Below are positions 1 through 64,000 of a stretch of DNA of 64,000 nucleotides, one piece after another. The position numbers and the translations under genes were made by a program. Under the pieces are notes generated by a model. That model searched no databases, was not told the DNA's origin, and saw nothing but the letters and a program-made list of their open reading frames with translations. The stretch comes from an uncultured Methanosarcinales archaeon. Lineage in GTDB: Archaea; Nanobdellota; Nanobdellia; Woesearchaeales; UBA583. Position 1 is the stretch's first letter, and each line of letters starts with the position of its first letter. Location of the stretch: contig CAYGPK010000003.1 of NCBI GenBank assembly GCA_964351975.1, forward strand, positions 24,738 to 88,737, written 5' to 3'.

Positions 1-9696: not shown

Positions 9697-10277
9697 TTCT
9701 TTCTCAACTTAATATATATTATCAAGTTTAATATAATTCCTGTAATTATTACTAATAACACACTGTTAAACATAAATCTATAATTTTCAATGTCAAATAG
9801 ATAATAACTTATATCATTTGATGTCATCATCCAAAAATCGTTGTTAAATAAAAGTGGATGAAAGATATAGTTCCAGAATAATGAAAAAAATGGTATTATA
9901 ATTATTAAACTTGAAATTATAATTAAATTTATTTTTGAATATTTTTTAATTAATTTTTTATTAAATAAGAAAGTTATTGAAATTATTGATAAGATGAATA
10001 TGATAAATAAAACATTGTATATACTTCTAACGTCAGTCATATGTGTTATTTCCTTTTGATTCCACAATTCATTTAATTCTTCATTGTGTAAAAAGAAGTT
10101 AATTAAATTATCAGTTGCATTTAGAGTAGTGTTTTCGCCTAATTTCAGGTATGTGTCTTGTTGATTATAATTAATCTTATACCAAGAATCAGAATAGATT
10201 GTATAAGATAATGGTATGTAGAGAGTTAGAAACAATAAGGATGTAAATAAAATAACATTTTTATAATTAATTTTCAT
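9693..10277 (-). CDS. integral membrane protein (1 N-terminal + 3 C-terminal TM), possibly DUF1461/TIGR01906-like
   Basis: Topology is read from hydrophobic stretches. The loop motif EITHMTDVRSIY is recalled as typical of that family. Family assignment is unverified. Confidence 0.4.
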   Translation of the reverse strand: MKINYKNVILFTSLLFLTLYIPLSYTIYSDSWYKINYNQQDTYLKLGENTTLNATDNLINFFLHNEELNELWNQKEITHMTDVRSIYNVLFIIFILSIISITFLFNKKLIKKYSKINLIIISSLIIIIPFFSLFWNYIFHPLLFNNDFWMMTSNDISYYLFDIENYRFMFNSVLLVIITGIILNLIIYIKLRKN

Positions 10278-10279
10278 TG

Positions 10280-10600
10280 TTAATTTGTCGTATTAGACGT
10301 AGAATTTTCAGATTTTAAACTTGATTCATTTACTAATTTAATAAATAATTCATTGCTTTTTTCAAGTTCTTCTTTTAATATCATTTCATCTTTTTTAGAC
10401 AAATTTGTTATATCTTTATTTGTAGAATTTGATTTTTTAATTTGTTCAATAATGTAATCACTATCAGTTATTTGTTTAGAGTTATTTATTGCAATTGTAT
10501 CGTTGTATGGAATAAATGTTGTTTGGGTATCTGGAATTAGATAGTTTAAACTTAGAAATATTACAAATATAATTGATACAATACTTAATTCTAATCTCAT
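10280..10600 (-). CDS. small N-terminally anchored Asn/Ser-rich protein
   Basis: N-terminal TM is LSIVSIIFVIFLSLNYLI. No recognisable domain. Confidence 0.45.
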   Translation of the reverse strand: MRLELSIVSIIFVIFLSLNYLIPDTQTTFIPYNDTIAINNSKQITDSDYIIEQIKKSNSTNKDITNLSKKDEMILKEELEKSNELFIKLVNESSLKSENSTSNTTN

Positions 10601-10699
10601 ATGTTTAAATTAGATTATAGATTTTATAAACTTTTAGCTTCAAGCTATGAAAGCTTGGTAACTTTATTTTAAAAAGAATTTAGAGAATATATTACTAAA

Positions 10700-12238
10700 T
10701 TAGTAGTATTCTTCTGATGAAGTTAAATCTTCATCTCCTTCATTGTCTGATCTTCTCTTTGCGATTGTGATTACTAAAGCTAGTAATACAATGATTGCTA
10801 AGATAAGTAGTACAACTAATACAACATTTAACCAATTAATTTGTGATCCACCTTCTACGTAAGTACTAACAACAAATTCGTTAACAGTTGCGGATCCTTC
10901 TTTAACAACTAGTGTTAAATCTTTTTCACCAGCAACAGAGTTTTTAACATCAACTGTTACAGTAAATACTGCACTAGATCCACCTTGAACCATAGCTAAT
11001 GTAGGAGAAACTTCTACATCTGCCCAAACAGTTTCAATAGGAACTACTGAGATTGGTTTACTCTCATCATTAGGGTTTGCAACAACAACTTCGAAAGTTT
11101 TTGTTTTACCAGCAATTAAATCCATATTGTTTTTGAAGCTAACTAATAAGTTTTCTTCAGCAGAAACTCTAGGAGATAATACTGTTAATGAGTATGTATT
11201 ACTATTTGAAGTGTATCCATCATCGTATGATAATGTAACTACAACATCGTAAGTTTTAGCAGCTGCAGTATCAGGGATAAACATAAGCATATCGTCTGAA
11301 GTTGCAACTTCATCTGTGTTTAAGTTACTTAAGTAACTAGATTCACTAACACCTAATTCAGGAATAGCAATTCTTACTTTAACTGAATCTTGGTCCTTTT
11401 GACCTCTATTTTTCATTCTTACATTAGCGATAATGTTTTGACCTGGTTCAACTCCTGAACTTGGAGTCATAATTAAGTCTAATACATCAACTCTATGTCT
11501 ATCAGTATCAACATATACAGTATATTCTTTATATGTAATTCCTGAAAGATCATTTGCACCAACAATTCTAATATTATATTCTTTCATATTATCCATGTCA
11601 GCAGGTAATTCAACACTTAATGTTTTAACATAAGTATTACCTTGTACAACTTGAAAAATTTCAGTTGAAGTTACAATAGGTGAGTGCTCATATCCTTCAA
11701 TGAACATCATAATTCTTGCATCATCAAAACTTTCTAGAGCAGCAAGTCTTAGTTCAACATTAACACTGTTACCGTTTTGTACAGTTAAAGTATCTGCGTC
11801 ACTAACTTCTAATCCATTAATTTTAACATTTTCTAGTAAAAGATCTAGACCTTCAGTATCTTTTTCACTTCCAAATAAGAAAGCTCTTGATACACTATTT
11901 CCATCGGATTCAACAGTTACTCTGTATGTTTCACCTTTTTCAAGAGAATCAAATGAGTTTGTTACTTCTTTTAGATTATATGTATATACTTTAGTATCGT
12001 TTGTATCAACTTTTACTACGCCTACATTTTTAGTAGTCCCTAACTCTTCAATTGTAAATTCTAATTCTGTGAATACACCTGAAAGTGTATTTTCATTACT
12101 TAATGAGACAATTAATAAATAATCCCCGTTATCTTGTTGAATGGATAAGTCATCTACATTAATTGGACTAGCGAAAGCCATTCCAAATAATGCAATAAAT
12201 GACATTAATACCCATGCAAGTACTTTATTACTTTTCAT
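10700..12238 (-). CDS. S-layer-like / CARDB-type repeat cell-surface protein with signal peptide and C-terminal TM anchor
   Basis: From the ATG at 12238 the signal peptide reads MKSNKVLAWVLMSFIALFGMAFA (the track start at 12253 is GTG). Repeated beta-sandwich-like segments follow. C-terminus has TM WLNVVLVVLLILAIIVLLALVITIA + KRR + an acidic tail. Architecture parallels 60601-61824. Confidence 0.65.
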   Translation of the reverse strand: MKSNKVLAWVLMSFIALFGMAFASPINVDDLSIQQDNGDYLLIVSLSNENTLSGVFTELEFTIEELGTTKNVGVVKVDTNDTKVYTYNLKEVTNSFDSLEKGETYRVTVESDGNSVSRAFLFGSEKDTEGLDLLLENVKINGLEVSDADTLTVQNGNSVNVELRLAALESFDDARIMMFIEGYEHSPIVTSTEIFQVVQGNTYVKTLSVELPADMDNMKEYNIRIVGANDLSGITYKEYTVYVDTDRHRVDVLDLIMTPSSGVEPGQNIIANVRMKNRGQKDQDSVKVRIAIPELGVSESSYLSNLNTDEVATSDDMLMFIPDTAAAKTYDVVVTLSYDDGYTSNSNTYSLTVLSPRVSAEENLLVSFKNNMDLIAGKTKTFEVVVANPNDESKPISVVPIETVWADVEVSPTLAMVQGGSSAVFTVTVDVKNSVAGEKDLTLVVKEGSATVNEFVVSTYVEGGSQINWLNVVLVVLLILAIIVLLALVITIAKRRSDNEGDEDLTSSEEYY

Positions 12239-12411
12239 TTTTGATTTTAACACTAACCATTTTTTAGTAGTGAATATGGTTTGTAATATGATTAGTTCTT
12301 ATTTATTTATAAACTTTTCGAAGTTTGTTCACTTTCAAATGACAACTAAATAACAATAATATTCTATTAAACAGGTTAGATATATAAATAGAATCAAATT
12401 GGTTTACCTTT

Positions 12412-13143
12412 ATGAAGGTTTTGATTAGTAAAAAAACAGGTATATATTATTATTATAAGAGTGAAGGAGATTATCATTGTAAAGAGGGAGTTGTTTTAGA
12501 GAAAGACATTAATTCTGGTTCTAAGGTTATTACATCTAATATTGGAAGAGACTTTTTTGTCTTTGATGCTAATTTTTATGATTTTAAGCAAAAAATAAAA
12601 AGAGGCCCTCAAATTATTCTTGAGAAAGATTTAGGTTATATAATAGCAAGAAGTGGCGTTGGTAAGAATAGTTTTATTGTTGAGGCTGGTGGAGGTAGTG
12701 GTGGTGCTACTTTATTTTTTGCAAATATTGCTAATAAAGTTCATACATATGAAGTAAAGAAAGAGCATTGTGATATAATTAATAAGAATCTTGAGAGTTT
12801 TAAAATAGATAATGTTAAGGTATTTGAGAAAGATTTAGCTGATGAAATAGAGAATGAAAGAGATGTTGATATGTTGTTTTTAGATATGCCAGAACCGAGC
12901 GAGATTTTGAAGTGTGATTTGCGAGCTGTGAAAAGTGGAAGTTATGTTGTTTGTTATGTCCCATCTATTAGTCAAATTCAAGAGATTACTAAAATGGTTG
13001 CTGAGAAGAGAGATGATTTTTATTTAGAGGAGATAACTGAAGTTGGTTTACGTCATTGGAAAGTTTGGGAGAAAGTTTCAAGACCAATGCATAGAAAAGA
13101 TATTGATCATACTGCATTTCTTGTATTTATTAGAAAGATTTAA
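12412..13143 (+). CDS. trmI: tRNA (adenine-N1)-methyltransferase TrmI/Gcd14 family
   Basis: GPQIILEKDLGYIIARSGVGKNSFIVEAGGGSGGATLFFA (SAM motif I) and a size of about 240 aa are typical of TrmI. Confidence 0.8.
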   Translation: MKVLISKKTGIYYYYKSEGDYHCKEGVVLEKDINSGSKVITSNIGRDFFVFDANFYDFKQKIKRGPQIILEKDLGYIIARSGVGKNSFIVEAGGGSGGATLFFANIANKVHTYEVKKEHCDIINKNLESFKIDNVKVFEKDLADEIENERDVDMLFLDMPEPSEILKCDLRAVKSGSYVVCYVPSISQIQEITKMVAEKRDDFYLEEITEVGLRHWKVWEKVSRPMHRKDIDHTAFLVFIRKI

Positions 13144-13196
13144 TTTTAATATTTTAAAATCAATAACTTTAAAAACTTCTTTAACAAAATAATATT

Positions 13197-14252
13197 ATGT
13201 ATGATTTAAGAAGTGGAGGTTTATCTCATTGCTATTTAGACACTGAAGCTAATGGTTTTTCAAATGTTGCTGTAGGTCTTACTATAAGAGCAATTGGCCA
13301 CGGTCTTAAAGTTGCTTATGTTGATGTTTCAAATTCTGCTTCTAAATTTTCTAATTTTTTGGAAAATCTTAGTTTATCTTATTCTTTTGTTAAAAAATTT
13401 GATAGGCTCAGTGTTGATATTTATACTTTTAAGAAAGATTCTAAAATTCAAAAATCTATTTTACCTCTTGTTGAGTTTTTTTCAATTGATGATAAATTAT
13501 TTTGGAATGGACTTGAAAAGTATGATTTAATTGTTTTTGATAATGTTTCTACTCAAATTGATAAATTTAAAATTATTAATTTTTTACAGAGTAAAGGAAT
13601 GAGCTGTGAGGTTGTTTTTGTTTTTTCAGAAGAGAAGGCTTTTAATGAGGTTAAAGATAATTTTGATTTGGTTAGTAAATATAGCTATGAGAAAAAGAAA
13701 TTGTTTACTAGCAAAGGGGTTTTGAATGTTACAGGTGATGGCAAAGGTAAGTCAACTTATGGTTTTGGACATTTAATTAAAGCTTTTATTTCTAAACAAG
13801 ATGTTAAGTTAATTTATTTTGATAAAGGTGGAGATTTTTATGGTGAGAAATTCTTTTTTAGAGCTTTGAAGCAGTGGTCTAAAGAAAATAATTTGTATGG
13901 AAAATTTGATTTTGTTTCAACTGGTCTTGAGAGATTTGATGGAAAGAAATTTAGATTTGAGAATACTGATTCTGATATTGCTGAAGCTAAAGAAGGACTT
14001 ATGCTACTTAAAACTTCATTAAAGAAGCAAACGCCTGTTATTGCAGAAGAACTTAATACACTTGTTAAAACCGGACTTTTAAACATTAATGAGATTATGG
14101 AAGTTCTTAGTAATGTGAGTTATGAAGTAGTTGTTACAGGGAGATATTCTCCAAAAGAAATTATAGATATTTCATCAACTATTGTAACTGTTAATGAGAT
14201 TAAACATTATGCTAAATCTGGTCATAGCGTTAGAAAAGGAATTGATTTTTAG
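13197..14252 (+). CDS. internally duplicated cob(I)yrinic acid a,c-diamide adenosyltransferase (CobA/CobO/BtuR)-like protein
   Basis: The C-terminal half has the P-loop GDGKGKST and the family end motif VVVTGRYSPKEIIDISSTIVTVNEIKHYAKSGHSVRKGIDF. The N-terminal half is a degenerate copy without a P-loop (TEANGFSNVAVGLTIRAIGHGLKVAYVDV). Confidence 0.7.
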   Translation: MYDLRSGGLSHCYLDTEANGFSNVAVGLTIRAIGHGLKVAYVDVSNSASKFSNFLENLSLSYSFVKKFDRLSVDIYTFKKDSKIQKSILPLVEFFSIDDKLFWNGLEKYDLIVFDNVSTQIDKFKIINFLQSKGMSCEVVFVFSEEKAFNEVKDNFDLVSKYSYEKKKLFTSKGVLNVTGDGKGKSTYGFGHLIKAFISKQDVKLIYFDKGGDFYGEKFFFRALKQWSKENNLYGKFDFVSTGLERFDGKKFRFENTDSDIAEAKEGLMLLKTSLKKQTPVIAEELNTLVKTGLLNINEIMEVLSNVSYEVVVTGRYSPKEIIDISSTIVTVNEIKHYAKSGHSVRKGIDF

Positions 14253-14330
14253 CCACCTTTTATTCACTATTTCTTTTGATTTATAAGGCAAGAAGGATTA
14301 TCTTATTTATAGAACTGCCCTTTAGTCACT

Positions 14331-14362
14331 AAGGAGTAACAAAAGTTCAAAACATTTATAAG
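14331..14362 (+). promoter_or_regulatory. promoter: AAGGAGTAACAAAAG motif + TATA (CATTTATAAG) about 27 nt upstream of the ATG
   Basis: The 12-nt string AGGAGTAACAAA is identical to the one upstream of archaellin 1. TATA spacing fits a leaderless transcript. Confidence 0.5.
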
Positions 14363-14384
14363 TCAAGTCTTATTTACTACTTTT

Positions 14385-15446
14385 ATGAGTTTAGTTGATA
14401 AATTATTAAGTCTTAGTTCTGGAGTTTTAGTTGCAGGAGGAATTAGTCTTGGAGCTTCACAAGCGTTTGCACAAGATACAGTATCTTCTTCTTTTTCTAA
14501 AATTGTTAAAGTTGAGGATGGTAGGAGTGTACAAGTAACAACAAGATGTAGGGGAGATGGTGAAACTTTACCTGAAATATTAACAAGAAATGAAGTTGAT
14601 GGTTTTAATTATGAAGGCATTAATTTTTCTCAAAGTGATAATTTAATCATAACTGCTTGTACAAGTAGATTTTCTGATGAATTCTTTAATGCTGCAGTTG
14701 AACATGCGATTCAAATTGATAAAGATTTTCATGAAACAATAAAATTTGCATCAGAGTTATATGATCTTCCTTTGGGACTTTTTATGGCTAAGGTAGCTAT
14801 TGAAGGTGGACAACCTTATTCGAATTATCCTACAGGAGGTGGAGAGAATTCACATACTGGAGCAAAGGGAATTTCACAAATTTTTCCTGCAGCAGTCTTA
14901 GATGCTATCAAATACACTGGAGCAAAAGGGATTTCACAGTCACCCTTATATCAACATTATGGTGAAATTCAAAAATGTGAAGAATTAGTGAGAAAAGTTG
15001 ATGATGAAGATTTTAAAAAAAAAAGAGAAGTTTTTACAAAATGTTGGAAAGAGAATTTAGGAGATATAATTGAAGGAATAAGGGATGATCCTAAATTAAA
15101 TATTATAGCTGGATATGCATATGGAGCTTATATAATGGAAAATTTTGCAAATAAGGATGCAGTTTTAACTGCAATTATGTATAATTCAGGGTTATCAATA
15201 TCTACTAGGAGTAGAGACATAACAAATTTAATTAAGTCTTATTCTGAAAGAAAAGATAAATCTATGTTAGATATTTATCCTGATGGGTTACATCTTCATA
15301 TAAAATCTCCTGCAGACTCAAGATATGCTACTAAATGGGCATTAGTTTTAAGAGAATTTAGTGATAGAGAAATAGATTTTTTAAGTTCCACTACTTCTGC
15401 TAGAAGAAATTTTCATGGTCATTTAGAAGTAGCTCAAAATAATTAA
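14385..15446 (+). CDS. secreted SLT-domain lytic transglycosylase-like protein
   Basis: Signal peptide ends ...GASQAFAQD. SLT motifs are AKVAIEGG (catalytic Glu region), GAKGISQIFPAA (GLMQ-like) and AGYAYGAYI...AIMYNSG. TGAKGISQ is duplicated in frame. Confidence 0.7.
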   Translation: MSLVDKLLSLSSGVLVAGGISLGASQAFAQDTVSSSFSKIVKVEDGRSVQVTTRCRGDGETLPEILTRNEVDGFNYEGINFSQSDNLIITACTSRFSDEFFNAAVEHAIQIDKDFHETIKFASELYDLPLGLFMAKVAIEGGQPYSNYPTGGGENSHTGAKGISQIFPAAVLDAIKYTGAKGISQSPLYQHYGEIQKCEELVRKVDDEDFKKKREVFTKCWKENLGDIIEGIRDDPKLNIIAGYAYGAYIMENFANKDAVLTAIMYNSGLSISTRSRDITNLIKSYSERKDKSMLDIYPDGLHLHIKSPADSRYATKWALVLREFSDREIDFLSSTTSARRNFHGHLEVAQNN

Positions 15447-15509
15447 TTGTTTTTTCTCTATTCTCTAGTAAGTGTAAATTTTTATATTGTTTTAATATGA
15501 TAAAATTCT

Positions 15510-16259
15510 ATGGGTTTATTTAGTAAACATAAAAGTTCGGATAGTACTATGCCTCCTGCTCCACCTAGTGCTTCTCTTAATTCTATCAAAGAGAGTTCTC
15601 AAGGTTCAAGTATGAGTGATTTACCTTCTCCACCTATGCCTGAGATGTCAAAGAGTGGAAATTTATCACCGCCTCCAATTCCAGGAGGAAATAGCTTAGA
15701 TGATATTAAAGAACAAGTTTCATATAACAATAATAATAGCAATAATGCTATGATGAATAATCAATCAAATGATTCTTCTTTTGATTCACAAGGTAATGAT
15801 TCAAATTCTTTTGATTCTTCTTCTGATTCTTTATTTGATGATATGTTTAGTACAGATGAAGAGCATCAAGAAGATGTTTCTAAAAAATCTGATAATTCTC
15901 AGAGGATGCAAACTACAAATAATGGTTCTGCATTTGATATAACTGAATTTGATAATAGTGAATCTTTAGTTGATACTAGTATGGAGAGAAGTGATTCATT
16001 AGGATTTGTAAGAGGTGGACATTATAATTCTCATTCTGGAAAAGATAGTTGTTTTTTAACAACTAGTCAATTTAAAGCTTTACTTGAAATTGTTGAAGGA
16101 GTTAAATCTAAGGTTAAAGATTCAACTGAAATTCATTTAAGACTTATGGATATTAAATCTGAAGAAGATATTGAGTATGAGAATTTAAGAAAGAATTTTG
16201 CTCAAATGGAAGATAAATTGTATGAATTAGATACTATACTTTTTGAAGAAGATAAATAA
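15510..16259 (+). CDS. low-complexity protein: MGLFSK N-terminus, Pro-rich then Asn/Ser/Asp-rich linker, C-terminal coiled-coil module
   Basis: Composition read directly from the translation. The C-terminal ~65 aa are similar to the two following ORFs. Confidence 0.55.
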   Translation: MGLFSKHKSSDSTMPPAPPSASLNSIKESSQGSSMSDLPSPPMPEMSKSGNLSPPPIPGGNSLDDIKEQVSYNNNNSNNAMMNNQSNDSSFDSQGNDSNSFDSSSDSLFDDMFSTDEEHQEDVSKKSDNSQRMQTTNNGSAFDITEFDNSESLVDTSMERSDSLGFVRGGHYNSHSGKDSCFLTTSQFKALLEIVEGVKSKVKDSTEIHLRLMDIKSEEDIEYENLRKNFAQMEDKLYELDTILFEEDK

Positions 16260-16265
16260 TAAAAA

Positions 16266-16472
16266 ATGATGAGAAAAAGAGATATTTATATTAAAGTAGA
16301 CGGTTTAAATGAAATTGTTGAACTTTTAGAATCTATTAAAAATACAGAGAAGCTTCTTAAGTCTCTTTTTGAGGAATATGACAAATTATGTTCTGATGAA
16401 AATAAATCTTTTGAAAATTGGAATAATTATTTAGAAGATATATTTCAAAGAATGGATCATTTAACTTTATAA
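16266..16472 (+). CDS. 68-aa coiled-coil protein, paralogous module
   Basis: IYIKVDGLNEIVELLESIKN...SDENKSFENWNNYLEDI aligns with CFLTTSQFKALLEIVEGVKS...SEEDIEYENLRKNFAQM of the upstream ORF. Confidence 0.5.
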   Translation: MMRKRDIYIKVDGLNEIVELLESIKNTEKLLKSLFEEYDKLCSDENKSFENWNNYLEDIFQRMDHLTL

Positions 16473-16478
16473 AATAAA

Positions 16479-17021
16479 ATGGCTAAATCACATATTAAGA
16501 AAAAAGAGCATAACTCAGGACAAGTTGCAGATTTATATATTCCTATGAATGATTATTCTGAGAAGAGAAAAAGTTTACTTATTGCACTAAAAGATACTTT
16601 GATTGTTCAAGATGAATCTGAGAAAGTTTTAACTATTAGAAAAAGAAAAGCTGAGATTTTAAGGGAGATAAAAAAGAATATGGATTCTCTTAACTCTGAT
16701 TATCAAAAAGTAAAAAAATTAATGCCTAATGTTAAAAATGTTATATCTAATACTGAAAAAGAGATTAGTGAACTTGATTCACATATTTTAATGCTTAAAG
16801 GCGGAATTGATAATTCTAAAGAGGATATAGATAGTTATGAACATATGAAAAAAAATAATTCTTTTAAAGAAAAACCAAGTAAAGAAGAAGTTCATCCTGC
16901 TGTTAAAAAGAAGGAACATGTTAAAAAAGAAGTTGTTAAACATGTAGATTCTAAAGTTTCAAAGATGGATAGAATTAAGAATAATTTGAGTGTTATTGAA
17001 GCTAAATTAAAAAATATATAA
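16479..17021 (+). CDS. 180-aa Lys-rich coiled-coil protein
   Basis: The same N-terminal module pattern (LYIPMNDYSEKRKSLLIALKD...) followed by heptad-like, K/E-rich sequence. Confidence 0.5.
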   Translation: MAKSHIKKKEHNSGQVADLYIPMNDYSEKRKSLLIALKDTLIVQDESEKVLTIRKRKAEILREIKKNMDSLNSDYQKVKKLMPNVKNVISNTEKEISELDSHILMLKGGIDNSKEDIDSYEHMKKNNSFKEKPSKEEVHPAVKKKEHVKKEVVKHVDSKVSKMDRIKNNLSVIEAKLKNI

Positions 17022-17050
17022 ATTTTAATTTAATTTTTTCTATAACTTAG

Positions 17051-17110
17051 TTATTTGAAATCTTATGTAGTTATACTATAGCGCAATTTCAAATTGCCTT
17101 GTTCTAAAAA
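17051..17110. repeat. conserved intergenic hairpin element, copy A
   Basis: Sequence is TTATTTGAAATCTTATGTAG...AATTTCAAATTGCCTTGTTCTAAAAA. Outer stem is ATTTGAAAT/ATTTCAAAT with an inner mini-hairpin. Lies between convergent genes. Confidence 0.6.
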
Positions 17111-17142
17111 TTTTAAATTAAAATTTATTTTTCAATTCTTTT

Positions 17143-18573
17143 TTATTGCATCAATTTTCCAGTCATATCTTCTCCTTTGATAATTACTGCTTCAAGTCCA
17201 CCAGAAAAGGTTCTTTCTTCAAGTGCTGACCAACCAACTTTTGTTTGAAGTTTTTCTCTTGTAATTGTTTGTGGTTTATCTGTATTAAGAATAGTTAATG
17301 AACCAACATATCCTTGTTCTATTTTTCCAAATCCTTTTCCAAAGTCTTGATCTTTAAATTGTCTTTCTAAATGTTCATTAACAAACATTCCAGGATTATA
17401 AGATGCAACTCTGAAAATATCTTGAGGTTTGAATCCATTTTCTTTCATAAGCCATGCACAAATATTTGAATATGTATCAAGCCAAGGTGCTCCAGACATT
17501 CCATTTTCACAACAGGTTTTTTTAAATAATTCAGGATTTTCTTTTTCTAATTTCCTAGCAATTTGTTCATTTGTTAAATCAGGGTAAATTTTTTTTAATT
17601 TAGTAAATGCTGAGTGTTTTTCTTCAATTGTGTGTGGTGCGTGATCTGTTGCTAAAAAATCTATAAAACCATTTTTCAATCCTTCAATAAGTTGTAATCT
17701 GTGTTCAGGAGTTTGAATTGCAGGATTCATTTGAACCTTAAGCCATAAACTAGGATCAATATCAGTCATTGAATTGTCGAAGTATAAATGTAGGGGAGAA
17801 ACTTCAATTGTGGTATATGGTAAATTTTTTTGAACTGCTCTGTTTCTATGCTCTTCAATCATACCAAAACTTTGTCCACCTATAGACCAATGACATAATT
17901 TTGCATCAATTTTATATTTTTCAATTAATGGTAAAAGTAATTTTAATCCATGATTAACAGCGCCAATAGGTCTTCTATCTGTATGAGTTAAACCATCTGA
18001 ACTTGCTTCTACAAATGGTTCATACTCAACGTGAAAACTAACATTATGTCCTTCATAATGTTTCAATGCTTCTTCTAATTCATGTTCATCATAGAAGGTT
18101 AAATCTCCTACTGATTTTCCAAAAAATGCTTTATACATATGTTCTCCTGGTTCACCTATTGGTTTTGTTCCTTTACCTATCCCTACATAGTTTAATATTG
18201 ATACTGGATGTTCAATTTCTGAGATTCTATCTCTATGCCAATTAAAAGTTTGAGAATCAACTATTGGATTTGGTGTATTTGGCATAGCTGATGTGTGAAC
18301 AACTCCCCCATTTAAAGCAGCATTTCCTGCAGTTCTATATTCTTCTTTATGAACTTGATTTCCAGTTTCATCTTCTCTTGCATGTATATGAATATCTCCC
18401 ATTCCTGGGAAAATTAATGATGAATCAGAGAATGTTCTATCTGCATCATATTTTATTTTATCCATAACTACTTCATCAATTAATCCTGTCTTTTTATCTA
18501 TTACAATTTGGCCTAAAAAAGGATTTACCTTTAAGTCTGTAATTTTACCTTGATATACTATTTTATTTTCCAT
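17143..18573 (-). CDS. pyrC: dihydroorotase-like cyclic amidohydrolase
   Basis: Metal-binding motifs GMGDIHIHAR and ATDHAPHTIEEK. Adjacent to and divergent from pyrD. Confidence 0.75.
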   Translation of the reverse strand: MENKIVYQGKITDLKVNPFLGQIVIDKKTGLIDEVVMDKIKYDADRTFSDSSLIFPGMGDIHIHAREDETGNQVHKEEYRTAGNAALNGGVVHTSAMPNTPNPIVDSQTFNWHRDRISEIEHPVSILNYVGIGKGTKPIGEPGEHMYKAFFGKSVGDLTFYDEHELEEALKHYEGHNVSFHVEYEPFVEASSDGLTHTDRRPIGAVNHGLKLLLPLIEKYKIDAKLCHWSIGGQSFGMIEEHRNRAVQKNLPYTTIEVSPLHLYFDNSMTDIDPSLWLKVQMNPAIQTPEHRLQLIEGLKNGFIDFLATDHAPHTIEEKHSAFTKLKKIYPDLTNEQIARKLEKENPELFKKTCCENGMSGAPWLDTYSNICAWLMKENGFKPQDIFRVASYNPGMFVNEHLERQFKDQDFGKGFGKIEQGYVGSLTILNTDKPQTITREKLQTKVGWSALEERTFSGGLEAVIIKGEDMTGKLMQ

Positions 18574-18677
18574 TTATTTTAATTTTAATTTTAACTTTTA
18601 TAAATTTTACTTAATTTAACTTGAAATTAGTAGTAAAAAATAATAAAGTTTATAAAATTCAATTGTGAATTCTATTT

Positions 18678-19778
18678 ATGGATTTGTTAAGAGAGAGTTT
18701 TGAAAAGGTTTCTGATTTGGTGAGAAGTAATTTAGAACAAGAGTTTTCTTATTTTGATGTAAATGGAATAAAACAAGTTAACTGGGAAAAAGTTCAACAC
18801 GAATTAACAAGAAGATCAAAGATATTTAACAATCCTGTTTTAGCATATATGCTTTTAACACATTCTGATGTTCAAAAAGTTAGACAAAAAGAAAAAGCAC
18901 TTGGGAGAAGATTTGAGTTATCTAATGCAGCAGGAATGAATAAATTGGGTGCAATTCCTCCTAGATTTTTATATAATTTAGGATTTGATAGGGTTCAGAT
19001 AGGGACTGTTACAGGTAAACCTTGGGGAGGAACACAAAATGTTGAGGGAGGAAGAATATTTTTATCAGAAGAAGAAAAAAATGCTTATAATTGCTTAGGT
19101 TTACCAGGAGATGGACCTCAAGCGGTTTCAAATTTTATAAATAGTTATGATACTGATGGCATTCCTATTGATATTAATTATATGGCAACTCCAGACTCTT
19201 CTTTTACTTTAGAAGATAGGATTAGTGATATTAAACATATACTTAATATATTAAGAGGAGATTCTAAAAATTTTATTTTAAATTGGTCTTGCCCAAATAC
19301 TGAAGAAAGCCATAGAAATAAAGAATTATTTGAACTTCTTAAAGCGAGTAGAGATGTTATTGGTCATGAAGACTTAAAAATAAAATTAGGTCCACTTACA
19401 ACTTATGATGATGCAAGGGAGATTATGGGAGGAGTAGAGTATGAAGTTTCAGGGTTTGTTCTTACAAATACTGATCCTAGTCATGGAAGAAAGATTAGAA
19501 CTTGGCCAATCTCAGGTGGTTTGAGTGGTGAGGGTTTAAAAGAAAAGTCCTTAAAAATTCATGAAATGGTTTCAGATATAAATCTAAAGGAATTTGAAGG
19601 TAGATATAAATTAATTGGCTGTGGTGGAGTAAGTTCAGTTGAAGATTTGAGAGAAAGGGCTGATATTCCAAATACTATTGGTTGTGAAATTTATACTAGG
19701 TTAATGTTTAATGGTGGATTTAGAGCTTTAAGGGAAATGAAAACTGGATCTTTAGATTTAGATAGGAGATTGAGTTAA
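18678..19778 (+). CDS. pyrD: dihydroorotate dehydrogenase (class 2-like)
   Basis: Motifs NAAGMNK, GTVTGKPWGG, NWSCPNT, LTNTD, GGLSGEGL and GCGGVSSVEDL. Confidence 0.85.
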   Translation: MDLLRESFEKVSDLVRSNLEQEFSYFDVNGIKQVNWEKVQHELTRRSKIFNNPVLAYMLLTHSDVQKVRQKEKALGRRFELSNAAGMNKLGAIPPRFLYNLGFDRVQIGTVTGKPWGGTQNVEGGRIFLSEEEKNAYNCLGLPGDGPQAVSNFINSYDTDGIPIDINYMATPDSSFTLEDRISDIKHILNILRGDSKNFILNWSCPNTEESHRNKELFELLKASRDVIGHEDLKIKLGPLTTYDDAREIMGGVEYEVSGFVLTNTDPSHGRKIRTWPISGGLSGEGLKEKSLKIHEMVSDINLKEFEGRYKLIGCGGVSSVEDLRERADIPNTIGCEIYTRLMFNGGFRALREMKTGSLDLDRRLS

Positions 19779-19784
19779 GTTAGT

Positions 19785-20438
19785 TTAATTTTTTTTAGTT
19801 TTATTTTTATTTGATTTTTTGATTGTTTTCTTATTATCTTTATTTAACTCTTTCATTACTTCATCACTATTCATTAGTCTGTAAAAATATATCATAACTA
19901 ATATGAAGGCAATTAATAATCCAATACCTATAAATCCAAAGTTTTTGAAACTTTTTCCAAAGTAATAACCAATTAATGCAAATCCTAATGCCCAGAGAGA
20001 TGAGGTTATGTAAGTTATGATCAGAAAGATTGCTCTATTCATTTTTGCAATTCCTGCTGGGATAGGTATAAATATTTTAGATGGATTTGCGAGCTTTCCA
20101 ATAAATAACAGGGTTTTTTGTCTTTTGTTAAATGCTATTTGTAGTTTTCTAACTTCTTTTTCAGAATCAAGCATTGGAAAAAATATCTGAATAAATTTGA
20201 TTGAGTATTTTACTCCTTTTTTTCTTGCAACTTCATATAATATTAGATTTCCAATTGTTTGTCCTAGTGCTCCAATTAGTATTATGTATAACAAATTTAA
20301 ATCAGATGTAAATGCAAAGTATCCTGCAATTATATATACTAATTGACTTGATGGAAATGATATAAACCCATTTAAGGTCATAAGAAATAAAATTCCAAAA
20401 TATGTAAATGTAATTATTATTTCTTCAAGACCCATCAT
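19785..20438 (-). CDS. DedA/SNARE-associated family membrane protein (tentative)
   Basis: About 5 TM segments and a size and pattern typical of DedA. C-terminus has a Lys-rich tail. Confidence 0.45.
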   Translation of the reverse strand: MMGLEEIIITFTYFGILFLMTLNGFISFPSSQLVYIIAGYFAFTSDLNLLYIILIGALGQTIGNLILYEVARKKGVKYSIKFIQIFFPMLDSEKEVRKLQIAFNKRQKTLLFIGKLANPSKIFIPIPAGIAKMNRAIFLIITYITSSLWALGFALIGYYFGKSFKNFGFIGIGLLIAFILVMIYFYRLMNSDEVMKELNKDNKKTIKKSNKNKTKKN

Positions 20439-20499
20439 TTTTTATTATAATAATTTTAAAAAGACAAAACTATATAAATATTATTATTCTCTTTTTAGT

Positions 20500-21459
20500 A
20501 TGAGCGTACCAAGTCAAATTTGGGTTGATAAATATAGACCTAAAAACTTTTCAGAAATTATAGGACAAGATTATTTTGTTAAAAGAGTTAAAGCTTTTTT
20601 AGATAGTAAAAATTTACCTCATTTATTATTTGCAGGTTCACCAGGAACAGGAAAAACAACTACAGCACTTGTTATTGCAACAGAGCTATATGGAGAGAAT
20701 GGTGTTAAAGGGAATTTTTTAGAACTTAATGCCTCGGATGATCGTGGTATTGATATTATTCGTAATCAAATTAAAGAGTTTGCAAAGCTTAAGAGTCTTG
20801 CTGATGTTCCATACAAAATTATTTGTTTAGATGAAGCAGATTCTCTTACAAAAGATGCGCAGCAAGCATTAAGACGAACTATGGAGAAGTTTTCTAATAG
20901 TTGTCGTTTTGTTCTTGCTTGTAATGAGATGTCAAAGATTATTGATCCTATTCAAAGTCGTTGTGTAATTTTTAAATTTAAAGCGCTAAAAGATGAATCA
21001 CTTCATGAACTTCTTAAGATGGTTGCAAAAGCAGAAGGACTTACTATTGAAGACAAGGCTCGTGATCATATGGTTACAGTTTCAAAAGGAGATGTTAGAA
21101 GATTACTTAATACTCTGCAAGCAGCATCTTCAATTAGTAAAAATGTTGATTCAAAATTAATTGATGAAATTTTAGATTATATTAATCCTAAAGAAGTCGA
21201 GGAGATGATTAGATTTGCTGTAGATGGGGACTTTTTTAAGGCTCGTGACATTATGATTAGACTTAGAACTATTCGTGGAGCTTCTGCTCTTGAGATTTTA
21301 AAGGAAGTTTATAGAAGAGTTTTGGATATGAATATTGATTCAAAATTAAAAGTTAAATTTGTTGATAGAATTGCAACCGTTGAGTTTAGACTTGTTGAGG
21401 GTTCTGATGAAGAACTTCAATTAGAGAGTTTACTTGCAATGATGAGTTTACTTAAGTAG
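20500..21459 (+). CDS. rfcS: replication factor C small subunit
   Basis: Motifs WVDKYRPKNFSEIIGQ, Walker A GSPGTGKTT, LDEADSLT and SRC. Confidence 0.95.
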   Translation: MSVPSQIWVDKYRPKNFSEIIGQDYFVKRVKAFLDSKNLPHLLFAGSPGTGKTTTALVIATELYGENGVKGNFLELNASDDRGIDIIRNQIKEFAKLKSLADVPYKIICLDEADSLTKDAQQALRRTMEKFSNSCRFVLACNEMSKIIDPIQSRCVIFKFKALKDESLHELLKMVAKAEGLTIEDKARDHMVTVSKGDVRRLLNTLQAASSISKNVDSKLIDEILDYINPKEVEEMIRFAVDGDFFKARDIMIRLRTIRGASALEILKEVYRRVLDMNIDSKLKVKFVDRIATVEFRLVEGSDEELQLESLLAMMSLLK

Positions 21460-21468
21460 TGTTTTAAA

Positions 21469-21909
21469 ATGGATTTAGATTTAAATCAAGATTTAAAGAA
21501 TCTTGCAATTCACCTTTCAGATTTTCATAATTTATCTATAGATGCGAGCTCTATTTATGAGTATTTACTTTTTCATAAATTTAAAGAAGATTTTCAAGAA
21601 GGTAAATTTGTTTATGGAAATATTTATTTTCTTAGGGGTGGATTTATTCTTAATTATTTAGGACTTAATGGAGCTGATGAAATAGGAAGAATTAGACTTG
21701 TTAATTCTCCAAATTCTTTAGAATTTAAGTTTGATTATAGATTCTTAAATTCTCTTTCAGGCAATAATGTTAGAACTGAGAATTTGGATATACTATTAGG
21801 TTTTCCAGTTTTTTCTATTGATGGGAGAGATTTAAGTTTAATTTCTTGTTCTTATATTAATTCTCAAATTGGAGAAAAAATAAAAAGAATTGAACCTATT
21901 TATCATTAA
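21469..21909 (+). CDS. hypothetical protein
   Basis: ORF is co-directional with and closely follows rfcS. No recognisable motif. Confidence 0.45.
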   Translation: MDLDLNQDLKNLAIHLSDFHNLSIDASSIYEYLLFHKFKEDFQEGKFVYGNIYFLRGGFILNYLGLNGADEIGRIRLVNSPNSLEFKFDYRFLNSLSGNNVRTENLDILLGFPVFSIDGRDLSLISCSYINSQIGEKIKRIEPIYH

Positions 21910-21911
21910 AA

Positions 21912-22313
21912 ATGGATGAAGAAGAAAAACAATTATACATGGAACAATTAATGGATAATTATAAAAATCCACAGAATAAAGAAAAATCAAAAGACTATAC
22001 TTTTTTATTTAAACAAAAAAATGCTAGTTGTGGAGATATGTTTGAAATTTATGTTAAACTAGATTCTAAATGTGATAAAATTATTGATGTTAAATACGAG
22101 GGAGAAGGGTGTGCTATTTCAACTGCTTCAATGTCACTTTTATCGCAAGAATTAATTGGTATGAAATATATTGATGCTAAAAAATTAACACCTGAGAATA
22201 TTTATGAAATACTTGGAGTAAAAATAAGTCCTGGAAGAATTAATTGCGCATTACTTTCTCTTAATGCTTTTCTTAATGGAGCTTTGGAATTTGATTCCAA
22301 AATTAAAAAGTAA
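21912..22313 (+). CDS. Fe-S cluster assembly scaffold, SufU/IscU (NifU N-terminal) family
   Basis: Motifs NPQNKEK...NASCGDMFEIYVKL...EGEGCAISTASMSLL...PGRINCALL (three conserved Cys). Confidence 0.8.
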   Translation: MDEEEKQLYMEQLMDNYKNPQNKEKSKDYTFLFKQKNASCGDMFEIYVKLDSKCDKIIDVKYEGEGCAISTASMSLLSQELIGMKYIDAKKLTPENIYEILGVKISPGRINCALLSLNAFLNGALEFDSKIKK

Positions 22314-23693
22314 TATTATTATTGATATAACTATAATTAATATTTCAATTAGATTTTTATTTTGTGAGTAGAATGTTTTATTTTCAATTAATGGAATTTC
22401 ATAATATAGGATTTGCTCTGAATTAATTGGAACTTGTTTTATATTTTTTCCAGAATTATCAATTATTGTTGAGAGTCCACTTGTTTCTAATCTAAAAATA
22501 TATTTATTATTTTCTGCTGCTCTAATGTTTGAGTTTAATGATGTAGTTTTAAGCGCGTGATAATTTGTCATAGCGTATTGATTACCAATTGCAAAGAAAG
22601 TTTGTGCATCATTTTCTTTAACTTGTGTTGTAAAGACGTATCTATGGTTTTCTTCATAACAAAGGGATAGGCCAATTGAATTATTATTTATTATAATTGG
22701 ATTATTACTTTTTTCTTTAACGTAGTTTTTATCAAATAATGGAAATGGTTCATATGCAGAGTAAGTTTGAATAGAATTATTATTTATTATGTATAAAGTA
22801 TTGTACCTTTTACTTGAGAGAGAGGATTCATTTTCAAGTGTTATTGAACCTAGAATTATTGTTACATTGTTTTTATTTGAGAAATCTTTTATTTTTTTTT
22901 GAAGTTCTAAATCAAATTGAATCGCATTTGTAAATAAATATTCTTGCCATAAAATTATTTCGGGGTTGTATTTAATAATTGCTTGATTACTTAATGCTAA
23001 ATATTTATTTAGATTTTCAGTTTTGTTTAATGTTCGATTAACCCAACTTTGATCTAAGTTTCCTTGAATTCCTGCAACTTTAACTATTTCAGTTTGATTC
23101 TCATTAGTAATAGGTTTTATTTGAAGTATAAAAAAATGTCCAATTAAAATAATTGCAAATACTATATATATATAATTTATTTTTTTATTTTTTATATTAT
23201 TTATAATTTCAAAAATTAAGGTATTAATTAGAATTATTATAAAGACAATTCCTAATGAACCTAAATATTGAATTGTTATTGGAAATATGTTTAAGAATCC
23301 TGAAATATTTATCCAAAAATTATTAATTGGTGTTAATCCGATTAAATAAAATAAGATTGTAAAGATAGAAGGGAATAATATTATATTTAATTTTTTATTC
23401 ATTAATTTTTTAGCAATTAAGAAGAAGGCAAGAAAAAAACAAGTTGATAAAATTCCAACTATAAATATGTATTTTAATCCATATTCATAAAAAAAAGAGA
23501 AGTTAATTATTGTTGCAAGAAATATAAAGAGTGAGAGAAGTTCATAGTTTGTATTTTTATTTTTTAGATAAAATAGAAGTGGAATTAAAAAGATAAATTC
23601 AAAAAAAGGTATTAAATTTGAATATAATAAGATTAAGGAAATAAAAAAAATTATTAAATATATATTTGGATTAAATTTTATTTTTTTATTCAT
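22251..23693 (-). CDS. apolipoprotein N-acyltransferase (Lnt)-like: polytopic N-terminal domain + CN-hydrolase domain
   Basis: About 7-8 TM helices, then VKVAGIQGNLDQ, ILWQEYLF (Glu) and IGLSLCYEENH (Cys). The position of the catalytic Lys is unclear. The 3' end overlaps the convergent SufU gene by 63 nt. Confidence 0.6.
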   Translation of the reverse strand: MNKKIKFNPNIYLIIFFISLILLYSNLIPFFEFIFLIPLLFYLKNKNTNYELLSLFIFLATIINFSFFYEYGLKYIFIVGILSTCFFLAFFLIAKKLMNKKLNIILFPSIFTILFYLIGLTPINNFWINISGFLNIFPITIQYLGSLGIVFIIILINTLIFEIINNIKNKKINYIYIVFAIILIGHFFILQIKPITNENQTEIVKVAGIQGNLDQSWVNRTLNKTENLNKYLALSNQAIIKYNPEIILWQEYLFTNAIQFDLELQKKIKDFSNKNNVTIILGSITLENESSLSSKRYNTLYIINNNSIQTYSAYEPFPLFDKNYVKEKSNNPIIINNNSIGLSLCYEENHRYVFTTQVKENDAQTFFAIGNQYAMTNYHALKTTSLNSNIRAAENNKYIFRLETSGLSTIIDNSGKNIKQVPINSEQILYYEIPLIENKTFYSQNKNLIEILIIVISIIILLFNFGIKFQSSIKKSIKRK

Positions 23694-23724
23694 ATGTCTT
23701 TAGGTCATATGTTTTTTGTCTAAT

Positions 23725-24129
23725 TTATTTTCCACCAGCTTCTGAGCTGTTTTCGTGATTATAGTGGTTTGAATGTGAACTTGCAACTTCTTTTGGATTT
23801 ATTTCCATTCCTCCTGCGTAGCTTTTAGTAACAACTTCATCTCCATCATTTCCTAATTGTTCATCTTGGGTTGCACCACCAGCGTTTTGAGTGTAGTCTC
23901 CTTCGTGATAAGTATCATTTGCGTGATTAGTATGATTGTTATGTGATGGCTTACTTCCTCCTCCTGCATTAGCATCATCAATTTCACTTAAACCAAATGC
24001 TACTAGTGTTAATCCCGCTGCAATACTGATTGCTGTTTTGTCAATTATTTTAGCATCTTCTTCTAGAATAAAACTTTTTAGAGTTTTTTTTGGTTTTGGA
24101 AGTTCTGGATTCATATTAATCTTTTTCAT
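23725..24129 (-). CDS. His/Asn-rich single-TM protein
   Basis: TM is AISIAAGLTLVAFGL, then SKPSHNNHTNHANDTYHEGD...SSHSNHYNHENS. Confidence 0.5.
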   Translation of the reverse strand: MKKINMNPELPKPKKTLKSFILEEDAKIIDKTAISIAAGLTLVAFGLSEIDDANAGGGSKPSHNNHTNHANDTYHEGDYTQNAGGATQDEQLGNDGDEVVTKSYAGGMEINPKEVASSHSNHYNHENSSEAGGK

Positions 24130-24161
24130 TTTTTATTTATAACTTTTTTGTGTTTTATTTT

Positions 24162-24344
24162 TTAGGTATTTTTAGCTGTGTTGATTGCTTCTTCTCCAAT
24201 ATTAATTAGAGATTCAGAGTTAGATCCATAATGGGTTGTGAAGAAATATATCATAACAATTAAAACAACTAATAGTATAATAAAAATAATTACTGTTTGT
24301 AATGTTAATTCTACTCCCTTTTTATTATATTTTATTTTATTCAT
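24162..24344 (-). CDS. 60-aa mini-pilin with class III signal peptide
   Basis: Sequence MNKIKYNKKGVELTLQTVIIFIILLVVLIVMIYFF has K-K-G, then E at +2 and a hydrophobic helix. Confidence 0.6.
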   Translation of the reverse strand: MNKIKYNKKGVELTLQTVIIFIILLVVLIVMIYFFTTHYGSNSESLINIGEEAINTAKNT

Positions 24345-24347
24345 TTT

Positions 24348-25808
24348 TTATTCCATATCTAATATTATATTTTTGAACAAATTAAAACTTGTATGATCTC
24401 CATATGTACTATCAACTTTATCTGAATTAAGTACTACTTCTCTATTTGCACCGGTTTTACAAGCAACAGTTTGTGAAGATGTTGTATATGTTGATTGAAC
24501 TGTTGCTCCGTAGCTTGATAATGTTTGTAGACAATCATTATCTGTAAATGTAAATGATTTAACTTTTATTCTGTAAACTGGTTTTGATGTTTGAACATTT
24601 GAAATTAAATTTCTTGCTGCAGTTTCATATCCGTATACAACTCTTCCATCTGAGAAAGATCTAAATAAAGCAACTCTTGATAAATCAAAGCTTGGAATGT
24701 CTGAGGAAATTTTAAATGTATTTGTTACAGGAACTGATAACTCTTCAGAAAAATCTCTTAATGAATAAAAAGTATAGAATTGGTCGTATTCAAAATATAA
24801 TTTTTCATTATTATTATTTGTGTAAACCAAATTATTATATTTGTATGATACAGGCAATGTTACTTCATAAACTGCTTTACTTAAACCATTATTACTATTA
24901 ATCATTGTAAAACCAAGATTTTCGGGGTATGTAGTATCTATTTCATTTTTAGCTTCAGAATTTGTTGGTGCTTCTAAATTTGAACAAACTTCTTCTTGTA
25001 TATCTTCTCCATCTTGGTTTTGAGTTGTGATTGTTTGACAATGAATTCTGTGATCTGCATAATACAGAACTTTTTCAGTTTCTTCAAGGTTTTTCTCACT
25101 TAACTCTTCGTTTAATGTTAGTGTTTGAACAATTTGTCCTGTTCCTGAACCTGTATCAAATAACTCTCCTTCATTTCCATCTAAATTTTGGTTTCCAACT
25201 TCAAAACCATAGATTATTGTATTTTTAGTATCTAGATCTAAATTTTTTAATATACAAACTTTGTACGTGTTAAGATTTGAGGTTAATATATCGAAGTTAA
25301 TATTTTCAAAATTAATATTTGCTCCATCATTACAGTAAAGAGTCATTTCACTATTTTGCCAAGATAGAGGAATTTGAATTTTATTTATTAAATCTAAAAC
25401 TGTAGAGCAATAATATAATTCTACATTATTTTTATAGACTCCACCACCTGGTCTTGCATCATTTTCAATTTCAAGTCTGTAACTTCCACCAATTCTACAG
25501 TATGGTTCTCCTGCATCTAATGTACTCTCTGAATCATAGTTTACACCAAAGTCTCTGTATCTTGTATAAATTTGTGTGTTAATTGGACTATTTGTTGTTC
25601 CAGAAGAATAAGTCGCACTCTCAACTTCTAATTCATCATTTAATGGGCTAAATATTGTTTGTTTTAATTCTCCTGTACCACTAACTTGAACGGGACCCGG
25701 GGGAGTTCCACCTGCCCCACCCCCACATCCTGAAATTAAAACTAATAAAAATAAACCTAAAATTATCGAGAGTTGATTTTTATTTATAGCTCTATCTAGA
25801 AATCGCAT
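24348..25808 (-). CDS. 486-aa lipobox lipoprotein
   Basis: N-terminus LSIILGLFLLVLISGCGGGAGGTPPGP carries lipobox I-S-G-C followed by a Gly/Pro linker. Confidence 0.7.
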   Translation of the reverse strand: MRFLDRAINKNQLSIILGLFLLVLISGCGGGAGGTPPGPVQVSGTGELKQTIFSPLNDELEVESATYSSGTTNSPINTQIYTRYRDFGVNYDSESTLDAGEPYCRIGGSYRLEIENDARPGGGVYKNNVELYYCSTVLDLINKIQIPLSWQNSEMTLYCNDGANINFENINFDILTSNLNTYKVCILKNLDLDTKNTIIYGFEVGNQNLDGNEGELFDTGSGTGQIVQTLTLNEELSEKNLEETEKVLYYADHRIHCQTITTQNQDGEDIQEEVCSNLEAPTNSEAKNEIDTTYPENLGFTMINSNNGLSKAVYEVTLPVSYKYNNLVYTNNNNEKLYFEYDQFYTFYSLRDFSEELSVPVTNTFKISSDIPSFDLSRVALFRSFSDGRVVYGYETAARNLISNVQTSKPVYRIKVKSFTFTDNDCLQTLSSYGATVQSTYTTSSQTVACKTGANREVVLNSDKVDSTYGDHTSFNLFKNIILDME

Positions 25809-25827
25809 AGTATTTTATAGTTAATTA

Positions 25828-25850
25828 GGTTTTTATAATCTTGTTACTAC
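25828..25850 (-). promoter_or_regulatory. promoter of the lipoprotein cluster: GTAGTAACAAG + ATTATAAAAA
   Basis: The minus strand reads GTAGTAACAAGATTATAAAAACC. TATA is centred about 26 nt from the ATG at 25808. Confidence 0.5.
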
Positions 25851-25898
25851 TTTTTGTTTTCAGTAACTTATATATCTGTTCTAAAGGATTTATATTTA

Positions 25899-27104
25899 AT
25901 GAATAATTATGAGAATATTTATGAGCCTGCAGAAGATTCAAAACTTCTTTTGAAATGTGTTCGAAAATATCTTCAGTCACAAATCACCTATCACACCCCA
26001 TATCACAATCGCAATCGGTTGTGTGAGGTTGGTGTAGGCAGTGGGTTTGTTATTTCTAATATTGCAAAAGATAATCCTAAATTTAAGTATTTTGGCTCTG
26101 ATATAAATTTAGATGCTATTAATTTTACTAAATCAGAATTTGATAATTTAGGATTAAAAATTGATTTAAAAAATCAGAGTTTGTTGAGTGGGTTTATGTC
26201 TAAGTTTGATTTGATTTTATTTAATACTCCTTACTTTCCTTTTGAGAGTAAATTTGATTCTTTTGAGATTATGAATATGAAAGATAGGGCAATTTATGGA
26301 GGAAAAAAGGGATATGAGGTTATTTCAGATTTTATTTTAGAAGTTAATTCAAACCTTGATAATGATGGATGCGTCTTTATGATTTTTAGTTCTCTTACAA
26401 AACCTGCTGAAATTTATAGAATTCTAAAAGAGAACCTTTTTGAATTTGAAATTATTGAGAAAGAGAACTCATTTTTTGAGAAGATTATTTGTTTAAAGTT
26501 TTACAAAAGTTCTAATTTGAAGGAATTAAATAACTTAGGTGTTTCAAATTTGAGGTATTTATCTTCAGGTAAACATTCAGTTGTTTTAGAAGGAGTTTAT
26601 AAGAAAAAAGAAGTTGTTGTTAAAGTTGGGTTGTCTCAGCATTTAGAGAAAGAGGGAAGTTTTGAGGAAAGACTTGACAAAGAGAGTTTTGTTCCTAAAT
26701 TGTATTTGAAAGATATGACTTTTGTTGTTCGTGAAAAAGTTGATGGAATGTTAATTGTTGATTTTTTTAAGAGTGTGAAAAAGAAAGAAGATCTTGTTCA
26801 GGTTTTGAATAATATTTTAGATTCGTGTCAAAGACTTGATGAGCTTGGAATAAATAAATTTGAGATGACTAATCCTTATAAGCATATTTTTGTTCAAGAT
26901 GATTTGAGTATTAAGATGATTGATTTTGAGAGATGTTTGTTTACGCAAAAGGCTAAAAACACGACTCAAGTTTTGCAGTTTTTTAGAAGGTATATTAAAG
27001 TTTTTGAACAGAAGGGTTTAGTCTTGGATGAGAAAAAAATATTTGAAGTTTCTAAAAAGTATAAAAATAAGAATTTTAAGTTTAATATTTCGAATTTAAT
27101 GTAA
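25899..27104 (+). CDS. fusion: HemK/Mtq2-type SAM methyltransferase + Bud32/RIO-like small kinase domain
   Basis: N-terminal part has YEPAEDSKLL, EVGVGSGFV (motif I) and FNTPYFP (NPPY variant). C-terminal part has VVVKVG (Lys), KHIFVQDDLSIKMIDFERC (DFG-like) and an atypical catalytic loop. The ATG at 25899 is preferred over the TTG at 25854. Confidence 0.65.
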   Translation: MNNYENIYEPAEDSKLLLKCVRKYLQSQITYHTPYHNRNRLCEVGVGSGFVISNIAKDNPKFKYFGSDINLDAINFTKSEFDNLGLKIDLKNQSLLSGFMSKFDLILFNTPYFPFESKFDSFEIMNMKDRAIYGGKKGYEVISDFILEVNSNLDNDGCVFMIFSSLTKPAEIYRILKENLFEFEIIEKENSFFEKIICLKFYKSSNLKELNNLGVSNLRYLSSGKHSVVLEGVYKKKEVVVKVGLSQHLEKEGSFEERLDKESFVPKLYLKDMTFVVREKVDGMLIVDFFKSVKKKEDLVQVLNNILDSCQRLDELGINKFEMTNPYKHIFVQDDLSIKMIDFERCLFTQKAKNTTQVLQFFRRYIKVFEQKGLVLDEKKIFEVSKKYKNKNFKFNISNLM

Positions 27105-27136
27105 ACTTTTATAAAAGCCCAGCTTTTGTAATAAGT

Positions 27137-27403
27137 ATGAACAGAGATGAAACCTTTGAATATGATGATATTAATTTTGAAAGTCAATTACATTTAGATT
27201 TTTTTGTTAGTTTTGTGCAATATGTTGGAAAGTATGTTGAAGTTATTGAAAGTACAATTGCTAAAGAAAAAACTAGAGCATTAGAGTTTGTGAAACTTGC
27301 CCATAAACATATGGATGAAGAAGGATTACTAAAAGATAAAAAGATTAGTAAAAAAGTTGATACAATTCTAAAAGCTAATAATTTATCTGAGCATTTTGCT
27401 TAA
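27137..27403 (+). CDS. hypothetical small acidic protein
   Basis: ORF only. Confidence 0.4.
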   Translation: MNRDETFEYDDINFESQLHLDFFVSFVQYVGKYVEVIESTIAKEKTRALEFVKLAHKHMDEEGLLKDKKISKKVDTILKANNLSEHFA

Positions 27404-27417
27404 GGTTTATAATAAAA

Positions 27418-27711
27418 ATGACTCCTAATTTTGATTTCAGATTAAATGATGATGAGAATTTTGATTTTACTAATTTACAAGAAACTGATGTTTATAAATT
27501 ATTTATAAGATCTATTCAAAATTATAGAAATAAAAATTCTAAGGAAAATTTAGCTGAAATAAAGAACTATTATAATCAACTACAGGATTCAATTTTTTTA
27601 ACAGTGACTGAGGTTTCAGACAGAATTCATAATATCTTGAGAGAGGAGGGTTTATTTAATGAAGTTGTTTTAGATGGATTTGAATTAAAGGATGATGATG
27701 TTTTAATTTAA
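27418..27711 (+). CDS. hypothetical small acidic protein
   Basis: ORF only. It shares an EEGL(L/F) segment with the preceding ORF. Confidence 0.4.
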   Translation: MTPNFDFRLNDDENFDFTNLQETDVYKLFIRSIQNYRNKNSKENLAEIKNYYNQLQDSIFLTVTEVSDRIHNILREEGLFNEVVLDGFELKDDDVLI

Positions 27712-27766
27712 TTATTTTCAAAATTAAATAAGGAATATTTATAAAAAATCCTCTTTATATTTATTT

Positions 27767-30004
27767 ATGAGAAAGGTTGAGTTAATAGAAGATTTTGAAG
27801 CTAGGAGTTACCAGCAACAGATTTTTGGAAATTCTATTAATAAAAATACTTTTGTAGTACTACCAACTGGACTTGGAAAAACAGTAATTGCGCTTATGCT
27901 TTCACTTTATTATTTTAATAAAACAGGAAAGAAAGTTTTATTTCTTGCGCCAACAAAACCTCTTGTAGAACAGCAAGAGAAATCTTTTAAATCTTTTATT
28001 AAAAATTCTGAGGATTTTAATTTTCAAGTTTTAGTAGGAACACTTGGACCAAAAAAGAGAATTGATTTGTATGGAAATGCTGATTTTATTTTTTCAACAC
28101 CACAAATTATTGAGAATGATATTATCAATGAGATTATTAATATTAATGATTTTGGTTTTGTAATTTTTGATGAAGCGCACAGGGCAACAGGAAATTATGC
28201 TTATAATTTTATTGCAAATGAATTTGTTAAATTAGGGAATAAATTTTTAGCGCTTTCAGCCTCACCTGGAACTTCTAAAGAAGTTATTAATTCAGTTTTG
28301 AATAATATGAAAATTGAACATTTGGAGACTAGAACTTATTCTGATTCTGATGTTAAAGAGTATATCAATAAGACAGTTCTTGAACCTGTTGTTGTTAAGA
28401 TTTCAGATGAGTTTAAAGAGATTATAGTTTTATTAAATAAAGCGTATAATAAGCGTTTGGTTTTTTTGAAAGGTCTTGGTTATTTAGAGAAGAAACCTAT
28501 GGTTTCTAAAACTGATTTACTGCTTTTACAAAATGAACTGCGAACACAGGTTTCATCAGGTGAGGCTGATGATGTTACTTGGAAGGCAATTTCTGTTGCT
28601 GCAGCTTTAATGAAGTTAAGTTATGGAATTGAACTTTTTGAGTCGCAAGAAGTTAGTGCAGCGTATAATTATTTTTACAAGTTTTTTCGTGGTGATACAT
28701 CAAAAGCTGCTGGTGAGTTAACTGTTGATTCTGATTTTCGTGATGCGTTTGATAAGATTTCAAAGTTAAATAAAGAGGGTGTGGTTCATCCTAAATTAAT
28801 TAAGCTTAAAGAAATTGTTTTTGGTGAGATTAAAAAAGATAAGGATTTACGAATTTTAATTTTTAATCAGTATCGTGATTCTGCTATGAAGATTGTTTCA
28901 GAGTTAAATTCTGTTAAAGAAATAAAGGCAAGTGTTTTTGTTGGTCAAGCAAAGAAAGGAGAAGTTAAAATGTCTCAGAAAGAGCAGAAGAAAATTCTCT
29001 CAGATTATAGAGATGGTGAATTTAATGTTTTAGTTTCAACAAGTGTTGGTGAAGAGGGTCTTGATATTCCTAAAGTTGATTTGGTTATTTTTTATGAGCC
29101 AATTGCAAGTGCGATTCGTTCTATTCAAAGAATTGGGAGAACTGGTCGTTTTAAGAAAGGAAGAGCTTACGTTTTACAAACTGAGGGAACACGTGATGTT
29201 GTTACTAGTCATATTGCAAATGCGAAGGAGAAGAAAATGCACAGAGTACTTACTGAGATTGCGAAGGAGTTTGATGATAGGCGAGAGGAGAAAAGTAGTG
29301 GTTTGAACAAGTTTATTACAGAAACTAAAGATGATGATAAAGAAATTTCAGGTGTTGATCTTCGAATCCCTCTATATGTTGATAGTCGTGAGAATGGAAC
29401 TCTTATTAAAGAGCTTTTTAAGATTGATGAGATTAAAGTTATTTCTAAAAATTTGGATGTTGGTGATATTGTTATTGATGAAGTTATTGCAATTGAGAGA
29501 AAGTCCAAGAAAGATTTTGTTGATTCAATACTAGATAAAAGGCTTTTTCCACAATTAATTGATTTGGCAAGAAATTACAAACGTCCTCTTTTGATTGTTG
29601 AGGGGGAAGAGAATATTTTCTCTATTCGTAATGTAAATCCTAATGTTATAAGATCTTGCCTCTCAGCAATCGCTGTTGATTTACGAATGCCTATTATCTT
29701 TACAAATTCTATGGAAGAAACTGCGCAGATGATTTTAACGATTGCAAAAAGAACGAGAAGAGAGAAGAAAGATATTTCGCTTGCAACAGATAAACGAAGT
29801 TTTAGTGAGAATGAGGAACTTGAAAAAGTGGTTTCGACTATTCCAAGGGTTAACGTTGTTACGGCTAAAGGTTTACTTGAAAAGTTTGGTAGTGTTAAAG
29901 AACTTGTTAATGCGAGTGAGAAAGATTTACTTGAGTGCGTTGGAGTTGGGAAGCTTAGAGCAAAGAGTCTGAGAGAGTTCTTTGATAGGGAGTATAAACA
30001 ATGA
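27767..30004 (+). CDS. hef: Hef: SF2 helicase fused to XPF/ERCC4 nuclease and HhH2
   Basis: Motifs PTGLGKT, FDEAH and QRIGRTGR. Nuclease motif is VGDIVIDEVIAIERKSKKDF. C-terminus is HhH-like (LLECVGVGKLRAKSL). Confidence 0.95.
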   Translation: MRKVELIEDFEARSYQQQIFGNSINKNTFVVLPTGLGKTVIALMLSLYYFNKTGKKVLFLAPTKPLVEQQEKSFKSFIKNSEDFNFQVLVGTLGPKKRIDLYGNADFIFSTPQIIENDIINEIININDFGFVIFDEAHRATGNYAYNFIANEFVKLGNKFLALSASPGTSKEVINSVLNNMKIEHLETRTYSDSDVKEYINKTVLEPVVVKISDEFKEIIVLLNKAYNKRLVFLKGLGYLEKKPMVSKTDLLLLQNELRTQVSSGEADDVTWKAISVAAALMKLSYGIELFESQEVSAAYNYFYKFFRGDTSKAAGELTVDSDFRDAFDKISKLNKEGVVHPKLIKLKEIVFGEIKKDKDLRILIFNQYRDSAMKIVSELNSVKEIKASVFVGQAKKGEVKMSQKEQKKILSDYRDGEFNVLVSTSVGEEGLDIPKVDLVIFYEPIASAIRSIQRIGRTGRFKKGRAYVLQTEGTRDVVTSHIANAKEKKMHRVLTEIAKEFDDRREEKSSGLNKFITETKDDDKEISGVDLRIPLYVDSRENGTLIKELFKIDEIKVISKNLDVGDIVIDEVIAIERKSKKDFVDSILDKRLFPQLIDLARNYKRPLLIVEGEENIFSIRNVNPNVIRSCLSAIAVDLRMPIIFTNSMEETAQMILTIAKRTRREKKDISLATDKRSFSENEELEKVVSTIPRVNVVTAKGLLEKFGSVKELVNASEKDLLECVGVGKLRAKSLREFFDREYKQ

Positions 30005-30110
30005 TTGTGAAGTGTGAGTCGAAATTTGAGTTCTATTTTAGGATAAAAAATCAAACTTTGGGATAAAAATTAAGAGTTAAGTTTAAATATATTCTTTTTT
30101 TAGTGTTCTT

Positions 30111-31064
30111 ATGGAAGAAGATTATCTAAAATTTAATGAATTAAGTTTGGTTTCTTTAGGTTTTTTAGGTTTATTACATGAATTTAATTTTTCTTTTGAA
30201 ACTGATAATACTTTTAAACATTTTAATCAAGATAAAAAAATAAAATATACTGAAATCAAAGACTTTAATAAATTAGTTTCAGAAATTCAAGATTATTTTA
30301 ATTATATAGATTCTTTAGATATAGAAGTTTCAGATATCCAATTAAATAAATTAAAAGTGAATTTAAATTCTTTGTTAAATGATTTAAAATCTAATAAACA
30401 AGAAACGGTACAGATGATAGAATATTTTTTTGCTTTAAAGTTTTGGACTTTATCAAATGACATTTTTGCTTTTATCAGGTCTTCTTTAGAAACTCATAGT
30501 TTTAAAATTAAAAATCTTAAAAAACATAATGAATTATTTTTTAAAGATTTAAGATATAATTCAAATGAAATTAGTAGTATTATAAAAAGTATAAAAAAAT
30601 ATGAGAAAAGATATATTCCAAATTCTTTTATGTTTTTTCTTTCTTCTGAGGCCACATTGATAAATGGTTTGAATTTATATGATGAATTAATTCGAAAAAC
30701 TTATAACCAAGATGAAATGGTAAAGTACGAAGAAATTAAAACTTTAATTTCTTCAATATTATTTAGTTTTATTTCTACTTATGAAAAATTTATCTATTCA
30801 ATTTCATATCAATTAGGAATTAATATTGATTTTAATTCAATAAATCTCAAAGTTGCTATGGATTTTATAAAAAATAAAAATTCAGAATATTTTCAAATTA
30901 TTCAAAATTCCGATAGATATCAAACTATTCAAAGTGCTAGAAAGTTAAGAAATGCTGAAACTCATAGACTTTCTACTATTTCTTTTTCAGAAATTAATGG
31001 ATATAATTTATCTTTAATTATAGAAATTAAAACGTTATTAGACTTATATTTAAAGATTAAGTGA
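30111..31064 (+). CDS. alpha-helical protein with C-terminal HEPN-type RNxxxH motif (Abi-like)
   Basis: SARKLRNAETHRLS lies near the C-terminus (codons at 30948-30965). The rest has no recognisable domain. Confidence 0.5.
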   Translation: MEEDYLKFNELSLVSLGFLGLLHEFNFSFETDNTFKHFNQDKKIKYTEIKDFNKLVSEIQDYFNYIDSLDIEVSDIQLNKLKVNLNSLLNDLKSNKQETVQMIEYFFALKFWTLSNDIFAFIRSSLETHSFKIKNLKKHNELFFKDLRYNSNEISSIIKSIKKYEKRYIPNSFMFFLSSEATLINGLNLYDELIRKTYNQDEMVKYEEIKTLISSILFSFISTYEKFIYSISYQLGINIDFNSINLKVAMDFIKNKNSEYFQIIQNSDRYQTIQSARKLRNAETHRLSTISFSEINGYNLSLIIEIKTLLDLYLKIK

Positions 31065-31068
31065 CTTT

Positions 31069-31941
31069 TTATCCTAATTTTAATTTATTTGCAGGGTCTT
31101 TATAATGATAATTTAAGATTATTGCAGCTAAGAGTAAGAAGATTCCTCCAAGAGCTAATTGCGTTGTAAGTTGTTCATTTAAAATTATAAAAGATAAAAA
31201 TATACCAACAATTGATTTTAGAATAACTCCTAGTATTCCAATTATATCTGCTTCAATATGCTCTAATGATAAGTTATATAAGAAATAACCAATTCCTCCA
31301 CAAATAACTCCTAACCATAAAATATATCCGATATTGTTTGAGATTTCTCCTAATCCAAAAATAAATGGACTTGGAAGTAGTATGATAGTTGAGAAAAAGA
31401 AAATCCAAAAAGTTGTTTTAAGTCCTCCTTGAGTATCTTCTTTTTTCATTTTAACAATAGTAATTGCCATAATAATTCCACTTAAAAGTCCAAGAAAATT
31501 TCCAATTCCTTCTTCTGAATTAAATGTTATTGGATTTAAAATAATAAGTCCAATAAATGCTAGAATTATTGCTCCAAGTTTTTGTCTGGTTATTTTCTCT
31601 TTTAGAAAATACAAACTAAATATTAAAACAAATATAGCTTGAGAAGAGTTAATTAGAATAACAGATGATACTTTTGATAATTTAAATGCGAAAAATAAAA
31701 TAGTAAGTCCTGAAACTAATAAGAAAGATGTTATTAAATAATCAAATAATTCTTTAGAATTTACTTTAAATATTTTTTTATTAAAAAAAAATCCAATTGC
31801 TCCTAATACAATTAAACCTATAAAAAATCTTGAGAAAGTTATAACAAAAGTATTCATAGAATTTCCAATTAATTTAACAACTACTCCTGTTGTTGAAAAA
31901 AATAGAGTTGAGATTATTAAAAATAAATATCCTTTATTCAT
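31069..31941 (-). CDS. EamA/DMT family transporter
   Basis: About 10 TM segments in two similar halves, and a size of 290 aa. Confidence 0.7.
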   Translation of the reverse strand: MNKGYLFLIISTLFFSTTGVVVKLIGNSMNTFVITFSRFFIGLIVLGAIGFFFNKKIFKVNSKELFDYLITSFLLVSGLTILFFAFKLSKVSSVILINSSQAIFVLIFSLYFLKEKITRQKLGAIILAFIGLIILNPITFNSEEGIGNFLGLLSGIIMAITIVKMKKEDTQGGLKTTFWIFFFSTIILLPSPFIFGLGEISNNIGYILWLGVICGGIGYFLYNLSLEHIEADIIGILGVILKSIVGIFLSFIILNEQLTTQLALGGIFLLLAAIILNYHYKDPANKLKLG

Positions 31942-32032
31942 ATTTAAAAATTAATTTTTTCTTATTTAAAAATTTGTATTAATTATTTTTTATAAAGATT
32001 AATTTTATATATAATAACTTCTTAAATATTAT

Positions 32033-32686
32033 ATGGTAAAAGAATTAGAATTAATTAGTTTTGAGTTATGTCCTTATGTTCAAAGATCTGTTATAAATTT
32101 GCTTTACAATAAGATTGAGTTTAAAAGAACAAATATAGATTTGAAGAATAAACCAGAATGGTTTTTGAAATTATCTCCTCTTGGAAAAGTTCCAGTTTTA
32201 AAAGTAGGTGGAGAAGTACTGTTTGAGTCAGCTGTAATTAATGAATATCTAGATGAGATTAATGGTGGTTTGTTATTATCAAGAGATCCCATTGAAAAAG
32301 CAAAGCAAAGAGCTTGGATCGAATATGCTAGTGATTTAAATGGATTATCTAAAAAAGCTTGCGAGTCTAGTTCAAAAGAAATACTAGAGAACAATTTAAA
32401 ACAAATATTTGAGAAATTAAATTGGTTAGAACAAGTACACTCAGGTAAAGATTATTTTAGTGAAATGGGATTTAGTTTAGTTGATACATCTTACGCTCCC
32501 TTTTTTATGAGGTTATCATTAATTCCAAATATTGATCTAGATGAAAGGTGGAAAGAGATTCCTAATGTGTTTAAGTGGAAAGAAATCTTAATAAATTTAG
32601 ATTGTGTTAAAAATTCAGTTCCTGAAAATTTCGTAGAAATTTCTAAGAAAAGGTATAAAGAAAACGGTTCAATTATTTTTGTTTAA
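32033..32686 (+). CDS. glutathione S-transferase family protein
   Basis: N-terminal thioredoxin-like fold: ELISFELCPYVQRS...GKVPVLKVGGEVLFESAVINEYLDE. Confidence 0.6.
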   Translation: MVKELELISFELCPYVQRSVINLLYNKIEFKRTNIDLKNKPEWFLKLSPLGKVPVLKVGGEVLFESAVINEYLDEINGGLLLSRDPIEKAKQRAWIEYASDLNGLSKKACESSSKEILENNLKQIFEKLNWLEQVHSGKDYFSEMGFSLVDTSYAPFFMRLSLIPNIDLDERWKEIPNVFKWKEILINLDCVKNSVPENFVEISKKRYKENGSIIFV

Positions 32687-32728
32687 AACCAAAAATTTAA
32701 ATACCTAGAAGTTATAAAAATAAATTAG

Positions 32729-33541
32729 ATGTCAAAAAAAAGTAATTATTTAAAAAAGAGAAAAGAAATTTGTAATGTTTTCTGTAATGAACTCTCTAAA
32801 CTTTTACCAGGAGTTAATTTTTTAGTTTTAAATAAGAATTACAAAGTTGTTTTTTATTATAGGAAGGGATTTTCAATTCCTAAAAAATTCATAAGCTTTA
32901 CTCATTTTGGACTTAATAATTTTAGTGGAAAAGAATGTATTATGGGTCATAATAATACTGGAGGATTAGAATCATTTAGTAATTTAGTTGAATTTAATGG
33001 AGTTAATGATTCACTAAACTCTTTTTTAAATATGATTTCAAATTTAACTATTGATAATTTTGAGGTTTTTGATAAAACTAAAGAAAACTTAGAAGACTTT
33101 GATTATATTAATCAGTTTCATAATATTAGTTCAAGATATTATGCTGATAAAATGAACACTATAAGAATAAGATTAACTGAAATTTATGTAGAAAAAATTA
33201 AACAAGTATTGGGAAGAAAACCAATTTATAAAATAACTAAGACTTTAAGTCAGGATATTTTAGGTCCGGAGTTTACAGAAGTATTTAGAATAGATATTTT
33301 CATTTTTAATAAAGCTATAGTTGAGTTTAAACATTTCGGTGCTATTCGCTTTTCTCAGTCAGAGAGTGTTCCTCAAATTTCTTATGATAAAGATAAAGGC
33401 GATCATATAGGTGAGGTTATTCAAAATATAAAATTTGGTGATGTTTGCAATAATTCACAAATTAAAAAACTAGTTATTGAATACTTAGAAAGTTTATATG
33501 GTCTAAATAATAAAACTTTGATAAATTATAAATTACCCTAA
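32729..33541 (+). CDS. hypothetical protein
   Basis: ORF only. Confidence 0.45.
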   Translation: MSKKSNYLKKRKEICNVFCNELSKLLPGVNFLVLNKNYKVVFYYRKGFSIPKKFISFTHFGLNNFSGKECIMGHNNTGGLESFSNLVEFNGVNDSLNSFLNMISNLTIDNFEVFDKTKENLEDFDYINQFHNISSRYYADKMNTIRIRLTEIYVEKIKQVLGRKPIYKITKTLSQDILGPEFTEVFRIDIFIFNKAIVEFKHFGAIRFSQSESVPQISYDKDKGDHIGEVIQNIKFGDVCNNSQIKKLVIEYLESLYGLNNKTLINYKLP

Positions 33542-33605
33542 TGATTTTTTTTATTTTATTATCTAGAATGCTCAATCTTATAAATTATTATAATTTAGTA
33601 ATATT

Positions 33606-34586
33606 ATGTTAGTACTTGGAATTGAGGCAACAGCTCATACTTTTGGAATTGGAATTGTTGATTGTAAGAACAAAAAAGTATTGTTCAATGAGAAAAATCA
33701 ATTTAAAGATTCAGATTCAGGAATGGATTTGAGAAAATTATCTGATTTTCACGTTGCGAATTTTCAAGATGTTTTAATTAAAGCAAAAGAGTTTCTTAAA
33801 ACTAAAAATAAGTCATTTGAAGATTTAGATTTAATTTCTTTTTCACAAGGGCCAGGAATTGGAAATTCATTAAAAATTGGAGCACTTACTGCAAAAACTC
33901 TAGCACTTAAATATAAAGTACCAATTGTTGGTGTAAATCACATTAAAGCTCATTTAGAAATTGGAAAGATGTTAACCGGATTTACTGACCCTATGTTTTT
34001 ATATGTTTCAGGAGTTAACACTCAAATTATTGCTAAAGATGAAAGTGGTAAATACAAAGTTTATGGGGAAACCGAAGATATTGGTCTAGGAAATTTATTC
34101 GACACATTTGCAAGGCAAGCAGGATTAGGTTTTCCAGGTGGGCCAATTATTGAGAAGATGGCTAAAGAGTCAGATAATTATGTTGAGCTTCCTTATACTA
34201 TTAAGGGAATGAACGTTTCTCTTGCTGGAATTTCTTCAAATTTAAAACATAAATTAGAGAAAGGAGAAAAAGTAGAAGATTTATGTTATTCATTACAAGA
34301 AACTTGTTTTGCAATGGTTATGGAGATTTGTGAAAGAGCAATGGCGTACACTAAAAAGAAAGAGATGATAATTGTTGGTGGTGTTGCTTCAAATAAGAGA
34401 TTAACACAAATGGCAAAAGAGATGTGTAAATTAAGAGGGGCAAAATATGATTCTTTTCCTATGGAATATGCTATGGATAATGGAGCTATGATTGCTTGGC
34501 AAGGCTTTGTTGATAGAGATAAAGCGAAGCTTAGTATTGAAGGTTTGAAACCTCAACCTTATGTTAATGTTGAGTCTGATTTATAG
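33606..34586 (+). CDS. kae1: tRNA N6-adenosine threonylcarbamoyltransferase Kae1 (stand-alone, no Bud32 fusion)
   Basis: Motifs VLGIEATAHTFGIGIV, SQGPGIG, VGVNHIKAHLE and YVSGVNTQ. Confidence 0.92.
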   Translation: MLVLGIEATAHTFGIGIVDCKNKKVLFNEKNQFKDSDSGMDLRKLSDFHVANFQDVLIKAKEFLKTKNKSFEDLDLISFSQGPGIGNSLKIGALTAKTLALKYKVPIVGVNHIKAHLEIGKMLTGFTDPMFLYVSGVNTQIIAKDESGKYKVYGETEDIGLGNLFDTFARQAGLGFPGGPIIEKMAKESDNYVELPYTIKGMNVSLAGISSNLKHKLEKGEKVEDLCYSLQETCFAMVMEICERAMAYTKKKEMIIVGGVASNKRLTQMAKEMCKLRGAKYDSFPMEYAMDNGAMIAWQGFVDRDKAKLSIEGLKPQPYVNVESDL

Positions 34587-34871
34587 AAATTTAAATAGTA
34601 TTGCAATGATTAGTGTTCCACCAAATGCACCTCCTATCCAAATGTAGTTCCATAGGTGTTTTATTCCAAAGTGATTCACAATTAAAATCATTGTTACAAC
34701 AACAATTAGAAAGAAGATTCCAGTTAAAATAATAAAGATATTGTAAGTTGTATTTCCGTATCCTTCGTATCTATCTAATTTCTCTTGGTCTGTTTCAGAG
34801 AAAACCAAATTTGAAGTTAGTAAAACCATTAAGAATAAATAAAAGAATATACTTAGTTTTTTGAAATTCAT
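34581..34871 (-). CDS. small membrane protein
   Basis: Signal/TM segment plus two TM helices. Confidence 0.45.
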   Translation of the reverse strand: MNFKKLSIFFYLFLMVLLTSNLVFSETDQEKLDRYEGYGNTTYNIFIILTGIFFLIVVVTMILIVNHFGIKHLWNYIWIGGAFGGTLIIAILFKFL

Positions 34872-34909
34872 AATAAGAAATTAATTTAATTATTTATAAA
34901 CTTGTTTTA

Positions 34910-35218
34910 CTATTTCAAAGCATCAGCAAGTTCATCGTCTCTATTCATTTGCTCAATTATTTCACATCCACCTAATAATTCACCGTTAATATATAATTGT
35001 GGATATGTTGGCCATGAAGCAAACTCTTTGACAGATTCCCTCATTTCCATATCTTCAAGAATATTAAAAGTTTCAAATTCAACGTTTAAACTTTTTAATA
35101 AATTACAAACTCTCATAGAGAAACCGCACATTGGCATTTCTGGTGTTCCTTTCATAAATAAGAAAACTTTGTTTTCATTAATTAATTTCTCGTATTCTGA
35201 TTTAATATCTCTTGTCAT
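34910..35218 (-). CDS. monothiol glutaredoxin (CGFS type)
   Basis: FLFMKGTPEMPMCGFS and WPTYPQLYINGELLGG. Confidence 0.92.
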   Translation of the reverse strand: MTRDIKSEYEKLINENKVFLFMKGTPEMPMCGFSMRVCNLLKSLNVEFETFNILEDMEMRESVKEFASWPTYPQLYINGELLGGCEIIEQMNRDDELADALK

Positions 35219-35259
35219 AGTATTGTTAAGAAGTGTTTATTTAAAAAATAATGTATATT

Positions 35260-35535
35260 TTATTCATAACTAGTTTTTATTGATAATGAATGGATTCCAG
35301 CTTTCATTTCTTCGTCTAGAATTTTATAGATTGTTCTTTGTTGTTCTATTAATTTCATATCTTTAAACCCAGTATATACAACTTTAACTAAAAAGTGCAT
35401 ATTATCTTCTCTTGGGTTTCTAACACTTACTACTGCGCCTTTTAATTCTTTTTCAATTTTTTCTTTCATTACATTACAGTCAAACATAGATATAGGTGTA
35501 ACTAAATATTTATAAATCTTAAACATACTTTTCAT
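35260..35535 (-). CDS. BolA family protein
   Basis: HFLVKVVYTGFKDMKLIEQQRTIYKILDEEMKAGIHSLSIKT. Adjacent to the Grx gene, which is the usual pairing. Confidence 0.8.
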   Translation of the reverse strand: MKSMFKIYKYLVTPISMFDCNVMKEKIEKELKGAVVSVRNPREDNMHFLVKVVYTGFKDMKLIEQQRTIYKILDEEMKAGIHSLSIKTSYE

Positions 35536-35538
35536 TAT

Positions 35539-36216
35539 ATGGACTTTAAAACTTATCTAAAGAAATTTGAGAAGAGGATTAATCTTGTAAATTCTCTTTT
35601 TGATAAAAAAGAATTAATAGTTAGTTATGATAAATTAATTTCTGAGAAGAAGGTTGATCATGAGATTTTATACTTTAAATTTGAAGATAAAGAGGAGATA
35701 GGTCTTTTTTTATTTGGTTTTGAGTATTTTTTAAAAGAGTTAGGGGAGCAAGAGTTTAAGAAAGTTCTAGGACAGAATTCTTTGAATTTTAGAATTTACA
35801 AAGCTTATTCAACTTTAAAGAAGAAGCAAAGAAAGATTAAAGTATCAGATATTCTAAATTTTATTCAAAATGAAAAGAAAGATTCTTTAGATTTGCACAA
35901 GATATTAAGAAGGGTTTTGACTATGGCATATTATTTTAATTGGGAGCTTGAGAAAGATAAAAAAGATTTAGAAGGAGATTCAATTATAAAAATTCCAAAT
36001 CAATTTTTAACTAAAGTAACCCAGAGATTTAATTTTGATATAGTTGCTGCAATTTATGAAAATGAAGACTTATTTATATTTTTAAATGCCAGAGGTAAGG
36101 TAAATTTGATATTTAAAGACTTAGATTTTTTTAATAAAAAAGATGTTGAGAATTTAGTTTTTAAGGCTCTTAAGAAAGTTTATTCAATTAAAAAAATAAC
36201 AATTAATGAAAATTGA
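35539..36216 (+). CDS. hypothetical protein
   Basis: ORF only. Overlaps the next gene start by 4 nt. Confidence 0.45.
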   Translation: MDFKTYLKKFEKRINLVNSLFDKKELIVSYDKLISEKKVDHEILYFKFEDKEEIGLFLFGFEYFLKELGEQEFKKVLGQNSLNFRIYKAYSTLKKKQRKIKVSDILNFIQNEKKDSLDLHKILRRVLTMAYYFNWELEKDKKDLEGDSIIKIPNQFLTKVTQRFNFDIVAAIYENEDLFIFLNARGKVNLIFKDLDFFNKKDVENLVFKALKKVYSIKKITINEN

Positions 36217-36938
36217 GTTTATTTAAAAGAAAAGAGATAGTATTTCCAACAGAGATTAAAATTGCTGATATGGAGTATAAAATTGAAGTTATTATTTCAA
36301 AAAAGAAGAATTCTTCAGTTAGAATTAAAGATAATACTTTAGTTTTTAGGTTATCTTCTTATTTATCAAATAATAAAAAAGAAGAACATTTCAAACATTT
36401 ACTATTAAAAATTTCAAAGAAAATAGAAATTTCTCCTGTTAAGAAAAGCATTACTTTTTATGATATAATGAATAATAAGGAATTTACTTTTTCAAATGAA
36501 AGATATTATATTGAGTATACTAAGAATCGAGGTGTTAAATTAAAAGAGAATACTTTCTATGTGAATCCAACATCTAAATTAGAGGTTATTGAGAAAAAGT
36601 TTGTAAAAATTTTAATTGAGAGATACTATGAGCGAACTAAAAATTATTTGTACACATTAAATTCTCAAACGTATAATTATCCTATTAAGGACTTTCAGCT
36701 AAAATTAGTTAGTTCAAAATGGGGACATTGTAGCAGTGATAATGTTATTTTACTTAATTTAAAATTACTAAATACAGATATTGAGGTTTTTAATTATGTT
36801 ATTTTTCATGAAATTGCTCATATCAAAGTTAAGAACCATTCAGAGAGATTTTGGCGTGAGGTTTCAAGGTTTTGTCCTAATTACAAGTCGTTACGAAAAA
36901 AATTAAAGGAAAACTCCCCAGATTTATTTGTAGAATGA
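36213..36938 (+). CDS. YgjP/DUF45-type zinc metallohydrolase (HExxH)
   Basis: KWGHCSSDNVILLNLKLL...VIFHEIAHIKVKNHSERFW. Confidence 0.75.
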   Translation: MSLFKRKEIVFPTEIKIADMEYKIEVIISKKKNSSVRIKDNTLVFRLSSYLSNNKKEEHFKHLLLKISKKIEISPVKKSITFYDIMNNKEFTFSNERYYIEYTKNRGVKLKENTFYVNPTSKLEVIEKKFVKILIERYYERTKNYLYTLNSQTYNYPIKDFQLKLVSSKWGHCSSDNVILLNLKLLNTDIEVFNYVIFHEIAHIKVKNHSERFWREVSRFCPNYKSLRKKLKENSPDLFVE

Positions 36939-37672
36939 AAAAAAGATATCAAAATTATGATGATTTTGTACGAGAACATACACTTGAAGATAAGAATGAT
37001 AACTATCCAATTACTTATTCTTTAATTATTATTTTATTTTTGATTTATCTTTTTGAAGTTTTTTATTTATCTAAACATCAAGTTTTATTTGATTTACTTG
37101 TCACAAGTCCGCTTCATTTACTTAATGGTAATTTTTATAGTGTTTTGACATCAGTTTTTTTACATGCTGATATAGTTCATCTTTTATCGAATTGTCTTGC
37201 TCTTTTTATTTTTGGAACTGTTGTTGAAAAACATTTAAAATTTAAGATGTTATTTGTATTTATTGGAAGTGGAGTTATTGCGAATTTGGTTTCACATGGT
37301 ATTTCATTTTTAACAGGAGATATTTTTTCAAGTCTAGGTGCAAGTGGCGGAATTGCTGGACTTATAATTTTTGCAATACTTTTTGATCCTATTTCTTTTA
37401 CTAAAATATTTATTTTACCGATTCCGATTTTTATTTTAGGGTGGCTTTTAATTTTATCAGATATAATTGGGTTAAGTAATCCTTCCCAAGTAAATCATTT
37501 TGCACATCTTGGAGGTTACTTAGCACTTTTAGTTTTATTTTTCTTTTTAGAATTTAGACATAGGAAAAAAATAATGCTTGGTTTTGTCATAAATTTATTT
37601 TTATTAGTTCTAACTTATTCTTTAGTTAGTTTCACTGATGTTGAAAAAATAAGATTGTTTATTGGGTTTTAA
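36935..37672 (+). CDS. rhomboid family intramembrane serine protease
   Basis: Motifs FLHADIVHLLSN, GASGGIAGL and HLGGYL. Confidence 0.88.
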   Translation: MKKRYQNYDDFVREHTLEDKNDNYPITYSLIIILFLIYLFEVFYLSKHQVLFDLLVTSPLHLLNGNFYSVLTSVFLHADIVHLLSNCLALFIFGTVVEKHLKFKMLFVFIGSGVIANLVSHGISFLTGDIFSSLGASGGIAGLIIFAILFDPISFTKIFILPIPIFILGWLLILSDIIGLSNPSQVNHFAHLGGYLALLVLFFFLEFRHRKKIMLGFVINLFLLVLTYSLVSFTDVEKIRLFIGF

Positions 37673-37692
37673 AATAGAAAAAATTAATATTT

Positions 37693-38190
37693 TTATTTAC
37701 TTACGATTCCTTCATGCTCAGAAATATTTCTTTTAAGCATTTCAATTTTTCTATCTTTGTTTTCTTCGTTCATTAAAGAACCACAAACAGGGCAAGTAAA
37801 ATTATTTTCTAATGAATCCTCAAAAGAAAGTCTTTTACAAAAATTTGGACAAATGTAGAAAGTACTGTTTTCTTCATTTTCCAGTCTTTCTTTGAATTGT
37901 TCAAGTTTCTTTTTCTTTTCATTCATATAAACAGTTTCAAAATTTTGTGCTACAACCTTCCAATAATATAGATACCATCCTTTTTCTTTATCTTTTCTTC
38001 TATCATAGTCAATTAAATTTTTAGATTTTAACTCGTATAATATACTTCTAATTTGACTTACTGTAAATCCTATTTCTTCACTAATATCAAATTCTGATGC
38101 ACCTGGGTTTGAATAAAGGTACTCAACTACTTGGGAAGCTTCTTCTCCAACTAATTCGTAAGTTATGTCTAAGATTTTTTCTATTTCCAT
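37693..38190 (-). CDS. tfe: transcription factor E (TFIIE-alpha homologue)
   Basis: N-terminal winged helix (VSQIRSILYELKSKNLIDY) and a zinc ribbon (CPNFCKR...CPVCGS). Confidence 0.88.
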   Translation of the reverse strand: MEIEKILDITYELVGEEASQVVEYLYSNPGASEFDISEEIGFTVSQIRSILYELKSKNLIDYDRRKDKEKGWYLYYWKVVAQNFETVYMNEKKKKLEQFKERLENEENSTFYICPNFCKRLSFEDSLENNFTCPVCGSLMNEENKDRKIEMLKRNISEHEGIVSK

Positions 38191-38323
38191 ATCCTCATAT
38201 GGTTTTCAGGGTTTATAAATGTATTTGTTTTATTGATATAATAAGTATATAGTAATATATATTTAAGAAATTTTGACTTTATTTTTACCATATTTTGAAG
38301 GTTTGTTCCTTTTTCCTTTTTTT

Positions 38324-38347
38324 AGGAGTAACAAACCTATTTAAATA
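38324..38347 (+). promoter_or_regulatory. archaellin-1 promoter: AGGAGTAACAAACC + TATTTAAATA
   Basis: TATA is centred about 25 nt upstream of the ATG at 38367. The motif is shared with 39679, 14331 and 25840(-). Confidence 0.6.
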
Positions 38348-38366
38348 ATTTTTGTGGAATAATGAT

Positions 38367-38981
38367 ATGGTTTTCAATAAATCCAAAAAAGCGGCAGAGG
38401 GTATTGGTACTTTAATTATCTTTATTGCCTTAATTTTAGTGGCTGCAGTTGCTGCAGGTGTTTTGATTCAAACAGCTAGTAGTTTACAATCAAAGAGTTT
38501 AGATGTTGGAAGGCAATCTCAAGAAAAGATTACAACAGATATTGAAGTTGTTCAAATTTTTGCAGATGGTACTAGTGATGGTGCAATTACTGATACTTCA
38601 GATAATGTTACACTTGTTGTAAGATTAGGTTCAGGAAGTTCTCCCGTTAAACTAGAAGATCTTTTACTTAGAATGGACACTCAATCAGGTTCACAATCTT
38701 TAGTTTATATTACTACTTGGAATTCATCAGAAACTGATATTTCATTTTATAATAATGAGGCATATGGTATTACTTACAAAATTAATGGATCTAATAATGC
38801 TGAAGGATATTTGAGCGTAGGAGATTTAGCAGAAATTAAATTTACTTATGATTCAGTAGGAGATATTGTTGAAGGTGAGACTGCAACAGTTAGACTTGTT
38901 GCTAAAAATGGAGCTGTAAAACCAGTTCAAGTAACAACTCCAAGCGCAATGCTTGACACAATTACATATTTATACCCATAA
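38367..38981 (+). CDS. flaB: archaellin (archaeal flagellin) 1
   Basis: KKAAEGIGTLIIFIALILVAAVAAGVLIQTASSLQSKSLDVGRQSQEK is the canonical archaellin N-terminus. The ATG at 38367 is preferred to the TTG at 38352. Confidence 0.92.
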   Translation: MVFNKSKKAAEGIGTLIIFIALILVAAVAAGVLIQTASSLQSKSLDVGRQSQEKITTDIEVVQIFADGTSDGAITDTSDNVTLVVRLGSGSSPVKLEDLLLRMDTQSGSQSLVYITTWNSSETDISFYNNEAYGITYKINGSNNAEGYLSVGDLAEIKFTYDSVGDIVEGETATVRLVAKNGAVKPVQVTTPSAMLDTITYLYP

Positions 38982-38984
38982 AAA

Positions 38985-39578
38985 ATGATGATGCATAATA
39001 TGAATAAAAAAGCGGCAGAAGGTATTGGAACTTTAATTATTTTTATTGCCTTAATTCTTGTTGCTGCAGTTGCTGCAGGTGTTTTGATTCAAACAGCTAG
39101 TAGTTTACAATCAAAGAGTTTAGATGTTGGAAGGCAATCTCAAGAAAAGATTACAACAGATATTGAAATAATTCAAGTATTTGCTAATGACACTAGTGAT
39201 GGTGGAATTACAAATGGTAATGATACTATTACTATGGTTGTAAGATTGGGTTCAGGAAGTTCTCCTATTGCTTTAACTGATTTATTAGTTCGAATGGATA
39301 CACAAAGTGGATCTCAGTCAGTTACATATTCAGGTGGTTCTGTAGGTAGTACTACTGAGTATGGAATTGATTATAAAATTGTTGGATCAAATAATAGAAC
39401 TGGTTACTTAACAGTTGGAGATTTAGCAGAGATTAATTTTATTTATAATGTTCCAAGCGTTATTGTTGAAGGTGAGACTGCAACTATTAGACTTGTTGCA
39501 AAGAATGGAGCTGTAAAACCAGTTCAAATGACTACTCCATCAGCAATGCTTGATACAATCACTTATTTATATCCATAA
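38985..39578 (+). CDS. flaB: archaellin 2
   Basis: Same N-terminus and same C-terminal ...AMLDTITYLYP. Starts 3 nt after archaellin 1. The true start may be the ATG at 39000. Confidence 0.9.
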   Translation: MMMHNMNKKAAEGIGTLIIFIALILVAAVAAGVLIQTASSLQSKSLDVGRQSQEKITTDIEIIQVFANDTSDGGITNGNDTITMVVRLGSGSSPIALTDLLVRMDTQSGSQSVTYSGGSVGSTTEYGIDYKIVGSNNRTGYLTVGDLAEINFIYNVPSVIVEGETATIRLVAKNGAVKPVQMTTPSAMLDTITYLYP

Positions 39579-39678
39579 GTGGATAGATATAAATCCTATT
39601 CTTTTTCTTATTTAATTTAGTTGAATTTTAATTATTTTAATCTCAAAAATACTATATCTCTTTTCATTTTTCTTTTTT

Positions 39679-39703
39679 AAGGAGTGACAAACATATTTAA
39701 GTA
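39679..39703 (+). promoter_or_regulatory. archaellin-3 promoter: AAGGAGTGACAAACA + TATTTAAGTA
   Basis: Homologous to the 38324 promoter, here about 50 nt upstream of the ATG. Confidence 0.5.
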
Positions 39704-39747
39704 TTTTAGTTGTATATTAATTACAAATATATATTAAATTTATAAAA

Positions 39748-40341
39748 ATGGTTAGATATGTTAATAATAAAAAAGCAGCGGAAGGTATAGGTACATTAAT
39801 TATCTTTATTGCTTTAATCTTAGTAGCTGCAGTTGCTGCAGGTGTTTTGATTCAGACTGCAAGTAGTCTGCAATCCAAGAGTTTAGATGTTGGGAGACAA
39901 TCCCAAGAGAAGATTACAACAGATATTGAAATTGTTCAAGTCTTTGTAGCTGACACTAGTGATGGTAATATTACTGATACAACAGATAATGTTACTATGG
40001 TTGTAAGATTAGGTTCAGGAAGTAGTCCAGTAAAATTAGCTGATTTACTTGTTAGAATGGATACACAAGGTGGTTCACAATCAGTTACTTATAGTGATAG
40101 TAGTGCTTTTAGTGTTACAGAATATGGAATTCAGTATAAAATTAATGGTTCTAATAATGCTGATGGTTATTTAAGTGTTGGAGATTTAGCAGAAATTTCA
40201 TTTACATATGATGCTACAGGAGATATTGTTGAAGGTGAAACTGCAACAATTAGAATGGTTGCTAAAAATGGTGCTGTGAAACCAGTCCAAGTAACAACTC
40301 CAAGTGCAATGCTTGATACTATTACTTATTTATACCCTTAA
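39748..40341 (+). CDS. flaB: archaellin 3
   Basis: Same family as the two preceding genes, with its own promoter. Confidence 0.92.
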   Translation: MVRYVNNKKAAEGIGTLIIFIALILVAAVAAGVLIQTASSLQSKSLDVGRQSQEKITTDIEIVQVFVADTSDGNITDTTDNVTMVVRLGSGSSPVKLADLLVRMDTQGGSQSVTYSDSSAFSVTEYGIQYKINGSNNADGYLSVGDLAEISFTYDATGDIVEGETATIRMVAKNGAVKPVQVTTPSAMLDTITYLYP

Positions 40342-40358
40342 TCAGAGATTTAGGGTCC

Positions 40359-40398
40359 CTTCAATTTTAATTGAAGATATCCTTAATTTTTTTTACTT
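40359..40398 (+). terminator. hairpin (CTTCAATT..AATTGAAG) followed by a T-run
   Basis: The palindrome at 40359-40376 is followed by TAATTTTTTTT. Lies just after the archaellin-3 stop. Confidence 0.55.
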
Positions 40399-40542
40399 TA
40401 TTTTTTTTGTTATTCTTAAATTTTAATTAACATAAGAAGAATTTTTAATCTTAAATTTTTAATAATTTATTCTTAGTTATTTCATAACTACTATTTAAAA
40501 TAACAAATATTTATAATCCCATTTTTTACTTAAATTATTAGG

Positions 40543-40632
40543 ATGTTGTATATTAAAAGACTAAAATTAAAAGATGAACACACTCACTTTATACGTTCTT
40601 TACCTTTTTATTTTAAATGGAGGGTTTGCTAG
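40543..40632 (+). other. 29-codon upstream ORF duplicating the first 10 codons of smc
   Basis: ATGTTGTATATTAAAAGACTAAAATTAAAAGA versus the smc start ATGTCGTATATTAAAAGGTTAAAATTAAAGGG. BRE/TATA at 40502-40516 is positioned for this ATG. The uORF stop is 3 nt before the smc ATG, and GGAGGG lies at 40619-40624. Confidence 0.35.
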
Positions 40633-40635
40633 AAA

Positions 40636-43600
40636 ATGTCGTATATTAAAAGGTTAAAATTAAAGGGTTTTAAATCGTTTGCAAATCCCACAGTTTTAAC
40701 ATTTGAAAAAGGATTTAATACTGTTGTTGGTGCTAATGGTTCTGGAAAGTCAAATATTTTTGATGCACTTTGTTTTGTACTTGGAAGACTTAGTTCAAAA
40801 GAGTTAAGAACTGAAAAGCTTGGAAATTTAGTTTTTAATGGTGGAAAGAATTTGAAACCTGCAAAAGAAGCTGAGATTAGTATTTATTTATCTAATGAAG
40901 ATAGAGAATTATTAAATGTTGATTTAGATGAAGTAAAAGTTAGTCGTGTTGTTAGTAACAAGGGTCAATCCAAATATCTTCTTAATAATGAAAAAGTAAC
41001 TAGAACAGAAATAGTTGAAATTTTAGGAAGGGCATCAATTGATCCTGATGGTTATAATATTATTTTACAAGGAGATATTATGAGAATAGTTAATATGACT
41101 CCTGTTGAAAGACGTGGCCTTATAGAAGAGATCTCAAATATTTCAGGTTATGAAGATAAGAGAGAAAAAGCTGTTAAAAAACTTGATAAGGTTGAACTTG
41201 ATTTAAAAGAAGCTGATCTTTTAATGGAAGAGAAGACTAAATATATTAAAGAGCTTAAATCTGAAAAAGAACAAGCAGAGAAATATAATAAAGCAAAAGA
41301 AGAGTTTAGATTCAATGGACTTTTATTAATTAAATCTAAAATTATTCGAAATAAAACTTTGAAAGTTAAAAAAGAAGAGGAACTTCAAGCAAAGGAAGAG
41401 AAATTAGGCGAATTTAGAGCAAAGCTAGATGAGTTTGAGAAGGAAAGTAAGAGTATTGATGATAAGGTTCAAAGTTTAGAAAAAGAGATTGAGATTAAGT
41501 CACACCAAGATTTTATTTCATTAACAAATAGAATTACAGAAATAGAATCAGAATTAAAATCTTTGAATGAGAAAAAAGCGGAGAATAAAAAATCTGTAGA
41601 AGAGATTAAAGGTCGTGATAAGAATATTCGTGAGACTATTTCTAAGACTAAATCTGAAATTGAAAAATTAGAATCAGAAATTAAAACTTTAGATTCTAAG
41701 AAACAAAAAATTGAGAGTAGCTTAAAAGAAATCGAAGGTAAATTGTCAGTTGTTAAAAAAGGGGTTTCTTCTGATTCATTTGATAAAATTGATGAGATTG
41801 AATCTGAACTTGATAGTTTAAATTCTAAAAAACATGATAAGAATTTAATTCGTCAAGATAATTCTATTCAGGTTGAAAAACTTAATACTAAGCTTGAGCA
41901 CTTAGAAGAAGAGAGAAAAAAGATTGAGAGTTTAAATCAAACAAATAAAGATCAATTTAAAGAATTAGATAAATTAAGAGTTGAGCTTAAAAAATTAATC
42001 ATTTCTGTTTCTGAAAAAACAAATAAGGATTCTGAGACTTCATCTAAACTTTCAAAATTACAAATAGAGTATGAGGAAATTTTATCAGAACATAATAGAA
42101 TGAGAATGAAATTGGATTCATCACGTGAAGCTAATGCTTCTAATAAAGCTGTTGATACAATTTTGAAATTTAAAGATCGAGATTCAAATATTTTTGGAAC
42201 AGTTGCACAGCTTGCGTCAGTTCCAGAAAAGTATTCTCTTGCACTAGAGACTGCAGCTGGAAGATCACTTTTTAATATTGTTGTTAATGATGATAAAAGT
42301 GCTGTTAAATATATTAATTATTTAAAAGATAATAGGGTTGGAAGTGCAACTTTCTTGCCTTTAAATAAAGTTAATGCTAAGTTTAAACTAGACGATTCAG
42401 TTTTAAATAAGAAAGGAGTTATTGATTATGCTCTTAATTTAATTAAATTTGATAAGAGATATGAGAATATTTTTCATTTAATTTTTGGTGATTTACTTGT
42501 TATTGAAAAAGTTGAAGATGCCAGAGGAATTGGTATTGGTGATTATAAAATGATAACTCTTGATGGAGATTTAGTTACAAAATCAGGGGCTATGAGTGGT
42601 GGATTTAAAAGCCGTAAACAAGGTCTTGGTTTATTTAAAGACGATAAACTTGAGAAAAGAGCTTCTGAAATTGAGTCAAGAATTATTTCACTTAAATCTT
42701 CAATTGATTTATTAAAAGATGATAAAGGAACTCTTGAAAAAGAAATTTATGATTTAAGACATAAGAAGATTGAAGTTGAAGGTGAAATTGCAAAGTTTGA
42801 AAAGATTTTATCTATTGAAGGAAGGGATTCAAAATCTATAAGTAATGATATTGAGGCAATATTTTCTGATAAATCAGTTATTGAAAATAGTTTAAAGAAA
42901 ACTGATAAGGAAATGGAAGATATTGATTCAAAGATTAAAGTATTAACTTCTAAAAAGCTTGAGCTTCGTGGTGGAGCAGGTAATTCTCAAGGTTCAATAT
43001 TATCACAAATAACTAAACTTGAAGAAGAGAGAGATAAGATTCGTGAGGAGTTAAGAGATGTTACTTCACAAGTTGATTCAAGAAACATGAAATTAAAGAG
43101 TGTTTTAAAACCTGAGATTACAAATTTAGATAAAATTTTAATTGAAGCTGCAAAGTCACTTGATAAATTAACTGAATCACTAAAGGTTCTTGATGAGAAA
43201 GTTAGTTCTTTAAACTCTGAGTTAAAGGAAAAAAGAGAGAGAGAAAAAGAACTTTCAAAAGGTTATAAATCACTTATTGCAGAGAGAGATAAACTTCGTG
43301 AAAATAAAAAGAAACTTGAGGTTAAATATGAAAAAGAATTTGAAGGATTTGATAAGATTAAAGAAGTTTGTGCTCAGCTTAGATATGCAATTTCAGATTA
43401 TGATAATCTAAATGCTAATTTAGATGAAGAGCTTGAAGTATTTTATAACCAAGTTAAAGTTGAATTAGTTGGAGAGGATGAAGATAATAATGAAGGAATT
43501 AAAGAACTTGAAAATTTGCTTTCTGAAGTTGAAGATAAAATTAAGAAAGGAAGTATTGATGTTAAAGAGTTACAAAATAAAGTTAATAATTTAAAAACAC

Positions 43601-44247
43601 GACTTAGTAGCTTTGGTTCAATTAATATGAAAGCAGTTGAAGTGTATGACAAACTTAAAGAAGAATTTGATAATCTTTTACGAAAGAGAGAAACTCTTAA
43701 TGAAGAAAAAGCTGAAATTTTAATTTTTATTGGTGAGATGGATGAGAAGAAGAAAGAGAGGTTTATGGAAACTTTTAATAAACTTAAAGGGCATTTTATT
43801 GATACTTTTGCAAAGCTTTCAACAAAGGGTGTTGTTGAATTAAATATTGAAAATGAAGATGATTTATTTAATTCTGGTGTTGAGATTAAAGTTAGGCTAT
43901 CTGAGAAGAATTATTTAGATATTAAATCTTTATCAGGTGGAGAAAAGACAATTACTGCAGTTGCTTTTATTTTTGCAGTTCAAGAGTTTAGTCCAGCAAG
44001 TTTCTATATTTTAGATGAAATTGATGCTGCTCTTGATATTATGAATTGTGAGAAATTAGGTAAGTTAATTAAGAGTAATGCTCATAAAGCGCAGTATATT
44101 GTGGTAAGTCACAGTGAGCATTTTATTCAAAGTAGTGAGACAATTTATGGTGTAACTATGGATTCAAATAAGATAAGTAGTGTTGTAAGTTTAGATTTAA
44201 GAGATGTTAAAGATCATGTAGATAGTGATGAAATCACTATCAAATGA
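40636..44247 (+). CDS. smc: chromosome segregation protein SMC
   Basis: Walker A GANGSGKSN, long coiled coils, a hinge (GVIDYALNLIKFD...), signature LSGGEKT and Walker B FYILDEIDAALD. Confidence 0.95.
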   Translation: MSYIKRLKLKGFKSFANPTVLTFEKGFNTVVGANGSGKSNIFDALCFVLGRLSSKELRTEKLGNLVFNGGKNLKPAKEAEISIYLSNEDRELLNVDLDEVKVSRVVSNKGQSKYLLNNEKVTRTEIVEILGRASIDPDGYNIILQGDIMRIVNMTPVERRGLIEEISNISGYEDKREKAVKKLDKVELDLKEADLLMEEKTKYIKELKSEKEQAEKYNKAKEEFRFNGLLLIKSKIIRNKTLKVKKEEELQAKEEKLGEFRAKLDEFEKESKSIDDKVQSLEKEIEIKSHQDFISLTNRITEIESELKSLNEKKAENKKSVEEIKGRDKNIRETISKTKSEIEKLESEIKTLDSKKQKIESSLKEIEGKLSVVKKGVSSDSFDKIDEIESELDSLNSKKHDKNLIRQDNSIQVEKLNTKLEHLEEERKKIESLNQTNKDQFKELDKLRVELKKLIISVSEKTNKDSETSSKLSKLQIEYEEILSEHNRMRMKLDSSREANASNKAVDTILKFKDRDSNIFGTVAQLASVPEKYSLALETAAGRSLFNIVVNDDKSAVKYINYLKDNRVGSATFLPLNKVNAKFKLDDSVLNKKGVIDYALNLIKFDKRYENIFHLIFGDLLVIEKVEDARGIGIGDYKMITLDGDLVTKSGAMSGGFKSRKQGLGLFKDDKLEKRASEIESRIISLKSSIDLLKDDKGTLEKEIYDLRHKKIEVEGEIAKFEKILSIEGRDSKSISNDIEAIFSDKSVIENSLKKTDKEMEDIDSKIKVLTSKKLELRGGAGNSQGSILSQITKLEEERDKIREELRDVTSQVDSRNMKLKSVLKPEITNLDKILIEAAKSLDKLTESLKVLDEKVSSLNSELKEKREREKELSKGYKSLIAERDKLRENKKKLEVKYEKEFEGFDKIKEVCAQLRYAISDYDNLNANLDEELEVFYNQVKVELVGEDEDNNEGIKELENLLSEVEDKIKKGSIDVKELQNKVNNLKTRLSSFGSINMKAVEVYDKLKEEFDNLLRKRETLNEEKAEILIFIGEMDEKKKERFMETFNKLKGHFIDTFAKLSTKGVVELNIENEDDLFNSGVEIKVRLSEKNYLDIKSLSGGEKTITAVAFIFAVQEFSPASFYILDEIDAALDIMNCEKLGKLIKSNAHKAQYIVVSHSEHFIQSSETIYGVTMDSNKISSVVSLDLRDVKDHVDSDEITIK

Positions 44248-44353
44248 TCTGCGAGAATGCACGAAGTAAATGTACTCAGATCACACCTCTGATGAGGCTG
44301 CGCCTGCTAAAGGTTAGGCATAAATTTATAATTTCTTTTTTATAATTTTATTT

Positions 44354-44707
44354 ATGATAAAACAAGAATCAATAGAACAGATAATCATGTCCTCAATTTC
44401 AGAGGCTATTATTGAGAGTAATATGAAAAAGACTAGATATTCATTTAGTGAAATTAAAGAACTGGTCTATGGTGTTCCTACAAATTCATTTTGGAGTATT
44501 TTAAACCCATTTACTAGAAGGAGAGACTTTGATTTATTATTTGCTCTTGAAGATCTTGTAGAAGGTGGATATTTGAGAAGGGAGCAAAGTATTTTAGAAG
44601 ATGGAACAGATTTTTTTTATTTTGCAAAAGGAAATACTCCTTATAATTTTAGTACACCTTCAAATTTAGCAGGGAATCGTTCTTTAGTTTTTCAACCTTC
44701 AAGTTAA
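44354..44707 (+). CDS. hypothetical protein
   Basis: ORF with a leaderless-type promoter (TATA at 44322-44331). Confidence 0.45.
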   Translation: MIKQESIEQIIMSSISEAIIESNMKKTRYSFSEIKELVYGVPTNSFWSILNPFTRRRDFDLLFALEDLVEGGYLRREQSILEDGTDFFYFAKGNTPYNFSTPSNLAGNRSLVFQPSS

Positions 44708-44745
44708 TATAATATCTTATATCTTTTTAATTTTAGGAATTATTA

Positions 44746-45780
44746 ATGATTAACAAAAATACTGTTAAAATTGAAAATTATTTTGAAGTTTTTCTTATTA
44801 CTTTTTTAATTGGTTTATTTTTATTTGTTATAAAAGATTTCATTTTACCTATGCTTCTTGCTTGTTCTTTAGTTTTTCTAAGTTATAGGCCGTATAATAG
44901 TTTGGTTGTTAAAACAAATAATAGAACAATACCTGCTGTTTTTATTTTGATTATGATTTTGATGCTTGTTATTTTTCCAATGTATTGGACTTTTAACGCA
45001 TTAATTACTGAGACTTCAACGATTTTAACAACTAGTGAGAGTTTGTTTGAAAATGCAGATTTTAGTTCTTGTACTAGCAGTTTATGTTCTCAAATTCAAA
45101 AAAATATAGTTGTTTTAGATATCAGTTTTGATTCAATTGTAAATAAGATAAGTAGTTATTTGTATAGTTCTGTCAATAATATTTTTGGCTCGGTGTCTGA
45201 TTTTTTTGTGTCCTTTTTTGTTTTTATTTTTGCCTTTTTTTTCCTTTTACGTGATGGAGAGAAATTTGTTATTTATGTTAAAAGAATTATACCTATGAAA
45301 AATCAATATAAAAACGCTTTATTTTTAAGGTTTCGTGATGTGACAAGGGCGGTTTTTCTAAACACTCTTTTAATTGCATTAATTCAAGGTTCACTTGTTG
45401 GGTTTGCATTTTGGATACTAGGATTTAATTCTCCAGTATTTTGGACAATTATTGCATCATTTGCTGCTCTTTTACCTCTTTTTGGGCCATCTTTAGTTTG
45501 GATTCCAGCTGTGATTTATTTATTTGTGATTGGTAATTATTTTGGAGCAGGATTTTTAGTTCTTTTTGGAATATTTATTATTGGTACAATAGATAATATA
45601 TTAAGGCCTTTTCTTCTAAATAAGAAATTAGAAGTTCATGAATTTTTGATTCTTTTAAGCATACTTGGTTCAATGAAAGTTTTCGGATTTTTATCTGGTC
45701 TTTTTTTAGGACCTATTATTGTAAGTTTACTTATTTCGGTTCTTCATTTATACAATTTGGACTTTGATGATGATTCGTAA
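44746..45780 (+). CDS. AI-2E/PerM (UPF0118) family transporter
   Basis: About 8 TM segments and a family-typical C-terminal pattern (LALLPLFGPSLVWIPAVIYL...GPIIVSLL). Confidence 0.65.
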   Translation: MINKNTVKIENYFEVFLITFLIGLFLFVIKDFILPMLLACSLVFLSYRPYNSLVVKTNNRTIPAVFILIMILMLVIFPMYWTFNALITETSTILTTSESLFENADFSSCTSSLCSQIQKNIVVLDISFDSIVNKISSYLYSSVNNIFGSVSDFFVSFFVFIFAFFFLLRDGEKFVIYVKRIIPMKNQYKNALFLRFRDVTRAVFLNTLLIALIQGSLVGFAFWILGFNSPVFWTIIASFAALLPLFGPSLVWIPAVIYLFVIGNYFGAGFLVLFGIFIIGTIDNILRPFLLNKKLEVHEFLILLSILGSMKVFGFLSGLFLGPIIVSLLISVLHLYNLDFDDDS

Positions 45781-45811
45781 AGTTTATTAAAGGGCTTATA
45801 TAAAATAAAAT

Positions 45812-46150
45812 ATGACTAAAAATTTAAAAGGAAAAGTAGGTGATTTGCAAAATGCAGAGAACACAAGAGTTAGATATCCTAAAGGAGATGAGTTTATTGG
45901 TATTGTTGAGAAAAGATTAGGAGGATCACGAATGACAGTTCGTTCTGTAAAAGGAGAGACTATTATGGCAAGAGTTCCAGGACGTGTTAAGAAGTATTTG
46001 TGGATTCGTGAAGGTGATATTGTTTTACTTACTCCTTGGGAGCTTGACACTGATAAAGCAGATTTGATTTACAAGTTTAAACCTAATGAGACTAAAGCTC
46101 TTGAGAAGAAGGGGATGTTAGGTAACCTAGAAAACATCGAAGAGTTTTAA
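45812..46150 (+). CDS. eif1a: translation initiation factor aIF1A
   Basis: VRYPKGDEFIGIVEKRLGGSRMTVRSVKGETIMARVPGRVKKYLWIREGDIVLLTPWE. Confidence 0.93.
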   Translation: MTKNLKGKVGDLQNAENTRVRYPKGDEFIGIVEKRLGGSRMTVRSVKGETIMARVPGRVKKYLWIREGDIVLLTPWELDTDKADLIYKFKPNETKALEKKGMLGNLENIEEF

Positions 46151-46171
46151 CTAATCTATTTTTCCAACTAC

Positions 46172-46237
46172 AGCGTTATTTGAAATCTAAAGTAGCGCTG
46201 CTACGTTACGATTTCAAATGCCTTGTATTAGAAAAAA
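46172..46237. repeat. conserved intergenic hairpin element, copy B
   Basis: AGCGTTATTTGAAATCTAAAGTAGCGCTGCTACGTTACGATTTCAAATGCCTTGTATTAGAAAAAA. Has a 10-bp outer stem and an inner stem GTAGC/GCTAC. Lies between convergent genes. Confidence 0.6.
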
Positions 46238-46350
46238 TATATTTAGTTAAGTTTATTTTTAATCTGTTTAATTTATTTTAGAATTAATTTTAATTTTTTC
46301 AAAAAGATAATGTTGCCATTCGTTTTGAACGGCATCACAATCTCTAGTAT

Positions 46351-46788
46351 TTATTCGTCTTTTGCTGTTTGAAATACAGTTCTTAATGCTACAACAACTG
46401 CTGCTGGCACGAATAATGTATTAATGTAAACGTATAAATTTCCAAGTACTTTTAGTGCTGTGAAGTTTCCTTGCAGACCAAATGCTTGAACAATACTACC
46501 TAAGAAAGGTTGTGTTAGCATTACAACTAAAAGCATTGCTATCATGAATCTTACTGCCTCTTTTGATGTAACATTCATATAACCGATGATTAAACCTATA
46601 ATAATTAAGGTAATTGCGATTATTTGTGTTACTTTATCACTTAATGAATCAAAGAAAGCTGGCAAAATAGTTGCGATTAACATAATAAGGATTCCTAATC
46701 CAAATACGATGCTACTATATTGCATTAAATCTACAGATTTAGTAGATTTTTTACTATTTGATTTTTTTAATTTACTTAAAGCTTTCAT
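46351..46788 (-). CDS. membrane protein (4 TM)
   Basis: Hydrophobic segments only. Confidence 0.5.
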   Translation of the reverse strand: MKALSKLKKSNSKKSTKSVDLMQYSSIVFGLGILIMLIATILPAFFDSLSDKVTQIIAITLIIIGLIIGYMNVTSKEAVRFMIAMLLVVMLTQPFLGSIVQAFGLQGNFTALKVLGNLYVYINTLFVPAAVVVALRTVFQTAKDE

Positions 46789-46857
46789 AGTAATTAATTA
46801 TGAATTTATTTATTTTTAAAGGTTAGGTGTTATAAATAGTAGTTACGGGAGATGGTG

Positions 46858-46978
46858 ATTACGATTCTGAGTTGGGATTGGTGAATACATCTGATTGAGA
46901 ATGTGGTTTGAGATAGGGGAGTTGTGATTAAAATCTGCTGTTTAGAAATATGTTCCGCCATATAATTAATGTTTTTTC
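46858..46978 (+). ncRNA. candidate ~120-nt G+U-rich non-coding RNA (boundaries approximate)
   Basis: TAAAGGTTAGG + TTATAAATA (46817-46838) lies upstream. A terminal hairpin ATATG/CATAT and a T6 run (46972-46977) lie downstream. The region is GC/purine-enriched with no ORF. It contains three GTGAWTA...CTGA-like units. Confidence 0.25.
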
Positions 46979-47029
46979 GAACACAAAAAATTTAGTATAA
47001 TTTATATATGACAGAGTATTTAATATCTC

Positions 47030-48337
47030 ATGGTTTGGAATTCATTTAAAAAATTATTATCATTATTTAGAGATATTTTCACTTTTGATCGAAATTTTTT
47101 ATTTTTCAAAGGTATTATTCCTATTTATATATTTATTATTCTTATTAATGAATTTTTTTTTAGATTTTTTTTCTTAGACACTTCTATGCTAACTATCCAA
47201 CAAAGAACAATTTTCATCTTTATGGGATTTTTAATACATTTAATGGTTGGATTTATTTATTTTACCGAATATAAAAATAATAAAAAGAAAAAGAGTTATA
47301 TTCCAAAATTTATTGAAATAGTAAAGAATAAATCTAAAATTGTAAAAATTTCATATGATAGAATAATTATTAATTTCATTTTATATTTTTTAATTACTGT
47401 AATATTTTTTATTTTTCTCGAAAATCTATATTTAGTAAACTTTCAAAATTTTTTTGTGGTTTTGTTTATGATTTTAATAGTTTTATTGAGATTTTATTTT
47501 ATATATTCTTTGGCAAAAGGATTTTCTATTAGTTCAGATGGCAAAAAAAATTCAATAAGTATAGTTTCACCTTTTGTACTTGCTGATATATTATTTTTCT
47601 TATTTTTTTTGTTTTTTGTAGGAAATATTGATGAGACATTAAATAAGTTTTCTGAATCAATTTTCACTTTAATGGGTTTAATTCCATCACTATTAATAGA
47701 TGATTTATATTTTTTTTTAATATTGGGATTATTATTATTGTATCTATGGATAAAGTATAATAATAACAGATTTAATCCTTTTTTAAATCATAGGTCATCA
47801 ATTAAACCTGTTTCAATAATAGGTGTTATTTTTTTTTTAATTTTAGTTGCAATACTAAAGTATTTGATTTTTGCACTAATTGTAGGAACTAGTGTTAAGC
47901 TTAGATTTTCAGGGTTTTTATTTGCTACTATTCTTATAGAATTTTTTGTTTTATTGATGCTTTTGGCAAATTTATTTAGTTTTTTTAGAGATATTATAAC
48001 TGAAGAAACTTATTTTTCTGAAGGTAGCAATAAACATTATAGGATATTTGAAGGGGAAGTTATAGGCTATGGAAAATATGAGTATTTAGATTCATCGTTT
48101 ATGGGATTTAAATTACCTGAAAGTGTTGATTATTATTTAGTTAAGTGTGATAAAGGAATTAATAAAGTAATATATCCCTATTTTTCTTCTATTCTTTCTG
48201 AAAAAGATAATTTTAAAGTTGGTGATAAGGTAAGACTGTATTCAGAAGAATTTTTCTTTGATGACTTAGGAAAGTTTGAAAATATAAATTTTTCTCAACC
48301 TATTTTTTATCAAATTATTAAAGATGATAAAAGCTGA
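47030..48337 (+). CDS. polytopic membrane protein with soluble C-terminal domain
   Basis: About 9 TM segments, Phe/Ile-rich. No recognisable family. Confidence 0.5.
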   Translation: MVWNSFKKLLSLFRDIFTFDRNFLFFKGIIPIYIFIILINEFFFRFFFLDTSMLTIQQRTIFIFMGFLIHLMVGFIYFTEYKNNKKKKSYIPKFIEIVKNKSKIVKISYDRIIINFILYFLITVIFFIFLENLYLVNFQNFFVVLFMILIVLLRFYFIYSLAKGFSISSDGKKNSISIVSPFVLADILFFLFFLFFVGNIDETLNKFSESIFTLMGLIPSLLIDDLYFFLILGLLLLYLWIKYNNNRFNPFLNHRSSIKPVSIIGVIFFLILVAILKYLIFALIVGTSVKLRFSGFLFATILIEFFVLLMLLANLFSFFRDIITEETYFSEGSNKHYRIFEGEVIGYGKYEYLDSSFMGFKLPESVDYYLVKCDKGINKVIYPYFSSILSEKDNFKVGDKVRLYSEEFFFDDLGKFENINFSQPIFYQIIKDDKS

Positions 48338-48489
48338 ATTCCTTATATAATTTAAGTTAAGGTCAATAGTTTTTATAATTAGTTATAGTATTTTATTGTT
48401 TATTCCTAGAATATTTCAATTTTTGTTTTTTGTAAATCATTAATGTGAGTTAACACTTGATAAGTTTGTTTGGATTTTTGTGAATAAAA

Positions 48490-48514
48490 GTGAAGTCGCA
48501 GATTTGAAACTCTC
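48490..48514 (-). repeat. tRNA 3'-end-like fragment (GAGAG + UUUCAAAUCUGCG + ACUUCAC)
   Basis: CGCAGATTTGAA (48497-48508) repeats the T-loop/T-stem of tRNA-Ile (48616-48627), 119 nt away. Confidence 0.5.
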
Positions 48515-48607
48515 AAAATAGAATATTTTGAGTGTTAAGAAATTTTTAAAGTACTGATAAGAAGAAATTTCTGCTAATGCGGACTCGTCCGCAGTGAAAA
48601 TCAAGGA

Positions 48608-48682
48608 TGTTCCGCCGCAGATTTGAACTGCGGACCATTCGATTATCAGTCGAACATTCTAACCGGGCTGAACTAGCGGAAC
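48608..48682 (-). tRNA. tRNA-Ile (anticodon GAU)
   Basis: Hand-folded cloverleaf: acceptor GUUCCGC/GCGGAAC, anticodon arm UUCGA-CUGAUAA-UCGAA, T arm CGCAG-UUCAAAU-CUGCG. No CCA is encoded. Confidence 0.9.
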
Positions 48683-48702
48683 AATTAGGTTATGTAGATT
48701 GT

Positions 48703-48729
48703 AAAAAAGCCATTCTGAATTAATTCAGA
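48703..48729 (-). terminator. palindrome TCTGAATTAATTCAGA + U6 run after tRNA-Asn
   Basis: The minus strand reads UCUGAAUUAAUUCAGAAUGGCUUUUUU, 13 nt after the tRNA 3' end. Confidence 0.55.
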
Positions 48730-48741
48730 CATGCTCTTGAG

Positions 48742-48814
48742 CGCCTTATGCAGGACTCGAACCTGCGACCTTGCGGTTAACAGCCGCACGCTCTACCTGC
48801 TGAGCTAATAAGGC
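48742..48814 (-). tRNA. tRNA-Asn (anticodon GUU)
   Basis: Hand-folded: acceptor GCCUUAU/AUAAGGC, D stem GCUC/GAGC, anticodon arm UGCGG-CUGUUAA-CCGCA, T arm GCAGG-UUCGAGU-CCUGC. Confidence 0.92.
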
Positions 48815-49023
48815 TGGAAGAATAAAGATAAATCTTTATTCATATATTGCCATAACGGCTAATTAAAAGGAAATTAATTTCGTTTATAAAAGTTTCTCCT
48901 TGAAACGTTAGACAAGAACGCACAAAGTAAGTGTCTAGTATAAAAGTTTCTCCTTTAAATAAGTTATTAATTAGTTATTTTCTTTTCATAAGTTATATAA
49001 ACATTATCCCTTTTCAGATATTT

Positions 49024-49746
49024 ATGATTAAAAAAGTATCAAATATTATTTTACTTGGAACTTCTCATGTTGCAAAGCAAAGCTCTAAAGAGATTAAAGA
49101 AGCTATAGAGAAATACAAACCAGAAGTTGTTACAATAGAGCTTGATATTGATAGATTTAAATCTCTTATGTCTTCTAACAAGAAAGGGAGTAAATTTTCT
49201 TTTGCAATGGTTAAACAATTTGGTGTTGGTGGTTTTATGTTTGCATTAATTGCATCTATGATTCAAAAATCTGCTGGAAAATTTCTTAAAATTGAACCGG
49301 GAGTTGATATGAAGACTGCTTATTTAGAAGCGAGAAAAAATAAAATTCCAACAGCTTTGATTGATTTGAATATTAGACTTACTTTAAAGAAAATTTCAAA
49401 ATTATCCTTTAGAAGAAAAGTTGCGATGTTTTTCAAGATGTTTTCAATTAATTTTAAGAAAGAGAACAGAGAAAAACTAAATTTTGACATTAAAGAAGGT
49501 GTGCCTTCAGAACATTTAATTAATGAAGTTTTAGAAATAGTTAAAGTTGAAGTGCCTGATTTGTATCAAATTTTAATTGAAGATAGAAATATTCATATGT
49601 GTAAAAAGATTTTAGAGTTGAAACAAAACCATGAAGGAAATATTTTAGTTGTAATTGGAGCTGGTCATTTAAAGGGAATGCTTGAGTATTTAGAAAATGA
49701 ACTTAACTCAGATGGTTATAGTTATTCTTTTACAGCTGAGATTTAA
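49024..49746 (+). CDS. TraB/PrgY/GumN family protein
   Basis: IILLGTSHVAKQSSKEIKEAIEKYKPEVVTIELD, EDRNIHM and VIGAGHLKG. The ATG at 49024 is preferred to the GTG at 48931. Confidence 0.7.
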   Translation: MIKKVSNIILLGTSHVAKQSSKEIKEAIEKYKPEVVTIELDIDRFKSLMSSNKKGSKFSFAMVKQFGVGGFMFALIASMIQKSAGKFLKIEPGVDMKTAYLEARKNKIPTALIDLNIRLTLKKISKLSFRRKVAMFFKMFSINFKKENREKLNFDIKEGVPSEHLINEVLEIVKVEVPDLYQILIEDRNIHMCKKILELKQNHEGNILVVIGAGHLKGMLEYLENELNSDGYSYSFTAEI

Positions 49747-50694
49747 TTAGAATTCCTCAATAATTTTCATTATTTCATTTCTATCTTTAGTTTTTTGAAT
49801 TTTTGTCCTTAATTCTTTAGCACCTTCAATTCCTTTGAAAAACCACATTCCTTGTCTTTGAATTTTTAATGGAAGATTGTAGAAATCGTGTTCTTCTAAT
49901 AAATTAAGATATTCTAAAAATAGTTCTTTTTGTTTTGATTTAACATCATAATTGTTTAATTTTTTACCAGTTTTATAATAATGATTAAATTTTTTGAAAA
50001 TGTAAGGATTACCTATTGCTGCTCTACCAACCATCAAAGCGGAGGCGTAAGGAGATTCTGAGAGTAGATATTTATCAATATCTTCTTCTGATTTAATATC
50101 TCCATTTCCAATTACTGGAATTTTTAATTTTTCATGAACTTCACGAATTGCATCCCAGTTTGCAAGTCCACTGTATTTTTGTTTCGCTGTTCTTCCATGT
50201 ACTGCTAGAATTTGTGCTCCGGCATCTTCAACTTCTTTTGCAACTTCATTATATGTTGTTTTAGAGTATCCTAATCTGATTTTAGCAGTTATTGGTTTAT
50301 CTATGTTTTTTACAAGTTTTTCAATTATTTTGCCAACGTTTTTTGGATCTTTTAAGAGCATTGATCCTGAGTCGTTATTTGTTACAGTTGCGCTTGGGCA
50401 TCCAAAATTAACATCAATTATGTCTGCTTGGTCTGAGACTTTTTTAGCTGCAAGAACAAAACTCTCAGGTTTTGACCCAAATAATTGAACTGAGTTTATT
50501 TTTAATTTCCCTCTTTCATATCTTGATTTGAAAACTTTATCACGAATGAGTGCTTCAACTGAGGTTAATTCTGTTGTAGAGTAAGATGCCTCGTTTTCTT
50601 CACAAATTTTTCTAAATCCTATGTCTGTTACATCATCCATTGGTGCTAGGATAAAGGGATTTTTTTTTATCAGTTTATGAAGATTAACTTTCAT
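49747..50694 (-). CDS. dus: tRNA-dihydrouridine synthase
   Basis: LAPMDDVTDIGFR, DVNFGCP, HGRT and GNGDI. The start is taken at MKVNLHK (50694) because the divergent promoter occupies 50700-50730. Confidence 0.85.
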   Translation of the reverse strand: MKVNLHKLIKKNPFILAPMDDVTDIGFRKICEENEASYSTTELTSVEALIRDKVFKSRYERGKLKINSVQLFGSKPESFVLAAKKVSDQADIIDVNFGCPSATVTNNDSGSMLLKDPKNVGKIIEKLVKNIDKPITAKIRLGYSKTTYNEVAKEVEDAGAQILAVHGRTAKQKYSGLANWDAIREVHEKLKIPVIGNGDIKSEEDIDKYLLSESPYASALMVGRAAIGNPYIFKKFNHYYKTGKKLNNYDVKSKQKELFLEYLNLLEEHDFYNLPLKIQRQGMWFFKGIEGAKELRTKIQKTKDRNEIMKIIEEF

Positions 50695-50745
50695 AACTAT
50701 TTTAGTTAACAAATGTTTATAAATTATTTTATTCAAAACTAAAGT

Positions 50746-51375
50746 ATGAGTTTAAATAATTTCAAAATTAATTTTAATTTTTATACAAATATTATGTTAT
50801 TGACACTAATATTATTTGGAGGGTTAGTTTGGGCTGATAGTAACGGTATTTGGAATGAAGCTAGTGATCTGAGAGGAGGGATAATTGGATCTGATGAACA
50901 GGATGTAACTTCTAATTTCACATTTATTAATCCTATTTATTTTACAGAGGATTTATTTTATAAAAATCAAGAATTGGATTTAAGGTATGTTAATGAAAAT
51001 GGTACTGAATTAGATGGTAGGTATGTAAATGAGGGTCAGGCAAATTCAATAACTTCAGAAATGATTGGAGATGGACAGGTTAATTCAGATGATATAGCTG
51101 ATGGCTCAATTACAAGTTCTGATGTTGATACTAATTCAATTCAGACTAAACTTGTAGGAACTTGTTCATCAGGAGATGTTATGTATGGAATTACAAGTGC
51201 AGGTGCTATTTTATGTAAAGCTGATGCTGTTGGTTCTTCAGGAGGAAGTGGAAGTGGATGTGTTGGTAATCAAGGATATTCTTGTTGTACTTCAAGTAGA
51301 GGATGTGAGAAACAAGGTATTATTGCTTGTGATGGTACTTGTCAAGGCCAAATTGGTCAATCAGGAGGAGGATAA
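50746..51375 (+). CDS. secreted protein with duplicated RYVNE motif and Cys/Gly-rich C-terminal tail
   Basis: N-terminal TM/signal is IMLLTLILFGGLVWA. Contains DLRYVNENG / DGRYVNEGQ. The tail is GSGSGCVGNQGYSCCTSSRGCEKQGIIACDGTCQGQIGQSGGG. Confidence 0.55.
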   Translation: MSLNNFKINFNFYTNIMLLTLILFGGLVWADSNGIWNEASDLRGGIIGSDEQDVTSNFTFINPIYFTEDLFYKNQELDLRYVNENGTELDGRYVNEGQANSITSEMIGDGQVNSDDIADGSITSSDVDTNSIQTKLVGTCSSGDVMYGITSAGAILCKADAVGSSGGSGSGCVGNQGYSCCTSSRGCEKQGIIACDGTCQGQIGQSGGG

Positions 51376-51827
51376 TGATGTTAAATGAAATATTATTTAT
51401 TGAATTTATTTTGTATATTGTAACGCTTCTAATAGGGTTTAATATTCATAAAGATAAAAAAGATAAGAAAAATAAAATTTATCATAAATACAAACCTTTT
51501 TTACATTTAATGATATTGTCTATTTTTTTGTATTCAATTATTATTTTGTATATGACTTATGAATTTTCTAAGTATTTGAATTATGTTGTATTATTTAATT
51601 TGATTTTTATTTTGTATTTTATAGTATTCAACAGAAGCGAGACAAGGTGTTGGAAGCAACATAGAATGATTATTTATAATTTCTTACTTATTCCTGTTAT
51701 TTATTTTTGTTCTCTTCTTTTGGACAATTGGTATTACAATTTGATTATTGTTTGGGTTTGCTTGTATAATATTTTAGAGTTTCAATTTGCTAAATTTTCT
51801 TTAAAACAGCCCTTAATTTGGGATTAA
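51375..51827 (+). CDS. membrane protein (4 TM)
   Basis: The ATG overlaps the upstream stop (TAATG) and is preceded by GGAGGAGG. The track start at 51339 is considered less likely. Confidence 0.5.
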   Translation: MMLNEILFIEFILYIVTLLIGFNIHKDKKDKKNKIYHKYKPFLHLMILSIFLYSIIILYMTYEFSKYLNYVVLFNLIFILYFIVFNRSETRCWKQHRMIIYNFLLIPVIYFCSLLLDNWYYNLIIVWVCLYNILEFQFAKFSLKQPLIWD

Positions 51828-51834
51828 AGTATTG

Positions 51835-52479
51835 ATGGACAAAAAAATTAATATTGCAATAGATGGGCCTGCAGGTTCAGGTAAAGGAACAATTGCTAAA
51901 TTACTTTCTAAGAAACTGAATTTAAATTATTTAGACACAGGAGCTATGTATAGAGCTTTGGCATTGTATTTGGATAATATTGAGGTTAGTCTTGAAAATT
52001 TTAATTCTTCTAACTTGGATAATTTAGAAATAACTTTTGATTCAAGTAATAATATTTTATTAAATGGTGAAGATGTTTCAGATAAAATTAGAAATTCAAA
52101 GGTAAGTAAACTAGCATCTGATTTTTCAACTTTAAAGGAAGTTAGAGAGTTTTTGGTAAAACAACAGCAAGAAATAGTTAAAGAAGGAGGTTATGTTGCA
52201 GAAGGCCGTGATATTGGCAGTGTTGTGATTCCAGATGCTAAAGTTAAAATATATTTAACTGCGAGTACTAGTGAGAGGACAAGGAGAAGACTTAGAGATT
52301 ATGAGTTGAAAGGTATTTTTAAGAGCTTTGAAGAGGTTAGAGAAGAGTTACTAGTTAGAGATAAGCAAGATATTGAAAAAGAATTTGGAGCTTTAATTAG
52401 GTGTGATGATGCAATAGAAATTGATAATACTAATTTAAGCATTAATGAACAAATTGAAAAGATAATAGAATTAATTTAA
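51835..52479 (+). CDS. cmk: cytidylate kinase
   Basis: IAIDGPAGSGKGTIAKLLSKKLNLNYLDTGAMYRA. Confidence 0.92.
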   Translation: MDKKINIAIDGPAGSGKGTIAKLLSKKLNLNYLDTGAMYRALALYLDNIEVSLENFNSSNLDNLEITFDSSNNILLNGEDVSDKIRNSKVSKLASDFSTLKEVREFLVKQQQEIVKEGGYVAEGRDIGSVVIPDAKVKIYLTASTSERTRRRLRDYELKGIFKSFEEVREELLVRDKQDIEKEFGALIRCDDAIEIDNTNLSINEQIEKIIELI

Positions 52480-53012
52480 GCTGCTTTTTTCTCTCTTACT
52501 TCTTCCGATAATATCCTAAATAGTCTAATTAAAAGAGATTTAGTTTCTTCAACAATTTTAATTTTTTCTTCTGTGGAGTTTTGATCATAAATTTCTATAG
52601 TTTTAACTTTTTTATGAATTTCAGAAAATTGTTTAAGGACTTCTTTTAATGCTTGTGTATCAACTCTGTCTAAATTTTCAGGAAAATAGAATGACATAAA
52701 TTCAAGCATATGACTTAAAGGATGACATCTTAATGCACTTTCTTTTAAGATGAGATAGTCTTTTCTTGAAAGCCTATTGCCAAAATCTTGTCTTTCTTTA
52801 TAATTCTGGAATTTATCAATTATTAATGGTAAAGCTACGAATCTAACTAAAAATGGGATATAACCTTCAATTCTTTTTGCAACATCTTTGGGCCATCTAC
52901 TAAAATCTATTTCTGGAACTTTAACTTTTCTTCCGGGGATAATTTCTTTGATTTCATTAGGATATTTATCCTTTAGTTTTTGAAACTCATCTGTTTTAAA
53001 CAATTTAACCAT
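52476..53012 (-). CDS. hypothetical protein
   Basis: ORF only. Confidence 0.45.
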   Translation of the reverse strand: MVKLFKTDEFQKLKDKYPNEIKEIIPGRKVKVPEIDFSRWPKDVAKRIEGYIPFLVRFVALPLIIDKFQNYKERQDFGNRLSRKDYLILKESALRCHPLSHMLEFMSFYFPENLDRVDTQALKEVLKQFSEIHKKVKTIEIYDQNSTEEKIKIVEETKSLLIRLFRILSEEVREKKAA

Positions 53013-53128
53013 AATCAGATTTGATAGTTTGAGTTTATATATTTTATTATTTTTATTTGATTTTCTATTGTTTTACAAAAACTATATAAAGGGATTAGAA
53101 TTATTTTAAGTATAAATCGAGGTATAAA

Positions 53129-53542
53129 ATGTCTGATATTAAATTAACTCACGCGGGAGGCTTAAAAGCTGGAAGTTACCTACTTATTGATGGAGCTGCA
53201 TGTATTGTAAAAGATACTCAAACATCAAGACCAGGTAAACACGGTCATGCAAAAGTAAGAATTAAAGCAACAGATATGATTACTGGTTCAACTAAAGAGG
53301 TTGTTAAACCAGGTCATGATAGTGTTGAAGTGCCAATTATCTATAAGAAAAATGGTCAAGTTTTATCAATTACTGGTAATGATATTGAACTTATGGATAT
53401 GGAGACATTTGAAAATTTAACTGCGGATTTACAAATTGCTGATGAAAGCATTCGTGATTCAATTAAAGCAGGTCAAACTGTTTTATTTTGGCAAGTTATG
53501 GGTAAAATCTTAATTAAGCAAATTACTGAGGAGGCTCATTAA
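53129..53542 (+). CDS. eif5a: translation initiation factor aIF5A
   Basis: The hypusine loop is TSRPGKHGHAKVRI. Confidence 0.93.
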   Translation: MSDIKLTHAGGLKAGSYLLIDGAACIVKDTQTSRPGKHGHAKVRIKATDMITGSTKEVVKPGHDSVEVPIIYKKNGQVLSITGNDIELMDMETFENLTADLQIADESIRDSIKAGQTVLFWQVMGKILIKQITEEAH

Positions 53543-53544
53543 AA

Positions 53545-53715
53545 ATGGGTGTATTTCCAGAAGCTGAAGCAAGACTTTATACAAACGTTTACGTTTGTAA
53601 AAAATGCGAGTCTAAAACTAAAGTTGCAATCGGTAAGATTTTAGCTGGTAAAGGTGTTTGTAGACAGTGTAGTAGTTCTCATTTGAGACCTGTTAGAAAA
53701 AGAGCTAAGAAGTAG
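53545..53715 (+). CDS. rpl40e: ribosomal protein L40e (56 aa, absent from the ORF track)
   Basis: Hand translation gives MGVFPEAEARLYTNVYVCKKCESKTKVAIGKILAGKGVCRQCSSSHLRPVRKRAKK. This has the FPEAEARL start and a CxxC...CxxC zinc ribbon. Begins 2 nt after the aIF5A stop. Confidence 0.85.
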   Translation: MGVFPEAEARLYTNVYVCKKCESKTKVAIGKILAGKGVCRQCSSSHLRPVRKRAKK

Positions 53716-53775
53716 ACCCTCTTAGAGTATAATAAAATTTATAAATAAACAACTCAATTAATATATATGTGAAAA

Positions 53776-54144
53776 ATGGCAGGCTTTTTTAATAATTTAC
53801 CAAAACTAAGAAAAGAAGAATATGTGGACGACGCTGACGAAGATTATTTGTCAATTACTGAAGCAGATTCAAAAGGACAAGAAGATAAACTTCTTGAAGT
53901 AAAAGTATTTGTTTTAGATGATTATGAGAATATTAGAGATATTCTTGACGTTGTTAGAGGAGAGAAAACAATGTGTTTAATTGATATTCATCTATTAAGG
54001 AATAAAGATCCTGATGAATTAAGAAGAGCCGTTGATAAATTAAAGAAGACTGTTGAAGCTGTTGGTGGGGATTTAGTTGGATTTCATGAAAATTGGGTTA
54101 TGGCAGCACCACGAAACGTGCATATCCATAAAGGAAGACAATAA
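53776..54144 (+). CDS. sepF: cell division protein SepF-like
   Basis: Short amphipathic N-terminus (MAGFFNNL), then VKVFVLDDYENIRDILDVVRGEKTMCLIDIHLL...RRAVDKLKKTVEAVGGDLVGFHENWVMAAPRNVHI. Confidence 0.65.
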   Translation: MAGFFNNLPKLRKEEYVDDADEDYLSITEADSKGQEDKLLEVKVFVLDDYENIRDILDVVRGEKTMCLIDIHLLRNKDPDELRRAVDKLKKTVEAVGGDLVGFHENWVMAAPRNVHIHKGRQ

Positions 54145-54163
54145 TTAATAATTACTATTTCTT

Positions 54164-54272
54164 CGTTATTTTAAATCTCGTGTATTTTAAATACACTTCA
54201 ATTCAAAACACAGAAAAATTTATTCTAAATTTTTGGTGTAGCGTTAAATTGTAAATTTAACTTGTATGCCTC
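54164..54272. repeat. diverged copies (C1, C2) of the intergenic hairpin element
   Basis: C1 is CGTTATTTTAAATCT-GTGTATTTTAAATACAC-...ATTCAAAACACAGAAAAA. C2 is GTAGCGTTAAATTGTAAATTTAACTTGTATGCC. Flanks resemble copies A and B. Lies between convergent genes. Confidence 0.45.
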
Positions 54273-54381
54273 AAACTAATAATTATTAGTTGATTATTTT
54301 TTAATTCTGAATATTTAAATTTGTTTAATCTATAACTATTTTATATTAAAATTTAGAATAATCCCTAATTGAGTAAAAAAA

Positions 54382-55311
54382 TTACTTAATATTATATGAG
54401 AAATAATCGTATGCACTAATAGTGTTTTCAAAGGTTTCTTTAGCTTCAGCTTCAATATCTTTAATATCTTTGTATCTTTGTGAGAAATGAGTTATTAAAA
54501 GGGTTCCAACATTATTATCAAGAGCTATTTGAGCAGTCTCTTTAGCGCTCATATGGTCATATTCTTCTGCTTTGTGAGCGTGAGTTTCATATATGTAAGT
54601 TGCTTCCATTACAAGGTAATCACTATCTTTTACAAGTAAATCTATTTCTTTACAAGGCCTTGTATCGAATACAAATGAGATTTTAAGTCCTTTTTTTGGA
54701 TATGTTATATCTTCTGGCTTAATTATTCGCTTTTCACCATCTGTTTCAATTTCTATTGGGATTCCCATTTTAATTCTAGATAAGAGTGGGGATTTTTCAA
54801 TTCCAAGCTCTTTTGCTTTTTTTGTATCAACATTTAATGAATCTTTTTTCTTAAAAGAGTATCCAATACAAGGAACACTATGATTTAATTTTGCGCAGTT
54901 AATTTCATAGTCTTGATTTTCTAATATTGTTATAACTTCGTTTTCTTTAGGAATGTGTTCAAATACGTTAATTGGTATTTTAGATTCAAATATAGATGAT
55001 TTAAGCATGTGATCTACGTATTTTTTAGAGTTTATTGGTCCGTGAATTTCAATTTTATCAACAGAATCAACATTTGTTAGTGTTTGAATTAAACCTGGTA
55101 ATCCTAAAACGTGATCACCGTGCCAATGAGAGATAAATATTTTTTTTATTTTTCCAATTGGAAGTTTCATTATTTTAATCTGTTTTTGAGTATTCTCACC
55201 ACAATCAAATAAAAATAGATTTCCTTCATATTCTAGAGCAGTTGCCAAGTGGTTCCTATCTTTTGTTGGTACCATACAAGATGTTCCTAGAAAATGTATT
55301 TTAGTTGTCAT
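54382..55311 (-). CDS. rnz: ribonuclease Z (tRNA 3' endonuclease)
   Basis: FLGTS, the ISHWHGDHVLGLPGL metallo-beta-lactamase motif, and THFSQRY. Confidence 0.9.
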   Translation of the reverse strand: MTTKIHFLGTSCMVPTKDRNHLATALEYEGNLFLFDCGENTQKQIKIMKLPIGKIKKIFISHWHGDHVLGLPGLIQTLTNVDSVDKIEIHGPINSKKYVDHMLKSSIFESKIPINVFEHIPKENEVITILENQDYEINCAKLNHSVPCIGYSFKKKDSLNVDTKKAKELGIEKSPLLSRIKMGIPIEIETDGEKRIIKPEDITYPKKGLKISFVFDTRPCKEIDLLVKDSDYLVMEATYIYETHAHKAEEYDHMSAKETAQIALDNNVGTLLITHFSQRYKDIKDIEAEAKETFENTISAYDYFSYNIK

Positions 55312-55411
55312 TTTTTATCTTTGATGAAAAAGGTCACCGAACGAAACTTTTCGTGAAGTGGCTTGTGTCATTTTATATTAATGTTAAGAATAAGTTATTT
55401 ATAAAAGTAGT

Positions 55412-55720
55412 TTATTCTTCAAATGGTGCTTTATTATATTTTTGACTTAAGTTTGCCTTTGTAGGGTTAAACCAATTTGGAATACTAATTGTTAATATAT
55501 TTGCACCAGGTTTGTTTGGATTATATCCAAAACTTGCAGTTTTTGAACAACCAAATGTGAATTTACAAGAATCATCTCTTATTTCTTCTGCAAAATTATA
55601 TGTAGGTTCAGTAATAGTTACACTAAGTGGCTTATGAGCAACTTCCTCAGCTTCTACTTGAGTTGCTAGAGCTAGACTAAAAACTCCAGCACTTAGAATT
55701 GTTTGTAATTTTTTTGCCAT
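55412..55720 (-). CDS. small secreted protein
   Basis: The signal peptide MAKKLQTILSAGVFSLALATQVEA starts from the internal ATG. The longer track ORF would overlap sppA. Confidence 0.5.
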   Translation of the reverse strand: MAKKLQTILSAGVFSLALATQVEAEEVAHKPLSVTITEPTYNFAEEIRDDSCKFTFGCSKTASFGYNPNKPGANILTISIPNWFNPTKANLSQKYNKAPFEE

Positions 55721-55787
55721 TGTAGTTATACTAAGTTTTGAGAATTTATAAACTTTTACTTTGTTACTACTAAAAAAGAATAAAAAA

Positions 55788-56705
55788 TTATTGTAATTGG
55801 ATTTGAGATTTTGCATCAAAATTGAATAATGATTTTAATCCTAGAGCCTGTGCAAATGTTGGTTCAGGGCCATAATTAACAATAGTTATATCACCAACTT
55901 CATTTTTAATTTCAGTTATAACATTTGGATAATATCCTATTTCATCAATAAAGCCTATTTCTTTTGCTGTACTTCCTAAGAAGATTTCTCCTGTTGCGTA
56001 TTCTTTAACTTCATCGTATGTCATATTTCTTTCTTTTGCAACGTGTGTTATAAAATTACTATGAACTTCATCAAGGATATTTTGAATTTTTTCTTCTTCT
56101 TTTTGTGTTGGTTTTCTATATGGTGAGCCCATATCTTTGAACTCTCCTGCTGTTTGTTTTCTATAAGTTATATTGTACTCTTTAATAAAATTTTCAAAAC
56201 TAAGTCCAGCTGATGTTACACCAATACTTCCAACTGTACTCATAGAAGATGCGTATACTTTGTTTGCAGAGACTGCAACCCAGAATCCACCACTTGCTCC
56301 AACATCATTAATTAAAGCGTATACTGTAATGTTTTTACTTTTTACAATATCAATTGCATTTGAAATCTCCTCTGATGCAACAGGACTTCCACCTGGGGAA
56401 TTTATGTCTAATAAAACTGCTTTAACTGTATTATCATTTGATAAATCAATTAGTGTTTGAGCGATATATCTTGATGAAGTTGTACTTTGAGATAAAATGA
56501 ACGAATCTTCACTTGTTGTAATTACTCCATTTATTGGAACAATTGCAATTTTAGGTGTTAATGAGAAACTAATACTTGAAATTAAACTTGATAATATTAA
56601 TAGTGTAATAAATATTAAAACAAAAGTTCTAAATTTGAATTTGTATTTAGTTCTTCTTTTTTTATCTCCTTGATCTTCTTTATCTAATTTTATAAAATCT
56701 GCCAT
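55788..56705 (-). CDS. sppA: signal peptide peptidase SppA (S49, 36K type)
   Basis: N-terminal TM, then LDINSPGGSPVASEE, GASGGFWVA and GSIGV. Confidence 0.85.
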   Translation of the reverse strand: MADFIKLDKEDQGDKKRRTKYKFKFRTFVLIFITLLILSSLISSISFSLTPKIAIVPINGVITTSEDSFILSQSTTSSRYIAQTLIDLSNDNTVKAVLLDINSPGGSPVASEEISNAIDIVKSKNITVYALINDVGASGGFWVAVSANKVYASSMSTVGSIGVTSAGLSFENFIKEYNITYRKQTAGEFKDMGSPYRKPTQKEEEKIQNILDEVHSNFITHVAKERNMTYDEVKEYATGEIFLGSTAKEIGFIDEIGYYPNVITEIKNEVGDITIVNYGPEPTFAQALGLKSLFNFDAKSQIQLQ

Positions 56706-56810
56706 ACTAATTTAGATATTCTAAAGTTTATAAACTTTTTTCAATGTTGAAGATTTTAGTTAAAGGAAATATTTATAATAGAATTTTTTCTTATTTGATT
56801 ATAGATTAAA

Positions 56811-57296
56811 ATGGATTTAAAATTAATTAGATTAAATTTTATGGAAGTATTTTTAAACCTAAGATACAGTATTTTTGCTTTAATTAGTTTTATTATTATA
56901 TCTTCTATTTTTAATTATTTTACAAATGAAGATTTAATTTTTGGAAATTTAGGATTAATATATTTATATGCAGAATTAATATTAATGTATTTGATTGCTT
57001 TTTTATTTAGTGTTTTTCTAACTATTACAATATATAAGATAAATTATTTTAGAAGATTTGAGTCAGGTAGTGGAGTAGTTGGAGGATTTGGAAGTTTAAT
57101 TGGAATTTTAGTTGTTGGTTGTCCTGCTTGTTCAATCACACTTGCATCATATATTGGTCTTGCAAGTATACTTTCTTTTTTACCTTGGTATGGTTTAGAA
57201 TTAAAAATAATTGCAATACCTATGCTTAGTTATGCTATTTGTTCAACTCTAAAAGATTTAACTGTTTGTAAAATTAAGAGTAAGAAAAAAAAGTAA
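56811..57296 (+). CDS. membrane protein with CPAC motif
   Basis: Four TM segments, with VVGCPACSITL in TM3. Confidence 0.45.
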   Translation: MDLKLIRLNFMEVFLNLRYSIFALISFIIISSIFNYFTNEDLIFGNLGLIYLYAELILMYLIAFLFSVFLTITIYKINYFRRFESGSGVVGGFGSLIGILVVGCPACSITLASYIGLASILSFLPWYGLELKIIAIPMLSYAICSTLKDLTVCKIKSKKKK

Positions 57297-57298
57297 TT

Positions 57299-57910
57299 TT
57301 ATTTGTGAAATAGAAATAAATCTTCGTTACCATATCTAATTTTATTTCTTTTAGTATCAGCTGGATATCCAATAGGCATAACAACGCTTGGAATTAAATT
57401 TCCAGGTAGATTTAAAATTTTACTGTATTCTACAGGGTTGAACCCTTCCATTGGACAAGATTCAAATCCTAGTGCTTTTGATCCATTTAATCCATTTCCT
57501 AATGCAATATAAACTTGTTTTTGAGCCCAAATTAATTTTTGCTCTTCATTCATTCTCTCTAAAAATCCTTTCATTACATTAATATATCCAGTTATAGATT
57601 CCTCAGGTGCACCATTTTCTTTCATCATAGTTTCATAAATTTCTATTCTATCCATAACATCTGTATAAGCGCAAAAAACAAGAACGTGTGATGAAGTTGT
57701 TATTTGCTCTTGATTAAAACTTGCAGGTAATAGTTTTTCTTTAGTTTCTTTATCTTCTACTACAATCACTTTAAATGGTTGAAGTCCAAATGAAGATGCT
57801 GAAAGTTTAACCATCTCTAATAATTCACTTAAGTTTTCCTGTGAAACTTTCTTTTCACTGTCAAATTTTTTAACAGCATATCTTTCTTTTACTATATTTT
57901 TAAATTCCAT
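57299..57910 (-). CDS. NAD(P)H nitroreductase family protein
   Basis: RYAVKKFD, SSFGLQPFKVIVV and CPMEGF. Confidence 0.85.
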   Translation of the reverse strand: MEFKNIVKERYAVKKFDSEKKVSQENLSELLEMVKLSASSFGLQPFKVIVVEDKETKEKLLPASFNQEQITTSSHVLVFCAYTDVMDRIEIYETMMKENGAPEESITGYINVMKGFLERMNEEQKLIWAQKQVYIALGNGLNGSKALGFESCPMEGFNPVEYSKILNLPGNLIPSVVMPIGYPADTKRNKIRYGNEDLFLFHK

Positions 57911-58039
57911 TATAGTATTGATAAGTCTTCTTTCTTTATAAATAGATTTTTATTGTGATTCATATTTTTATTTAATTCACTACTTACTTCGAAATCAAAA
58001 TAGTTTGAAAATCAAAATATTTATAAATAAAAGTAAATA

Positions 58040-58483
58040 ATGTATATAATAATGGATTCAAATTTAGGAGATTTTAGCAATTCTTTGAGAGTTGTTGCAA
58101 AGCATTTTAAGAAAAAAATGCACTCTGATTCAGTTTGTGATAAAGATTATACTATGAAAGATTGTAGAATAATTGATATTATCGGTTCAGATAAAAAAAC
58201 AATGTCTGAGTTATCGCAAGAATTAGAGCTTACTCCTGGTTCAACTACAACTTATGTTGATAAGTTAATTGAATTTGGTCTTGTTGAGAGAGTTTATGAT
58301 AAAAAGGATAGAAGAAGGATTTTTATTTGTTTATCTAAAGAAGGACTTAAAATATATAAAATGTTTTGTAAGAAGTATTTAGAAGTTTCAAAAGATTTAT
58401 TAGTTAATTTATCTGATAAAGAGAAAGAGACTTTTATTAAACTTATGAAGAAGTCTAGTGAGGGATTAGCTAAAAATGATTGA
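58040..58483 (+). CDS. MarR family transcriptional regulator
   Basis: wHTH segment MSELSQELELTPGSTTTYVDKLIEFGLVERVYDKKDRR. Overlaps the exporter gene start. Confidence 0.8.
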   Translation: MYIIMDSNLGDFSNSLRVVAKHFKKKMHSDSVCDKDYTMKDCRIIDIIGSDKKTMSELSQELELTPGSTTTYVDKLIEFGLVERVYDKKDRRRIFICLSKEGLKIYKMFCKKYLEVSKDLLVNLSDKEKETFIKLMKKSSEGLAKND

Positions 58484-60593
58484 GAGATTAGTTAATTTTC
58501 AGATTAAATATGCTAAGATTTTTTTTATTTTGATTTTACTTTTTGTTGGACTTATGGCTTATAGTGCTAAAGATTTGAAAATTGAAACTGATTTTACTAA
58601 ACTTGTTTCAGCTCAAAGTGAAAATAGTGTTAATCTAAGAATTTTAGAAAATGCTTTTGGAGTTAACGATGGTATGGTTTTATTGCTTAAATCAGATCCG
58701 AATTCAAAATTAGAAAATCCCATAACGGATATGAGGGATCCTAGAGTTACTAGTTATTTAAATGATGTTAAAGTTGCTTTTTTACAAAGTGATTATGTTG
58801 TTGCAGTAGGAAATCCACAGTATTCTGATGATAATAGGTATGTGAGGGTGGGAATTCAATTATATACACCTGATGAACCTGGTGCTTTTAAAAAAGTTAA
58901 ATTAGATATAGAATCTTATTTAGCTGAAGTTGGTGAACCTTCAGGCACAGATGCAATTATTACAGGAATGCCAACACTTCTTGATAGGGTTTCAACCCTT
59001 TTAATTAATGATAATTTAAATACAATTTTGATTACTCTTGTTTTTGTTTTTTTAATTGTTTATTGGTATTTAAGGGATTTAGTTTTTACTTTAATTACCG
59101 TTACAACCCCACTTTTCAGTTTAATTATTTTAGCAGGTTTAATGGCATATCTTGATATTAGTGTTTCTATTACTTTAGCTGCTATTGGTGTTTTGATGCT
59201 TGGACTTGGTGCAGATTATAGTATTCACATTACAACTCATTATAGAAAAGCAAGACGTGAACATGATACTCATAGAGCAGCTTTACTTCACACTATTGAT
59301 GAATTATTTATCCCAATTACAGCGTCTTTTGTTACAACTCTTGCAGGTTTTATTGCTCTTGTGTTTGGTGTTTCTAATAGTTCTATAAGTCAAGGAATTG
59401 TTCTTAGTTTGGGAATTACTATTATTTTTTTAATAACTTTTATCTCATTTCCAGTTATGCTTACAGTTTTTAGAAATCATATTAGTATTAAATCTAACGA
59501 AACTTTTAGAAAAATTGTTAATGTGCTTGCTGGACTTGCAGTTTTTCAATCTAAAAAACCAAAAACAGTAATCGGTATCGTTGCTCTTTTAACACTTTTT
59601 ATGATGTATGGAGCATCACAGGTTCAATTTTCAACAAGTAATAGTAATTGGATTCCAGAGGGTGATCAAGTTTCAGATACTTTTAGAGAATTAAATACTG
59701 TTTATGGGAATACTGATACAATTACAATTGTTGTTAAAGCATATCAAGGTGATTTAAGAAATGTTCAAACTATGAGAGATTTAAATAGTATACAATCTTT
59801 AATTGAAGGGATTCCTAATGTTGATAGTGTGACTTCACCTTATGAAGGATTAAGTTATGATTCAACTCAAGTTTATGATGCAATTACAAATACAGATATT
59901 AGAAATAGTTTTAATCACGATTATACTTTAACTACTTTAACTATTAGAAGTCGTAATTTAAGATCCGATGATGCAGGTAATTCTATTGTACTTAGTGATG
60001 TTCGTGAAATTATAAATATGTATCCAGTTCATAACAGTGATATTAGTTTAACAGGAGATGCGGTTCAATTTCAAGAATTGGGCCAAACTCTTGAAGCAGA
60101 TGCAGGATTTACAACTATTGTAAGTTTGGTCCTAGTATTTTTGGTTGCAAGTTTAATTTATGCATCAGTTACAGTTGGAGTAATTTCATTATTTCCAATT
60201 ATAATTGCAGTTGTTTGGGCTGTTGGGTTTATGGGCTTTTTTAAAGTTCCTTTCACGACACTCTCAACAAGTATTATTGCACTTGTTATTGGTGTGGGTA
60301 TTGATTTTTCAATACACTTAGTAGACAGTATTGAGAGGTTCATTAAAAGAATGGATCTTGAAAGTGCTATTAAGGAGTCGCTTACAACATCAGGCGCAGC
60401 AATTTTATTATCTTCATTTACAACTGTAATTGGATTTATGGCTTTGCTGTTTGCAAAATTACTTGGAACTCAAAGGCTCGGTTTATCCCTTGCTTTTTCA
60501 ATAATTGCCGTTTTCTTTGTGTCAATTAGTTTAGTTCCTGCAATAATGAGTCTGAAATATAAAAATAAACAAAAAAAAGTTATTAATAATTAA
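58476..60593 (+). CDS. RND-superfamily (MMPL/COG1033-like) exporter
   Basis: Two 6-TM bundles, each followed or preceded by a large loop. Contains repeated GADYSIH / GIDFSIH motifs. Confidence 0.75.
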   Translation: MIERLVNFQIKYAKIFFILILLFVGLMAYSAKDLKIETDFTKLVSAQSENSVNLRILENAFGVNDGMVLLLKSDPNSKLENPITDMRDPRVTSYLNDVKVAFLQSDYVVAVGNPQYSDDNRYVRVGIQLYTPDEPGAFKKVKLDIESYLAEVGEPSGTDAIITGMPTLLDRVSTLLINDNLNTILITLVFVFLIVYWYLRDLVFTLITVTTPLFSLIILAGLMAYLDISVSITLAAIGVLMLGLGADYSIHITTHYRKARREHDTHRAALLHTIDELFIPITASFVTTLAGFIALVFGVSNSSISQGIVLSLGITIIFLITFISFPVMLTVFRNHISIKSNETFRKIVNVLAGLAVFQSKKPKTVIGIVALLTLFMMYGASQVQFSTSNSNWIPEGDQVSDTFRELNTVYGNTDTITIVVKAYQGDLRNVQTMRDLNSIQSLIEGIPNVDSVTSPYEGLSYDSTQVYDAITNTDIRNSFNHDYTLTTLTIRSRNLRSDDAGNSIVLSDVREIINMYPVHNSDISLTGDAVQFQELGQTLEADAGFTTIVSLVLVFLVASLIYASVTVGVISLFPIIIAVVWAVGFMGFFKVPFTTLSTSIIALVIGVGIDFSIHLVDSIERFIKRMDLESAIKESLTTSGAAILLSSFTTVIGFMALLFAKLLGTQRLGLSLAFSIIAVFFVSISLVPAIMSLKYKNKQKKVINN

Positions 60594-60600
60594 TATAAGA

Positions 60601-61824
60601 ATGGAAACAAAAAATAGAAATAAAAAATTTATGTTAATATTTATGGTTATGCTACTATCAATTTTTAGTGCATATTCATTTGACATTAGTTTAGTTAAAA
60701 GTAATCCTGCACCAATTACTGCAGGAGAGTATGCTGATATTACACTTAGGTTTACAAATCCTACAACTGATATTAGAAAAGATGTTTATTTAGGAATAAA
60801 GAATACAGATGATATTTATTCTTTATCCTCAAATGATGTTTATTATAAAAATGTTTACGGTGGAGAAGAAGTTACTAAAACTTTTAGAGTTTTTTTTTCA
60901 GAAGATATTCCTGAGGGTTATGTAAATTTAGTTGTTACAGCTAAATATGGAACTGTAAATATTGAGAAGAATGTTTTAGTTTTTGTTCAAGATGATAATT
61001 CAAATCCTGAGTTTTATATTGGACAAGTAGTTTCAACACCTGATGAATTATTACCTGATACAGATAATAATATGCTAACTGTTACTTTACAAAATTTAGG
61101 TGATAAAGATGCAGATTTAGTTTCTGCTACTTTAACAGTTGATTCTGATAAAGTTACCCCTTCTAATAGTTATAGTTTTACTGATAGTGTTTCAGAAATT
61201 ACATCTGGTAGTGAGTCTGATTTAGAATTTAAATTAGATATTGATGAAGGAGTTTATGGAGATATTCCTGCAAATTTAAATTTAAGATATAGAGCTCAAA
61301 AATCTGTTGGGAGTTCTTATGATACTTTTGAAAAATCAATTCCATTTAATATTGAAATTGCTGATGCTCCATTTTTAAAAGTTACAAATGTAGAAGCTCT
61401 GGATGGTTTTGGTATCGGAACTAGTGAGAATAAACTTAAAGTTACAATTAAAAATGAAGGAACTGATGAAGCTAAGGAAGTTAGAGTAAGAGTAGTTCCT
61501 GATTCATCTTATCCTTTTTCATATGAGCAGTTAACTGAATATGTTACTTCAAAGATTGAAGTTGGAGAAGAAGCTGTTGTAATATTTAAAGTTGAAGTTT
61601 TAAGTACAGCTGATGCTAAGAGTTACCCTACAACAGTTTTAATTGAGTCATTAGTTGATCAGACCAGATACACAAGAGAGGATACAATTACAGTTGATGT
61701 TAAAGGAGAAGAGCCTAAGAGTTTTACACAGATAGGTCTTATTATTTTAGTTTTAGTTTTAATTGTTTCATTTGCTTTTGCTTATATGAGAATTAGAAGT
61801 AGAAAGAAAAGTAATAAGAAATAA
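60601..61824 (+). CDS. S-layer-like (COG1361-type) beta-sandwich repeat surface protein with C-terminal TM anchor
   Basis: Signal peptide is FMLIFMVMLLSIFSAYS. Contains repeated '...ITLRFTN / VTLQNLG / VTIKNEG' modules. C-terminus is a TM + RSRKKSNKK. Confidence 0.65.
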   Translation: METKNRNKKFMLIFMVMLLSIFSAYSFDISLVKSNPAPITAGEYADITLRFTNPTTDIRKDVYLGIKNTDDIYSLSSNDVYYKNVYGGEEVTKTFRVFFSEDIPEGYVNLVVTAKYGTVNIEKNVLVFVQDDNSNPEFYIGQVVSTPDELLPDTDNNMLTVTLQNLGDKDADLVSATLTVDSDKVTPSNSYSFTDSVSEITSGSESDLEFKLDIDEGVYGDIPANLNLRYRAQKSVGSSYDTFEKSIPFNIEIADAPFLKVTNVEALDGFGIGTSENKLKVTIKNEGTDEAKEVRVRVVPDSSYPFSYEQLTEYVTSKIEVGEEAVVIFKVEVLSTADAKSYPTTVLIESLVDQTRYTREDTITVDVKGEEPKSFTQIGLIILVLVLIVSFAFAYMRIRSRKKSNKK

Positions 61825-61837
61825 TCTTTGATTATTA

Positions 61838-61854
61838 TTATCCTGAAAGGATAA
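61838..61854 (+). terminator. hairpin TTATCCT-GAA-AGGATAA followed by T-rich tract
   Basis: Lies 14 nt after the stop of 60601-61824. Confidence 0.5.
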
Positions 61855-61975
61855 GAAATAATTTTCTATTTTTATTCTATTTTGTAGTTTAAATATTAAG
61901 TGCAATTTTATTTGCTTTTTGTTCAGATTTTATATTTAAAAAGAAAGAATTTAAATATTTTAAAGTTTAAAATAG

Positions 61976-62215
61976 AGTGTTCCAGCTTTTTCATATGGGA
62001 GGATTCTTTTTACTTTTTCAGGATTTAAAGGTCATATTGGTTTTTATCCAATTCTTCTTGTTATTAAACAATTTGAGAAAGAACTTGTTGGATATAAAAT
62101 TGGGAAAGGTTCTATTTAATTTTCAATTGATAAAAAACTTCCTATTAAATTAATTCAAAAACTGGTAAAATTTAGAATTAAAGAACTTAAAGAAAATGAT
62201 TCTAAGTGGATGTAG
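61976..62215 (+). pseudogene. remnant of a DUF1801/YdhG-like gene (N-terminus missing, in-frame TAA)
   Basis: Frame 2 reads ...FSGFKGHIGFYPILLVIKQFEKELVGYKIGKGSI*FSIDKKLPIKLIQKLVKFRIKELKENDSKWM*. There is a TAA at 62117-62119, an upstream stop at 61973 and no start codon. Confidence 0.55.
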
Positions 62216-62254
62216 ATAATAAATGTTTTTAAATGTTTTTCTAATTATTTTATT

Positions 62255-63133
62255 ATGAAAAAAAAGTTTAGGTTTTTTATTTGGAATAAATATTTTAGTT
62301 TTATTGCAAGTTTTTTTTTGGTTTTTATTTTCATATGCTTTATTTTGTATGTTTTATTAGGTATTTTATTATATTTTAATACCGATAGGTTTTTGTATCA
62401 TCCTAATAATCAAGATTTCTTTTTATGTTCGCAGTTCGAGAATTTTACTAAAGAGAGTTTTAATGGGACAAGATTTTTTTACAAAGATATTGGATCTAAC
62501 ACAACTTTAGTTTATTATCATGGAAATGGTGGGACTGCTTGTGATAGAAGTTATTTAGCAGAGAGATTTGATAGACTTGAGGTTAATTTACTTTTTGTAG
62601 AGTTTAGTGGTTATGCTAATGATGTAAAAGAGCCTTCGAAAGAACTTTTGTTAAATGATGTTAGAAACATTGAGGGCTTTATAAATGTTGAAAATATTTC
62701 TAATGTTTCAGTTATAGGTGAGAGTTTAGGTACTGCACTTGCTAGTTATCATTCAACTATTAATGATAATGTTTATAGTTTGATTTTGGTTGCGCCATTT
62801 GATAGCGTTTATAATGTTGCAAGAAATAGGTATTTGAAGTATTATCCTATTGGTTTTTATACATTTGATAATTATGATAATATAAAGTATTTAGAGAATT
62901 ATTCTAAAAAATTAATTATTATTCATGGAAGTTCTGATATGAATATTCCTATTTTACATGCCGTTACTTTGTATGAGGCAGTTCCAACGAATGATAAAGT
63001 TTTTATTGAGTATAGAGGTGCAAGACATAATGATTTGTATAGATATTTTGATACTTACAGAGCTATAAGGGCGGGTGTTCAAAATGAATCACTTGAGGAG
63101 TTTAAATTTTATGAGTTTAGATTTAGTAGATAG
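62255..63133 (+). CDS. alpha/beta hydrolase with N-terminal TM
   Basis: Nucleophile elbow GESLGTA, then HGSSD and RHND. Confidence 0.65.
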   Translation: MKKKFRFFIWNKYFSFIASFFLVFIFICFILYVLLGILLYFNTDRFLYHPNNQDFFLCSQFENFTKESFNGTRFFYKDIGSNTTLVYYHGNGGTACDRSYLAERFDRLEVNLLFVEFSGYANDVKEPSKELLLNDVRNIEGFINVENISNVSVIGESLGTALASYHSTINDNVYSLILVAPFDSVYNVARNRYLKYYPIGFYTFDNYDNIKYLENYSKKLIIIHGSSDMNIPILHAVTLYEAVPTNDKVFIEYRGARHNDLYRYFDTYRAIRAGVQNESLEEFKFYEFRFSR

Positions 63134-63167
63134 ATTTTTATATGTTTATTTAATTATTTTAATAGTT

Positions 63168-63239
63168 GCTGCTGTAGCTCAGTGGTAGAGCGCGACATTG
63201 GTAATGTCGAGGCCCTGGGTTCAAATCCCAGCAGTAGCT
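63168..63239 (+). tRNA. tRNA-Thr (anticodon GGU)
   Basis: Hand-folded: acceptor GCUGCUG/CAGUAGC (one G-U pair), D stem GCUC/GAGC, anticodon arm CGACA-UUGGUAA-UGUCG, T arm CUGGG-UUCAAAU-CCCAG. Confidence 0.9.
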
Positions 63240-63350
63240 TTAAAGGATTTGAACTCTCTGAGTTTAACGAAGAGATACAAGAACGAACAACGTGAGTGTC
63301 TCGTATAAAGTTCCTTTGGCTTCCAAGAATCTTGAAAAGATTGTTGAGAG

Positions 63351-63370
63351 CAAATCCCAGCAGTAGCTTT
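63351..63370 (+). repeat. exact 20-nt second copy of the tRNA-Thr 3' end
   Basis: CAAATCCCAGCAGTAGCTTT occurs at 63222-63241 and again at 63351-63370. The second copy is preceded by GAGAG. Confidence 0.85.
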
Positions 63371-63525
63371 TGTTAATTCTAGATATTAGTTGATCTTTGG
63401 ACAAAGCCTTGATAGACCAATCAATTCTACAAAAATTATTTAATAAGTTACTTAGAATTTTGTGGATTTACTTAAAATTAATATTAAACAAATTTATAAA
63501 CAAAAAACAAAATAATTATATTAAT

Positions 63526-64000
63526 ATGTTCCATAGAAAAGGAATTACTCCTGTTGTTGCATTTGCTTTATTATTAGTTATTTCAGTTATATCAGTTACT
63601 GTATTTAATATGTGGTTTGGTGATTTTGTATCTTCTCTTCAAGTAAATGTGGAGTCTAATTCAAAAGAATTTGATGCTTCAACAGAAAACATTTTAGGAG
63701 TAGTGTCAAATACTCTATTTTTTAATAATAAATATGGTGCAACAATTGGTATAAACGATATTAAAGTTGGAAATCTTAATTGTGGTGTTTCACCTTATAT
63801 TGGAGTTGGAGTTCAAGAAATTTTATTAGAGAATTGTACTCCAAATCTTATTGGTATTCAAGATGTAACAGTTTATACAAATAAGGGTGTATTTACAAGA
63901 AAATTTAATTTAAAAGGTTCTGGTGATTTAAGTGGTTTTTTTGTAGACTCAGTTGTTGAGGGTTTAACATATAATACTTCAACTAAAAATGGTATAACAA
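63526..64000 (+). CDS. pilin-headed protein, paralogue of the 3434 gene, 3' end cut by window edge
   Basis: MFHRKGITPVVAFALLLVISVISVTVFNMWF...VESNS parallels KKGIGPVIASSLLIVVAVVAIIGFQTWF...VESQS. Later NDIKVGNLNCGVS...VTVYTNKGVFTRKF parallels TDVKIGGNSCGIS...AVVYTNKGPYSTYF. Not in the ORF track because the frame is open-ended. Confidence 0.7.
   Translation, partial: MFHRKGITPVVAFALLLVISVISVTVFNMWFGDFVSSLQVNVESNSKEFDASTENILGVVSNTLFFNNKYGATIGINDIKVGNLNCGVSPYIGVGVQEILLENCTPNLIGIQDVTVYTNKGVFTRKFNLKGSGDLSGFFVDSVVEGLTYNTSTKNGIT

What the first reader, a model, noticed from the sequence alone, without database searches (positions are those of the whole stretch)
63168..63370. tRNA-Thr followed by an exact 20-nt duplicate of its 3' end, with an anti-T-loop segment in between
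Seen: CAAATCCCAGCAGTAGCTTT (T-loop through discriminator +2) occurs at 63222-63241 inside the tRNA and again at 63351-63370. The 109-nt spacer begins with GGATTTGAAC (63245-63254), a perfect reverse complement of the tRNA T-loop GTTCAAATCC (63219-63228). GGATTTG-AA-CTCTC can also pair with GAGAG-CAAATCC of the second copy. The spacer contains further helices (GAGATAC/GTGTCTC, AAAGGA/TCCTTT, AATCTT/AAGATT). The tRNA-Ile locus shows the same layout: a second T-loop/3' copy about 120 nt downstream, also preceded by a hairpin and GAGAG. Established: duplicated tRNA 3' segments are the classic scars (attL/attR) of integrase-mediated insertion into tRNA genes. Archaea also have non-canonical tRNA gene organisations (split genes, introns outside the anticodon loop). 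Inference: either a miniature remnant or a novel small mobile insertion targeting the T-loop, or an unusual pre-tRNA with an alternative 3' exon or structured trailer. Recurrence at two loci argues against coincidence.
Basis: partly seen in the sequence, partly recalled or inferred. Interest (0 to 1): 0.65.

Follow-up and report, generated by a model that had tools for sequence, protein, structure and literature searches.

The report
Mini insertion elements behind archaeal tRNAs
The repeated tRNA-Thr tail is real and marks a roughly 110-base, non-coding, hairpin-rich insertion that belongs to a family found behind many tRNA genes of tiny (DPANN) archaea, each time leaving the tRNA intact and a decaying spare copy of its tail downstream.

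Summary
tRNA-Thr(GGT) lies at 63168-63239. Its last 20 nt recur exactly at 63351-63370, and an anti-T-loop 10-mer sits at 63245-63254. The layout is identical in three independent assemblies.

It is not an intron, a split tRNA or any Rfam family. The 111-nt spacer is one copy of a small non-coding element family, which I call type B. Both of its ends recur behind tRNA-Ser(GCT) in the same organism and behind tRNA-Ser in a relative. Each time they flank the resident tRNA's own 3' end.

tRNA-Ile carries a second family, type A. I also found type A behind tRNA-Met, Ser, His and Glu, with looser forms behind Leu and Arg, in about 16 metagenomic archaeal contigs.

Three features recur:
- an inverted T-arm piece in the spacer;
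- a hairpin abutting the second copy;
- a T-run after the second copy.

Second copies are often mutated and distal ones more so. Element order differs between orthologous loci.

The best reading is footprints of miniature, site-specific, probably non-autonomous insertion elements that duplicate the T-loop-to-3' end. The enzyme is unknown; a casposase-like target duplication or a tyrosine-integrase att core are the candidates. No recombinase and no empty site was found.

The parts
63168..63239 (+). tRNA-Thr(GGT), complete and high-scoring. CCA is not encoded.
   Evidence: ARAGORN; Rfam RF00005 73.9 bits
63222..63241 (+). Direct repeat, copy 1. It runs from T-loop C56 through the discriminator plus TT and is part of the functional tRNA.
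   Evidence: exact match, 0 expected
63240..63350 (+). Type B spacer/element: 111 nt, non-coding and hairpin-rich.
   Evidence: fold z = -2.75; no Rfam family; homologous ends at L177 tRNA-Ser (same organism) and at the L137 distal spacer
63240..63254 (+). Conserved left end TTAAAGGATTTGAAC, which contains the anti-T-loop 10-mer (63245-63254).
   Evidence: I9; left 16 nt against L177: score 10.5 versus 4.4+-1.0 in shuffles
63272..63302 (+). Internal hairpin GAGATAC...GTGTCTC (one G-U pair). It lies in the variable middle, which is absent from the 72-nt copy behind tRNA-Ser.
63310..63350 (+). Conserved right end: GTTCCTTTGG..CCAAGAATCT..ATTGTTGAGAG. It includes the terminal hairpin CAAGAATCTT-GAA-AAGATTGTTG, which abuts copy 2.
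   Evidence: 21.5 versus 7.3+-1.5; 16.5 versus 7.0+-1.5
63351..63370 (+). Direct repeat, copy 2. It has no T-stem 5' strand or acceptor 5' partner nearby and is not part of any predicted tRNA.
63368..63381 (+). T-run plus flank motif TTTTGTTAATTCTA. The same motif follows the tRNA-Ser copies in L137, and variants follow the distal copies in L005 and L138.
   Evidence: p = 2e-4
48608..48682 (-). tRNA-Ile(GAT)
48509..48607 (-). Type A spacer behind tRNA-Ile. In order it holds GATTTTCAC plus the complement of its own T-stem 5' strand (48582-48602), hairpin TGCGGAC-GA-GTCCGCA, AGAAATTTCT, and the terminal hairpin ACACTCAAAATA-TTC-TATTTTGAGAGT.
   Evidence: (I1, I4)
48497..48508 (-). Partial second copy of the tRNA-Ile T-loop plus T-stem 3' strand (12 nt), followed by ACTTCAC and TTTT.
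   Evidence: (D4)
48741..48814 (-). tRNA-Asn(GTT), 57 nt upstream of tRNA-Ile. It has no second copy and serves as an internal contrast.

Best explanation
The 111 nt between the two repeats is one copy of a small, non-coding, hairpin-rich insertion element (type B). It sits in the 3'-distal part of the tRNA-Thr gene. tRNA-Ile carries a related second family (type A).

Insertion leaves the tRNA contiguous and functional on the left. On the right of the element it leaves a second, functionless copy of the segment from the T-loop to the discriminator, which then decays.

**Shown**
- The element's two ends are conserved, while its middle and the flanking tRNA-derived repeat change from locus to locus.
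- The family is multi-copy in this genome.
- Element order differs between orthologous loci.
- Distal copies are more decayed than proximal ones.

**Inferred**
- The elements are, or were, mobile and non-autonomous, moved in trans by an enzyme that recognises the T-arm DNA.
- The repeat is most simply a target duplication from cuts in the T-loop (53/54 for type A, about 55/56 for type B) and just after the discriminator, as casposases do at tRNA 3' ends.
- The alternative is an att core carried by a miniature integrase-dependent element.
- The T-loop-complementary left end may serve in target recognition or as a terminal inverted repeat together with the T-loop-like right junction.
For: **1. 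Same element, different tRNAs.**
- The window spacer against the spacer behind tRNA-Ser(GCT) of the same organism (L177; that aRF1 cluster, P0131, lists the same 156,385-bp longest contig and the same two samples as the window's hydrolase, P0001). Left end 10.5 versus 4.4+-1.0 in shuffles; right end 16.5 versus 7.0+-1.5.
- Against the distal spacer of L137, a syntenic relative: 33.5 versus 11.8+-2.1.
- The middle varies in length: 111, 72 and about 70 nt.

**2. The order differs between orthologous loci.** L137 has A then B. L177 has B then A, and the whole block is inverted relative to its neighbours.

**3. Recurrence.**
- L005 tRNAi-Met has an exact 20-nt repeat 138 nt downstream.
- About 16 of 44 hits of a T-loop...T-loop pattern in metagenomes are true duplications of the tRNA 3' end.
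- The same pattern gave only one chance hit in IMG/VR.

**4. Shared anatomy.**
- An inverted T-arm match of at least 9 nt occurs in 10 of 19 spacers, against 1 of 156 control tRNA trailers.
- A hairpin of at least 7 bp abuts the second copy in 12 of 18 cases, against 4% of shuffles.

**5. Decay with polarity.**
- Second copies carry 1-5 mismatches in about half the loci.
- In L179 copy 2 is perfect and copy 3 is mutated.
- In L153 the distal unit has lost consensus motif residues.

**6. [quoted passage not shown] They form tandem arrays and leave gene-less solo-TIR remnants (PMC4779613).

**7. The same tRNAs are active integration sites.** L004 shows a classical junction at the anticodon stem of the tRNAi-Met that carries a type A unit.
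Against: - No transposase, casposase or integrase was found in the 64-kb window, nor any obvious candidate by eye among ORFs next to 14 of the loci (those ORFs were not profile-searched).
- No autonomous relative and no attP-like junction was found in IMG/VR or in phage records.
- No empty orthologous site was recovered, so insertion polarity is inferred, not seen.
- Repeat length is not constant: 12 nt at Ile, about 18-20 at Thr, 20 for type A, 33 at L137-B. That is awkward for a fixed-stagger target duplication.
- Clear terminal inverted repeats are lacking unless the T-loop copy is counted as part of the right end.
- Type A spacers carry an inverted copy of their own tRNA's T-stem 5' strand, which co-varies with that tRNA (L133/L155 versus L137 versus Ile). 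A freely hopping element does not obviously explain this.
- The motifs TCACT and CGTTCGG are kept between the tRNA-His loci L153 and L138 (same PGM-like gene upstream), which could mean a cis function rather than mobility.
- The metagenome survey was restricted to 100-130-nt spacings, so the size distribution is biased.
Confidence: 0.55

Rival explanations
1. A functional, structured trailer or small RNA that belongs to the tRNA gene. It would be either co-transcribed or made from its own promoter (for example the TTTAAA box at the tRNA-Thr 3' end), and it would end at the T-run after the second copy. Its 5' part is complementary to the T-arm and its 3' tail is identical to the tRNA 3' end. 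That resembles a scaffold-plus-guide RNA, or a regulator or chaperone of tRNA maturation.
For: - The folds are hairpin-rich.
- A hairpin directly abuts a roughly 20-nt single-stranded tail followed by TTTT.
- Conserved motifs with differing hairpin sequences occur at the tRNA-His loci L153 and L138, which share the same upstream gene.
- The proximal unit keeps the consensus residues while the distal one loses them.
- The anti-T-stem segment co-varies with each tRNA.
- For tRNA-Thr the sense strand folds better than the antisense strand (-27.1 versus -18.4 kcal/mol).
Against: - No Rfam family matches.
- I saw no C/D or H/ACA boxes when reading the spacers (by eye, not scanned).
- In most units the antisense strand folds as well or better, and the stems are perfect Watson-Crick palindromes with 3-nt loops.
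- Second copies are mutated in about half the loci, in ways that break pairing with the tRNA.
- T-runs directly after many first copies should stop read-through.
- Two unrelated spacer families can sit behind the same tRNA in either order.
Confidence: 0.17
2. These are ordinary attL/attR scars of large integrated viruses or plasmids (tyrosine integrase, T-loop sublocation). Their interiors were later deleted, so the small spacers are dead remnants that never moved as small units.
For: - The repeat starts in the T-loop and ends at the tRNA 3' end, as expected for integrases that cross over in the T-loop. This follows Williams 2002, recalled from my own knowledge; the T-loop att of phage Ms6 is in PMC1762012.
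- L004/L005 show a real element junction and a RidA gene trapped between tRNAi-Met fragments.
- tRNA fragments left by 9-23-kb integrations are common in archaea (PMC9897764).
Against: - Independent random deletions should give a wide range of sizes. The three loci found without any size filter are 119, 129 and 138 nt.
- Both ends of the spacer are conserved between loci while only the middle varies.
- The same ends flank three different tRNA cores. That would need a separate large parent element, and a matching deletion, for each tRNA.
Confidence: 0.18
3. Local tandem duplication of the tRNA tail plus trailer, by replication slippage or unequal crossing-over between T-loop-like sequences. No foreign DNA is involved.
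For: Tandem units do exist. L153 and L179 carry two near-identical units, L161 and L133 repeat up to the contig end, and L124 and L150 repeat part of the unit. L153 ends in a TTCAAA stub.
Against: - At tRNA-Thr, tRNAi-Met, L131, L125 and L152 only the 20 nt are repeated, not the trailer after them. One tandem duplication cannot give that.
- It does not explain the shared spacer ends at different tRNAs and in different genomes.
Confidence: 0.05
4. A non-canonical T-loop intron, an alternative 3' exon, or a split or permuted tRNA gene.
For: - Archaea do have introns at 59/60 and split tRNAs (from my own knowledge).
- Some junctions here fall at TTCAAA|TCC, which is position 59/60.
- The minimum-energy fold of the whole transcript uses the second copy for the acceptor stem.
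Against: - The first copy already gives a complete 73.9-bit tRNA.
- A BHB motif at 59/60 needs TGAA before the 3' bulge. The second copy has TTCA, which is the same sequence, not its complement.
- tRNA-Thr lacks T54 and T55 in copy 2, and tRNA-Ile lacks a matching acceptor.
- Many second copies are mutated.
- ARAGORN with introns allowed finds nothing extra.
Confidence: 0.02

Closest known systems
Casposon insertions and casposon-derived solo-TIRs at tRNA genes (Methanosarcina; Krupovic et al. 2016, PMC4779613)
   Same: Both insert in the 3'-distal part of a tRNA gene and leave it intact. Both have a long direct duplication of the target (14-35 bp there, about 18-20 bp here). Both reuse the same site to give tandem arrays separated by the shared repeat, and both leave gene-less remnants at the site.
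   Different: No Cas1 or PolB gene and no full-length element was found. Terminal inverted repeats are not clear. The elements here are about 70-120 bp, and at least two families occur at many different tRNAs. I know of no casposon report from DPANN (own knowledge, not checked).
attL/attR of tyrosine-integrase elements in tRNA genes, T-loop sublocation (Williams 2002; phage Ms6, PMC1762012)
   Same: The direct repeat starts in the T-loop and runs to the tRNA 3' end. The upstream copy completes the gene, and successive events stack up downstream.
   Different: The DNA between the repeats is about 100 bp and carries no gene. The same flanks surround different tRNA cores. No integrase and no attP was found.
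MITEs and other non-autonomous derivatives (cis-mobilisable elements of ICEs; PATEs of IS200/IS605)
   Same: Ends are conserved and the middle is variable or deleted. The elements are multi-copy within a genome, have no coding capacity, and are rich in hairpins.
   Different: The flanking repeat is far longer than typical MITE target duplications. IS200/IS605 derivatives make no duplication at all. The elements here are strictly specific for tRNA T-arms.
Archaeal non-canonical tRNA introns (position 59/60) and split tRNAs
   Same: The position lies in the T-loop, and the host lineage is known for odd tRNA genes.
   Different: No BHB motif is possible. The gene is complete without splicing, and the second copy is often degenerate.

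Membership tests
Tyrosine-integrase integrated element (attL/attR in a tRNA gene) | Direct repeat overlapping the tRNA 3' part, with the upstream copy completing the gene | tested here: met
Tyrosine-integrase integrated element (attL/attR in a tRNA gene) | Integrase gene and element genes between the repeats, or an integrase nearby | tested here: not met
   The spacer is 111 nt and non-coding. No recombinase domain was found in the window ORFs. ORFs next to 14 other loci were only inspected by eye.
Tyrosine-integrase integrated element (attL/attR in a tRNA gene) | Matching attP on a free element, or an empty attB in relatives | tested here: inconclusive
   There are no hits in IMG/VR or phage records. 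The tRNA-Thr 3' end is absent from the GTDB and JGI collections, so no empty site could be examined.
Casposon or casposon-derived remnant | Target-site duplication of fixed length flanking the element at a tRNA 3'-distal site | tested here: inconclusive
   Repeats of 20 nt (type A) and about 18-20 nt (type B) fit this. The 12 nt at Ile and 33 nt at L137-B do not.
Casposon or casposon-derived remnant | Terminal inverted repeats | tested here: inconclusive
   GGATTTG-AA-CTCTC pairs with GAGAG-CAAATCC only if the start of copy 2 is counted as the element end (I11). The picture is similar but weaker at L177.
Casposon or casposon-derived remnant | Cas1 casposase and PolB in a full-length relative | tested here: not met
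   None was seen in the window or in any fetched locus.
MITE | Multi-copy, non-coding, with conserved ends and a variable interior | tested here: met
MITE | Short (2-10 bp) target duplication and clear terminal inverted repeats | tested here: not met
   The repeats are 12-33 nt and the ends are not clearly inverted.
IS200/IS605-derived PATE | Subterminal hairpins, no target duplication, and insertion 3' of a short fixed sequence | tested here: inconclusive
   Hairpins lie near both ends and junctions fall at TTCAAA. A long direct repeat is present, however, and no TnpA or TnpB was found.
Archaeal BHB intron or alternative 3' exon | A bulge-helix-bulge motif at the two junctions, and a gene that is incomplete without splicing | tested here: not met
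   The junction sequences are identical, not complementary (read directly). The tRNA is complete. ARAGORN run with introns allowed (-i) finds nothing further.
Split or permuted tRNA gene | No complete tRNA at the locus, with halves carrying complementary leader and trailer | tested here: not met
   A complete tRNA is present.
Any described RNA family (Rfam 15) | A covariance-model match in the spacer | tested here: not met

The most novel reading that the evidence does not exclude
These are a previously undescribed class of miniature mobile elements specific for the T-arm of tRNA genes. They would recognise their target through an end complementary to the conserved T-loop. They would be inserted by an unknown, perhaps casposase-like, enzyme that cuts in the T-loop and just past the discriminator. 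The gene survives and an 18-20-bp duplicate is left behind. By converting the tRNA's attachment site into an occupied one, they might also shield these tiny genomes from larger integrating viruses and plasmids.
Probability: 0.25. Interest if true: 0.8.

Novelty: new variant of a known kind. Interest (0 to 1): 0.62.

Why it matters
tRNA genes are the classic landing sites for integrating viruses, plasmids and casposons. What is normally seen is kilobases of foreign genes between the repeats. Here the inserted unit is about 100 bp, has conserved ends, comes in at least two families, and sat behind three of the four tRNAs I could examine in one DPANN genome.

If the units move as such, they are a new kind of site-specific miniature element. 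They would point to an unidentified recombinase that reads the T-arm in DNA.

They also matter in practice:
- They create tRNA-like fragments that confuse annotation.
- They may break assemblies: three contigs for one tRNA-His locus end just upstream of the tRNA.
- They mark hot spots of rearrangement. The tRNA-Ser block is inverted between two relatives.

If instead the spacers are functional RNAs, they would be a new tRNA-linked RNA class in organisms whose RNA processing is poorly known.

Tried and rejected
- **Known RNA families.** Rfam was run at gathering and permissive thresholds on the window loci and on five related loci. Only the tRNAs matched.
- **Guide sRNAs.** I read the spacers for C/D and H/ACA boxes and saw none; this was by eye, not a motif scan.
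- **Intron or alternative exon.** A BHB motif was worked through by hand and rejected. A canonical T-arm BHB puts the intron at 59/60 and needs TGAA before the 3' bulge, but the second copy has TTCA.
- **attP-like junctions and spacer motifs in IMG/VR.** Six scans gave either no hit or only chance matches, mostly in coding sequence.
- **Spacers against phage records.** No match.
- **Orthologous tRNA-Thr loci.** Searched by DNA in GTDB genomes and JGI metagenomes: zero hits.
- **Synteny routes.** The flanking hydrolase, the PGM-like gene and aRF1 gave no conserved tRNA neighbourhood. aRF1 did lead to L177 and L179.
- **Hef loci.** About 163 kb of Woesearchaeota/UBA583 DNA contained no tRNA at all by ARAGORN (139 kb of it also checked with Rfam), so it was useless for the survey.
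- **RNAalifold on a MAFFT alignment of type A units.** No structure was returned, because the variable hairpins misalign. I did not build a covariance model.
- **Retroviral-type primer-binding site.** Rejected: the second copy is sense, and no TGG complementary to CCA is present.
- **Fold-back or template-switch origin.** Rejected for tRNA-Thr: the spacer is not an inverted copy of local sequence.
- **BLAST between the window spacer and L137.** Not significant, because the similarity is in short blocks with indels. Anchored local alignment against shuffles was used instead.

Full report
**1.

ARAGORN and Rfam place a complete tRNA-Thr(GGT) at 63168-63239. The 20-mer CAAATCCCAGCAGTAGCTTT occurs at 63222-63241 and again at 63351-63370. 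It occurs nowhere else even with three mismatches, and none are expected by chance.

GGATTTGAAC at 63245-63254 is the exact reverse complement of the T-loop segment 63219-63228. The start of the spacer can also pair with GAGAG-CAAATCC at the start of the second copy.

The same sequence is present in two independent Logan assemblies from two runs (L001 and L002). The window has about 27% GC. It encodes archaellins, Hef, aIF5A, TFE and Kae1. Its nearest named relatives are 'archaeon UBA583' and Woesearchaeota, so it is a DPANN archaeon.

**2. The tRNA-Ile locus is similar but not the same**

Only 12 nt are repeated, the T-loop plus the 3' strand of the T-stem. The next seven bases are not the Ile acceptor. 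The trailer does hold a 21-nt, 81% inverted copy of the tRNA's own T-arm. A hairpin plus TTGAGAG sits before the second T-loop, and a T-run follows it.

**3. Not a known RNA and not an intron**

Rfam finds only the tRNAs, even at permissive thresholds. The first copy already completes the tRNA.

A canonical BHB motif built on the T-stem would place an intron at 59/60. It would need the four bases before the 3' bulge to be complementary to TTCA. In the second copy those bases are TTCA again, so the motif cannot form. This is read directly from the sequence.

**4. The layout recurs**

By chance, a contig from a relative (L005) showed initiator tRNA-Met with its last 20 nt repeated exactly 138 nt downstream. 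That copy too is preceded by a hairpin and followed by a T-run.

One metagenome scan for T-loop, then 100-130 nt, then a T-loop not preceded by G, then a T-run, returned 44 loci. In about 16 of them the match extends from the T-loop to the tRNA 3' end or beyond. The tRNAs involved are Ser, Glu, His, Asn, Arg, Leu and Pro. Most contigs have 22-46% GC and one pair has 65%.

The same pattern gave one chance hit in IMG/VR. Among about 300 tRNAs in viral contigs, comparable repeats to the 3' end were seen only where whole tRNA genes are tandemly duplicated.

Caveat: the scan fixed the spacing and the left boundary, so it cannot give an unbiased size distribution. The three loci found without that filter measure 119, 129 and 138 nt.

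**5. Shared anatomy**

- An inverted copy of part of the tRNA's own T-arm lies in the spacer. Matches of at least 9 nt occur in 10 of 19 cases, against 1 of 156 control trailers.
- A hairpin abuts the second copy. Stems of at least 7 bp occur in 12 of 18 cases, against 4% of shuffled controls.
- The AT-rich loci share a 'type A' pattern. In order it reads: (G)ATTTTCAC; often the complement of the T-stem 5' strand forming a first hairpin; in a subfamily TCACT, a bulged hairpin and CGTTCGG; then a terminal hairpin, often ending AGAGT; then the T-loop copy. The Ile trailer is a member.
- Stems are mostly perfect palindromes with 3-nt loops, and they fold equally well on both strands. The structures therefore do not identify an RNA strand.

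**6. The tRNA-Thr spacer belongs to a second family, type B**

L137 is a contig from a relative. Its tRNA-Ser(GCT) sits beside aS21, cyclophilin and TYW1 genes. That tRNA is followed by a type A unit, a mutated copy, a second spacer and another copy.

The second spacer shares several blocks with the window: GGATTTGA, CCTTTGG, CCAAGAATCT, GATTGTTGAG and the flank TTTTGTTAATTCTA. The anchored local alignment scores 33.5, against 11.8+-2.1 for shuffles.

An aRF1 search then identified contig L177. Its aRF1 protein cluster lists the same 156,385-bp longest contig, and the same two samples, as the window's hydrolase. L177 therefore comes from the window's own organism, and it carries the same aS21-cyclophilin-TYW1 neighbourhood.

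Its tRNA-Ser(GCT) is followed by the following, in order:
- a 72-nt type B unit with the same left end (TTAAGATTTGAAC) and right end (GTTCCTTTTGG..CCAAGAAT..ATTGTTGAG) as the window spacer;
- a mutated copy of the Ser 3' end;
- a type A start that matches this tRNA's own T-stem;
- a still more decayed copy.

Both ends match the window spacer with p below 2e-4.

So one element family flanks different tRNA 3' ends in one genome. Its ends are conserved and its middle varies. The order of types A and B is reversed between the two orthologous Ser loci. These are the marks of independent insertions, not of a fixed inherited module.

**7. The second copies look like relics**

About half carry 1-5 mismatches, often ones that would break the T-stem or acceptor stem. 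Where there are arrays, the distal copy is the most degenerate:
- L179 has a perfect copy followed by TTCAAATTCTTGTCTTGATGT.
- In L153 the distal unit has lost TCACT, CGTTCGG and a hairpin.
- In L005 the third copy is interrupted.

This polarity fits repeated insertion next to the working gene, possibly with growth by unequal crossing-over.

**8. The same tRNAs are true integration targets**

L004 is otherwise identical to L005 around the hydrolase gene. It carries only the last 45 nt of tRNAi-Met (from the anticodon stem), preceded by unrelated DNA with a ribbon-helix-helix-like ORF (judged by eye). It then continues with the same type A unit and copy. In L005 a RidA gene lies between copies 2 and 3.

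**9. Mechanism**

Two precedents give a duplicated tRNA 3' end.

- Tyrosine integrases carry the tRNA 3' part in attP, and some cross over in the T-loop.
- Casposases cut the target with a long stagger in the 3'-distal part of tRNA genes. This gives 14-35-bp duplications, tandem arrays and gene-less remnants (PMC4779613).

Because the same small element is found with three different tRNA tails, a duplication made from the target at each insertion is the more economical reading. The left junction lies right after the discriminator at both tRNA-Thr and L177 tRNA-Ser. The right junction lies in the T-loop.

The evidence does not settle the mechanism:
- Repeat lengths are not uniform.
- Clear inverted termini are missing.
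- No enzyme and no full-length element was found.
- No empty site could be retrieved.

The co-variation of type A hairpin 1 with each tRNA's T-stem is unexplained. So is the conservation of motifs between the tRNA-His loci L153 and L138, which keeps a cis-acting or RNA function alive as a rival.

**10. Verdict**

It is best filed as the footprint of miniature tRNA-T-arm-specific insertion elements. [quoted passage not shown] The enzyme and the mode of target copying remain open.

Noticed in passing
L004 1-1476 versus L005 656-1392: Two near-identical strains differ at tRNAi-Met. L004 has only the 3' 45 nt of the tRNA (from the anticodon stem), preceded by unrelated DNA with an RHH-like ORF that runs into the fragment. 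This looks like a classical integrated-element junction. In L005 a RidA gene lies between tRNA-fragment copies 2 and 3, and copy 3 is itself interrupted in the T-loop by about 50 nt.
   Followed up: partly
window 63368-63381; L137 746-760 and 866-880; L005 1380-1392; L138 about 652-668: The motif TTTT[G/C]T(T)AATTCT follows the most distal tRNA-tail copy at four loci with different tRNAs and in different genomes. It could be a native box downstream of tRNA genes or the end of a third, older element family. This is unresolved.
   Followed up: partly
L177 960-1314 versus L137 534-885: The tRNA-Ser(GCT) gene plus its trailing units is inverted relative to the conserved aS21-cyclophilin-TYW1 neighbours between two related organisms. 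L177 also contains an inverted copy of the type B right end (CTCAACAAT...ATTCTTGG) inside its distal unit.
   Followed up: no
L120 1086-2936: A 38%-GC contig carries a dense array of repeated tRNA-Ser(TGA) and tRNA-Asp genes and fragments with encoded CCA, at 230-525-nt spacings. This is a different, probably bacterial or phage, phenomenon picked up by the same pattern.
   Followed up: no
L165, L166, L167 (position 1) versus L153: Three independent assemblies of the organism behind L153 all end about 215 nt upstream of the PGM-like gene. That is just before the tRNA-His that carries two tandem units, which suggests these arrays break short-read assemblies.
   Followed up: no
window 62255-63133: For the alpha/beta hydrolase just upstream of tRNA-Thr, the only homologues that carry a source name are from Patescibacteria (Vampirococcus, Doudnabacteria) at about 38-43% identity; closer ones (50-64%) are unnamed. 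This hints at gene exchange between DPANN archaea and CPR bacteria.
   Followed up: no
L010-L019: About 163 kb around the Hef genes of ten Woesearchaeota/UBA583/Nanoarchaeota/Aenigmarchaeum genomes contained no tRNA gene by ARAGORN, and seven of the loci (139 kb) also had none by Rfam.
   Followed up: no
L147 / L148 (65% GC): A GC-rich contig, probably from a haloarchaeon judging only by its GC content, shows the same layout. tRNA-Ser(TGA) is followed by a 108-nt spacer with an anti-T-loop CTGGGATTTGA and a hairpin, then a 20-nt copy. The phenomenon is therefore not confined to DPANN.
   Followed up: no
window 48683-48740: tRNA-Asn is followed by a perfect hairpin (TCTGAATTAATTCAGA) and GGCTTTTTTAC before tRNA-Ile. 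The T-run-plus-AC resembles the TTTTCAC that opens type A units. That motif may therefore simply be the lineage's tRNA terminator.
   Followed up: partly
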